A DNA stretch of 64,000 nt from Haplodiscus bocki (lineage: Eukaryota), in contig OZ296651.1 of the NCBI GenBank assembly GCA_965655095.1, positions 39,990,001 to 40,054,000 of the forward strand. Reading direction: 5' to 3'. The translations under genes were made by a program, and so were the position numbers. The notes beneath the pieces are model-generated. The model did no database searches. It saw only the letters and a program-made list of their open reading frames with translations, and was not told the DNA's origin. This document shows positions 1 to 64,000 of the stretch, piece after piece (position 1 is the first letter of the stretch; each line of letters opens with the position of its first letter).

Positions 1-199
1 CCTATTTTCGAAACAAGTATCTTTGCAAGGTTATATTGTTACATTTTCAGTGCACATCTCGGTACCCAGTTCCATTAAGTGATGAAGTTAATTTAAAGGA
101 TGGATTTTTTTCCTTCTCGAGAATTGTGCAACATCGAGTCTTCGCAATTCAATCATAGTTAAACATTGAGAAGCTAAGAACAGCGGAAGCGGTCGCGGT

Positions 200-3100
200 A
201 CGTATAGCTCAATATATTCATGGGCGTCCTATTTGATGCTTTCACGACAATAGCTTGCGGCAAACTTTGCTTCAACCAAAGAAGGCACACTACGTTGACA
301 CAATAAAACCAAAATTATGACAACAGTTTTTCTTGATAAAATTAGATTTTTGCCAGAGTTTGGCCGTTCCTGTGTCACCAGAACTTAGTTATTGGAGAGA
401 AAACGGTGAGTTTTTCTCTATAAATTATTCCACCTATAGGGTTTGAAATGGTTTAAAGTTATACAAGTGCAATCGTGATCAGAATATTAAACAGGGCGAA
501 AGCGAACAGTGGCATCAAAGTAGCGAACAAAACACCTGTCAGGTGTATTTCCATTAACGCGTGTCTGAATTTCACAAAAATGGATGACTTCGAGCTGCTG
601 AATACACCAATTATTGTCGAAGTAGATTCAGTTGTGATTTCTTCAAAGTGAGCAAAGAATTGCGGACCTGGAATTTGTCGGCTGCTATGAACGACTTTGA
701 TTATCCGTGCAATTTCAGGTCTGACTTCAGGACTGAGCCGAAGGGTTCATAATGACTGCAATTTTCAACTGAAAAGGCAGACTCCCCGTCCAGGATTTTC
801 TTTCAGACTGTCCCAATTGACGATCTTCTCAGACATAATAGGATCGGTAAAGTCAGTATCAATCTACGCTTCCTTTAATATGAACAGGTATAGACTGGAT
901 TACAAAATGACATCCCCATTTTTTTATGCACAACGACGTCATTTTGACACTGTAGATACATAACATGTCATTTCTTGCGACTTCGGAGTAAAAAGTTGAC
1001 AAAGTCAATCGAGAATCCAACTTTTCACACGTAATTTCAACATCTGGATGTCACCTCACTCGTTTGACATCAAAAGGGCCCAAAGTGCCGATGTATTCCA
1101 ACTGCCTTGCTCGGCTTAGCGTGACTCATGCCTTTCTAACTGGGATTTAATTCTCCCTCTTTATGACAATCTTTCCGAATGGGATATTTGACCCGAAGTC
1201 ATAGCTCAAGCCACTCTGATTGGAAACTGAAGTAATCTGGAATGTCCAGTATGCTTGGTTTTGCCTCCCTTGTTGAAAATGGTTTGAAAAACGGACCAGA
1301 GCCAGGAAATTGGTTTTGCAATATGCATTTGACCGAATGACTCAAAGTCTTCTTGTTTTGTCATTGTCAACATCTGAGCTTATGGAAAAAGTGTGAGTCA
1401 CATCAGAATTAAGCGAAAGATGGGTGTCTGGAAGTTCTAGAGAGGCGATATGTTGCGGAAAAACCGAAGCAATGCGTACATGACTGAGAACATCAACAGG
1501 CAACCACTGTATGGTTGTGTTGAAGGACAAAATGCGTGAATTGAGATGAAAGACTGAGCAAGTTGGAAAAGTCAGTGTACTTTGACACCGAGATCGCTCA
1601 ATAATGGAGCGACGTCGCTTTGGTGTTGTGTGTAAGTTTTCCAAAAAGAACAAGAGGTACGACGCCGGAAGTTAACTGACGTTGTTTTCTTTGCTGGATA
1701 CTTCCTTGTAATTGGTTTATTGATTCCGCCCTTATCATGCCGGATTCATCAACAATGAGTAGTCAGCAGCTCTTCGGGTAAGTTCTCGAATTTTTAAAGA
1801 AGAAAGCTGCCAAAAGAGCAAGTTCATCAGCGAAACTAAGTTGGAAGGAAGCCTGTAGAGAACTCTCATTTACTATGGAAGCTGCCATTCGAACCGGAGG
1901 AACAACGCTCTCGGTAGTTTTTGGTAGCCTGCTATTGTGCAGAGGGAGGAAACATACTCAAGAACGCATTTAAGTGTTTCTAGTTGCAGCTTCTCCTTGA
2001 ACAAGCAGAGGAGAGATAGGTATGCTTCCGAGAGTTGTTTGATGAGCGACGCTGCAATCAATAGTCATTGTTACTTGTGAGATGATCGAATGAACTCTTA
2101 ATTCCAGAGAACGGTAGAAGCTTTAGACTCGAGAATGTGTGTCGGAAGCCCCTGAAACTCGGCAGTGGCATTGTTTGGTGAGTAGAGGGTTCCTCATATC
2201 ATCTTCGTCTTGTTGTTCATCTGTTCCCCTTGGGATTCTTATGGGTCTTCAATAAGCTCGTAGCGATTTGCATTGTGTCAACAGAATTTAGGCATTTTTC
2301 AATAAAATCCTTTTCCCTAGTGAACGGGCATTTTTGTTTCGGTTCTGTTGGATGATAGTTTGGCGGCAGTTGTAATGTCTGAGCGATTGTTCCGTTAATT
2401 AGCGTCAAAGATGTTTAAGGGCATTCCCCCACGGCAGATGAAGGAGGCTTCTCGCCCAAACATTTTTATGGTTTTCACTTCTTTTTGACTCATGCAACTA
2501 CAAAACCAATTGTTTACCTGTGAACCGCATGGTGCCACTCTTGCCTTTCAAGTGTGTCGTTTTTGGTAAAAATTCAAGCCTCATCGCAGCGTGTACACAC
2601 TGAGATATCGGAGGGACCAGAAGAATATTTAATGGCGAAGTCTGGTAGACATCTTTCAGCTAATCTCAGAGTTTATCGGTCTCTTTGGCGTATATTTCGT
2701 GGAAGGCAGTCCTTGTGTATTGTACTTCAAGACCTTCAATGCCTACTGAAATCGGACATCATTCTGCAGCGTTGACAATCTTCAGACAATTGTGCTTGTT
2801 TCCAATGTATACGCTGTTTACGAACATTGTTGTGACGTTTGAATCCCTTAAGATGGAAGCTTGGAAGAAGTATATTAGTAGCCTCACATGCCCCAATCAA
2901 TTACTCAAATAGACACTTACGAACTGAGCGTCAATTCTTCGCCAGGTGTTGCTGTTTCAGTGTTTTGTAGAAGATGCGTGGTGCCAGACTAATAGCTTCG
3001 TATGTGCTATTCAAAAGTGAAGGGTCTAAAAGTGGCATTCCATTCAATGAGACAGTGAGTTTCTTTATAGCTCTTTTTCTTCTGCCTCCCTGTTGGTTTT

Positions 3101-5600
3101 ACTGAACCTTAATAAGAGTTTGTCGAAATTTTTTTAGAATATGTTCCCAAACTATAGTCTGTCGGTACTGGCTCCTTGAAGGTTTGTTAATTGTGTTTGC
3201 CCTTGTGCTTCCGTGTAGTTTTCTCAGTCTTTCGCGAAAAGTTGTAGAGTTCACCTCTAGAGGCTCTTCGAGCTTGTTTGGTTTCGCTTTCATTTGCTGG
3301 ATTCTATTGAAGTATTTATTTTTCCTGACGTAGACTTTTAAGCGTTGTGCAAGATTTTTCCATGAGTTTAGGTTGCATTTTTTGTGTGTGTTTAGGAGCC
3401 ACAACTAGTTTGAGCCTAGTTTGATAAAATCCTCTTGCGGCCGTATCTTTCAATTTCTCAGCACTGATGATATATGGGTACGTTGTTTCTGCTCCTCTTC
3501 ATTTTGTCTCGATTACTGCCGTATTTTTTGTTCCTGTTGCTGGATAATTTGCAACAGTTTTCGGCTACGAGTTGTCAGCTGTATCTTCTTAACCCTTTTC
3601 GAATCATTCTTTCTACGTTCCATTCGCTCAACTTGTTTGACGAAGTACTGATAACTGGATCTGTACGCACAACGCTTAAATGTTGAATTTGCCTCAATCG
3701 ACCGAATACAACGCAAGGCTTTGACTATCGAGATCCATATCCGCATAGTTTGTAAAACAGTTGTTGACTGTTTTCGAAGATCTACTTGTTAACGACTTTT
3801 TGAATGGTGAATGTCTTTTGAGGTCGAGAATTCTTTTAGCACATATAAGAAAATGAAATGCAGAATCAGTTTGATCCGGCAGACTCGAGTTTGAATGACA
3901 TGTCTGTATCATCAAAATTTGACTGCCACCCAGAAACTTCTCGGTAAAAATTTAGAAGTTGTGAGGATTTTGTGTCTTCCCGTTACAAATTTTGACCCGC
4001 TGTGCTTCTCTGTAAACCAAGAAGTCATTCACTGATTTGTAAAAGTCCTGTCGCTGGCATTCAACTTGCGGAACGAACGCTTTTATAATCGCGAGAGCAA
4101 GTCATTTTTACAAAAACTGGTTATGGCAAACAATGGCACTGAGCATGAGAAGCTCCTCTCAAGCGTGCGTTGATCCAAATGATGAGACTCATCGACGGAG
4201 TCTGGCCACTGAAATCATCCAGGTAAACCGATGTATCCATATAACTGATGCCATAGTCTTTCACAACGGTACGATCACTAAATTGTGTCGGGATGACAAC
4301 TCTCGTGGCAAAAAATAGTGTCTGATTTATTCAACTATCGAAAAAGCTAATGTCTCCACCAGTTTTCGTTGGCTGTGCTCGAGTTTCCATTTTCACATAT
4401 TTCAAATAGCTTTTGGAGGAAAGATTAATCATAGGAGTGTTGAAAAAGATTTTCGTTAACGAAACATAGACAGCTGTGATGTCAGAGGAAAGCCACTCAA
4501 TGCTGGAGAAATTTCCTAAATGCAGGGGTAAACGAATCCTAAACTGGAGAAATACCTTGAAAAAGCGAGCTTATGTTATAACGTGGAACTGTTGAAATGA
4601 AAATGTCAGACTATGAACTTTTGAGCACATGACTTACATGGAAAAGCTTGTTACATTAAATGTAAAAGATGCAGATCTGAAAACACCCAGCTTAACACTG
4701 AAGGCTGATAATATACTGCAACTGACAGGTGTTTGATGGAAGATAACAAAGACGTCGCCAACTCATCTTGAAACGATCAAGGCATGATAAGTACTGGAGT
4801 ATGTATTTTATTTGAAAGTTCGTGTGGTCAATGAGCTTTAATAAAAGAGTATTGTAGAAAACATTTATTCCGAGACTCCAAACAGTCCCTTAAGATCAAA
4901 ACGAAAATCTTTGTGTTGCCATAAGGACTTCGATATCTTTGTAGCTTGACAAGTTCTCTCTTGTCAAAGGCCCGTCCTAAACAAAAGACCGTGAAGATAT
5001 ACGCTGCTTTGTGCATTGTTCTTTCAGCGAAAACCTCGGAGTATATTTTTTCGGGGTTTCTGTTCGATTACCCTGTGTAGCATCCTTTCGTTGCACGTTT
5101 TAAACGGTCACCCTTGTCGGACGTGCATTGTATAGAAAACACACAAAAACTGACTTTAATAACTTTGCAAGTACAGCTAAAATTAAACTGTAGAATACCA
5201 AAACAATTCGGATTCTAGAGAAGAAATGACCGAGAAGTTGGTGGTCAAATCTCGATAGCTTCAATTCAATGCGAAGTTTAATGCAAAGAAGAAGTAGAAA
5301 ATGTACTTTACCTAATTTCTTCAAGGTCAGTTGCCAGAATAATTGGATCTCTGTCGCGGACTGTGGTGCTTCTGCTTGCGTGCTATCACCCAATGCCACA
5401 GTTGCCTGAAACAAGTCATCAATAGTACTATAGTGATTAGTGCGGCAAGGAAGTTCATTTTCATCGAGTGTAAGCTTTTCCCGGAATCCAACAGCCTTGA
5501 GTGGGTCTCTCCGGCAAGGTATTAGGATCAGAGTCATCAGAAATTGGAAAGGCTGCAAGAAAGTCATCCAGTGAGCTTCCAGAAGTCAGAACAAACTTTG
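200..5600 (-). mobile_element. Degenerate Helitron/Helentron-type Rep-helicase element
   Basis: Minus-strand translation gives Rep-like and PIF1 motifs in the expected order, broken by stops and frameshifts: QAFP (~4650), KSYLKYVKMETRAQPTKTGGDISFF (~4330-4420, Rep motif 1-like), RGASHAQ (~4135-4160, HUH motif 2-like), EANSTFKRCAYRSSYQYFVKQVE (~3620-3700), then LLIVDESGM (~1735-1765), GVVPLVLFG (~1645-1670), QFPIRVA*AMT (~1195-1230) and VTLSRAR (~1105-1125). Boundaries are approximate. Confidence 0.7.
1080..2000 (-). pseudogene. PIF1-family helicase domain of the Helitron (disrupted)
   Basis: Walker B LLIVDE, GVVPLVLFG, QFPIRVA(W>stop)AMT and A(Y>stop)VTLSRAR are recognisable. Walker A is eroded (IAGY.. 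at ~1930). Confidence 0.75.
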
Positions 5601-6494
5601 AACCACGTTTTCTGTCGCTGAGACTTTTTTCGCTTTTTTCTTTAAATGCGCACTTTTTGGAATAACCTTCGGGAGGGCGTTGGAACGCTTACCAAGCGGT
5701 GAGATTTCTTGTTCGGGAGATGGCCCAGCGTAGAATCTTGTTGCTAGTGCGTCCACTTTCGGCCGTTGTACCTTTGAGCTCGCATTTGCAACAGGCGAAG
5801 GTGGATACAGCTCTCCAGAGTCTAGTCCTTGTACCAGGAAAACAACATCTACTTTGATTTTGGGAGCTTTTGGAAGTCGATGGTTTCAGTGTTGCAACCT
5901 TGTTGATTCCAGCTGTTTGTCGCCTTCGTTTGAATAAATACGGGTTCTCGTTTACCAGAAATAGAACTGGCTGCTTCATGTGTGTGGCACCCTTCTTTGG
6001 ATGGCCTTCATCAAAACTTTTGACCATGCCAAAGTCTTGGAATGGCTTTTTCTGAACTCGAGGCTCTTTCCGCTTTTGCATTGTTGAACCCAGTTCTACT
6101 AGCAAAAAAGATAACTTGGATCGTTTTAATTTCTTCTAGATACTCGTTCAGTCGTGATAAAACATCAGCAGAATCATATATTTCAAGAAGGTGAAAGGTC
6201 ACAGAGGCTGCATTAATAGTTTCATACAACATCAAACATTAAAACTTTGAATATCCAGGGTAATGAAAGAAAAATCTTTTTCGTTTTGCCACCGACTGTC
6301 TAGTGAGAATACGAACTCTTTTCTCGAAAAATATATCACAAGACGGCCGGCAACCACTGGCATATTTTTCGCCCTACTACAAACATTTTGATCAACTTTT
6401 GCAAACGGTTAAAAACAAAACTACTGTTTTGAATTTAGTTTTCAAAGAGTTTTTACAAACATCAATTCCACCACTGATTTCTGTACTGTATGGA

Positions 6495-8230
6495 AAAGGG
6501 TATCACGACTTTCCGTTGAAAAATTTCTGTCTCACAGTGCCGAAAATTTCGTAGAGCAACCCTTCTATGTTTCAGAAAATTTCTGGTATCGAAAAATGTT
6601 AGGGATAACAGAGGGGGCGGGTATCACGATTTTCTATCAAAATTGTTTTGTCTCACAGTACCGAATCATTTCGTAGAGAAACCCTTGTGTTTTAGAAAGT
6701 TTCGGGTATCGAAAAATTTTAAGCCTAAGAGGGGAATATAACTATTTTCTACAGAAAATTTGTTTTCTCACAGTAACGAAAAACTTCGTAGGGGAACCCT
6801 GCTGTGCTGTGTTTCAGAAAATTTCCGTTAGCGAAAAATTTTATGGATAAAAGAGGGGAGGGGGAGGGAGAGTCAAGATTTTCCGTCGAAATTTTTTGTC
6901 TCACAGTGCCGAAAAATTTCGCAGGGGAATCCTTTAGTGTTTCATTAATTTCGGGAATCGAAAAAAGTTAGGGATAAGAGAGGGGGGCGGAAATTACGAT
7001 TCTCTGTCGAAATTGTTTTGTCTCACAGTACCGAAACATTTCGCAGGGGAACCCTTCAGTATGTCACTAATTTCTGGTATGGAAAAATTTTCTGCTTAAG
7101 AGGGTTATTTCACGATTTTCTGTCGAAATTATTTTTGTCTCACAGTACCGAAAAACTTCGTAGGAGAACCCTTCTGTGTTTCACAAAGTTTCTGGTATTG
7201 AAAAATGTTAGGGATGAAAGAGGGGGCGAGTATCACGATTTTCTGTCAAAGTTGTTTTGTTTCACAGTACCGAAACATTTCGCAGGGGAATACCCTTTAG
7301 TATTCACTTTTTTCTGGTATCGAAAAATTTTCTGCTTCAGAGGGTTATGTCAAGATTTTCTGTCGAAATTATTTTTGTCTCACAGTACCGAAAAACTTCG
7401 TAGGAGAACCCTTCTGTGTTTCACAAAGTTTCTGGTATTGAAAAATGTTAGGGATGAAAGAGGGGGCGAGTATCACGATTTTCTGTCAAAGTTGTTTTGT
7501 TTCACAGTACCGAAACATTTCGCAGGGGAATACCCTTTAGTATTCACTTTTTTCTGGTATCGAAAAATTTTCTGCTTCAGAGGGTTATGTCAAGATTTTC
7601 TGTCGAAATTATTTTTGTCTCACAGTACCGAAAAACTTCGTAGGAGAACCCTTCTGTGTTTCACAAAGTTTCTGGTATTGAAAAATGTTAGGGATGAAAG
7701 AGGGGGCGAGTATCACGATTTTCTGTCAAAGTTGTTTTGTTTCACAGTACCGAAGCATGTCGTAGAGGAACCCTTCTGTGTTTCAGAAAGTTTCGGGTAT
7801 CGAAAAATTTTATGCCTAAGACGGGGGGATTATCACGATTTTCGATAGAAAATTTGTTGTCTCACAGTACCGAAGAACTTCGTAGGGAAACCCTTCTGCG
7901 TTTCACAAAATTTCTGGTAATGAAAAATTTTATGGATAGGGGGGGGGGGAGGGGGGTTCTGGTATTGAAAAATTTTATGGATAGGGGGGAGGGGGGAAGG
8001 AGGGAGTATCACGATTTTCTTTTAAAAAAAAATTTGTCTCACAATGCCGAAAAATTTCGTACGGAAACCCTTCAGTGTTTCACTAATTTCGTGTATCGAA
8101 AAATTTTATGCATAATAGGGATATATAACGTTTTCCGTCGAATTTTTTTTGTCTCGCAGTACCGAAAAACTTCGCAGGGGAATCCTTTAGTGTTTCATTA
8201 ATTTCGGGTATCGAAAAATGTTAGGGATAA
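6495..8230. repeat. Tandem array with ~120-bp monomer and a perfect 240-bp dimeric higher-order repeat in its centre
   Basis: The core TGT(C/T)TCACAGT(A/G)CCGAAA recurs about every 120 bp. Lines starting 7141/7381/7621, 7201/7441/7681, 7261/7501 and 7321/7561 are identical. Confidence 0.95.
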
Positions 8231-8239
8231 ATCGTAAAA

Positions 8240-8305
8240 ATTTTTGGCAGGGCAGTGACTCGAACCTACTGCTGGAGAACCTTGTTGTCCTAAGCCTACC
8301 GCTGT
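8240..8305 (-). mobile_element. tRNA-derived (SINE-like) head next to the tandem array
   Basis: The reverse complement reads CAGCGGTAGGCTTAGG...GTAGGTTCGAGTCACTGCC, with a Pol III B-box GGTTCGAGTC. No full cloverleaf is seen. Confidence 0.45.
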
Positions 8306-9674
8306 CATTTATTTCTGAATACAAAGAGTTGGCAATTTTGGTCTGAAAAAAAAAGAAAAACGACCCTACTGAATGAATGAATAATTTTTCTTGCATATTA
8401 CATATGCGGCGAAAAATAATAAAAAAGCGGCATTTCTTTAAAAGAGCGAAAACGAACCTTATCAGTCAAGCATAGAAGATAAGGTTCCTTTTCCCGAAAG
8501 AGGAGATGTTCGCCGGATGTAACAAGAAAACAGCGAACTGTGCGCCAGAAAGCAAAATAACGCTAGACACAGCTTCAAAACTTACTCGACGATCGGAAGC
8601 AAAATCTGCCAGAGTGTTAGAATGGGAGGTATTACTGTCGAAGAAAAGTGGGTGAAATGCCAAGAGAATGCCGCTAGATTATTTCGAAAAATGACTGCTT
8701 TTCATAGAATTTCATGTAAATCTAAGGGGAATGTCAAGAAATGAAATGTTATAAAATTATGTACTACTAGTGAAAAAATGCAAAATGGGAAACCAAAATG
8801 CTATGCTCAATGCAATGAAAACTAATGCAACATGAAAGAGCTGGCTGGTAAGGAGCGACAGTTAACAAACAAAAGGTGTCCCTATGTAGCTGCAGTTGGG
8901 CGTCGTGAGACAAAGTTTTTTTTCGATTTTGGGAGAACCCTCCAAGCGAGGTGGCTTTTTCAAGTTTTCAGCACACCGAAAAACTTAAAATCTAATCGTC
9001 ACCTTTTGGGTGTGGATAAGCAAGCATTCATCCCATGTGAAGAGCTCTTGACCAGGTGTGCTATTTCGGCAGTGGACCCAAACAACGACAAAGTGCCAAA
9101 CATACAAAGGCAGACAGGCTTACGAAGATATCTCATAGACTCTTTTATCTGACTAGCACAAAGTTTCACTTTGTAATGAATCTAATCTATAATTCCAGAA
9201 AAAATAGTTTTGCTTCAAGGTGTAAATTTTTCTTCAAGTCGGAGCAAAAACTTCCATGAGGGGTCACCTGTCTCTCGCGGGAAAAGTGTCCTGGATGGTG
9301 TCTCTAAGATCAAAAATGGCATGTAGGATGAAGGTGCTTGACCTTGCAACATTATTTTGAGCCCCGCGTGTTATGTTGTGACGTTCAACAACGTCATCCG
9401 ATCTCCCTCTATTCCTATGGGGACCGGTCTTGTTTAGTCTGCGAAGAACCTTACGTCCGAGTGTGTCGACTACTGCACCCACAAAAATGAAGGGAGCAAA
9501 CACATTAGTGGGGCTTGCCACACCCAAGTTGTTCCAACGTACTGAGTCAATTTTCCCGTTTTCGAACAGTTACAAGACAAAAAACAGTCAAGAAAAGCGA
9601 AAGCGCAATTATCAGTCTTGACATTAAAATGAACAGTTGGATTATTTTTCGACATTAGCGTTACTCTGGATAGA

Positions 9675-10210
9675 TAATAAGATGGCCGGCTACCGCGGGC
9701 ATTCTGCCGCCGAACATGTTTGTTGAAGAAGCTTTTAAAAGGATGAAAACGTTTCTTTGCTCATTAAATATTCTCCATATATTTTCTAATTTTCCCAAAT
9801 TCAAGAATTTTCTGCAAAAAACTTCACAATTAACGTGGAAAAGATATTTTTGAGAAATAATATAATTTCATACGCATTCTACAATAAATTTGCCACCTTT
9901 ACTGATTTTGCAAAAAGTTCAGTTTGTTTTCGAAAAAACTTTATATGTATTTGAGAAATCTTACTATTTCAGTCGCATTCTGCGGCCTATTTGCTACAAT
10001 TTGACGATTAGAAAATTTCAAATTCGGCGTCTGGGTATTCTTTCCGAATAATTGGCTAGTAAACGATGAAAAAATTGAACCGCGTTGAGTGGATGGTTTT
10101 CTTTCCGTATTGTAAATATGGACGTAAAATATTGAGAAGGGAAACATTACGGTAAAAACGAACTTTTTAAAATCTTCGTATAAGACTTTAATTGGTGATA
10201 ACGGTCACCA
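9675..10210 (+). repeat. Dispersed repeat family, copy 1 (related copies at ~42130-42560 and ~61785-62330; head fragment at ~6338)
   Basis: Shared blocks: AAGA(C/T)GGCCGGC, CATACGCATTCTAC, CTTACTATTTCAGTCGCATTCT and CGCGTTGAGTGGATG. Confidence 0.8.
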
Positions 10211-10703
10211 ACAGGCGAGTATTCGTGCTATTGGACATTGAGAACAGAACCATTCTTGTTTTGTTATGGATGACATTAGCAACAGTAACGTAACAACATG
10301 AACGCAGGAAATTGACGAGAAGTAACTTTGTTGGATCAATAAAATGGATCAGTTCAGTGTGAGTCTGTCATCTTACAAAAAAGCACTGTCATGGTCGGCT
10401 TCTTTACTTGAAAGTAGAGCGCCGACTAAAAAGAGCCGAGACGAAAAGAAACAACTGAAAGGAATAATGTTGGTGCCCCCCCCCCCCATTAGGCAAAATA
10501 TTCATAGGATTCCTGGTCTGGCCCTGAAAGCTTGATAACATTTTGATGCAACAGTGCGTTGCGTTTGCTCCTATAAAAAGACAAGTTAGCCATTATCTTG
10601 GATCAAACGTATTCAAACAACACTTAAATTATTGTTTCAATGGGAAGGGCTGTAAAATTCATGACGTTCAATTAATGGGTTATTTCTATTGATTTTTTTC
10701 CAG

Positions 10704-10838
10704 GTTGAAAAACTAACTGCTCCGCCAAATATGCCAGAAGCAAATGGTAGAGAACTTGCGCAGGATGCAAGAGGCAACATACAACATCCTTCTTCCAGTT
10801 CATCAATAGACAGTCTGGAGAATCTATCATTGTACGAG
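10704..10838 (+). CDS. Probable internal exon of the ENTR1-like gene (VEKLTAPP...SIDSLENLSLYE)
   Basis: Strong acceptor ttttttttccag, strong donor GAG|gtaagt, 135 nt open with phase 0/0. A Ser-rich segment ending SLYE fits the region just before the ENTR1 coiled coil. Its phase does not match the 19194 exon, so an intervening exon was probably missed. Confidence 0.5.
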
Positions 10839-13800
10839 GTAAGTTGCAACTCTTCGTCATCACTAAAGGGTCCAAAAACGTTTCAATTTTGTGAATTTAG
10901 CACCCTGTAAGAACGAAATCATGGCATAACCTTTTATAACCGTATGAATGAAGTAGAGACTATCTTGAAATCGTAAACAATTTCTCATCTCCATTGAGAG
11001 TCTTCTTCGCTGACTAGATGAAAAGCAAGGATAATCAAGAAGGAAATAACCGAAGAACTAAGTTCAGTTCTGTGTTCTTCCGATTGTTAATTATCAATTC
11101 ACTCATGTGATTGTGACCAAGGATTGACTTTGATAACAGAAACTGATATACAAAATGGCGTCCGTGCATGCTTTTGAGAGGAATTTGCGAGTTGTTCAAG
11201 TCCGAAAATCATCGACTGCGTTTCTGATTATCCGAAATTTTACTTTTTGTCCACAAGATAATATGAAGTGATAGTGAAGAAAATTTCCAATCCCTGGGAA
11301 ATTGCCCCTTGTTCGGCACTGAGAGACTAAATTTTCCGACGAAATTCGTGATACCACCTTTTTTTTACATAGAGCAGATAAATATCGCAAGGCAAAACAG
11401 CTTTCGTTTTCGTGATAACCCCTTATCATTTTCCTGAAAACATGTGGAAAACTTCCCAGTTGTCCCTCTGTCATCTGCCATTTGAATTTCTGCCAATTTG
11501 GCCGATATGTTTGGAGAGATTAACTATCCGCCGAACTCGATTATACGCCAACGTCGACTATATTATTGTTGACGTTTTTTTGTTTAAAATAAGATATTTG
11601 AACTCAGGTCAGTTACTGGTATGCCTCAATTTTAACAATCCCCGCAAAAATGCTGCGTGATGGCGGAATAATGAGGGATTCTTAAACTTGGTATGGTAAA
11701 TTTTCGGGAAAAAAACGAAACAATATTTCCATTTTTTCTCCGGGAAAATAAATTTTCGTGATACTTCCCATTTAATCCTCTAATATCTTTCGATTATATA
11801 CCAAGTTTCCCAAATTGTCCATGCTGTAGCACGAGTGAGCAAGCGAAGCGAAATATATTAGAGACGGCTTCTATTTTTTTCCGTGCGTCGCCAACTCGCA
11901 TTTTTTGTTGAATTGACCATCACACAGAATTGGTTCATGCATTATCGCTTTGTTGCATGTATTTCTTCATGCCAAATTTCTTCAAGTTTTGTCATAAACT
12001 ACAGTGGTGTAATTGAAACTTCTGCAAATTATCTACCTAAAATTTCGAAAAACTGGATTGTTTAGCCGTCTTTCGTGACAGGAATGTTCTTGAAAGCTAG
12101 TCGTTCAAATGCGTCCTTCCAGCAATAATTCCTTTTCTAGCTACCTGAAGTTCGTATTTAGTTGCAGGGAGCAACTGCCTTATAGTTTTTGATTAATTTT
12201 TTAAATTGGATTTCAGAATTTAACGTTTCTACTTTGATCTTTCGAGTTTTTCATGACAAATTAATAGTCGGATTAGGTCCATACAGTGCTAATTTAAGAA
12301 CTTGTTGCCTTTAGTTTCCGACGGGACCCGAGTGGTCAATTTTCTGTTTTTGGAAATATCTTAACCTGTGTTAGGAGAATCGAAGTGTTTTCTAGTTGTC
12401 TTCCGTTGCAGACATTCGTTCGGATGTTGTTAATTCATGGCTAAATGGGCTTAGCGGTGCGGGGAGGATCCAAGGAGGAGCAGCAATGCTCTGAACCATA
12501 CTTTCGTGTTGTCTTGTTGTTGCTTGTATTCTGGCATATCTGAGGATTTCTTACTTTGGTCTTTCCTCAGAAGCATTTTTTTTCGAAAGCTATTCATCGC
12601 ATTCGTCCATATAGCTTTTCTTCGATTTTTAGCCCTCAGAGTTTATTCAGAGTGCCAAATTTGGTCTCTACAGTTTTTTCCATCAATTCATATACTCTCT
12701 AAAATAAACCGGTTTTTTTCTTGCGTCTTTCGTCTAAAGTTTTTTTCTTGGTTTATGCTGCGTTATCCGTCAAATTGTTGACCGTGATGAATGATTAGAT
12801 GTCACTTAATGCGCGCAGATCAACCAGAAGTTGGAAATTTTCGTCATTAAAAGGGTATCGTCTGTTTGTTGTTGAATGTATATGATTTTGATTCTCAAAT
12901 TTTTGCTGGAGCTCGTAGGTCTAAGTGACCTTTTACGTCGAAGATGTTTTCTGTGAGCGCTTCCTGTTGTTTTTTCATTGAAATCATTCGCCGTCGTCCG
13001 AATACTGCTTCATCAGGTAAAGTCTTGGTGCGATTTATTTTTCAGATATGAAACGACCGGAAAAGGCTTGGTTCATCTTTAGAACAGCTTCTCTCATAAA
13101 AAGAGAAACAATCGGCCGATATTCGTGCTTTTCAAAAAACCCAAAAAGTTGTATTCGTAGCTTGCTGAAATCGGTATTGTGTGTAGCACGGCGAAATCGG
13201 GTATTCCATTATTTCGTGTAATGGCAAACCCAAAACCGTGCATTCCGATCAGATACTTGTACCGATATCAATACAGTGACCCACTTCTCATGCGGAGAAC
13301 TTGAAACAATGTCCCATCTCGCGCGATGTTCACAAAAGACAAAAGCAGCAAGCAGTCAATTGTGGCCAGCCTCCAGAAATGCCATCTTACTGGAACGGGA
13401 GGATGAGGACACCTTTTAGCTGACACGACGACGACGTCTTCTGCATTGTGCTAACACTAGGGTTGAAATCATTGACAGTAGAAGTTTTGACAAAAATCGA
13501 CCGGATCGTGGAATTTTTGTTGCTCTTCATTGCTGTTTTTGCCTCGAATATGGTGTAGCTTAAACTGGGTAATTTCATTTTTAATTAATTCGTGACACAG
13601 CAGCGACTGATTGATTTTTTCCACGAGATTGGTTTTGCAAGCTTGTGACGCCTGGAGTTGTATAGGGTATGTTTGCGATTCTTAACATGTCAGAAATGTG
13701 ATTAGAGCACAGTCAACCTATGGCAACGTTGTTCCTGTGGCAACGTACGTGCTTTTTGTTGATAATCTTTGCAACCTTCAGATTCTTTGGTTCAGCTGAC

Positions 13801-14384
13801 GGGGCTCTAATTACACTTATTGGACGAAATTTTACTACATAAGAAATGGGAACATTCAAGGAGCTCTCGAACCCGAAGTAGTTTGGGGTGTTCTCGAACC
13901 CGAACCAGTAGTTAAAGTTCTGAGTGAGCCTATAGACCTCGATGTACTGTTCTCAGTGGCTTTAGTTGATGTTTTTCCAAGTAGCAGCACTCTTTTACAA
14001 CATTCGCTTTCACTTTAAAAATCAGGCATAAGCTTTTGTTAGGACTCCTGTTTCTACACCATTCCACTGCATGTTTTAGTATGGATTTTGGAAAGAGCAC
14101 AAATAACACGCATTGTAACATTTCTTGCACTTGCTCATCAACAAATTGGCCCGGATTAGGCCTCATCGGCAATGTACTGCTTGGGAGCTTTGAATTACAT
14201 GGAAACACGCCACCCTTTTCCGTGGCATTTTCTGATTTTTATTTGACTGTCATGCCTGCATGGGGGAATTATGAGATACATACATTTTCTGTAAACTTAC
14301 GCTATGTTGCATGTGTATGAAGCCATTATTCTTACTGAGATCTTAATACAAGATCAGTAGCCACAAATCACATATCGGTATAGA

Positions 14385-15750
14385 TGTTATCATGTACTAT
14401 TACTCCCCTTCCCCCGGTAAGAAGGAGCCTATGTACTATTCAAACAACCATATGTACTATCTAGAAAGTATTGCTGAGCTTATAAAAGTATATTCATCCA
14501 TCGAAAACCAGAGTGTTGAAACGTCAATGAAAATGACATTTTCCGATGAAGGCTCAAATATCCTAGTACAGAAACAAAAAGCATCGGTCAGCTGCAACCG
14601 ATACGTTAAAAGCCACTAAAGTGGCCTGTAGCGGCCCGACAGACTAAAGTAAGCCAGAACCATAAATGAGCCAGAATACATTTTCAGCCGGAAACATCCG
14701 TTCAATGTTTTCACCCCATTAGTCTATTCTGAGTAGTATAAACATAACTCTCATTTAAAAGAAAACAAGCATACGAAAATAAACCTTGACATAAAATAGA
14801 AACGGACAATAAGAAAATCATCGGTGTACATGTGGGTGGTGTAAACGACCAGTGCGGTAACAAGTATCTAGAAACTTATCTAAAGTATCTAGAAACAAGT
14901 ATCGAAAGTTTTCATCCAGGTTATTGAAGTCTCACGTATTGATTTTCACATAGTTTAATCGGTTTTCATCGAAAGGATGAGAACGACTCATACTGACTTT
15001 CGCAAACTATTCTGAACTTCATCGGTTTTCATCCGAGGGATGAAAAACATCCTCATCCCTAGATGATGCTTTTAGAATTCATCAATTTCCATCAAAAACT
15101 GTAACTAATGATTTAAACTGTCGTACTGCCTATCTAGATTTATTGTAATGAAGCAATGGAACTGGAATGTTAATGAACTGCATCGGAATTCATTTAACTC
15201 AAGGAACAAACGAATGAACTACATATTAGCACTAACATCAAATCTAAAATGTAACTTAGCGAAGTGATGTATTCCGATTAAAATAAAACCGCCTAAAATT
15301 GCTACAGTACAACGCCACGACCACCATTATAGCCTTTGAGGCAGTAAAACACCATATAATATTTGAATACATTGTAAATGTCGTAAGAGATTCATCGAAA
15401 TCCATCAAAAAATTATTTTCACTTGGTTGCCAGTTGTCAGTACGCATTGAGAATTAAGCGGTAAAGAATGGCACACTATCGCAAATAACAGACTGACTGA
15501 AACCAGCAGTTCCGAAACTAGCGGCTTCCCGATCGCTCGTAGAGACAACCCCGACTCTGAATCCGAAGCATGCATCCTGACACAACAGGTTGATGAACTG
15601 AGTGAGACCTACATTGCTCCCTTGGTAAAACAGCTAGAGGACTTAACTCGGCTGAATAAAAAGATGTCGAGTTTTCATCGACAAAACCTTTCCTGAAGTG
15701 CGAGTACCAGTGCTAATTCTAGTGCAGCCGGTCCCTCGCCCGATATCAGT
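14385..15750 (+). mobile_element. Possible LTR plus internal fragment of an LTR retrotransposon
   Basis: Starts TGTTAT, has TATATAA and AATAAA, and ends ..TACA followed by TGTGGGTGGTG (PBS-like). A downstream coding remnant reads QVDELSETYIAPLVKQLEDLTRL. Confidence 0.3.
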
Positions 15751-15840
15751 TAGACATTAAAATGCCTGACTATTATATTGGCTTTGAACAGACACACTGA
15801 GGTAACATTTTTAGCGCAGATTGCTTTCATATACATATTC

Positions 15841-15910
15841 CGTGGCCGAGTGGTGGTTTGGATAAACGACTTGCGTATCTGTAGGTTGTGGGTTCGAATA
15901 CTCTCGTAAT
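15841..15910 (+). mobile_element. tRNA-derived SINE head or tRNA pseudogene
   Basis: A-box TGGCCGAGTGG and B-box GGTTCGAATAC at tRNA-like spacing. The acceptor stem does not pair. Confidence 0.6.
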
Positions 15911-17099
15911 CTATATTTTTTTAACCAATTTTTCGACCAACATGCAAACTACCTCCCTATTATGAAAAACGGACACACCGGTCTAAAAATTTTTCTTGAC
16001 CCCATATTGACATGCCAAACTTTCAGAAAGATCAAAAACAAGATTTTGTAATACACCGTATAAACACGCCTAAATGAATTGGTAGCGAGCTGTAAAACGC
16101 ATTTGGAGGCAAAAGAGCGAAAATGAGCAAAATAGAGCAAATTTATCTATTTTGGCCCACTTGAAAACGAATTCTCGCGAAAAAAATATGAATTTTCATA
16201 GAAATTTGCTAAAAACGATCTTTCGTATCGGTTTGCAATGTACAATTGAAGCTAAAAAGCTTAATCGGAAGTTATAAGAATTCCCATAGTTAGCTGTTTC
16301 TTGCCTACTTCAAAACGCTAAAAACATCATTTTGACAAACAATGCAATCTTAAAATATTGACAAATTATTTATCTCATGAAATGTATTAAACATATTTGC
16401 AGGTTGTTTCTTCAATGAGGTTTCAGTATTCTTCAGCTCGATTTTTCTGTTACCTATTTGCCACAGTTTTGACGGCGACTATTTTTTTTCAATGTACCTC
16501 TTGGTGCAGAAGAATGAAACATGACGTGCGTAAAAGTCCTTTTTTCAAGCCATAATGGGGTTTAATGTCGTTGAATTCTTCACGTATGTTTCAGTTGAGA
16601 CATTCCAATGCAAAAATGAATGACGAAATCCATTACATGGAACATCAGTTAGCCAATCGCAATAGGAGGTTAGTCTCCTCTCTAAGTAGAGCTGACTTTG
16701 AATACGAAAGGTTGGAACATTCTCAAAATTTCTGAGAGCTGTCAAGTGGGTCAGCGAATAAATTTGACAAATGAGGTGGGATCATACTTATGCGTATTAC
16801 CATAAAACAATACTTTCAAGATGTTCAGCTGGTGACACCTGTTTAATCGCGCCAAGTCAGATTCGCAGTAAACACGTATCTCTTGTGTATCAACTCCCAC
16901 GAACTGATTATAATAACACCTTGTTGACTCGAAGTACTGCTCATCGGAAGTTCAGGATTTCGCACTGAAGTTGACAAAAAAGTAAATGCAGCCCAAAATT
17001 TATCGATTAGAAGTTTTTTTCGCCAATGTTTCAAACTTTATTTTAGCCAAATTGTAGCATTTGATTGAGTGGAGTAGTTTTGTTATGCCTATGCAAAAC

Positions 17100-18850
17100 T
17101 ATAGTAGTTTGAAGACTTAGTTGCCAAGATAAAGGATTTCAAACCTTCGAAATACCTAAAAGTAGTTCTATTTTCAAGTTTCCTTGGAATAAACACCTAT
17201 CGAATGATCTTCGAACGGCAAAAAATTTTACATGCGGTAAAACGGAGTCTCTGTGTTAATCTTATGCGAAGTTTTTAACCCTACATGTCAGAAAAAACGA
17301 CTTTCTACGACAAAGTTTCGTCAAAGTAGCCAAAATATCTAGAAGACCTATCAAGACAGTGTGGGACTGCAACAAAATGTTTTTATATGAATGAAGGTCT
17401 GCGGTCTCCTTGTTTTGCCTAATCTTGGCCGCTTTTATATCTTGGCCTGCAGGATGTAAGACTTAAATTTGACAGAAAATTAGCCAAAATTATCTCGATT
17501 TTTTAGTTTAACTTTTTAAAAAATATTTAAAAAGTTCAGCGCAATCAAAGTCTAGTATCTAGTAAATTGAAGTATCTTCGTTATGACTATGGAAAGTCAG
17601 AGTTACTTGAAACCTATGCGCCAAGATAAGAGACTCAAATCGACAAAAACTTTGAAACAGCTGAAAATAGCTAGATTTCAATTTTCTTCAGCAAGAAAAA
17701 CCTGCGAAAATTCCCCGCTACAAAAGTTTTGCCTAATAGTTGTGTCTCTTTGTTATTCTTTTGCTAAATCTAGGTCATTTTTAGAATGAGCTTCCCGGAT
17801 ATAGGACCATACTTTGACAAAAAAAATAGCCAAAAATAGCTCGCTTATTAGTTTGTTTCTAAAAACGTATCAAATTTTTTCACATCGCAACCCAATTATA
17901 GTTTATAGTATATAATACAATGGGTCTCCGTGTTTTTATTTTACTGAATGATAGTCGTTTGTGGAACTAGAGTCCAGAATGAAGGACAAAAATTTGACAA
18001 AATGAAGGACTAAAATCTGACGAAATGGACTAAAATTTGACAAAATGAAGGTCAAAATGGCAAAAGAACGTGGTTGATTTTCAAGTCGCTCTCTTAAAAA
18101 CCTATCGAACATTTTTTTCCAACGGCTACCCAAATTCAGTGTTAGAAGATTGGACTAAACTTGTTATTCTAATGTCCTATCTGTGTCGTTTTTAAACCTC
18201 GTTTCCTGTACAGAGTACCACAATTTGACAAAAGTTCAAAATAGCCAAAAATTGCCTGATTTTTGAGTTTCCTTCCGAAGAAACCTATCCATTATTTTTG
18301 TGACGGTACCGAAACTTTGATGTGTTAAGGATTAGAGTCTGCTTGTTCTGCACAATCTAGGTCATTTTTAGACTAATCTTTTGTATTAAAGGAATAAAAG
18401 ATGACTGCATATCTTCAAATAGCCAAAAAATATCTCGGCTTTCAAGGTTCGTTCGCAAGTGATCTGAGCCAAACCGAATTGTAGTATGTAACAGATTCAA
18501 GTCTCCGTGTTATTCTTCTGCTAAAAATAGGTCATTTTTGGACCTCTCGTCTAGAATGCACCAGTGAAATTGAAAAAAAGTTCAAACAGTCCAAGTTTCT
18601 TTCGCAAAAACACCCATCGATTGATCTGCGAACCGCAACCAAACTTTAGCCTGCGATAAAAGGAGTCTCGGTATTAATGCTATTTGAAATTAAAGTAATT
18701 TTGATCCCGACGTGGAGAAAACCTACTTCTAATTTGACAAAGTTTTGTAAGAACAGCCAAACTTAGCTCGATTTTTTAAATATTTTATCCTAAAAACCTA
18801 ATAAAGAACTGTCGAGAATTTTTTAGTATGGGGTAGATTAGAGTCTTGTC
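17100..18850. repeat. Old, diverged tandem repeat with ~170-180-bp period
   Basis: AATTTGACAAAA...TAGCCAAAA...CTCG-like motif recurs at ~17310, 17467, 17640, 17815, 17990, 18222, 18410, 18570 and 18731. Confidence 0.7.
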
Positions 18851-19193
18851 TTAACGTTTCTGCAGATTTGGAGAAATCCAAGAAATAGATGCAGATATTG
18901 AGCTTTGAACAAAAGTTTCTGCGTGGTAATGTAACGCAAAAAATGTTTCTGGATTTTCTTTTGTTGGCGCGTAAAGAGGCTCCAGTCACCTATACAACAG
19001 CGTCCTGGAAGGTCTTGTTTGACATACCAGAATTTTGAATGAGACCTTGTGTGCGAGTACTTGTTCTGTTATTCTTTGGTTTCAACCGACAAGTCAGAAT
19101 GTGTTGCCAAGAACTCAATTGTCAAGTTGGGTGTCAGAATTCCTGAAAGACTCCAAGATAGATTTAAAACTCTAACTAATTTTTACTATTTAG

Positions 19194-19466
19194 AATCGAG
19201 GAGCTGGAAAACGAATTGAAAGAAATGAGAAAACGAGAGGCTCGCGAAACGGAGTCGCTTGACAAACAACTTCGAGCAATAGAGAAGAATCACAACGCTG
19301 CAATAGAGAGAATCAAAGTGCTGGAAATTGAAAATTTTCGACTGCATGAAAGAAATGAGAAATTACAGAGAGGAGAAACCGTTATTCCTGAAGACTTTGT
19401 TTGCAAACAGCAAGATCTGGCTAATAAACTTCGAGCTGTAGCTACTGAAGGGGAGCAACAAATCAA
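19194..19466 (+). CDS. ENTR1: Coiled-coil exon of an endosome-associated trafficking regulator 1 (SDCCAG3)-like gene
   Basis: Acceptor ttttactatttag, donor AA|gtgagc (phase 2). The peptide IEELENELKEMRKREARETESLDKQLRAIEKN...LANKLRAVATEGEQQI resembles the ENTR1 C-terminal coiled coil and splices in frame to the 32765/37359 exon. Confidence 0.7.
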
Positions 19467-20099
19467 GTGAGCTGAAACAATGTACACTCAGTGACGTACA
19501 TTTTCATCTTTTTAAAGGGCTTTTCTCGATTTCAAGAAAATTGACAATTCTATAGGAATCCTTCCTTTTTTACACAATTATGAAATCGGCCAAATTTGAT
19601 CGGGTAGTTCCAATTTAGGCAATTTCGATCCAATTTTACAAATAGTAATCTTTTTACCATGGTGTATTCAATTTTTCAGCACAGAAATTTCTTTGAGGTA
19701 CAATGAATACATAATCAGGCCTAAAGTGATAAATTTTGACAGTTTTCAAAACTTTACAATAATTTAAATAAAAATATTTCGAGGTTACAGTAAAAATTTT
19801 TAAAATGCGTCAAAAGTAGTTGCAGCGTTGCTGACAGATTTCAAAATTATGCGAAATTTTGTTCAAGTTACACGGAGTCTGTCGATTAGGGGCAATTACA
19901 TTGAGTTTTTGAAAGGTTTTGGGGGTTTTTAGCAAACCTTGAGGAATGTCACAATTTACCATTCCTCCAAACAACGTTTTTGAAAAGCCTGAACAACTTG
20001 AAAACAAAAAAAGTTTGCTGTTTTTCTCTTGAAGTGTATAAATAAGGTGTTTCTGGTAATGCTTTACGAATTGAGTGGCCAAAATGCCAAAACTGACCA

Positions 20100-22885
20100 G
20101 TTATGCAGAAATAAACAAGCGTTCTTTTTTGGTCGGAATTGAAAGTTTTATCAATTGTCAATGCTGTTTTAGTCGGCGATTTTAGGAGTGACTATTTTTA
20201 GCCGCACTTTTTATTACAAAGATGCTCCACTATAACCGTGAGACGCACTGCTGAAAGTTCCTTTTTTGATTTCCGCAAAAGGCACCAAAGGACAGTCGGA
20301 AGTGCCTCAAACAAGGCATATATTGATGTGTAATTAAATTTCATCTTGTACCTTTGCTGAAATGCAAACTTTTTCGCACTGGAAAAACAAGACAATTTCG
20401 TGAAACCCTCCCTTTGCCTTTACCAGAAACAGAGAAATACAAATATGGCAAAAGACAAGAAATACGCCCTTTGCGACACGCGCTTTGACCATTGCATATT
20501 CCGAGCCTAACGGGCGTTGTTGAATTGAGCTCTCCCGTTTCTAAGAACAAGAAAATTTTATTTACACGAGCGAACAAGTGAAGTGTATTACGGAAGACAT
20601 ACAACATCAATTTGTACCTTAGCAAGGTGCACGCATCAAATTTTGACGTCCCTCATCGTCAGTTATTTATGACACTTCTGCCTTTGTCCGCTGTATTTTT
20701 TGATAGAATCAGTTTAAAAATCTGATGATAAAGCTTTTCGACACGTTGCCGAAAACTGCGGTATGGCCGAAAATGTAATAGCATTTATAATTTTTTTTCA
20801 ACGAGAAAAAATGGCGTGAAAACACCCCACTGCACCTGTAGATTTCTGTTCTTGTGCAGAGGTTTTTTCATTTACTTTTCGATGCAAATTTGCAAGGGTA
20901 TCCAATGCAAACCTTCTTGAAATTCTATTTCGAAAACTTAGTCTTTTTCTGAAACTTTTGTAGTTTTCCGTTTCGAGCACTCAATACTATGATTCCGGTT
21001 TCAAACAAACATCATTACTATATCTCAAAGACGACCCGAGAGCATCTAAATACTTCTCAAATTAACCAAAAACATTGGAAACTGCTGCTTTTTTTCACTT
21101 GACAACAGCAAGATGATATATGTAGCCTGACAGCTGATCATTCAATTTCGTCTAATTACGCCTCGGCAGCAATGAAAAAATTATTTGCAGGAATTGTTGA
21201 GTTTTGTGTTGCTGCGCTTGTTTTTGTTGGAAATCTTTCAGATGGAATATCGGAAGAACATTTTTCTCCAGTTTTGCTTCTGAATTTGTCAGTTTTGCGA
21301 CTTTTTTCGACTCAATTTTCGACCAGCCTGTCATTTGTCCGAGAAAGACAAATTTTCTATTATTATTTTCTTGAATATATAAATTTTCTTTTATTGTACC
21401 TAAGCAAGCGATTCTTATATGACTGATTTTTGACTCTGTTTTTTCACGATCCGTTCACAAGTTGCATTTGTCCGTAGGACTTAAAGTTCCTACAGTTTGT
21501 TCATGCGCTCTCGCTTTATTGCAAATGTTTGTTCATGCGTTCTCGCTCAGTTTCAGAAATCTGTTCACTTGGCCTTCTTTCCAGTCTGTCCGCTCGTTTT
21601 ATCCAATTTTAAAACAAATTGATTGCTATAGCTGTTATACTGATTAAACTCGAATGTAGGTTTATGAGAATTAACTGAGTTGATTAACTCCTTTTTAATC
21701 AGTATTTTCCATAGTGCCTATGTCTTTTCGAAATCAATTTGATTTGTTGACTAGTTTTCCGTTGACGCAATTATTGTGAAGCACAGCTTTGCGTTTGTAA
21801 GAATTTAGATATAAGCAACGTTTTGGATGATGTGAGTTGTTCTCTCCCTGATTTTCAAGTTTAACGGTCAATTGATTACGCAAAACATCGTAATGCCACT
21901 GCTCTTGATGTATTTTAGCGGATTTTCTGTTATTCCCATCTACTACTGATGTGTTTTTTACGAGCTTTTAATTCAAATCCTAATTATATCAAAAAAAGAA
22001 TGCATTCTGCGTTTCATGCAGAGTGGTTGTTTATTATTGTGTAACTGCTTTCATGTGTCAAACTGACTATTTTAAAGCTTCTTGGATACTTTTTTTCTCA
22101 TCTGCACACCACTTTGCAATTGGATTCTTGTGTGGGCTGCTGAGTGATTAAGGGGAGCTATTATTTTCTACTTGAATGATATCGTACAATTTTTTCCTCT
22201 TCCTTTCCCACCCCAAGAAACGTTGGAAATTCAGTTGAGATCAGTGAAAGTAAGCGAGTAGTTTTCAGTCATTATTATTTTCGGTGGTGGTGTTTTACGA
22301 AATGAAAATCAGTTCCTCAGTATGTAGACTTTTTTTGTCCCCGGGGTTGCCAACTTTTAGTTAAATTCTCATGCAACTTCTCGCTTACTTTCATTGTCTT
22401 CTTCCGTTGCCTCCTTAAGTTAGTAGTGATCAAAGAGAATGATAGTCAATCAAAGGTGCTCGGTCACTGCGGAACTACGGGTTCGAACCCCACTACCTCC
22501 GCACTGTCATGAAACGACTTTCGTATTTTCATCAACTTCTACGAAAAAATGGTTTTCTACCGCGAAGATTTTTGTTTCGGGCTTTTCGAAGAATTGCGCA
22601 ATTTTTTTTTCAAATTTGAACTTTTTCGAGCAATGTCAAGCATTATGCCTTGATTTTTGAATTTCCTCGACTTCTCTGGAAACTGTGGAAGATTTTGATA
22701 TTTGTACTGAAAGATTACAATCTAATGATAATTGTGACTTTACGGTCAATGACAAAATATGATTCGACTAAATTTCGACAACTTTGAAAAAAAACGAAAA
22801 GAACAAAATTTAAATTTCAAATTACGGGTCAGAAAATACCGCATCGAAAGTATGAGAACGAAATAACCGCTAACCTAGATTTCTC
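20100..22885 (-). mobile_element. Decayed Sola-like DNA transposon (GAG terminus at 22885)
   Basis: Remnant ORF 20341-20625 has GICNGQS and YFSVSGKGKG, resembling the SD.C..Q and F....HGK/GK motifs of Sola-type transposases. A ~75-bp block starting GAGAAATCTAGGTTA ends here on the minus strand and recurs at 31309, 33016 and 37610. Confidence 0.4.
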
Positions 22886-23285
22886 GATTTGCCAATTGTT
22901 GAAAAAATCTTCACTTTTTGAATCATTTGAAAACAATTTAAAGCTTGGTTCAAGAGGAGATGATTTTAAAGAGACTGAGGAACTCAATATCATTTTACAG
23001 CAAAAATTAGCAACCACATAACACTAAGTTGCATGTCCTCCGAGGCAAATTTAGCGGAGATTGAAATTAGCTAGAGAAACAACTTACGCGCACATGCAAC
23101 TTAAGAAGCTAACTGTAGTATAGGAAGGGGGGGGGGGGTTAGAGGCACTTATGACTCTTTCCATATAAGGACGTGCCTTTAGAGCTACTCATTGCTCCTG
23201 AATCTCAAAAAGTTACCAACTCCTAGTGTATCTTTATGAAGGCTCCAACAGTTTATCTAGTTTAACCTTGCGACAACTATGACAG
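21508..23285. repeat. Left arm of ~1.75-kb inverted repeat
   Basis: Reverse complement of ~30945-32683. For example, ORFs 22829..23017(-) and 31180..31365(+) are the same apart from one codon. Confidence 0.95.
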
Positions 23286-24769
23286 CTGTTTGAACAAAAA
23301 CAAACTGAAGCACGATTGGCATATTTTGAACGAGTTTAATGTCAAATAGTTTAAAAATAGACTTCTGTTAAATATGCAAAACTAACCTGCAAAATTGGAT
23401 CCATACAAAGTTTGTATTCGATAAATTCGGTAGATCGTAAACCAGGGAAGCGCAAAGTGTGAAAAATAATTGTTAGTTTCAAGTGTGAGGAGTCGAAAAA
23501 ATCGACTTCCCACAGAAGAGCCCAATTTGATGCTAAACCAGATCACAGCTAGCACAGTCCAACAACCAAAGCACATTGTTCTCGGAGGATGACCGAAACG
23601 ACGGGAAAGCTATTGGAACTGTGCTAGCAATAACGTCAATTGTTTTTGGCAAAAACCATAAAAAGGGAAAATTCAAAATTGCATAACCTGACAAGTAGCC
23701 TGATGAGAGATAAGTGAAATCACTGACCATTCTACTGCCAAATTTCGCGATGACAAGTGTGCTGAGAGAAGTTTCAACACAATTCCAATACTTGGTTTTC
23801 TCATCTACTGAAGAAGGCGAATGGGAAGAGCATGAAGAGCCTCCTTTGAAAACTGTTAGGTATGCGAATGCGTTTCAGCAACCAAAACTGCCCAGAAGTT
23901 TTTGTCGCATCCTAAAAACCCAGTAAAGCAGCACACATTGTGAACACACCATACGGTGCCACAGCACGGGAAATTTTTCTGGAACAGAGGATGTTTGTTC
24001 GAACTTTACTGGAGAGCATTATCACATTTTCTTCTACATCAAAGCTTTCGTCGGAGCCGAAAACTTCATAAAGGAAAGCATCAGTGAAAAGATCACAAGA
24101 GCAAAACCACCTTTAAAAGTTCGAAACAGCTTTGTCAAGTTGTTTACAGTATCGTATCCAGAAAACTGTTTAAACAGAGAGGCAAGTCATGGAGGCAACC
24201 GACTCTTCATGTATGGCGAGAGAATGAAATCAATGTTACAAACTAAATCAACAAAAGACTTGGGATGCAAATTTGAAAACATGTGGGAATTACAGCGGTC
24301 TTGTTACATTGAGTTTAACGAAAATGAAAACGCCGAGAAAATATCTTATCTGTGCAGAAAACTGGCGGAACTGCAGAAGTCTAACGCACTTTTCAAAGAT
24401 TGTCTGATTGATTTTATCAATTTGCTTCAACGTGGCTTCGGGAACATCAACATTGCTCTTCATAATAACGTTCTCAAAGAGGATCTTGGCTATTCCAATG
24501 CCCAGTGCGAATGTTTTGAATGCACTGAAGCTTCAGATTCTGTATTCGAGGGCAATGAGAGAAAAGATTTCAAATTTGATCCTGAATTGTTTTCTCTCAT
24601 AGATGAGAAAGCTCAATTCCTGTAACCAATTAATTATCAATTAAATACTGGACAAAAGCAGTTGTTTCTTTTGGATTCGTAGAGATCATGCGAGAGTTAG
24701 TTCATGTACAGCAATTTAAAGACAATTTCAACTAGTAAATTATCTTTTTCCGAGAAATCCGAAAAGTAA

Positions 24770-25102
24770 AACGCGTTCCTGGCAGTTTGCTACTGTCTAG
24801 ATAAAAACGTAAATCTACATGATACAAACGATTTCGCTCCGTATGGCGGGCTAGTAGGTCGTGGCAAAGGCTACATGGATCGTTGCATGAGTTATTTCAA
24901 ACTTTTCCGTATGCATGCGGTGTTTCACGACGCGTTTGGATTCATGAGGAGTAATTTGGATTTAGGTCCGGGTTATGTCTACGCAGTAACAGAAAAACCA
25001 ATTTTTGTTAATAACATGCTGCTGGGACATTCATCTGGTGTAGCATACTGGCTTTATCTGAAGTTGTTCCACGGAACACTTTACGAGCAGTTTGCATTGT
25101 AA
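24770..25102 (+). pseudogene. PLA2-like protein of the Maverick
   Basis: The frame reads NDFAPYGGLVGRGKGYMDRCMSYFKLFRMHAVFHDAFG: a Gly-rich loop followed by an A..HD dyad, as in viral phospholipase A2 domains. Confidence 0.5.
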
Positions 25103-25348
25103 TCTTTACAAAAATTGGCGATCTGGATGTCAGTTGCACTGGAGTTGCCTGCGATTACCATCTCATTACCTATTTCCGAGAGAGTCTTGCTGAGGCTTCT
25201 CTTTCAACGCAAGATCCCAAAATTTTGATTGAGCAAAATACCAATGGTAAACAATTAAATCTTCGGCTGACCTTAACTGTGCTAAAAAAACTAAACCAAA
25301 CAATTCAATCATATTCAACTTATACGCAATCAGGAACCACTTATCACA

Positions 25349-25690
25349 ATGACAAAAGACACTACGAGCTCAGCACCCCAAATCACTGAGGAATCAACAA
25401 TCAAGCCTGCAGTCGAAGATTTGGCATATCACGTAAACTTTATTGATTTTATCTTTGATGGTAATGAAACAAAAAGACCTCCATTTCAGTTCAATTGCGG
25501 CTGCTGTTGGGACAAAATTGATAGTAACCGCTCCTTTTTAGTATTTTTCTTTCATTACTTCATCATTGGTGCCATTGTATTCATCTCCATTGCCTTATTA
25601 GCTTTCGCTGAGAACAGTTCTTTGCAAACTGGGATTATCGCAATTTTGTCAACGTGCATCGGTTACTTGGTATCAAAAGAAAAACAAAGA
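25349..25690 (+). CDS. Small two-transmembrane Maverick protein directly upstream of the ATPase
   Basis: CGCC motif, then hydrophobic segments FLVFFFHYFIIGAIVFISIALLAF and TGIIAILSTCIGYLV. The ORF tail to 25813 is out-of-frame ATPase sequence. Confidence 0.55.
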
Positions 25691-26390
25691 ACAAGCGCAT
25701 TCCAACCGACCGCAGTGCTTCATTTCTATTGTGGGACCGTGCAGGAGCGGCAAAACGCAACTATTATCGACTATGTTGAAAAATCAAAGCAAAATTTTCC
25801 ACCCATGTTTTGATAAAAGAGTTTTACCTATATAATCGTTACCAGAAACATTTCGACACCCTCGTGGTCAACTGTGTCAGTGAAAAACATTCCATCGAGT
25901 GTCATCAGGGACTTAACTGGTCAGCTGTTGAAAAATGCGCAGCTCTAAAACTGAGCACACTTGTGTAAATCGACGATTTGTATCAACAAGCCTGCGAAGA
26001 TGAATAATTTCTAAACTTGGTAATTGCGGGAAGGCATCGAAATATTCATTTGATTGCACTGAAGCACTATCTTTTTCAACAACCAAAGCATTCAAAAACA
26101 ATCGAATTGAATGTTACACAGATGATTTTGTTCAAAAGCCCCCGTGACCGGGAACAGATGGGTGTGCTCGGCCGACAGATGGGAGATCGACAACTACTGA
26201 TCGACGCATATAAAAAGTCAACACAGGCCCGTTTTCGGTCATTTCATGATTCACTTTGATTCGCACACGGATGCTAAACTAAAATTCTGCTCCAACTGCT
26301 CAGGAAATGGACCATCAGTTTTTTTGTATCATCCAGCAATACTAGAGAAAACTTGACCAATCAGTTAACAAGAGCTCTATATGTTTCAAA
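25690..26390 (+). pseudogene. A32/FtsK-HerA family DNA packaging ATPase
   Basis: Walker A CFISIVGPCRSGKT (GPCRSGKT at 25734-25757), Walker B LV*IDDLY (~25960-25983), AGRHRNIHLIALKHYLFQQ and TQMILFKSPRD. Contains stops and frameshifts. Confidence 0.9.
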
Positions 26391-26399
26391 TTTTTGTAA

Positions 26400-26693
26400 A
26401 CATGAAACCAATCGTTAGGCGTTTACATTTTTTACATTGTTCAAAAGAAAATATAAAATTTTTATGTAACTATCTTTTCAACATTGTCAATCGGCATATT
26501 GCAATGGCTGAGAATGTTTCCAAGAAAAAAACTTGAGAGGCACAGAAGATTGATAGAAACTATTTGTGACAAAAAAGTGGGATTAATGCGAAAGCGACAA
26601 ATTTTGTCAGCTAGCCATGTATTGAAACTGCTCGCTTTCATACAACATTCAACTTCACGTCATTTAAAAGTACGCCATGGCATCGAGCGGTAG
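26400..26693 (+). pseudogene. Basic Maverick accessory ORF following the ATPase
   Basis: KKLERHRRLIETICDKKVGLMRKRQIL resembles the small basic ORF commonly found after the Maverick ATPase. Frameshifted. Confidence 0.45.
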
Positions 26694-27659
26694 GACCAAA
26701 TATTTGATCCTTATACTACTCGATGAATACTTATCGCTTGTAGCAGGCAAAATCTCAAGTGACAACCAGACTTTCGTGAACCCCAATCACACTAGAAGTA
26801 GGAGTCCGGAAACTTGTGCAGAAAAACTGAATCGATACTCCTCATGACTTTCCAAGAGCATCAGAATATGCGCAAATGAGTCTGAAAAAAGGTTCGGCAA
26901 AGCAACAACGAGCACTATCTCTGACGCCAAACGAACTGAGGACGCAGCGACAGCTGTGAAGTCAGTAAGTGTTATTTCGGACCTTTTGTCTTGCGGGTTG
27001 AGTGGTGGCAAGGTCGAGCGAGCCCGACAAATCCTTAGAAAAATCAGCAACAGTGAGCATGTTTCTACCAACAACAATTCTCGGAGAATCTGTCTACACA
27101 ACAAAGACACAGAATTGGCAGTTTTAGATTTTCTTTCCGATTTTCAAACAACTTCTAAAAAGATTGAAGATTTAAGCTTGGATTTGGTGAGACGTTTGCG
27201 TTTACCAGAATATCTTCTCGCAAACACTTTTGCTATAAAAGTGGCATCCGAAATGAAAAATAGCTCAAACGAAGACGATGATAGCCCATTCAAATCATAT
27301 CCTAGACCCAATAATGAACACGCCAAACGGCTGCGTCTATACTGAAGTAAACAACCACAACTGTCAAAATCATCCCACGAAGCGGGCGGCAGTTTTAGTT
27401 TATAATGGTTAAACAACGAAAAGCACGCGCAAAAAAATACACGTCTGGCAACTGTCAAAGACTTTTCGGAAAAGGATCGCGTAAACAACCCTCCATTTGG
27501 GTGCAACTTTTGCGGTTGGGTTCATTACAAATACAGTGGTTTGACAACTGTAACCGAGTACGCGAAATATAGAGGGGAGAAATTGTTGTGCTCAAAGTGT
27601 TCAAGAACGACTCAAGAAACGATAGCATACAGTAAGATACAAAACATACACGTCCTGTC

Positions 27660-28295
27660 AAAATGATGCCTCTTATGGAAGCCGGAGTTCTCTAGAGAAG
27701 GAGTCAAATTACACGTTCAAACAAGATAACAATTTCCTACGAAAAAGTGAAACCTACACAAAAAAATTTAAACAAGCTCGCAGAAACTTCACAAGACTAA
27801 AAGTTCAAAGTTACCGACTCAATGAAATCTGGTCAATTGACTTGGCTGATATGCAGCAGCTCTCAGAGTTCAATCAGGTAAAAACATTTCTTTTTGTTGC
27901 AGTGGATACACTCAGCCGATTCGTGAGGGTTGTTCCACTTAAACGAAAAACAGCCGCAGCCTGTCGACAAGCTCTGATTGACGTCATTGATGGCAATAAA
28001 CGGGGTCCTCCAGTTTTGCAACCTCGGTTCTGCCGCGGATCGAGGCCAGTATCACTAAACCCGGAAAAAAAGGGTAAAGGCCGGGACTTTGCACGCGAAT
28101 TTGTCAACTTTTGTGAACAATCGGGAATTCGTCGCTATTCCACTTGTAGTGAAACCAAATCGGTGTTTGTTGAAAGGAATATTAGATCAACCAAAGCTCT
28201 GATTTTCAAAGATCTTCACGAAAACAACACTGAAGTGTATCATCAACAATTACAAGCATTTGTTGACATCATCAATTCTACAATCAGCCGCTTCA
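27660..28295 (+). pseudogene. Maverick retroviral-like (rve) integrase, C-terminally truncated
   Basis: ASYGS...SETYTK..ARRNFTRLKVQSYRLNEIWSIDLADMQ...FVAVDTLSRF...KGRDF...SETKSVFVERNIRS. First Asp and Glu of the DDE triad are visible; the second Asp region is deleted. Confidence 0.92.
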
Positions 28296-28299
28296 ATCC

Positions 28300-28880
28300 A
28301 TGTGCGACAACCTCTGCAGCAGTGTTGGCTGGGATATCAGTCAATTGCCACTGAGCTGGGACATTTGCGAAGCATCCCAGTTACTGCACCTCAAATTCAG
28401 CACAACTTCAAATAAAGAAGAGAAAAAAATCCGCCTCAAAGCCGTTTCCGGAGATTTGAAAAACATACTCGGTTTGGAATACTTAGTGCACTGTAGCCAG
28501 CCGATTGATGACGCCAAACAGCCTGAAGGAAGTCATGGTTTGGAGGTCCCGCAAGACTGTGAAGAACCAAAAAAAGTTGAAAGACGCGGCGAAATGAGCG
28601 AGCAAATTGGTAACTATCATGTTCATATAACAGCAGGATGTCACACTATGTTTGTTTACTGTGATTTGGGTCAAAACGAAACACTCGGAGACACACAAAC
28701 AGCACTACTCAGGGCCGTACCACTTGGTGACAACAAAAGACAGCGGACGTTCACCAGAAATAAACGGCGTCGAGTGATACAGTCTTCAATTCATTCATTA
28801 ACCATTGCTTTTCGAAATGAAGCAGGCGGTCTCATTCCTTTTTGAGTCGAGGAAAAACAAACTTGACTTTGGAATTGACA
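28300..28880 (+). pseudogene. Minor capsid (penton) protein, C-terminal part
   Basis: HITAGCHTMFVYCDLGQNETLGDTQTALLRAVPL...IHSLTIAFRNEAGGLIPF..GKTNLTL matches the FVYCD..GD...LLR..P...G..IPF penton signature. Confidence 0.8.
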
Positions 28881-29171
28881 AACAAAACAAATTTCAGCTC
28901 AACAGCCCTCGATTTTCGCTGTCATTGTGGTTGTTGTCATCCTTCTTAGCACCATCTTCCTTCTAAACTTTGTCAATTTCCACTTTCTCTAAATTGGAAG
29001 TTAGATGAAGCAGTCGTGCTCCTTGTAGGCAGCTTCCATTTATACATCTAACTAACAGCAACATCATTTGTCCGTTCACAATCTATAACAAGAGTCAGTC
29101 ACAAAAGAGCATCTCCTTTACTGTGGTCGTTGGGAAAAGAGACACGGAGATAAATAGAACGAGACAGATTG

Positions 29172-29760
29172 ATGGATGCTCACTTTGCCAATCAAATAAG
29201 GCAAAAGACGATTCGAACTCCCAATGCAGTCGCTTTTCGCGGGCCGGCGCGTCAGTATGGCTCTGGAGGATTGGGTGCATTCGCTATGCGTATGGGCCGC
29301 GTGCCGATGCCTCTCGTGAAACAACAAGTGATACCTGTGGCCGAAGAAATTGGAAAGAACTTATTAGCGTCATTTGTGCTGGAAGTCTCAAATGTCATCT
29401 CGGGTAGGAAAAGACCATAGACTGTGCTGGTGGAAACAATGAAAAAACGCGCGTCAAAAACCATTGCCTCGACCACCTCCGCCGCCGCTTCTTCAAAAAG
29501 CGTTAATGCTCGCGCATATACATCAAAAAACCAATTGGAAGTGTATCCGAAACTGTTGGACCGATTGGCACGCCACGGCGTGCGGGAGCGGGAGGGTGGC
29601 GGTCGGGTGGGTGAGTGACGAGCGATGGAGCCCGCAGGCACCGGGCGGGTGGCGGGCCGTCGTCTGGGCGGCAAACACGAGACAATAAAGTGAAAGTCTT
29701 TAATCGGAAAAAATTTGCTGCGAAAAGTCGCTCCGATATACTCTGGTGTGGCGTTCAACA
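29172..29760 (+). pseudogene. Maverick/adintovirus core-like protein (amphipathic N-terminus, Arg/Gly-rich tail)
   Basis: MDAHFANQ..FRGPARQYGSGGLGAFAMRMGRVPMPLVKQQVIPVAEEIGKNLL, then after one stop a GC-rich, Arg-rich continuation. Lies between penton and major capsid. Confidence 0.7.
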
Positions 29761-29859
29761 ACTAGTGAAGAACCTGATTAGCAAGCATCACATAACGAAG
29801 GAAGAAGTGATGAATGCCAGCAGTAGCAACCAAAACCTCTAATTCGGAGCCTCATGTGA

Positions 29860-30548
29860 AAATGCAAATCCCGTAACCCCCAGCGGTCTAGATGTTTTTG
29901 AAGGACCGTCCGTACTGATAAATTACGAAGGATCCTTCGACCAAGAAGTCTTTCCTCAAGTAGGTTGCAGAGGGCCTCAGCTTGATTTTTTTTCTCATTA
30001 AAAACTGCATTGATTCGTACCGAATTTGTTTGGGATTGGACGTAAAATTATACAGCCCAGATGCAAAAGATGCTGCAACGCCAGACAATTCATTTTTATC
30101 CAACAACACGCTGCATTCTTTGTTTTCACATGTCGAATTATTTCTGAACGGCAAATTGATATCCAACAGCAACAACAACTACCATCGAAGCCGCTTTTGT
30201 CGAAACAGAATTGACAACAGACCCAGTTAGCAAAAGGACATGGACCATTTGCCAAGGCTACCGTTATCAACCAAACAAAGAAAAAATTTAGAACTGAAAA
30301 ACAAAATCATGAAAAATTTTGCTGATAATGGTACCTGCTCCTTTTACCTCTATGGAGCTCCACATGTTGACTTTTCGATTGCGAGCGGTTACTACTGCCA
30401 GGCAAGACACTTCATTTGCGCCTCTATCGATCGCCCAACATTTGCGCTTTGGAAACTTTGACCGATTTGGATGCAGATGCAGTTAAAATTCTTGAGAAAA
30501 ATCCGCCTGTTGTGGTACTTGAGAAAACGTCCCTGTTTGTAGACAAGA
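29860..30548 (+). pseudogene. Major capsid (double jelly-roll/hexon-like) protein, N-terminal part only
   Basis: SGLDVFEGPSVLINYEGS...GPQLDF...CID...NNTLHSLFSHVELFLNGKLISNSNNNY...FVETEL...YGAPHVDF..ERLLLPG..LHLRLYRS...VVLEKTSLFV. Frameshifted and cut at ~30548. Confidence 0.88.
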
Positions 30549-30633
30549 CTGTCTTATTGTGTTTTTGGCGAATATGCTGATACAAAGTACGTTTCGATGA
30601 GAAAACTTTTTGGCAATCGTCACATCGAATCAT
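30548..30633 (-). CDS. C2H2 zinc-finger ORF start at the right end of the Maverick (truncated)
   Basis: MIRCDDCQKVFSSKRTLYQHIRQKH is a canonical C-x2-C-x3-F-x5-L-x2-H-x4-H finger. Confidence 0.75.
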
Positions 30634-30944
30634 TTTGCTGAGGAACAATGAAAAAGGATCCAGCAGAACTGTATGCTAGTGTAATCTACTTCAATCGGTG
30701 AATTTTTTTCAATGTTTTTCTATTTGAGCTCAATTTTTGAAATTTCCGGCAAAATTTGCTGATTTTTTTCGAAATTGGTCAAATTCTTCAAATTCGTTTT
30801 GGTAAATTTTGGATACCAATAAGGAATTAATTCAGAATACGATGAGGCTTCAACATTTTCATCAGTATTGGTATACTATTCGATATTTGAACCACAGCGA
30901 AATCTTGACTCCAATGTTTGAAATCTGTCAGAAAAATAAACTAG

Positions 30945-32683
30945 ATAACTGTCAAAGCTGTTATCAAAGGTTAAACTAGGAGTTGGTAACGTATTATGAT
31001 TGAGGAGCAATAAGTGGCTCTAACGGCACGTCCTTATATGGAAAGAGTCATAAGTGGCTCTAACCCCCCCTTCCTATAAAACTGTTAGCTTCTTAAGTTG
31101 CATGTCCGCGTAAGTTGTTTCTCTAGCTAATTTCAATCTCCGCTAAATTTGCCTCGGAGGACATGCAACTTAGTGTTATATGGTTGCTAATTTTTGCTGT
31201 AAAATGATATTGAGTTCCTCAGTCTCTTTAAAATCATCTCTTGAACCAAGCTTTAAATTGTTTTCAAATGATTCAAAAAGTGAAGATTTTTTCAACAATT
31301 GGCAAATCGAGAAATCTAGGTTAGCGGTTATTTCGTTCTCATACTTTCGATGCGGTATTTTCTGACCCGTAATTTGAAATTTAAATTTTGTTCTTTTCGT
31401 TTTTTTTCAAAGTTGTCGAAATTTAGTCGAATCATATTTTGTCATTGACCGTAAAGTCACAAATATCATTAGATTGTAATCTTTCAGTACAAATATCAAA
31501 ATCTTCCACAGTTTCCAGAGAAGTCGAGGAAATTCAAAAATCAAGGCATAATGCTTGACAATGCTCGAAAAAGTTCAAATTTGAAAAAAAATTGCGCAAT
31601 TCTTCGAAAAGCCCGAAACAAAAATCTTCGCGGTAGAAAACCATTTTTTCGTTGAAGTTGATGAAAATACGAAAGTCGTTTCATGACAGTGCGGAGGTAG
31701 TGGGGTTCGAACCCGTAGTTCCGCAGTGACCGAGCACCTTTGATTGACTACCATTCTCTTTGATCACTACTAACTTAAGGAGGCAAGGGAAGAAGACAAT
31801 GAAAGTAAGCGAGAAGTCGCATGAGAATTTAACTAAAAGTTGGTAACCCCGGGGACAAAAAAAGTCTACATACTGAGGAACTGATTTTCATTTCGTAAAA
31901 CACCACCACCGAAAATAATAATGACTGAAAACTACTTGCTTACTTTCACTGATCTCAACTGAATTTCCAACGTTTCTTGGGGTGGGAAAGGAAGAGGAAA
32001 AAATTGTACGATATCATTTAAGTATAAAATAATAGCTCCCCTTAATCACTCAGCAGCCCACACAAGAATCCAATTGCAAAGTGGTGTGCAGATGAGAAAA
32101 AAAGTATCCAAGAAGCTTTAAAATAGTCAGTTTGACACATGAAAGAAGTTACACAATAATAAACAACCACTCTGCATGACAAGCAGAATGCATTCCTTTT
32201 TTGAAAAGATTCGGATTTGAATTAAAATCTCGTAAAAAACACATCAGTAGTATATGGGAATAACAGAAAATCCACTAAAATACATCAAGAGCAGTGGCAC
32301 TACGATGTTTTGCGTAATCAACTGAGCGTTAAACTTGAAAGTCATGGAGAGAACAACTCACATCATCCAAAACGTTGCTTATAGCTAAATTCTTACAAAC
32401 GCAAAGCTGTGCTTCACAAAAATTGCGTCAACGGAAAACTAGTCAAATCGAATTGATTTCGAAAAGACATAGGCACTATGGAAAATACTGATTAAAAGGG
32501 AGTTCAGTCAACTCAGTTACTTCTCATAAACCTACATACGAGTGTAATCACTATAACAGCTATAGCAGTCAATTTGTTTTGAAAATGGATAAAACGAGCG
32601 TACAGACTGGAAAGAAGGCCAAGTGAACAGATTTCTGAAATTGAGCGGGAACGCATGAATATAAGTTTGCAATAAAGCGAGAG
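30945..32683. repeat. Right arm of ~1.75-kb inverted repeat
   Basis: Reverse complement of 21508-23285; clear identity ends at ...AATAAAGCGAGAG (32683). Confidence 0.95.
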
Positions 32684-32690
32684 GTGTACA

Positions 32691-33322
32691 GACGGTTTTA
32701 AAACCTGTAAATGTGACATTGATCTTTACTGTCATATTCTGGTTTTTCAGTTTTTTTGTTTCAGTGCAATGCTGAAGGGAGTGAAAGACTTGCAACAATT
32801 ATCACAACTTCTGGAATCCCTGCATAAAATATCTGAAGACAATGTCGGCTGAATAGTCTCTCAACAACCTAAACTTCGCCTGTGGAACTTAAGATGAGCT
32901 TTCACTAATATCAGGGAATGACTTCGAAAAAATTGGTGCTATTATTTATTGCTGTGATTCCATGTTTAATTCGTATGTTTTTGATTTCATTTTTCGTTCA
33001 ATTAGTTGACTAATGGAGAAATCTAGGTTAACGGTTTTTCCGTTCTCATACTTTGGATGCGAAAATTTCTGACCCGTAGTTTGAAATTAATTTTTTTTCT
33101 GGTCGTTTTTTTCAAAGTTATGCATTCTCGAAAACTGGCGGTTTTTTTGCAGCCATCCAGTGCTGACTGGGAGATCCGCAATTCCGGAAATTTTGGAGAA
33201 GGTAGGACGAGCCGTTTATTTCGTTCCACGGGAAGTATGTTGTTGTAATTTTGTCTCTTCGAAAATATTTTTCCTGAAATCTACGGGCTGAAGTACAGCC
33301 ATCTGGTGCTTTTTCGAAAACG
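32691..33322 (+). repeat. ~630-bp direct duplication, copy 1 (copy 2 at 37284-37920)
   Basis: Both copies run from GACGGTTTTAAAACCTGTAAATGTGAC to GCCATCTGGTGCT.TTTCGAAAACGA with scattered substitutions. Confidence 0.95.
32765..32852 (+). CDS. ENTR1: ENTR1-like terminal coding exon, proximal copy (..NAMLKGVKDLQQLSQLLESLHKISEDNVG*)
   Basis: Acceptor tttttttgtttcag; phase 2 matches the donor at 19466. The peptide resembles the ENTR1 C-terminus (L.SG.E.L.LV..IL.SID.ISE pattern). Confidence 0.65.
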
Positions 33323-33324
33323 AT

Positions 33325-35000
33325 CAATACGGGGAACTTGCGGAGACGTCAGGAGTGATGTGGTGTTCCACAAATTCCAAGCGAAATTTTTTGAAAATCG
33401 AAAGCTTCTCACTGGCGTCGCCAAATCAAAAACATAACCGCCTAAGGTGGATAGGACAACGGCAAGTTTTTTGAGATATGCATAGGGTCCCACTTCAACC
33501 CTCTTTCCGTTTTATCGCGAATTGGAACCAATGGATTCAAATGTCCCGAGATATACACTGTTAAACGTATATTGGGTGGCGAGCAAAATAACAATGTCAG
33601 TTTTTTATTTGCACGCTGTCACCGCTACTCTGATGGCTCGTATGGCACTCCCACGCATCTTCGGTAAGTTTTCAAAAGAGTTCTTAAAAGTATTTGTTTC
33701 GGAAAAAGTCACAAAATGTCGTACGAAAAAGCGTAAAGAAATTGAAACAGAATAACACTATGATATCTTCGTGAATTTACAGTTTTCCGAAGCTCTAAAG
33801 CTGAATTTCTGAGCGCTTAGAAGTCGCAATGCTTTTTATTTGGCCTGCACAGATTTTTATTCGTTCACGCTAATTGAGCTCGGAAAATGAGTGTCCTTGA
33901 AAACTTTATCTAATCTCGCAGAGTTCTTATGATGTTTGTTTCGTTGCCACCCCCTTTCAGAAATGCCAAGTAATTCAAAACTTCACTAAAGCTTCACCAG
34001 TTTCAATCTTTTTGCATTTCTGTCTTCTCTATATTAGTGGAAGTCTTCCGTCTTCTGTAAATCTTGAAATGGAATTACTTCCTTCTTTCCTCCCATTGGT
34101 ACTTCCATACAGCGAAATACCTAACATCCTTGACGCCCATATATTTTTTAGCTTGATCAGAGTCTTTTGTAGTAATCTCAGGTTTTTTTAGTTGGCTTTA
34201 TAGCAATTTAAGTAAAATTTTTAGGCTTTTTTCTCTCTACATTTTTCAACTTCGTCTGGGAGAACAATTTTCGTGCGGCATTCTAAACATATTTTGAAAG
34301 TTTTTTCAATGCGCAACAAAGCTGCGTGGTAGTCCAGGAGGGAACATATAGGCCATAATGGTAACGGTGAGAACGCTCAAATCAACAAAATGTCGAAAAA
34401 AATTTCTGGTTCTTCTGTCAACATGCATATGAGTGTAAACCCCGAGAACTTTTGAGTTGCTTCATCCAATTTCGCGGGAAACCTTATGAAGGTTAAGGGG
34501 ACCCTATCGAACAGAATAGAGCTTTGCAAATTGGACCAAGTTTTGAAAATCACTGAAGACTTCTGAAGATGCTTTCACTCAAGATCACTTGTACTGGGAA
34601 TGACCGAAGAAATTGAGGTGATTGAAAGTTGTCAGTTCTAATGCGGGGAAGTATCCAGGCAGAAGTGTGGCTATTCACAGGCATTCTCAAAAAAATTCGT
34701 ATGCTTTGATATTTTTCCAAATGCTTTGTTGAGGTTGGGGAAGATGAGCTAACTACTGGGAGTAGGGGGTGAAACTAAAGTGGAGAAGCAGTGACCTTCC
34801 TTTCGTTAGAGTGTCCTCATAAGAACTCTGTTTTTTTTTCAACGTGCAGAAACGCAGGAAATCGCGGAAATCCATGTCATTGGAATTATTCCTACTCAGC
34901 ACAGGAGAGAGAGGGATAGGCAGTGGAAGTCGCCGGAAATTTTCCAGATTAGGTTTTCAACTTTAATCTTGTTTGTATCTTGGCAAACGCTCTAAAAATG
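33325..35000 (-). mobile_element. Highly decayed non-LTR (LINE) reverse-transcriptase relic
   Basis: Faint, correctly ordered motifs on the minus strand: FGKISK (~34710), VFSDFQ (~34550), SVLT..MAY (~34360), VKDVRYF.V (~34120). Confidence 0.3.
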
Positions 35001-37358
35001 ACTAGCTATTGGAACTTCTTGATCAATTTCCTTTTTAAAATGAAACTCTTTGGGTAATGAAAGGTAGTGCCCTAAAAGCATCACTTTGCGCAGAATTCCT
35101 TTCCGCTCTGGGTGGCTTTCTCAAGGTCAAACAAATCACTGCGTTTACGATGTTCCCTCTTTTACTATTTTTCTGGCTTTATGACTGACGTCCAGTAAGC
35201 GTTTGGAAGACGTACCAAAAGCCGGATAATGCGTTTTTCCTGCATATAACGTAGGTCGCCAAGAAGTTCGGAACGTCGAAAACCAGTTTTTTCCAACAAG
35301 GACCGTCTGTGCTGGAAATAGAGAAATACTTGGACTCCTGATCCTCAATTTTTCTCTATATCCCCGTGCAACCAGCGTTTTTAAAATCGAAGGCGAAAGT
35401 TTTTCTGGGTACGACGTTGACCTTTTTTTCAGAGCAGGTTTTTTATCGAACACTTCTGCTGAGCTTCAGTGTAACCTCACCACTGGTTACTTCTAGCCAC
35501 TGAAGGGATACGTAAGTAGTTCCAAGCGTAGCTTTCAGACCGTCAGACTTTTGTTTTAGTAGTTTTTTTTCTTTCTGTTCCATTTATATGGACGATTTTG
35601 CAATATTGCCCCGGAAAGTTCATTGTGCCGCTGAGCCGTCTTTTTTTTTTAAAATCATCAATACAGTACATATCAATACAAAACGATAACTTTTGAATTG
35701 TTTTTTTTTAATTTTATTTTCGAATGTTTCAAATATTACAGTAGTTTGCTGTAGTCGTTTGGATTTTTTCTCTTTTGCCTTCCATGTCAACAGCGTAACT
35801 ATTATTCAAGCTAATGCGCGCCGCAGAGGCATAAATTTGTGAAAATACAGCACAAGTATTTATATTTTAGGGTTTTTCGTTGGTGTGGTGAATGAGAAGT
35901 AGCTAATTCTTCGACTTTAGCGGAAGTTCTGGTTTTGCTATCTAATTCTGTTCTTGGGCTACAGGTGCAACAAAAAACCATTGCTAAAGCTGTTTTTCAA
36001 CTAGCTCTTAGGACAAACGATTTGTATTGGACGAAAAGGTCTTTTACAGTGTTTTCGAGTCAGCGAAAATAGATATTTTAGCCTTTTATGGAGCGTTTTT
36101 CATATTTATCTGTACACATACTGCCGCATTCGACATAAAAGGAAGAATATGGGAGTTTTTCTTGAACTTTCATTTTTTCGTTCAATTTGGTTGTGTCAGC
36201 GGATCATCCAAAAAGCATTTAGTCATCTGGAAAGCACATATTTTAAACATTTTTCAACAGTTTAACCTTTAAAAAGTCAACGAAAAACAGTGGTTTTTAG
36301 AGCCACAAATAATCCAAAACTTGCTTAATTCTCGACTAATTCGGATTTTTCGAACTTTTGGCATCTAGATCAAATATATTCATATCAAATTTTTGAGTGC
36401 TTCAATAAAGTTGAGCAGAAGTTGGTGTTTTTCGTCGTTTTCTGGGATTTTCTGCGCTTTGTTTCTCGAATTGATTAAACCGTTTTTGTTAGAAAAACCT
36501 ACACAAATACCAAAATAAGCAACGAACATGACTTTCGTAATCTTGAGTTTCACTTCCAAAAAATGAAACAACTGAATCTCGCTGCTCACTCGATTAGCGT
36601 TGTTTAGTGCTGATATTAAAACGTTACGAAATTTGAACTGGCGGCCCCAGTTGGGACCGTTAGCTGTAAAAATACGTCGCTCCGCGACGATGGGTCACGC
36701 TGTGGCTCTCTCCGAAGGCGCCTCCTTACACCTGCTCTTGAGGTGAATAGAAGCTTGTATTGTGGTTTTCAAGAAAAATCAATTTGTTATCGCAATTAGT
36801 ATTCCCCAGTAATGTTGTGCTATAAAAAAAGATCGAGGACAATGAATGGAAAGTGGAAATATTCGCTTTTTGAATGAATGCTTTCAAAGGAATGGGCTGT
36901 GGCTAAAGCGTTTGCCAAACCATTTTCATGACTTTACAATACATATAGTTTTTTTGTGCGGAAATTTGGTTCCATTTGGAACGGTAACGTTAATTTTCTT
37001 CGTTTTTTGCATTCAGAATTCAGAGTGCTCTTAATTTTCTGGAGTAGTCTTGAACGTTTCTGAATCAATTTTATAACCTTGTGAACTGCTATATGAAGCA
37101 GAAAGTTTGGCCTGTAGAGTAGAAAAGTCACTGAACTCCTTTGCAATGAGAAAGAACGGTTTTTCTTTTAAAGGTGACAATGTAAGTTCTATGTATTAAT
37201 TTGAAGTTGACGCGTAACAGTAGAACAAATTTGTTTTCCTTTTTCTTTTTAACATGTTTTTCAAAACAGAAATCAGGTTTACCGACGGTTTTAAAACCTG
37301 TAAATGTGACATTGTTCTTTGCTGTCATATTCTGGTTTTTCATATTTTTTTCTTTCAG

Positions 37359-37446
37359 TGCAATGCTGAAGGGAGTGAAAGACTTGCAACAATTATCACA
37401 ACTTCTGGAATCCCTACATAAAGTATCTGAAGACACTGTCGGTTGA
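37359..37446 (+). CDS. ENTR1: ENTR1-like terminal coding exon, distal copy (..NAMLKGVKDLQQLSQLLESLHKVSEDTVG*)
   Basis: Acceptor tttttttctttcag, same phase, intact frame and stop. Two amino-acid differences from the proximal copy. Confidence 0.7.
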
Positions 37447-38199
37447 ATAGTCTCTCAACAACCTAAACTTCGCCTGTGGAACTTAAGATGAGCTTTCACT
37501 AATATCAGGGAATGACTTCGAAAAAATTGGTGCTATTATTTATTGCTGTGATTCCATGTTTAATTCGTATGTTTTTGATTTCATTTTCCATTCAATTTGT
37601 TGACTACTGGAGAAATCTAGGTTAACGGTTATTCCGTTCTCATACTTTCGATGCGAAATTTTCTGACCCTTAGTTTGAAATTAAAGTTTTGTTCTTGTCG
37701 TTTTTTTTTCAAAGTTGTTCCTTCTCGAAAACTGACGGTTTTTTGCAGCCATCCAGTGCTGATTGGAAAATCCGCAATTCGGGAAACTTTTGGAGAAGGT
37801 AGGACGAGCCGTTTTTTTCGTTCCACGGTAAGTATGTCGTTGTAATTTTGTCTCTTCGAAATTATTTTTCCTGAAATCTACGGGCTGAAATTCAGCCATC
37901 TGGTGCTCTTTCGAAAACGAAAGTTGAACATTGTCTGTAGCTTCCCGCTACTTGTCCCGAAGTTCAAGATTTGTTTTGATGTCCATTGGCGGCTTAAGGA
38001 CAGCCATCACTTAAAGACAGCCTATGTTTCGTTTTGGCACGTACGCATGAAAAATAACGCCTCTTTTAGTAGTGGTGCTGTCCTCTCTGATTACACAAAG
38101 ACGAGGCTAGTAATTTTTGTTTCTGTGTCTAGTTATTCAGTCCTAGATAAGGGTTTTGAATTTTTTCCTAGTTACTCCGATCCATAACCTTATAAAAAA

Positions 38200-40830
38200 A
38201 GCAGCGTACTTAGCAGTGACCCCTAAATTTATTTTTTGGAGATTACTTAGCCAACAAATGGCACTAAGCTTTGTTTAAGCCCACACCTTCAGGTGCTTCT
38301 TCAAATGCTGTTTTTACTGTGAGAGGACCCTCTAAGTTTCTTTGAGTTGTTTTGTTGAAGTGTTACTCAAATATTTTCTTTTCTTCTGTTAAAGGTTTAC
38401 TTTGAGGAACACTATCATGTTTCCAGCACTCACTAAAGTAAATGCTCAGTGTTGCGGGATAGAAGTGGCTGTGCGTATAACCCGACAATGTTTTTTTGTT
38501 TTCTGCTTGTTCCAACACGGACCCTACACAACGCAACCGAAAGTTGATTTGACTAGAGAGAATTCATCGTCTTTACTTTGTTCTCGAGAAGGAAATCTTC
38601 AGGCCTGTTGGCGCTGAGAAAGATTCCAATCTTTTCTAGTGTGTTAAAATAAGGATCTCCGAGTTCTAAGAAATTGACTACTCGAATTCGACTGGCGTTT
38701 GTTCATCTCGGCTACTAACTTCAACAGAATATTTCAGTGGTGGGGAGCAAGCCACATGTTCGTTGACTATGAGTAGAGCCCCAACCATGCGTTTGAAATT
38801 TTGGTTGAGAGCTCCTAGTTGGCAACGTCGGGGCGCCTGTCTTGTCCGCCGTGCTAAGATGAGCCTGGGAGCCAGTAACTAACATTTACGAAACTATCGG
38901 ATTACCGCCAGCATCGCTGATCCTTTTTAGTGCTGTTAGTAATGGAGCAGTGTCAATGGTACCATGTGCTGAAATGTCCTCTGGTGAACTTTCTGAGTGA
39001 TTCTTTTTTTTTCAGTGTCTGTGGTATCAGGAGCTACCGTTGAGCTTCTCTTCTCAGTACCACTGGGCGGTACTTTAATGCTTTTCTTTGAACGATGCAT
39101 GAGTTTGAGATTTCGGACTTGACATTGTTTACAAGTGAAACAAGAAATACATGCATTGAATATTAAATGCATGACTATATTGAAAGCAGTTAAAGCATCG
39201 TTAATTGTTTTTGTCGTTAGTATCCTTGTATTGGTTTTCTTTAGGTCTACTGATACCCGTGTCAACAGACGGGCTTCTATATTTTTCGAACTTGCTTTGC
39301 TGTTATCAGGACAGAAGTTCAGTCCCCGAATTGTTGAACTGCTATTGCATACGGGATTTGACATTCTTTTTGTCCGATTTTCGAGAAAATACGATGGAAC
39401 TGACTTGTGCACAGGTTCGGAAGATCCTAAATGTTCGTTGCTTGACTCCAGATTGAAGTTTGCAAAGGCTCGTTTCCGACTCTCCCTTCTTGGCCAGTTA
39501 TGTCCGAATTTTAGGCAAATAAGGTGGCACCATATTTTACTGATTAGTTTAGTGCTCATCAGGCAGTTGCGAGCATTTTCGTACTTCTGATCTGTGACAA
39601 CACTGGACGGTATCCGTCGTGCTTCGTCTCCTTTCACGCCTACTTCGTTGTAAACTTTTTCGGATTTTGGGAAGTTGTTATTATCATCTGCTGCCTCGTA
39701 GAGATCGGCAGAGCTCATCCAATCATTGTTTTAGCCTTTGAACAATGGGAGTTGAAGTTTGGGAGATTTAAATTTGGTTTGTTGCTAAAAGTATTCATTA
39801 GTGCCTTTTCTAAGTGAGTTGACCCTGGTCTAATGTCTGCGTCAAGCTAATGAATCGTGCCTACCCTTTTGTGCAATGCCTTGAATAAGGATTCTCTCTC
39901 TCAGGAGGTCTGGTTCAAGAATCAATGTTTCCTGAAATGAATATTTGAACTTTTTTCTCAATGTTGGTGAAGTGTTTTTTATAGCTGCACTTAACCATGG
40001 CAATCCTTTTTTCCTCTCTTGCAGATGGCTTCGCGTGACTTTCCTCACTGACATGACTTGATCATCCATTGTTCAGCTTTTGAAGCGCTTTCGACGTGAT
40101 TGTTTTTTACTGCAATCCGATTGGCCACCAATGAGAGAATCATCCAGTGACCTCACTGAGAAGAAAGTAATGAAGGGAGAGAAATTTGGTTTTTAAGTCA
40201 GTGAAAGACCTCTTGTTTAGAAGCTTTTGATTCCTCTGAGTAGGTGTTTTTGTCGTGGTTCTTGTGTTTAGTGACGGGGCTTTCAAATTGTCATGATGAT
40301 TAAGTTTTGTGACCAGAGATTTGATCACCAAACATGCTTGTTAGTGCAGATTGTTGTAGTCGAACAGCGAGAAAGTTGTTGTCTTAGCGTCTGCAGAAGA
40401 ATTTACGTCGAGTGTTAAAACCATGAGGTTCATTCGCTGTTTGACTGTACACAAGATTTGCAAATCTGTCCTTGTACTTCAAAGGGGGGGGGGTTGCAAG
40501 TTGTTCTGAGGAGGTTCAGTTGAAGTTGGTGCAGTGATGAGCTCTCAAGTAATTGATAACGATGTGCGAAATAATGTTCTTTCAGAACACTGTGATCAAG
40601 GTGGTACGACAGGCTAATGTTCTTCTTTTTGGCACAACGAAAAAAGATTGAAACTGAGGATTTTTCTAGTCACAAAACCATTGAAGGTTTGTCTGTCAGC
40701 TATATCACGATCGTCATGTGCTCTTTGGAGGGATCTGGCACCATAACATACACCATTAAATTGAACTTGATATTTAACAGTTTTATTGAGAACTCTAGTC
40801 CTAATGAGAATTCTCTGAAACTTTAGTCCT
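38200..40830 (-). mobile_element. Decayed LTR-retrotransposon-like coding remnant
   Basis: Long interrupted minus-strand frames (38936..39718, 39842..40069) and an HRYQLL motif (~40550) similar to Gypsy integrase C-terminal HRNHL. No intact domain. Confidence 0.3.
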
Positions 40831-42892
40831 AGTTTTTGTTCCTAAATAGCGGACCCAAATAGACAATACTGGGAAGGCAAACCCAAACAGATGGGGCCCG
40901 CATTGCTAGGATCCAACTTTGTTGAGTCCAAAAATGATGATATTCAGGAAAGTAAAATTCGACAACGGCAAAGAAATGCACATTCCCAGTGAGGAATCAT
41001 TTGAAAGAAACAATATCAAGTCCAACAAGAAACAAAAACGCAGCAGAGGTGCGAAATTTGCTGTCGACGTTGGGTCAGAATTGGCTCATAATTGAAAGTT
41101 CTGAAATGGGAATCATCGGAACCCTTGGAAGCGAGAAGGCGCTCTTTTAGCACAGTAAGTGCAATTTTACACAAAAACTTGTGATCTCAAAGATGCTTTC
41201 GAGATGATTATTTTGGGGATATTTTTGAAACAATAAATTGAACTTTGTTCAGGAGTTTGAGCGAAAAAATTAGGCAGGGTAGTCAAAAGGGCTCCGAATT
41301 TAAAATAGCTTCACCCAGAATAAATAGTTCAAGTAAATTTTCAAGTGTACAAGTAGGAATGGTCCACTCGCTTTGTAAAGCAACTTTTCAAATTAATTCT
41401 TTGAGAACAGAACTGTGCTCTAGGGTTTTGTCTGAAAAAGCAGCACAAAAAGTTCCGACAGGCCCTCTCAATTTTATTCTACACAAATTTTATTTGGAAA
41501 AAAATTCATCAGCAGCGACTTGCTAGAGGTAATTTTGTTTAGAATGAATAGTTTCGCAATCAATTGAACGAGACAAGTAAATATGTGCGGGAAAGAAACG
41601 ATAGTGAAAAGACTTGTCACTTACCAACATGAATTTTTTCTGTTTTTTCTGCGTCCCCGTTACTAAGCTGCATCCTCCTTATACTCACCATTGATTTGCT
41701 GATTTTAGCGTCATCTTTTAGGTTATAAATGGGCAAAAGCTAGCCTACCTTAGAACGCAAAAAATGAGGTTATGGGCAATCAGTTATCTATTTTTAAAGT
41801 AAGCTTTTGGGTAATTCTTTGAAAGGTTTGAAGGGAATGTGGCTAATCGAATGAGTCACTGATAAGCTCTTCTTATTAAAATTACCGCGAGTGCAGCTGC
41901 TAAATGGGTGTTTTTTTCAGTAACCCAACTTGAAAAAAAGACATCCTCATGGCAAAGATTTAACTTTTGAACGCAGAATTTGCAAAATAGGTCTTTTGAG
42001 AAGAGATGAATATTAATTTCGTGAATTTACGAAGAGTTTTGTCGGAAAAGTTGGACTTTTGAAGTGATAAGGGAACTTCCTGCTCAATATTTTTGATCGA
42101 TCTGTTTTTACGTTGTCGGCAACTTCGTTAATAATGCGTTCTAAAGGATTTTTTTCGAAAAACTAGCTTTTTATGATTGGTTCAACATGAAAGTTGTCAA
42201 CCAATTTTGAAAAAAAAATCATTTTGGTCAAAAAAAGCGTATTTAAGGAATTTTATCACTTTGTATGCATTCTACAGCAAATTTGCCATCTGTTCTCGAT
42301 TCGCGAAGAATCATTTTTCAAAAAAAAAACTTGCATGTATTTGAGAACAGCCACTATTTCAGTTATCTTCTACGGCAAATTTCCAGCTTAGTGGTGATAT
42401 AAAATTTTCAGAGTCAATCGTGCAATTGGCAACTGAAGGTAAAAAACGCACGTGGCGAGAGAAAGATTTTTGTTTCATATTATAAATATGGTGGAAAATG
42501 ACAAGAAACATTTCCAATTTATAATATGGCCGACTGTTGAACGAGGAATGAAGGATAGCCTCTTGGAATAGAAACTTCTGGAATTGCGCTCGAATGAGTA
42601 TGAATGAACAAGTTTTATAATTTTCCATTAGACGAGATGCTCAGAAAATTCTTTGCAGCTCATCGTATATTTCAACTATAAAGCGACTTTTTTGTAGCTG
42701 TACAAAACGTGATCATTAGCTTTCAAAGACTTCCAACGTTTGTAGTAGTTAAACATCAAAGAAGACTCGTTCTATTTGACGGGAAGTTCTGTGACTTCGG
42801 CTTATTTGGTTTCTCGCCGTTCTATTGTTTCTTGAATTCTGAAGTCCGGAAGCGAATTTTCGGAGGCAATTATTTGATGCATTTCAGTTTTC

Positions 42893-43060
42893 ATGGCGCA
42901 ATTAAAGGAACTAAAAGCTTTTGTTGTTGGATGGACTGGCGCTTGTGGTGAGGCTCTGGTGAAACAACTTGCAGCCAGGAATACATTCAAGGAAGTAGTC
43001 CTGCTGGGTCGTCGTAAAGTGGAATTCCCCGCGGATGACGCACGCTCAAAGCTCAGACAG
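42893..43060 (+). CDS. HTATIP2: Oxidoreductase HTATIP2/TIP30 (CC3), coding exon 1
   Basis: MAQLKELKAFVVGWTGACGEALVKQL...FKEVVLLGRRKVEF with Rossmann GxxGxxG; donor CAG|gtacta, 168 nt, phase 0. Confidence 0.92.
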
Positions 43061-43726
43061 GTACTAACAGTTTTTTAAGTTCAAGCTTGTCAAAATTTTG
43101 CGCAATTATTTAGAATATTGAAATTTTTTCACCGTTTTAGTGATTCATCTCTTTTAGATGACATTGTATCCTACAATTTTGAAAAAGAAATGATTCTGAG
43201 AAAAACGCTAATTGAGTTGGAATTTGATACAATTTCTGTTGCAATTGATTCCACTCCAAAACGCCTAAACCCAAAATACCCAAAGTCCCTAAATATCCCA
43301 GCCCAAAATCCAAAATAACCAAAGTCCCAAATTTACCAAGCTCAAAATACCCAATATACCCATAGCCGACATACGCAAAGATCTAAGATACCAATTAAAT
43401 TATTAAAGCGTCTTAGCATTAAAGAACCCAATATACTTGAATGTTGCATAATTACTTAATTGATATCCTAATTAGGATGCTAAATAATATTGCTCCATAC
43501 AGCAAAATTCTATACACGATTATAAATACACTAAACAAAATTACTACCACATCTACCATTTGCTTTGCAAAAACTCACTATTTTGGAATTTAAAGTTTTT
43601 GAAAACTCGAAATTATGCAATACAATTTATCACAAAAAAGGTAGATGAATTTAAAAAGCAGACAAGGCCATCAAGGCTCAAATCCGCGCTTTTCACTGGC
43701 CTGCTGCAAAAAACTGTGTGGGTCTT

Positions 43727-43885
43727 ACAGTTTTGTCTCACAGTGACGAAAATTTAGTGGGGAGTCTCACAATTTTGTCTCACAGTGCCAAAAATTTTGT
43801 GGGGGAGTCACAATTTTGTCTCACAGTGCCGAACACTTGGGGGGCGGGGGTGTCTCAATTTTGTCTCACAGTGCCAAAAATTTTG
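43727..43885 (+). repeat. Short ~40-bp tandem derivative of the 120-bp satellite within the HTATIP2 intron
   Basis: Four TTTTGTCTCACAGTG(A/C)C units. Related single monomers lie on the minus strand at ~60040-60180 and ~62640-62860. Confidence 0.8.
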
Positions 43886-44323
43886 GGTTACGCTTTGGTG
43901 GTTTCAAAAAAATGTTTGAAATCATTTTTTTGGGCGGCCACAAACAAAAAACAGTTAATGAAAATTATTAATTCATAGATTCCAGCGGTAAAGCTTACTT
44001 GTATGTACTTGCAAGTAAAAAATAACAAAGCTAGATCCAAAGCACAAGGCTAAAATTTGATACATGTCCGAGTCTAAGAAATCGGCTACCGTTGTTGCAA
44101 ATTTGTTTCAACAAAATGTCAACACGACCGGAATGATCAACCAGTGAATTAATAATGATAAATTTTGGGCTTGGGTATTTGTCCTGCCACCGTTGCAATT
44201 AATGTTTCATTAATTGGAAGTTTTCAGATTCGAGTGTTCTGGCAGTATAAATTTTGATGGCAAACATTTACTTTCTTGAATTCCAACGACTCTGGGCGAA
44301 GCAAAATAATTGACTGGTTTCAG

Positions 44324-44848
44324 GAAGTCGTTGATTTTGAAGATCTTTCCAAATCGAAAGATCTTTTCACGGGCTGTGAAGTGGGCTACTGTGGATTAGG
44401 CACAACACGACGTGATTCTGGGGCAACTGGCTTTGTAAAAGTGGATTATGACTATATCATGGCCGTGGCCAAATTGGCCAAAAAACAGGATTGCAAGCAG
44501 TTCCATCTCATATCTGCCGTTTGGGCTAATAAGAGCAGTCCTGTGTTGTACACTCAGATCAAGGGCAAGGTCGAAGCTGAAGTCACTGATCTTGGATTTG
44601 ATCAATTGTTCATCTATAGGCCAGGGTTGCTCCTGCGGGGTGAGAAGACCCGTTGGGGTGAAAAGGTTTACGGAGCACTCATGAAACCTGTCACAATTTT
44701 CAAGCCTGAAGCTGGGCAAGTTTCTGTTGAAGTTGTGGCAAAATCTATGCTCAAGAAAAGTGAACTGTACGGTGTTGGAGAAACCGAAAAGATGACTCTG
44801 CTGACTAATGCTGATATTCATAAAGTTTCCAAAGAATTGAACGATTAA
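44324..44848 (+). CDS. HTATIP2: Oxidoreductase HTATIP2/TIP30, coding exon 2
   Basis: Acceptor tttcag; EVVDFEDL...CGLGTTR...GFVKVDYDY...QFHLISA..AN..S..LYTQIKGKVE...IYRPGLLL. Spliced product is 230 aa with the SDR YxxxK motif. Confidence 0.95.
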   Translation, partial: EVVDFEDLSKSKDLFTGCEVGYCGLGTTRRDSGATGFVKVDYDYIMAVAKLAKKQDCKQFHLISAVWANKSSPVLYTQIKGKVEAEVTDLGFDQLFIYRPGLLLRGEKTRWGEKVYGALMKPVTIFKPEAGQVSVEVVAKSMLKKSELYGVGETEKMTLLTNADIHKVSKELND

Positions 44849-45361
44849 TGGAATAACCCAATGGGAGGTATTGTAATGAATTAATCCTGAATGCTGAATT
44901 TTTCTTCCTTCATTAGTCTGCCTGATATTGAAGATGAATTTGTGTCTGGGTTGAAGTATCGTAACTTATCAAAACCGCTGAGTGTTTGAAATATTTTTTT
45001 GAAATATGTTTTCCTGTTGTGTGAATCTAGGGATTGATACAAATGTTAGTAGCCATTTAAATACTAGGACGCACAGTAGCACTGTGATATTTTCGGCCGC
45101 CAGTTGTTCAGAGTATCGCGTTACACATAACGCTTAAACGTTAATTAATTAGAACATGATTAATTAGTTAAAGCTAACCTTTTGTGAGGGTTTGAATGTT
45201 GATATAAAAGTATAAAAAAGCTGGTGAAATAAATAACCGTTGGAGTTGCACAATTCATTTTCACAAAAAATTCTAACCAGAGCTATTCTCATATTGGCTC
45301 TTGCTGCTAACATGCTTGGTACAAGCCAATTTTCTATTGGTTGCATGAAATGGCAGCATGC

Positions 45362-47090
45362 TGTTATAATGGAGTCGACCTGCGAAGCTGACTCAATCAT
45401 AATTTTCCTTCCAGCTTAACGGACGGGACTCCTCACTCCTCTTCTGACTTGCTTTACTCTTCTCTTCTCCCTTTTACTGGGACAAATTATTCTAAGTTCA
45501 ACTCCCTTTCTCCCTTTTATTCTTTTGGACAAATTTATTCTAAGTCCAATTCCTCTTCCCTCTTCTCTTCGGACGGATTTATTCTAAATCAAAATTCCAT
45601 TTTCTCTTTGCTCTTTCCGGACTAAAAGTTCTCAGTCCAACTCCAAATTGAAAGAAATATTCTACATCAACTTTTCTTTCTGACTTTGAAAAATTCCCTC
45701 TTTTTGATTACCCATTCCATACTCTTGCCACTGGAGTCTAAACAGTGTCCACTAACGCTTGCTTCAGTATTAGCCTGTGCGGATTCCGCTGACGAGCTCC
45801 GGTTCTGAAGCAAGAGTGGATCTTAAACTGCACGACCCTCACGAGGTTCCTCGAAAGAGATTGGCATTACATAGTAGACCAAGTCTCACCTCGTCTGCTG
45901 CCGTGGTAATTCAGAATTCATTAAATTCTTAGATACGGTTTAAATATGCAGAAACCGTCCCTTTTGTAAACATACTAAAACAATTTCTTGTTCTCAAAGT
46001 TCCTATTTGGTCCTATTGCGAGTCAGATTTACAAGAAGAAAGTCCCAGAACAACACGCAGATCACCCGACTCTATCAGCAGTATCCGTAACTTAAAGAAT
46101 TTTCTAGTCCGGAATGAGTACATCTATCTGGTCAATCCTAATATTCGTTCTTCTGAATCCCTCCCATAAAATCCGGTAGATACTAGTCTCGGTTGGAGAA
46201 AAAGGGACTAAGAGAAACTCACCAGGTTCCTGCTTGAAGCGAGCTTTTACCTGAGTTTTAGATAAAACCTAAAATGTTTCAAACCCCGCCAATAAATCCG
46301 CAGATTTATTCACGTCTTGGGAAAGTGGGGAAATTAAGCCACTTCAACCAGTTGCTATGATAACGCAAGTACTGAGTGTAAGTGAAAGACTAAAATAACT
46401 TCAATTAAAAAAAGTCACGTAAATCGCCCGTCAACGGCTCACACCTGATCAGAAGAGGATATCTATGTTTCAAACAGTAGACGGCGAATTGCCAGTTACT
46501 GTGTTTAGACAAAAGCATAGACTTTATTTGTGACATATTTAAGTAAAAGTAAAAAACAAAATTTAGCAAAAACTAAACAAAATAAAACCAACAGTGCTAG
46601 AAACAACGAATAACAGAATTTTCGCCCTAGCCTAAAACCATAAAAACTCCCTCTATACCTCGTTTTGTTATTCAATACTTTCCAGAACTACTTGAATGTT
46701 TCGGTCATTTCATCTATCTTCACAATTTCGGATTTGGATTCATCATATGATTTTTTATGTTTTCGGATGCTTTTTTGTGGTTCATATTTTGATGAATGGT
46801 GATGGCTTATAACTTACAGGATTTTACCTGATCTTTCATAGAATTGATAATAATTGCTTTGGTCCAGCCATTTTTTATTTCTGATGATTAATTCGCCGAT
46901 GCTTATATAACTGATAGGAAAACTGTCCCAGTTTGAGGAGGTAAACAAAACTTTTCTTTACTGAATTTTTTGTAAAGAAGACTTGATCAGAATGAAATTT
47001 GGGAATATTCACGGGGGACGAAGAATTTTACGTGCAGGAATGAATTTTACTGGAGTAAATCGAAAATGCTGTTTATGGTGATATCGTTAT
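45362..47090 (-). mobile_element. 3' fragment of a Gypsy-like element (integrase C-terminus plus non-coding/LTR-like sequence)
   Basis: Minus-strand remnant RFTP..KKWL..RSGK.. at 46670-47090. TGTTAT at 45362 looks like an LTR terminus; short internal repeats GGACAAATT.ATTCTAAG. Confidence 0.35.
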
Positions 47091-48270
47091 TCTACACTGT
47101 TGCTAATTGACAATTCTTTTCCCTCTCTGGTTGTTGTAGTCATGATGATTAAGGTCCCAGATTGCACAGTCGTGCTTTCATTTCATCAAACGCATTCCGT
47201 TTCCCTTGGTAATCTGAACAATTGCTCATTTCATTTTCTATTTTCTTCCATCGCTCATAAAGTCCTGGCTATTGAACTTACGCAATCTTTGCTCGCGGAG
47301 CCAGCTTGGCAACAAAAATAGAGAGATAAAAGCTCCAGAGACTCGTTCTGTTTATTAACAAAACAACTGACGCGCGGCTACCTTAATGGAGTGTTATTCA
47401 TGCGCCGTTCTAAGCTGACTGGGAGTTAGAGCTAAATAATATTTGCAATTTTAACCGCTGGTACTTTCTACTGCTACATGCTCTGGAACAAACTGGTGCG
47501 ACCAGTGGGACATATTCAATTTTTTTTCTGAGCGATATATTTGCAATTTATTTCTGCGCTAAATGTTTTTCTTTATATTTCCTTTAGTAACATTTATTCT
47601 TTTCAGATCACTGGGAATTTTAACAGTTGCTCTGATTAGAATACTCTCATCCAGCAATTCCCGAATTTTTCCTGTATAAACCTTTCAGAATGAAAACCGA
47701 TTTGATTCTTGCGCTATATTTTTCCTAATTCCTGTTATCGCCCTACTCCTGACACCTACCTATCTCCTAGCAGTTTCTGAATTGGTAAAAATGATCCGTA
47801 ATCGAGATTACGGGAACTAGAATTGATTCGGTGATAACTCCAATTTAACTAAGACCTGGTTGAACTGAAAATGTGCATTTGTATTGTTTCAATCGTTTTT
47901 TTAATTTCATGTAAACACCTGATGCCCCAAAACGTCAAAAGTTTGATACTGGATTTGGACGAAATACCTGAGGACGAGTGCAAACATATTTCACTAAATT
48001 GCCCCTGGACTATAACCTCCAAAGACGAGAACCTAACAGTTATTGTAACCTGTGTAAAATGGACTTTTAACTATGAGATCTGTGTACGAGTAAGAGCCCA
48101 TCCACAGGGAGCGCCAAATACTTCGAAACAAATAGACCTAGATTATCATCACTCCATTGCTTAGATGTTTAACTGACGCACTTAATTTATACGAAGCTTT
48201 TGCTAAGCCCCAACTTGATATCATGGGAGTATTATTAGAATACCTGGTTCTCAATTTCTGCTAGAACACT

Positions 48271-49700
48271 ATGGCTCGTGCCCTCCTTGCATACCCCGAT
48301 CTAGCTGTCGATAAGTTCTCTGGCACAGATCCTGACCAAGATGACGAATCATTTATCCAATTAATTGAACGAAAGATCAATTTTGCTCTCGGTGATGCAC
48401 CTGCAGATGCTGACGATTTCGCAAACTACTTTTTCAGGAAGAAAGCGCTGTTCTCTTCTTTACTTTGAGGACCAGCCCCTGAGTTGTATGAAAAGAACAT
48501 CACCAATGCTACTACCTGGGAAAATGTCCGAACAAATTTTATCACTAGATTTTCAGACGGACGAAGTAAATTTCGATACAGAATGGAAGTGGAACATTGT
48601 ATCAGAGGAGATGGAGAAGAAATTCGAAACTTTTCACACCGTATCAAAAGAACGGTTGACAAAGGCTGGCCCGATGATATGAATGCTATTGAGGCCGCTC
48701 AACAAAATGAAGAACAAACTCAAGCACCACAAAGATGCATCGACTACTCAATGAAAGGACTCAGGCCTAGATACCTTCAAGGAAAAACATCAGATTATGC
48801 GATGGAAAACCTGAATCCTACGAGGAATGAATTTTCAACTCGAATAATTCTGAGAGACGTGTCTTTCCAAGTATCCTCTAACTTCTTGAACGATGAAGAG
48901 CAGACCAAAGCCCAAATGGCTCCATTGGGAAAGAAATGAGAAACCTACGAGCGTAACTGCAAGAACATCGAGTTAATGCTGTAGAAGGAAACCCTCGAAC
49001 ATTAGACCGAAACCAAAAAGGAAAGCAAAACGCAACATGATTTTGCAACTACTGCTGCACAAACGGACATACCCCAAGTTGGTGCCGCAAGAAGATACGA
49101 GACGAAGAACTGAAACGAATCGAAAACGAAAGCACGGTCGAGAAAGAAGGCACGTTTACTCAGGACTACAACAAAAAGCGAGGACCAGGCCATGGATCAG
49201 AACAATGGACTTGAGGTCAAGGTTTCCAAAGAAGAAAACAGAACTACTCTAACGATGGTTCTACGAGAAATTTCCCTACTGCTTATCAGAATTTCTCTCC
49301 CAGACTTCACATACGGGAACAACAATCCGAATAACGGAAGATCATATGATCCAGGCCCAAACCAGCCATTGAGTAAAAACGATGGAACTCGATCTCGAAA
49401 TGGATCTTTCAACAATCATAACGGAAACTGGCAAAACAATAGAAATTTGACTCGTTCTCCATCGACTCAAAGGGAAGACTTTTCACAAAATAATTCATAC
49501 CGCCAAGCAGGAAGTGATCAACCTCACAATTCTGCCTCCCGCAGATCTGACAATCGACCTACGACTGGTTTTGCGCCAAACAAAAACTACGAACAAATTT
49601 CCAGAAAACAATAACCAGACGTCTACTAATGTAGGATCGCTTCACCACAACCGATGTTTTCATTAATGAATTATCAGACCTTTGCCCGTTTAACTACTAA
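48271..49700 (+). pseudogene. Gag with zinc knuckle (disrupted)
   Basis: DKFSGTDPDQD.ESFIQLIERKI..., WENVRTNFITRFSD, and CNYCCTNGHTPSWC (C-x2-C-x4-H-x4-C, 49044-49085). Several stops and frameshifts. Confidence 0.85.
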
Positions 49701-50516
49701 GGTATCCTAACTAGAACACCCACAATTCTTGAATTTCCCGACAGCCTCAAAATCTACTTCGCTACCGGAGACACTCAAAATGTCAGTGGTTTGGAGATTG
49801 AGTTCATGTTGGATCCAGGAGCCTCTTGCTCAATCATTAATTACCGAACCTTTTGGGAAATCTGTCAATTACAGCTACCAATTGCTATACAAAAGAGTAC
49901 CAAAGCAACAAAAACATGCTCAGGACAATTATTTCCTATTATTGGCTACGCGACTATATTTTTTAGTTATGACGCAGATGGACAATTCATCTTCCCACTA
50001 GCCATATGGATCACTGAGATGAGGACTCAAAATCTCCTTGGAATGGACTTCTGCGAAAAGCAAGTTTCTCAAATTCTTTTTAATCTACCTGGGATTGAGA
50101 TAAAGAACCCTCTCAAGTCAATCTGCTATGGCAGTTTTCACCAAAACAAACCTTACCCTCATTTATCACAAATTTTGACTATAAGAACCCCCTATACGAT
50201 GTGTATTGATGCTAAGAGTGCCCGTTGTTGGAAATATTCGCCCACAGACACTCATACACACTTCCCACCAGGATCAACTTTTCAACCGAATCGAAATGCT
50301 GTGGCTAACGGCCTGTCCTTTATCAACACTTTTTGCACTCGATCTGAACGTAATCTCCCGATACTGATGGAAACTAACAAGAATCATCAGATAACATCAC
50401 CAAAGGGACAGATTGGATTTTCTTCTCTTGACTTGGTTGATCGGAATGAACCCAAGTACCAAATACGAAGTCCTTACGAGTTGACGAACGGTATCATCTC
50501 TTTTGATGAGAGATAA
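49701..50516 (+). pseudogene. Pol aspartic protease plus following beta-rich linker
   Basis: IEFMLDPGASCSII (D-[T/S]-G altered to DPG)...NLLGMDFC. Confidence 0.88.
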
Positions 50517-50569
50517 AACGATTGTTTTCTCTTACATTCAACAGTTCCAGCTCAGAACAGTGACGAATT

Positions 50570-51000
50570 TCTACAATTTATCTATGGAACTGGATATTCT
50601 ATCCTTCACCAACCTAATTCAATTTGTCATTGCATCTCTGCGGACGCCCGATTCGGTAAAAGTTTTGCCGACTTCCTATCCCACCGAATCCCTGGGCTCA
50701 GATCAACCTGCCGTAACGCAAAGCTTTTCATGGGACAAGTCTATTCCTTCTGGGATTAAAGTGGAATTCGTTATATCTACAATCTTGTGACTAAAGAAAT
50801 GTTTTGCGATAAACCCCCACCCCTATCGACACTGTCTGAAACGTTAGAAGCAATGAAGATTCATGCAGGTACGAATGGCGTTTCTACTATTGCTATACCC
50901 AAACTTGGCTGTGCACTGGATCAAATGAATTGGCAGGAAATGGTGAAACTACTCCTTGATGTCTTCGGTTATGCTGACGTACAGATTGTAGTATACACTC
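50570..51000 (+). pseudogene. TARG1/OARD1 (Poa1p-like) macrodomain inside Gypsy pol
   Basis: In frame with the protease: ICHCISADARFGKSFA...RYIYNLVTK...TIAIPKLGCALDQMNWQEM...VQIVVY. One internal stop at ~50757. Confidence 0.88.
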
Positions 51001-51199
51001 TTGAGGAAAATGGAGTCCACGCGATGTCCGCTGAAGGCGACGCTGAGTTCTACGCTGACGATAAGATAGAACGATACAGTGAAGAATTCTTCCTCGAAAA
51101 CCGTGAGTTAGAAACAGACTTTACTGAGGACTCTAAATCCTGCCAACCGACCTGTGACGAGCAATTCCCAGTCCGTCGCGAGAAAGATCACAACAAAGT

Positions 51200-52680
51200 T
51201 CTAGGTTATCGAGTTTCCAACTCACGGTAGCTTTAATTTCTAACTCGGTCACAAAATGTTAGATCTCAACCTTGGGACGGCGATGCGCCTGGTCTCTTGG
51301 CTTGCTCTATTCGTAGTTCGATTCTTTTTGTCAATTTTGCGGCCGGCGCAAAAACAACAGCGGCCGTAGTGTGCACGCTCTCAGTTTTGCTGTCAACATC
51401 AATGGCAACCTCGCTTTCAGCGCACTGACTTATATCATCGTGGTCAAAGTTTTTGTTTCGGTTCGTTGTGGATGCAGTGGAGGTGCTGGCCGTAGGTGTC
51501 ACGATAGTCGTAGAAGATTGTGGAGAAACCTAGTATTGCTCGGCCTCCAGGACTTCTTCCCTCTCTAATTCCGCCCTGATTGTGGTATGCATTGGTCCCC
51601 GCCATTGAAATCGCGTACTCGATGGATTCCCGCTGCCTGCGGCGCGTCATCTGGGAGAGCTAAATATCTCGCGAAGGTCAACCAGAAATTCGTTTGTTCC
51701 GGCCCCTCTAACGATGCTTTGAACACGGCTAACAAAATGACCCTGAACATCTCGCAATAGATGCTCAACTGCAACCACGGCGGGTACCATAGGCCATCCA
51801 TTGCGCAGTACTTTTCTAGATAAAAGTAAACATAGTCGGATTTCGGTCTCGCGCGCTCAATTTTGTTGAGTTGTTGTAAGAATTAAAAGTAACTCAAATT
51901 CTGATAGTGAGTGGTATGACTCCTGCCATTTGCGGCATGTTTGCCCCTGCAACTTCACTTGGTGGATGCGGTACTTGCAACCTCACATGTCTAACTACTT
52001 CTTCATTCTTCGGAACGTGGTCATTCTGTCTTCTGATATCATTCTCGGCATCTCCTAACGCAATGTTCAATGCCTGATTTTGTGGGATTGTACCCCTAAG
52101 TTCTTTTTCTTCTGGTTGCCATTCTGGTTTTTCGTTGGGACGCCTACTGAGACCATCCGCGTTAGTGTTTCTCTCCTGGAGGGTGTACAGTTCTATAGTC
52201 ATACTCTTGCATCTTTTGGATCATTCTAAATGTCATACCGTTGGCGTTCTGCCTGAAAAAATCATTGTAAACTCGCGTGATCCGTTCTAACAATACACTG
52301 CGTTCTGTAAATATAAGGTTGGAACCATTGCATCGCCTGTACATTTCCTAGTGCTTCTCGTTTCGTTGTTGCATAATTTACCTCGGTCTTGGAAAACACT
52401 CTAGACTCGAACGCCACGGGTCGTTCTTCTTCAATCACTTGCGACGAAACTGCTCCAAGAGCAATCTCACCAGCATCCGTGTCTATCACGAAAGGATAAG
52501 AAAAGTTGGGAAAAGGCAGAATTGGGGCTTGCAAAAGTCTCGTTTTTAGCAGCTGGAATGCTTCTTCATGCTCTTCATTCCAGTGGAATTTCACGTCCTT
52601 AGTAGTTAACGCGTAAAGGGGCTTCGCTACTTCTGCTGATTTTCGCACGAGTTTCCCTTAATAATTACAGAATGAAGTAA
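51200..52680 (-). mobile_element. Inverted Gypsy fragment: RT thumb/RNase H plus 3' ORF
   Basis: AKPLYALTTKDVKFHWNEEHEEAFQLLK...FVIDTDA...PVAFESR...NYATTKREAL...VRTDHASLQ...NADGLSRRP. Confidence 0.92.
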
Positions 52681-54373
52681 ACGATCTGACTTGAGTAACT
52701 GTTTTCGGGCGTTCCCAGTTTCTAAAGAGCAACTGTCCCACAGTTCAACTCACTCTTGTTTTGCGGTTCTGTATTGCCTGTCTTTCGTTCCCGGCACTAC
52801 TAAGTTTTTTTCGCCGCTAGGTGTGTCCCCTTTTTGTCGTTTTAATGAAAATCATCACTTTTGCTATTTTGGCGTCAGTTGTTACTAATTGCAAATTCTG
52901 TTTCAGCCTCATTTTTCGGTATTAGTCAATTGTTTTCGGCGTGTTTCGGTAATAATGAGGTGTCGAGTTCAAGATAATGACTAGGTGGTTCGTGGTTCAT
53001 AATCGATTTTTGGTCATTATGATGTCATTTTTCTGAACGTATAATTTTTCAGGGATGGGGTGGTTATTTATTGTTAGTACATTCGAAAAGGAGTGTTTTA
53101 ATGAAAAGATGAGCTCTCTACTTGGTCTCAACAAAAAGTGGTCAATTTTATGTAAAAGTACCGATTTTGGCCTTTTTGGACTACCTAGGTCCACCTTCAA
53201 AGTCGATTCGTTCAACGTACAGGTAAAATTTCGAAAAATCCTTAGAATGTTTACGGGGGGGGGGGGTTATTAGGAACATTGTGTTGAATTTTGAGCTTTC
53301 TATCTCTGAGAAGGTGCGGGGGGGGGCTATCCGTTTTGCAAGTCGACATTTTCCAAAATCCGTGATTTCAGCTAGTTGTAATATTATCGGGAGGCCATTT
53401 GTAACTTGTTACGCTTGTTCTTTTGTTATTTTCCCTTCCTCTTATTGATAAATTTCCGAATACTAGCATTGCGGTCGATTTCTGTTGGGTAATCGTTGAC
53501 TATTAAGCGAAAAACTGTGATTTTCGTCGATTTCACTGTATTTTGGGCGTTTTTTGGACATTTCTTCCCTAGTTCTCCAAAATGACTGTATATCATCGAT
53601 TCATCTTTTCAGGGACATTATTCCATCCAAATATCTTCCGATTAAGGTTATTCCGAGCGTTTTGTGATGCGTGGTTCACTCGTAATGAGTTTTTAACTGA
53701 ACTCAATTCACCAATTTCTGCAGTGCACTTTTCCTTAGCAACATTTTTTCATCGTCTTAATTTCGTCCGATTTTGCCCATATACCAAACCTAAACTTTCC
53801 TATAGATGTAGTTTACAATAGTGAGAACTGTTTGTCGATATCTTTTTTCTTCTCCGAGAAATAGGAATGCAGACATTGGTGACTATTTAAATAAAGGCTC
53901 TAATTTTGGGTGGCGAGACCGTGAATATGCTAATACGTGGGGTGGCAGCAGCTGTGCGCGTGGTCAGAAATCACTTCAAATTCACTCCTATTGTATTCTT
54001 TTTGTATCTATAACAATTTGTTTTCATTCTGCTCTCTTTTTCATGCGCTTCTAAAGTTGCAACTGAACTGCGAATTCGCCATGCCACTGTTTTCCGGACC
54101 GTAATACTTTTCGTTTTAACTTTTCAGCAGCTTTTAATTTTCAGAATGCGATGAAAACACCCGACATGTTTTGCTTGGAAATTAGTTTTAGTTGGTGAGA
54201 ACAGTTTTGCTCTATCTATCATAGTTTTCAAGAAAATTGACGTTAAATTTCGATTTCGAATTAGACCACCTTTCAAATTTTATGCTGCTGTAGCTTTGCT
54301 ATGTTAATACACACGTGCCAAGGCCTTCAAAATAAATTATCTTTGCTCTTCTGCTTGTTCTTGTTCCAACGTA

Positions 54374-55523
54374 ATGTTTATTCTGTTCAATATTCACTTT
54401 TCACGTATCACTCCCACTGCTAAATTTCACACAATTCACGTGCACCAACACAGCAAATCTATTATTACGAAATTGCCAAATGTGATTGATTTGGATTCTA
54501 AACGTAAACTTTTTTATTGTTCTAACTTCGAAACACGAAGTTTAAATGTTTTAGAGCTCATGGAAAGCATATTTGGTTCCGTGCCTCTCCATCCCGTCAA
54601 TATTGCACATTCTTTTAATAACGAAATTTGGTCCCGTTTCATTGTTCTTTCTAATTTTAATTTCACTGTAGACTCTCCCCTTGTCCCATGTATCTTGTCT
54701 ATTTTCAATGTAAAACCTCCAGGTGTATCCAAACTGTCTTGAGACCATCTTAATTTAATTTGGGAGCATGTAAATAATATCCCTTCTTGTCCCCTAATCA
54801 GCATCACCAAAGGTCCCGAATATGCCGGTACGCGTAACTTCACAAATTGTGTCCAAACCGATACGGATTTCCGCCACTGCTTATCCTCGTAATATTTTAC
54901 TGGCCATGTGGTTATCAGTTGTATGGGATTTTTGATGAAAGCACGTATTTCACTTTTGCAGTCACCGGAATCGGTGAGGGCGTTTCTTTCGCACTTTTAA
55001 TTCATTGTCAAAAAGATTTGTGTGCCTCATCTTTGTCTGCCGGCACATGCTTCTTCGAACTTTGTTGCCTCTCTGCCGATGGTTTTTTTAATACTCAATG
55101 CAGCGCGGTCCACGTGAACATGAGGCGCGTTGTTTACAATTTTCTATTGAATGTCCCGGCGATTTGATGTTTATTCTCCATCTCGCTCACGCTGTTCTAA
55201 CTTTGGATACTGGTTCGCCAATAACTTTGCCAGAATGGGACGCCGTTACCACTACAAATCGGCAAGTAATTGTTCAACAATTGGAAAATTGCACTTTTGG
55301 TGAACGTCGTGTTAAGTGGTACGAAATTTTCGTGAAAAAAGGTTTATCTGCGTTGCAGGAGTGGGTGTTTTCCCTTCAACAGGCCCCCAAGAAAGAAAGG
55401 AAAAGCAACAAAGACACTGGAAATTTAGGGTACAGCACTCTATCAGTTTTTTTATGTTCATTAATTGTCGAAAACGAGGTTCTCCGTAAAGTTGAAAGTA
55501 GTCGAGTCAACCCTATGCAGTAA
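54374..55523 (+). pseudogene. Intronless JmjC-domain-like relic
   Basis: STYFTFAVTGIGEGVSFALLIHCQK, then in another frame FSIECPGDLMFILHLAHAVLTL, which matches the JmjC C-terminal pattern Q.PGD.hFhP....H.V. Frameshifted. Confidence 0.5.
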
Positions 55524-55899
55524 TCCAAAATTCGTTAACCGCAAAAAGGGCGCTATTATTCTAGCTCCCTCTAGATGAATTAAGTTTTCATTGTTCTCTT
55601 TTCAGCTCTTCAACCTCTTCGGGCAAGTATTTATTTAACTTTTAACAGCAAATACTAGATAGTTGATCCATATTATCACTCGAAAGGAAAACTCTTTCTT
55701 CTTGATAAACTTTCCAAATTACCACCCCCCCCCGCCCCCCACGTGGACTACTACTCTCCCGAGTGGTTCAAGGATTCAAGGAGAATCAAAGTCCCTATCG
55801 GTGTTTTCATTCTTTCAGATTTCCTTGGGAGAACTCTGTCTTCCACCTTTTTTCCAATAATCTTGCAAGGAAAAAATTATATTTTTATTAGCTTTGAGG

Positions 55900-56830
55900 G
55901 TTGAGGAACTTACAACCCACGGTGGCTTTTGGTCTTTCCCGGGCACAAAGTCTTATATTTTAGTCGTGGGACATAGATCGACCCGCACTGGTTGTCCCTT
56001 CTTTCGGTTCCGCACATCTCTGGCATTTTCGCTGCCGGTGCGAAAACAGTGGTGGCAATCGTGTCCACACTTAGTATCACTTTCGACGCTGAGGGAAATT
56101 TCTCGTTCCACGCATTGGCTTATCGTCTCGCGATCGAATTCTCTGTTTTGGCCGATTGTAGACTTGGTAAAAGTGCTGGTTGTGGTTATTGTGATGGTTG
56201 AGGTGGCAGCGCTGCTGGGAATACAAGCCAACATGGCCAGCTGAATTTGGGCAGCCTCCACACGCGGGCATTTGGGAGGCCGAGGGTATATTTGATACTG
56301 TATGGCTCCCGGGACTTTTTTTGTAATTCGGTCCAAGCTGTGCTTTTCACTGGCCCCCTCCAATGAAAGCTCATACTAATGAAGTTTCCTGCTGTCTGAG
56401 GCGTATCATCTGGAAAGTTTAAGTACCTTGGAAATGTCAGCAGAAAGTTTTCATTCCGGTCGCTACTGGGAAGCTTTGAAGACGGCGAATAATTTTTCTC
56501 GGAACTTCTCTCAATATATACTTAGCTGTAACCATGGAGGGCACCACAGGCTGTTCAGTGCACAAGTTTTCCAGATGTGAGTACACGTAGTCGAAATTGG
56601 GCCTGGCTCTTTTTGTTTTAATCAATTTGTAAGAGTTGAATGGGTTTGTTACTCAGATGGTCAGGAGCGAGATTCCTGTCGTTTGGCATGTTGGCTCCCT
56701 CTACTTCGCTGGGTGCTGGATTGTATACCGTATGTGATCCCACAGCTTCGAAGTTCCTAGGTCTGGATTGGGCGGTCGGTGTTTTGTGGTGAAACGGTGG
56801 CATGATTCTTTTCTTTTTATTGGTTTTGAA
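55900..56830 (-). mobile_element. Diverged second copy of the Gypsy 3' region seen at 51200-52000
   Basis: PSEVEGANMP versus PSEVAGANMP; QNREFDRETISQCVEREISLSVESDT versus RNKNFDHDDISQCAESEVAIDVDSKT. Confidence 0.7.
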
Positions 56831-59800
56831 ATGTCGGTTGTACAACGATAGAAAACATGTTAACAAATTTGGAGCGAAGCAACTGTTTTGCTCAGGAGAA
56901 TCATTTAACTGACGATACTTCACGTTTGGTCCGTACTGATGTTGTTATAGATGTTTATATATTCTTTACTTTCCACAAAAAATACCTGCAGCAATCCGTT
57001 ACTTTTTGTTCAGTCCGAGCCGGGGATGATGTTAACGAAAACAGAATATTGCAGCTGCAAATAAATATGGGTGGAGCTAATCATCAAAGGTTTTTATAGG
57101 CAAATAAATAAAGGTGGGCTTTATTGAACTTTGATGAACAGTACTTTCTTTGTTTTTCCGTTGTTAGTTTTCAGAAGTCTCCAGGAAGGAGTAGAGGCCT
57201 TTCTGTTGTCTTGCTACGACCATTCTTGTTCGAATCACATCGCGGCAAAACAATTGCTGCGTTCGATAATACCCTTTTTCTCAGTTCGGTTGTACTCTTT
57301 CTCATTTCTGGTCTTTTTTGAAAAAAAAGTTAAATTTCTCAATGGCGAGAGATCTGTTTTGTGCTTTGAAGGTCTTTTCAAGATCAATCCAAGTCACAAA
57401 TCCACGGATTTTTTTCACTATCTCTACCGGTGTTTCAAAATTGGTACCAAACATCTGTGTTTTCAAAATTGAGCTGAGAATTCTCCCATGATAAATAATT
57501 TTTGATATTTGCGTTCGAACTTTGGGTAATTCCCTAAAAAGTTAACGTTTTCGCGCTAATTTGGTGAAGTTAATTGCAACGTATAGTTCTCGAAAGTTTT
57601 AGCGATTTTCGGGAAAAACCACAATTTTCATGTTTTCAGGGTACAAAAACTGCTAAGTTTTGCTTTTTTGCGACGTTTGCTGGTTTGCCTAACAAATATT
57701 TTTTAACTACGCATCCAGCTTACATCAATGTGAAACGCTAGGTTATGAGGACTTCTCATTTCTGAACTTTTTGTCCGGAAAGGCCGTTTTCTGGTTGAAA
57801 CTTACACCATATATAGTTTTTTCCAATTTTTCTGAGCGTTTGCCTTCCATATCAACTTTCTAGCTACTGGAATAATTTAATGGCTTTTAGAAGCACGACA
57901 ATAGCTCAGTAGTGTGGAAAGCTCCAAAGTTGTTCGGTATCGAGGTTTTTCGGTGGGTGCAAAGTCAATAAATAGCTACGTTTTTACTTTTGTTGAAGGT
58001 TTGTTTTTCTGTTTTGAATGTCTACTTCTTTGTTACCAAAGCCCTAAAAACCAATATCAGAGGACATATCTTGCAATCATCTGTAAAAGATTTTTTTTTC
58101 GTGAGAAAATGCTTGTTTTTATGCTTTTTAGTATGCAAAAATAGGTAGCGGTTTCTGCTGTTTTCCCTCCCAACTAAACGTTGTGACTACGCAGCTAGTT
58201 AAATTGAATTCAAAGTGCTGAGCATCTAGAGTTTGGAAACTTTGCGAAATGGTTCTCTTGGTAAGGCAGACTTAGCCAAAAACTGCTAAAGCTGGAGTTT
58301 TTTCATGGTTTTCGTTCGTTTGCCTTCCAAACCAATGTGTCTCTACAATTGCATCAGATAGGATAAAAACTCACGCACCACTATTCTGAACAAGTTTTTC
58401 AAGTAATTTTTGTAATAGGAATTTTATGGCCACGAACAAGCCTTACCGCGGCCTTGAGCGCCTGTGTTTTATATAGTTTTAGAAGATGAACAAAAGTTGC
58501 TCTTTTCTGGAGTTCTTCAATTTTCCCGCAGTTTCTCACGGAAAGAGGAAAGAACTGTGCAATATCTGGTGAAAATCCCGGGAATGTGTTTTTTTCAAGA
58601 CACAGCTTGGTTTCTGGTAGTTTTGATGTAACATTACGTTGAAGATATTTTGATGAATATGATCAAGAAGTCTGTTTCGTGTCACAAGTGTTTGGAAAAC
58701 ACGGCTTCGCCTCTGTGTTTAAATTCACATTGCTGAATGCTTTGCAGCCTTGAAGCTTATGTTTTCATAAACGCATAATTTTTTGTTCTGTTCTACGCAA
58801 TTTGTTTTTTTAACAGCTTTAATGTGTTGCGTCTCTCAATTTGCCGGTACTTGAATATCCACCATTTCACAAAACTATCATAAATGCCCTTGTATCGATC
58901 TGGTACCGCTTGAATCACCGCCAAATTTGCCTCCGCCACGAAATACTTGAATATTCTGGGCAAAAATTTTCAATATTGGCCAAAAGTTTTTTTTCTGGGG
59001 TGGACAATTTCTTTTTTCATTGAGGGCACATGTGAGTGAAAGAAAATGCAAACTTTGGTTAAAGTAAATTGTATAAAATGGATGAAAGAAATAACAAAAG
59101 TTACTGCGCATGTTTTTCAGGGAAATAATTTGAAACAGTGTACAGGTTTCACTTAGTCATTATATCGATTTTTGGTCAGTTTATAGTGTGATTGTCCAGA
59201 TGAGGTATTCGATTTTCTGCCATTCTGCGTGATATGGTTTTTACGGACTGTGGAGGTAAATCGAGAGTGCAATATAGGAAATGCAGCGGTTTTCACTTAA
59301 ATCATAAGGATCCATCTTTGATTTGTACAAAATCAGATCAAACCACTCCAACCCGGATTGTCATTTGTCTTCATATTTGATTGCTTTGTGCAGTGTTTGG
59401 GTTGATATTTGTCGCCCTAAGTTAATTTAGACATATATAATTTGCCTGATATCAAATTTTGTGAATGTATATGTTTGCTACTTTTGTAAAACCCTGTATT
59501 GGGATATTGAAAAAATGAAAATTTTTTGTCAACTGTCTGTTATTTTGTGCATTCGAAGCATTAGCAGGGCGAAAATGGTTTGCGATGTAGTTTTCATGGA
59601 TATCTTTTAACCGACTGCAGATGGGGAAATCAGAATTTTGCAGAATTTTTGAGATTTTTAGTCGACGTTTTTTTTGGGGAAAAAGCATATGATTTCCACG
59701 TGGCTTAGTGGGTCGGACAAAAGGGTTCCGAATCCACAGGGCGCGTGTTGAGTCCCAGTATAAGTTGTCTTTTTACTTTTTGCTAACGGAAAAACGTATT

Positions 59801-60642
59801 GCTTACCTATTTTCGAATAAATGGCCAGCCCCCCCCCCCCCCCCCCTGGCCACATGTAGATTTACCTACATCTACATAAGTTTTCACAACACCGAAGTGT
59901 CGGCCCTACGAAGTTTTTCGTGTCGCATACGAAGTGCGAGACTAAAAAAATAGTCAATAACCACAAAGAGTTGTTGAAGAAAGGCTAATTGGAGTACCAA
60001 CAAGTGCAACCAGTGCAGAAAAAAAATTGAAAACACCCAAATCCTCCGGCATTGCGAAACAAAATTTTTTCCTATAAAATTTGTGATACGCCGGCCGCTA
60101 TACCAAAAGTATTCGTAAACCACAATTTTTGGAACACTGAAGGGTGCTCCTATGATTTTTTTTCGGCATTGTGAAAGATAGTTCTTCACAGTGAGGAAAC
60201 CCTTTTTTGTGTAAATTTTCTTTATAAAACTGAAAACATCAAGCCCCCACATTCTCTGTATACTGAGCCTGATGGGCGACGCCGACTTGAGCTCTTCGCA
60301 CTTGTTCATTTCTTTTTGTGTGATAAGGATACTTTTTTCCATGTAGAAATAGGCCTGTAAATCACTGTTTAGCGTTTTCGCAGAAAGATTATTGTTGTGA
60401 TTTCACAAAGGTGAAGACATCCCAGATTCGGTGCTGTCTATTCATCCAGCGCAAAGGTGATTTGGATATACCAAAGGGTATCATTATTTTCTGTCGGAAA
60501 TCTCACAGTGCAAAAAAAGTCGTTGCGGTCATCTAATGCTTGGTGTGCTTTTTTGAACGCAAGGCTTGTCTCGAGAAAGCTTGAAAATTTGCTCAACTGA
60601 ACATGAAAAGTTGGATTTCGAGAAAATAAAAAACGCCATATT

Positions 60643-60911
60643 ATGGTTTCGGCTTATGCACCGACCGAAGATGAATCACCCTTTTCAGAGGATTATTTGA
60701 AAGGACATCGCGGCTCAAAAATGCGGAACACGGATGCGGACTTTTTGTCCAGCGACAATTTGTGTGGACAAACATTGTTAAAGCTGGTCTCTAGAGGAAA
60801 TGCAATCATTGCCGAAATCCTCAGACTCTCCGATTTCATTCCGTCTGTCTTCACAAGTTCTCGTGAACAAGAAGCGTACTCAGAACTGCTTATGGACTTC
60901 AAATATTTCAC
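60643..60911 (+). CDS. WASHC5: WASH complex subunit 5 (strumpellin), exon 1 (start at 60643 or 60721)
   Basis: DFLSSDNLCGQTLLKLVSRGNAIIAEILRLSDFIPSVF is the strumpellin N-terminus; donor AC|gttagt, phase 2. Confidence 0.93.
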
Positions 60912-61262
60912 GTTAGTTGGGGCAATTATTGGACTTTTGAGATCTTCGATGTCTTCAGGTTTTGCAAAAAAATTTTCACGAATTTGTAGTGTCTTAGGAA
61001 TGAACATTTTGACTTGGTATAGTTTCCCGGAAAGGTTGTCCTTGAAATTGTACTAATTGAATGTGAAAGTTTCGCATCAAAAGAATAACTGGTTGAAGCG
61101 AACAAAGATTCAGCTAATGAAATTTGTGTAAAAGTTATGTAAAAAACAGTCTTGAGTATGGGTCTTGCTTTTTGCGGGAATTTTAGGTGTCTGTTTTTCA
61201 AATCGATTTTTTTGAACATCGTGTCATGATGATTTGTTTCACATGTTATCTTTTCGATCTAG

Positions 61263-61552
61263 ACTAACAGAAAGTGTTCAAAGAAAGTTCACGAGTGACA
61301 TCAAACTGATTGACCTAAATGAAGAGTTCAAAGAGAACCACCAGTCGATAATTGAGCGATTCTACCTCGTGTTTGAGAGTGTGTTCAAATACGTCACCGA
61401 CCTGAACAAGTTCATAAGTGACCTTGAGGACGGACATTTCATCCAGCAGACTCTGGAGAGTGTGATAAACAGTACAGAAGGGAGACAACTGTTGGCCGAG
61501 GCTGTGTTTGTCTATGGTGTCATGCTGCTTTTGCTGGATATGAAAATACCTG
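61263..61552 (+). CDS. WASHC5: Strumpellin exon 2
   Basis: LNEEFKENHQSIIERFYLVFESVFKYVTDL...FIQQTLESV...EGRQLLAEAVFVYGVMLLLLDMKIP; phases fit exons 1 and 3. Confidence 0.95.
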
Positions 61553-62968
61553 GTTAGTTTGTTCTTAGTTTGTTTATGGATGTTTTTGAGGTTTTTTATG
61601 GAAGTATTTCCTTTGAAAAACAAATTCTTCCATGTTTGTTCAAGTTGTTTTTAATTTATTCAAATTGTTTATTTAAAGGGTTTTAAATTCAAGCCGTTGC
61701 TCTTGAAGCTGTGTAGTATTCACTGATGCGATATGAAAATTTGGAACACTTTATAATTTAGTGCTGTTTTGAGTTGATTATCAACAAGACGGCCGGCCAG
61801 CACCAGCATATTTTTGCCCTCTAGCTTTGCTAAAGATTCCTTTCAGAAGGATGAAAGCGTTTTTTGTCAAAAAAAATTCTACCTTTAGCAAATTTTGAGA
61901 ACTTTTCCAAATTCAAAATTTTTCTGACTCCTTTCAAAAAACCTTCAATTCAAGTGGAAAAAAGACATTTTTATGAAATAATATCATTTCATACGCATTC
62001 TACAGCAAATTTGCCAACTTTAACCGTTTTGAAAAAAATCAAGTTTTCGAAAAAAAACCATGAAATTTTCCAAGAAAAACCAAATTTCGTACGTTTTAGA
62101 GAAATCTTACTATTTCAGTCGCATTCTACGGCAAATTTGCTATAGTTTGCTGAAAAAAATTCACGGTCAGAACATTCGGACGTTCGGACATTGTCAATTG
62201 GCAAACAGCGTAAAAAAAACGTTCGCGTTGAGTGGATGATCTTCCTCCCATATCATAAATATGGCGGAAAATGAAAATTTCATCGGGTTAATTTGGTAAA
62301 AAAAACAGCATTGCACTTTTAAGGAAGTAACGCTCAAAAGTCGTGTTAAATTGACCATGTGTATTTGGAGAGAAAATTGAGTTCCGGTGACCGACCGCAG
62401 TGGGAAGTTTACGGGAATTAACAGTACCAATATTGTATAAGAAATTTAGTGTCAGTGTTAGATGATAACTTAGCTGATAATCATTCAGTGTATTTTGGAA
62501 TAAAATTTGTAGTCGGTGCTTTCGTAGAAAAAAACCAGTTCTTTTAGTAATTTTTTTCTTTTTTTTTCAGATCACAACGGAATATACACTCTTCTTTTCT
62601 ACTATATCGACTCTTCGAAAATTTTAGATTTATAATATTCCATTACGTATAAAATGAAAACATACAAATTTTCAAAAAGACAAAAGGGTGCATTAACGAA
62701 GTTTTTCGGTACTGTGATACAAAAAAGAACGAAAAATTGTGGTCTTCTTTTTCATGTATAAAATATTTCGATACCAGAAAAACCAAATCTGAACCCCCCT
62801 CCCCTCGCGCGAAATGTTCGGCAGAAAATCGTGATACCTTTATGGTGTCCCCAAATTTTTGCACCTGCCAGATGGGCAGCACCGACTCTAACTGTTCTCG
62901 GCTTGTTTCATTTTGAATCTATTTTTAAATTTTCATTTTTTCCATTCTCAAAACATTAAATTTTTCAG

Positions 62969-63242
62969 GAGACGTTCGTGAAAAGATGTTGGTATTCCAC
63001 TACAGAAACGGAGGTACGCATCTAGCCACTGACACAAACATTGATGATGTGTGCAAGTTGCTGGCATCCACTGGATACGTACGAGGTACTCACGACCGGC
63101 CGATGCAGAGACCTCAGGAGTACCCGGAAAAGTATTTCAGTCGAATCCAGCTCAGTGAAGATTTGCTACAAATGGTTTTTGGGAGACTACAAAACGATGA
63201 TATTTACAATTTGATATCCGTTTACCCAAAACCTCAACACAG
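62969..63242 (+). CDS. WASHC5: Strumpellin exon 3 (gene continues beyond the window)
   Basis: Acceptor tttttcag; GDVREKMLVFHYR...NIDDVCKLLASTGY...RPQEYPEKYFSR...GRLQNDDIYN...YPKPQHR; donor AG|gttagt. Confidence 0.95.
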
Positions 63243-64000
63243 GTTAGTTATTTCGTTTCAATTTGATTACGGCTGAAATACAGTGATTTATAGTATGAGA
63301 AATTGAAACCTTGAGCGTTTGAGAGTAATAAAAAGCAGCTTTCAGGAGCAAAGTTACTGCTGAGGCATGGAGCTGCGGAAATTTGAAGTAATATTGCATA
63401 GCCTTTTAGGTGACTTTTGTTAGGTGGCTTTTGAAAAGGTCTAATTTCCCCCAGAAATAAAAGATTTCAATTATGATCTTTGTTATAATGTTCGGATTAG
63501 TGAAGCCTCAAAGTTTGTCATTTGTGCTACGGTGGATCAGTTTATCGCTAATCGCAAACCACTACAGCAATTGAGTTGGCGCAAGCCACTCAGCAGTCAG
63601 AATTAAACCAGCAGTTTTGGCGCCGCCCGTAAGCTTCAAAATATCATTGGGCGACTCCTTTTTTTGGAAATTTCTGTTTTTTGACAAACTATTGTTCAAT
63701 TTTTAGGACTTCAGACAAGTTAATTTTTACCTAATAATTATAGTGTTGCTCGTCTTTCGGTTTTTTTACGCTTTTTTGCGACCTCGTCCAAAATAAGAAA
63801 TCTCGTGCAATATTTAGAAAATTTAATTTTTTCAAAAAGCAGCAAAGCTACGTGGGAGCACAAGAGGGACCATACGGAGCATCAGAGTAGCGAAAAATGT
63901 GCGGAAATGAAAAATTTCTGGAGCCCTAACCGCCTTGAGCGGTTATGTTTTAAATTGTACCCTTTACCAATAATAATAGTTTGAGAAGGGGTATCTGGAA

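What the first reader, a model, noticed from the sequence alone, without database searches (positions are those of the whole stretch)
50517..51197. Gypsy retrotransposon pol carries a TARG1/DarG-type ADP-ribose eraser macrodomain downstream of the protease
Seen: in the same frame as the protease (49791 to 50787 is a multiple of 3, with only two point stops) lies a full macrodomain with HCISAD, RYIYNLVTK and IPKLGCALD..NW. The RT is absent because the copy is cut at ~51197. Known: TARG1/OARD1 has the motifs HCISED, RYIYYLITK and MPRIGCGLD, with a catalytic Lys and Asp; both are retained here. TARG1 and bacterial DarG remove ADP-ribose from proteins and from DNA thymidine, and RNA viruses use macrodomains against host PARPs. 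Inference: the element family packages an anti-ADP-ribosylation enzyme in its polyprotein, implying a PARP-based anti-retrotransposon defence in this host. Macrodomains are known in some retroelements, so novelty depends on this position and lineage.
Basis: partly seen in the sequence, partly recalled or inferred. Interest (0 to 1): 0.85.

Follow-up and report, generated by a model that had tools for sequence, protein, structure and literature searches.

The report
TARG1-type macrodomain inside Gypsy pol
A dead, truncated copy of a very abundant retrovirus-like Gypsy element of an invertebrate carries, between its protease and reverse transcriptase, an ADP-ribose-removing domain that the whole element family keeps under selection as strong as on its core enzymes, which suggests (but does not show) that these elements must undo ADP-ribose marks made by the host.

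Summary
Window 49755-51203 (+) is the protease-to-macrodomain part of a Ty3/Gypsy pol. It has two in-frame TAA stops and is cut off before the RT. The domain is a TARG1/OARD1-type macrodomain: PDB E = 1.5e-25, and a predicted structure lies 1.5 Å from human TARG1. The catalytic Lys and Asp are kept.

It is not a one-off insertion. The genome gives at least 6,362 first-look matches. In about 40 of the 150 scored macrodomain matches, the domain and RT/RNase H lie in one uninterrupted pol frame of about 1,847 codons. Pairwise dN/dS on the domain is 0.16, against 0.15 for the protease and 0.14 for the RT. A second family, only about 40% identical in the domain, has the same layout and is equally abundant.

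Complete copies are large enveloped elements that also carry a class III fusion-glycoprotein gene and a TRAF-like MATH gene. Other retroelement Pols, including one from a weevil, carry TARG1-type macrodomains at two other positions.

The counter-PARP reading is plausible but untested. The closest published parallels are NADAR domains in Ectocarpus Gypsy Pol and macro-domain ORFs in fish retroviruses. First-stage readers of this scan noted the same element family many times elsewhere in this genome; none of those notes was checked.

The parts
45114..46334 (+). 5' terminal repeat (LTR-like) of the window copy, best-matching part
   Evidence: 74% identical to the repeat that bounds another copy on contig C2, and to the sequence that follows the last gene of further copies. 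The exact LTR end was not determined.
46335..48136 (+). Rest of the terminal repeat and leader, with patchy homology
   Evidence: Pieces up to 48136 match the 3' tails of other copies. No second repeat copy is present in the window.
48268..49304 (+). gag remnant, broken by stops and frame changes
   Evidence: tblastn gives 72-78% identity to the 489-aa gag of another copy. There is a weak Retrotrans_gag hit. Stops are visible.
49755..50513 (+). Aspartic protease (core 49797-50057, motif decayed to DPG), followed by a conserved region of about 160 aa of unknown fold
   Evidence: Sub-threshold Pfam protease hits in the window, stronger in another copy. The 160-aa region has dN/dS 0.18 and is 45-51% conserved in the distant family.
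50514..50516 (+). First in-frame stop (TAA)
50598..51014 (+). TARG1/OARD1-type macrodomain core. Lys codon 50793-50795, Asp codon 50919-50921. Interrupted by the stop at 50757-50759.
50757..50759 (+). Second in-frame stop (TAA), inside the macrodomain
51015..51203 (+). Start of the macro-to-RT linker. The copy ends here.
   Evidence: Homology to other copies stops at 51193 (DNA) or 51203 (protein).

Best explanation
The window holds an old, dead, 3'-truncated copy of a very abundant, retrovirus-like Ty3/Gypsy family of an invertebrate. Its layout is gag, then pol (protease, a 160-aa region, macrodomain, RT, RNase H, bridge, integrase), then a class III fusion-glycoprotein gene and a TRAF-like MATH gene.

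The macrodomain is a TARG1/OARD1-type ADP-ribosyl hydrolase translated as part of Pol. It would therefore be present in the particle beside RT and integrase.

Shown: its identity, its fixed position, its presence throughout the family and in a deeply diverged sister family, the retention of the catalytic Lys and Asp, and purifying selection as strong as on the protease and RT.

Inferred: the domain is catalytically active, and the element needs it to strip mono-ADP-ribose that host ADP-ribosyltransferases (PARPs) place on element proteins or on the ends of its RNA or cDNA. That would make it a counter-defence, comparable to the macrodomains of RNA viruses and to the dUTPase built into some retroviral pol genes.
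For: Identity:
- PDB phmmer gives E = 1.5e-25 to human TARG1.
- The AlphaFold model (pLDDT 90) matches TARG1 best, with TM 0.90-0.93 on the target, rmsd 1.5 Å and 33% identity. DarG macrodomains come next.
- Lys and Asp are near-invariant in a 63-sequence alignment (62 and 60 of 63) and are kept in all retroelement rows.

Position:
- PR, macro and the start of the RT lie in one 740-codon open frame in another copy, with RT/RNase H and integrase downstream.

Constancy:
- The genome gives at least 6,362 first-look matches.
- 142 of 150 scored matches have no stop.
- About 40 of them lie in open frames of 1,845-1,849 codons.
- At 55 or more places the macro match lies about 1,377 bp upstream of an RT/RNase H match in a frame of the same length.

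Selection:
- Pairwise dN/dS over 30 copies is 0.16-0.17 for the macrodomain, 0.15 for the protease and 0.14 for the RT, at dS of about 0.55.
- Of those 30 decayed copies, 25 keep the Lys and 29 keep the Asp.

Depth:
- A sister family is collinear over gag-pol. It is 51-53% identical over PR-macro and 73-81% over RT/RNase H. It has the same layout and at least 6,603 first-look matches, many in frames of about 1,886 codons.

Recurrence:
- TARG1-type macrodomains sit after RNase H in a Rhynchophorus ferrugineus Pol, and after integrase in two other Pols.

Context:
- The same macrodomain type is fused to PNKP, DNA ligase, a LIG3-type BRCT and TatD in cellular proteins. This fits a role at DNA ends.
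- The host has at least 31 PARP catalytic-domain matches.

Published parallel:
Against: There is no biochemical, expression or genetic evidence. No RNA run is on record for this organism. No host writer enzyme or substrate has been identified. Retention of catalytic residues does not prove activity, and it does not say which bond (protein Glu/Asp, nucleic-acid phosphate or thymidine) is cleaved. Purifying selection shows that the element needs the domain, not that the need is counter-defence. The window copy itself is inactive.
Confidence: 0.55

Rival explanations
1. The domain is an active enzyme but not a counter-defence. It would serve the element's own replication chemistry or metabolism. 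Examples are hydrolysing O-acetyl-ADP-ribose or ADP-ribose-1''-phosphate, or clearing ADP-ribose that DNA-break-sensing PARPs add at integration intermediates as part of normal repair.
For: TARG1-type macrodomains are fused to the DNA-end repair enzymes PNKP, DNA ligase and TatD. The authors of the Ectocarpus study proposed RNA processing for the NADAR domain of Gypsy Pol. The catalytic residues are kept.
Against: Most Ty3/Gypsy elements replicate without such a domain. The element also carries a TRAF-like MATH gene, which looks like host-signalling interference and fits a counter-defence toolkit better.
Confidence: 0.22
2. The domain acts as a reader. It would bind mono- or poly-ADP-ribose and tether the pre-integration complex to ADP-ribosylated chromatin, as chromodomains target chromoviruses.
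For: TARG1 binds poly-ADP-ribose as well as cleaving terminal ADP-ribose (established knowledge, not tested here). Chromatin-reader fusions to Gypsy Pol are common (PMC12477816; PMC13524379).
Against: Reader fusions normally sit at the C-terminus of integrase, not between the protease and RT. Reader-only macrodomains usually lose catalytic residues (established knowledge), while here Lys and Asp stay under selection.
Confidence: 0.12
3. The domain is a functionless passenger, or a host OARD1 exon that happens to lie next to a transposon in this window.
For: The window copy is broken and truncated.
Against: There are thousands of copies, with a fixed position inside one pol frame, dN/dS of 0.16, and conservation in a sister family at about 40% identity.
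Confidence: 0.02

Closest known systems
Human TARG1/OARD1 (C6orf130), terminal ADP-ribose glycohydrolase
   Same: Same macrodomain subclass. It is the best sequence match (E = 1.5e-25) and the best structure match (rmsd 1.5 Å). It shares the three signature motifs and the Lys/Asp pair.
   Different: TARG1 is a stand-alone cellular protein of about 150 aa. Here the domain is an internal part of a retroelement polyprotein, about 33-40% identical, with untested activity.
DarG antitoxin macrodomain of bacterial DarTG
   Same: Second-best structural class (Foldseek E about 1e-10), related to TARG1. DarG removes ADP-ribose from DNA thymidine (established knowledge).
   Different: Only 20-22% identical. 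No DarT-like partner gene was seen in the element. The biological setting is different.
Macrodomains of positive-strand RNA viruses (coronavirus Mac1, alphavirus nsP3, hepatitis E virus)
   Same: A macrodomain embedded in a replicase polyprotein. Those domains counter antiviral PARPs (established knowledge).
   Different: The viral macrodomain structures (alphavirus) matched far more weakly here (E about 1e-7). They belong to RNA viruses, not retroelements.
NADAR domain in Gypsy Pol of Ectocarpus and in oyster Tx1 LINE ORF1 (PMC12477816)
   Same: An ADP-ribose-processing domain, highly conserved, in the N-terminal region of a Gypsy Pol. This is the closest published analogue.
   Different: A different fold and family (YbiA/NADAR, not macro) in a different host kingdom. 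Its function is also unknown.
Fish epsilon-like endogenous retroviruses with macro-domain or CNPase ORFs (Basta et al. 2009, cited in PMC4977317)
   Same: Retroelements that carry a macro domain.
   Different: The review describes these as occasional additional ORFs in Retroviridae, not as a domain inside Ty3/Gypsy pol. The original paper is not held, so the subclass and position could not be checked.
dUTPase built into pol or pro of some retroviruses
   Same: An accessory enzyme embedded in the polyprotein and carried with RT, which counters a host condition harmful to cDNA (established knowledge).
   Different: Different chemistry and fold.
Env-carrying Ty3/Gypsy 'ancient errantiviruses' of metazoans (Chary and Hayashi, eLife 2026, PMC13524379)
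   Same: Ty3/Gypsy elements with a class III-type envelope gene and an RNase H-to-integrase bridge region, widespread in invertebrates.
   Different: That paper has no occurrence of macro, ADP-ribose, MATH or TRAF. The accessory domains described here are not reported there.

Membership tests
TARG1/OARD1-type macrodomain | Macrodomain fold (three-layer alpha/beta/alpha) | tested here: met
   AlphaFold model has pLDDT 90. Foldseek's top hits are all TARG1 structures, with TM 0.90-0.93 and rmsd 1.4-1.8 Å.
TARG1/OARD1-type macrodomain | Closer to TARG1 than to the MacroD, PARG, ALC1 or macroH2A classes | tested here: met
   PDB phmmer gives TARG1 E = 1.5e-25, DarG next at 3e-5, and no other class at E below 0.01. 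The Foldseek ranking agrees.
TARG1/OARD1-type macrodomain | Catalytic Lys (in LxTK) and Asp (in GCGLD). The residue roles come from published TARG1 work, recalled rather than tested. | tested here: met
   Aligned to the same motifs of TARG1. Lys is in 62 of 63 and Asp in 60 of 63 aligned relatives. Both are present in the window copy.
TARG1/OARD1-type macrodomain | ADP-ribosyl hydrolase activity | not testable with these tools
   Needs a biochemical assay.
DarG (DarTG antitoxin) | Paired with a DarT ADP-ribosyltransferase toxin gene | tested here: not met
   No such domain appears among the Pfam hits of the element's ORFs. The resemblance is structural only.
Ty3/Gypsy LTR retroelement (Metaviridae) | Pol order protease, RT, RNase H, integrase | tested here: met
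   Pfam on a fuller copy gives protease, RVT_1, RT_RNaseH_2, Integrase_H2C2, rve and SH3_Tf2-1 in that order. Only the protease and macrodomain survive in the window.
Ty3/Gypsy LTR retroelement (Metaviridae) | Ty3-type gag | tested here: met
   Retrotrans_gag PF03732 at E = 1.1e-5, above the cut-off, in a fuller copy. The window holds a weak remnant.
Ty3/Gypsy LTR retroelement (Metaviridae) | Long terminal repeats | tested here: inconclusive
   A terminal repeat starts at window 45114, recurs after the last gene of other copies, and is 96% identical between the two ends of the C2 copy. Its 3' boundary, primer-binding site and target-site duplication were not defined. The C2 copy is followed directly by a second copy.
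Env-carrying Gypsy (errantivirus-like) | Envelope fusion-glycoprotein gene downstream of pol | tested here: met
   A 623-aa ORF matches PF24664 at E = 6.5e-28 in a fuller copy. It lies at a constant distance of about 7.3 kb from the macrodomain in several copies. It is absent from the truncated window copy.

The most novel reading that the evidence does not exclude
ADP-ribosylation of retroelement proteins, or of the ends of their RNA or cDNA, is an old and widespread restriction pathway against LTR retroelements in invertebrates. Retroelements have answered it repeatedly by building TARG1-type erasers into Pol at three or more different positions, and NADAR domains in other lineages. In this host the eraser is combined with a TRAF-like decoy gene to form a retrovirus-style immune-evasion kit.
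Probability: 0.3. Interest if true: 0.85.

Novelty: new variant of a known kind. Interest (0 to 1): 0.66.

Why it matters
Macrodomains are established counter-defence enzymes of RNA viruses against antiviral PARPs. For retrotransposons, no ADP-ribose eraser has been tied to function.

Here a TARG1-type eraser is a selected, constant part of Pol in two deeply diverged, very abundant element families. The same domain type recurs at other Pol positions in unrelated hosts. Together these point to ADP-ribosylation as a pressure on retroelement replication.

This is directly testable with a 150-residue domain and standard de-ADP-ribosylation assays. It could reveal a PARP-based arm of genome defence in invertebrates alongside piRNAs. 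It would also show which substrate matters for reverse-transcribing elements: protein, RNA end or DNA end.

Tried and rejected
- **Pfam on the window pieces.** It gave only a sub-threshold Macro hit (E = 0.095). PF01661 covers TARG1-type domains poorly and the frame is broken. PDB sequence search and structure search settled the identity.
- **Word-indexed protein search.** It returned only short ORF fragments of the same family from one source, so it gave no outside view. The exhaustive representative search did.
- **Independent captures.** In the tree, the window family and its sister family form a starred clade of 10 rows. The weevil element's domain groups with insect OARD1-like proteins. 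An AU test does not reject one clade for all retroelement macrodomains (p = 0.52). The number of captures is therefore open.
- **Donor of the domain.** The host's own OARD1 gene could not be isolated, because element copies swamp any search.
- **LTR limits.** There is no direct repeat in window 44000-56000. Comparisons with the tails of other copies end at different points. The boundaries are left undefined.
- **The 160-aa region between protease and macrodomain.** I suspected a degenerate dUTPase-like barrel. There is no Pfam hit at E of 0.1 or less, and the AlphaFold model is unusable (pLDDT 36). The idea is dropped as unsupported.
No Pfam hit in that region of the copy examined.
- **Expression.** Only four runs from one study hold the sequence, and none is recorded as RNA. 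Read laying was not used, because contigs cannot show expression.
- **Host identity.** Names are coded. I can only say that mitochondrial COX1 has six in-frame TGA codons, which are read as stops under the code the tool used and so point to an animal mitochondrial code. That the host is an invertebrate is my reading of the same translation (Arg where Ser is usual, Ile where Met is usual), not a tested result.
- **Basta et al. 2009.** The paper is not held.

Full report
**What is in the window**

The frame opening at 49791 reads through an aspartic protease, a region of about 160 residues, and a complete macrodomain. There are two in-frame TAA stops, at 50514-50516 and 50757-50759.

- HCISAD at 50628-50645
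- RYIYNLVTK at 50769-50795
- IPKLGCALD at 50895-50921

Pfam alone is weak on the broken pieces (Macro E = 0.095, protease E = 0.009). The C-terminal piece still matches human TARG1/OARD1 in the PDB at E = 1.7e-15.

Comparison with a fuller copy gives the anatomy of the window copy:
- a terminal repeat from 45114
- a gag remnant at 48268-49304
- pol from 49755, with homology stopping at 51193-51203

So the RT, RNase H, integrase and everything downstream are missing. From 52310 to 52861 on the other strand lies an unrelated RT/RNase H remnant, 30% identical.

The copy is decayed. The protease motif reads DPG where another copy has DTG, and GCGLD reads GCALD. The comparison with its nearest relative gives dN/dS of 1.1 at dS 0.13, which is neutral drift after insertion.

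**What the domain is**

An unbroken copy of the domain from another locus (L036:3417-3929) matches TARG1 at E = 1.5e-25 over TARG1 residues 24-150. The LxTK lysine and the GCGLD aspartate align.

An AlphaFold model built on 63 relatives has pLDDT 90. Its best structural matches are all TARG1 entries: TM 0.90-0.93 on the target, rmsd about 1.5 Å, 33% identity. DarG macrodomains follow. Alphavirus and other macrodomain classes lie far behind.

In the 63-row alignment the lysine is present in 62 rows and the aspartate in 60.

**It belongs to the element, not to this one copy**

- The 681-base stretch has at least 1,825 first-look DNA matches in the 1.5-Gb genome.
- The protein has at least 6,362 first-look matches. 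Of the 150 scored, 142 have no stop.
- In one copy, the protease, the macrodomain and the start of the RT lie in a single 740-codon open frame. RT/RNase H, an integrase zinc-binding domain, the integrase core and an SH3 domain follow downstream. A 489-residue Ty3-type gag lies upstream.
- About 40 of the 150 scored macrodomain matches lie in open frames of 1,845-1,849 codons. Most of the 132 scored RT/RNase H matches lie in frames of the same length.
- At 55 or more places the two lists coincide, always with the macrodomain about 1,377 bases upstream of the RT/RNase H match. I compared the two lists by eye, and both lists are truncated.
- Many of these matches have identical scores. That indicates near-identical copies and hence recent amplification. 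I name no copy.

**Selection**

I aligned 30 copies in codon register. Thirteen have a macrodomain free of stops and indels. The lysine is kept in 25 and the aspartate in 29.

Pairwise Nei-Gojobori dN/dS, at dS of about 0.55:

| Region | dN/dS |
|---|---|
| Macrodomain | 0.16-0.17 |
| Protease | 0.15 |
| N-terminal part of the RT | 0.14 |
| 160-residue region before the macrodomain | 0.18 |
| Linker after the macrodomain | 0.105 |

Most of the divergence among subfamilies therefore arose while the domain was under constraint as strong as that on the core enzymes. Pairwise values over related copies are not independent, so this is a description, not a test statistic.

**Depth and breadth**

Two proteins from an ENA assembly are about 40% identical to the domain. 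They lie in elements that are collinear with the window family over gag and pol:
- 51-53% identity over the protease-to-macrodomain segment
- 73-81% over RT/RNase H
- 41-45% over the bridge and integrase

This sister family is also abundant in the window's genome. It gives at least 6,603 first-look matches, up to 95% identity, many in frames of about 1,886 codons. The arrangement thus predates a deep split within this retroelement lineage.

The exhaustive representative search found 2,670 relatives at E of 0.001 or less. Among them are Pol proteins with a TARG1-type macrodomain at other positions:
- after the integrase SH3 domain in two other sequences

Their RTs are only about 30% identical to this family's.

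A tree puts the window family and its sister in a starred clade. It puts the weevil domain near insect OARD1-like proteins. The AU test does not reject a single clade of all retroelement domains (p = 0.52). Repeated capture is therefore suggested by the different positions but not demonstrated.

The same domain type is also fused to PNKP, DNA ligase, a LIG3-type BRCT and TatD in cellular proteins.

**The element as a whole**

In fuller copies, pol is followed by a 623-residue ORF that matches the Monjiviricetes class III fusion glycoprotein family (E = 6.5e-28). A 457-residue ORF with a TRAF-type MATH domain comes after it.

Both are high-copy: at least 7,275 and 4,787 first-look matches. Both lie at constant distances from the macrodomain in several copies, about 7.3 kb and 10.7 kb.

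The family is therefore a large, enveloped, retrovirus-like Ty3/Gypsy lineage. It is of the kind described as widespread in invertebrates by Chary and Hayashi (PMC13524379). That text does not mention macro, ADP-ribose, MATH or TRAF.

**Mechanism**

*Shown:* a TARG1-type domain with an intact catalytic pair is translated within Pol, and the element family needs it.

*Inferred:* it is an active ADP-ribosyl hydrolase carried with RT and integrase, and it removes ADP-ribose placed by host enzymes.

From established knowledge, not tested here:
- TARG1 removes Glu/Asp-linked mono-ADP-ribose from proteins.
- TARG1 also reverses ADP-ribosylation of nucleic-acid ends and of thymidine in DNA.
- Viral macrodomains counter interferon-induced PARPs.
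- PARP13/ZAP restricts retroelements in mammals.

The host genome has at least 31 PARP catalytic-domain matches. Several lie in very long open frames, and some cluster on contig C12. This shows that writers exist, not that they target the element.

I put 0.55 on active counter-defence, 0.22 on an enzymatic but non-defensive role, 0.12 on a reader or targeting role, and 0.02 on a functionless passenger. The remaining 0.09 is left for explanations not listed here.

**Novelty**

In the paper library I found no description of a macrodomain inside a Ty3/Gypsy Pol.

The nearest published cases are two:
- occasional macro-domain ORFs in fish epsilon-like retroviruses (Basta et al. 2009, via PMC4977317)

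I therefore rate this a new variant of a known kind: accessory enzyme domains in retroelement polyproteins, and viral macrodomains.

First-stage readers of this scan have noted macrodomain-bearing enveloped Gypsy elements many times elsewhere in this genome (174 notes fit the word). All the notes shown were unchecked, and I did not count them as evidence.

**Limits**

- There are no expression data.
- The host name is coded.
- LTR limits are undefined.
- The host OARD1 gene was not isolated.

Noticed in passing
L037:5456-7324 (+), a fuller copy on contig C2; absent from the window: A 623-aa ORF downstream of pol matches the Monjiviricetes class III fusion glycoprotein family (PF24664, E = 6.5e-28). 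The genome gives at least 7,275 first-look matches. This makes it an envelope gene of the same element family.
   Followed up: partly
L037:8203-9573 (+), same copy: A 457-aa ORF just before the 3' terminal repeat has a TRAF-type MATH domain (PF21355, E = 2.2e-15). The genome gives at least 4,787 first-look matches, many with no stop inside. It is a candidate decoy of host TRAF signalling.
   Followed up: partly
L036:2982-3494 (window equivalent about 50040-50513): The region of about 160 residues between the protease and the macrodomain is as constrained as the enzymes (dN/dS 0.18). It is 45-51% conserved in the sister family. It has no Pfam match, and its AlphaFold model is unusable (pLDDT 36).
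   Followed up: partly
G000, contig C12, about 72.98-74.38 Mb, and other contigs: PARP catalytic-domain matches lie in very long uninterrupted frames (1,680-2,474 codons). Several are clustered. They may be a diversified set of large single-exon PARP genes. Their sequences could not be fetched.
   Followed up: no
L046 against L047 (contig C2, 23.449-23.472 Mb): The 3' terminal repeat of one copy runs on, at 96% identity over 2.7 kb, into leader and gag sequence. Two elements therefore appear to lie head to tail and share a repeat.
   Followed up: partly
window 52262-52861 (-): A remnant of an unrelated LTR retroelement (RT_RNaseH_2 E = 6e-29, only 30% identical to this family) lies about 1 kb beyond the truncated end of the copy.
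   Followed up: partly
proteins P0227, P0257, P0261, P0265 (public collections): TARG1-type macrodomains are fused to polynucleotide kinase-phosphatase, ATP-dependent DNA ligase (one with a LIG3-type BRCT) and a TatD DNase. This links the domain type to DNA-end repair.
   Followed up: partly
G000, many contigs: Most of the 132 scored RT/RNase H matches, and about 40 of the 150 scored macrodomain matches, lie in uninterrupted frames of about 1,846-1,847 codons with near-identical scores. The sister family shows frames of about 1,886 codons. This indicates recent amplification.
   Followed up: partly
L044 (contig C6626): This is a mitochondrial contig. COX1 has six in-frame TGA codons, consistent with an animal mitochondrial code. 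ND4-like sequence lies directly upstream of COX1.
   Followed up: no
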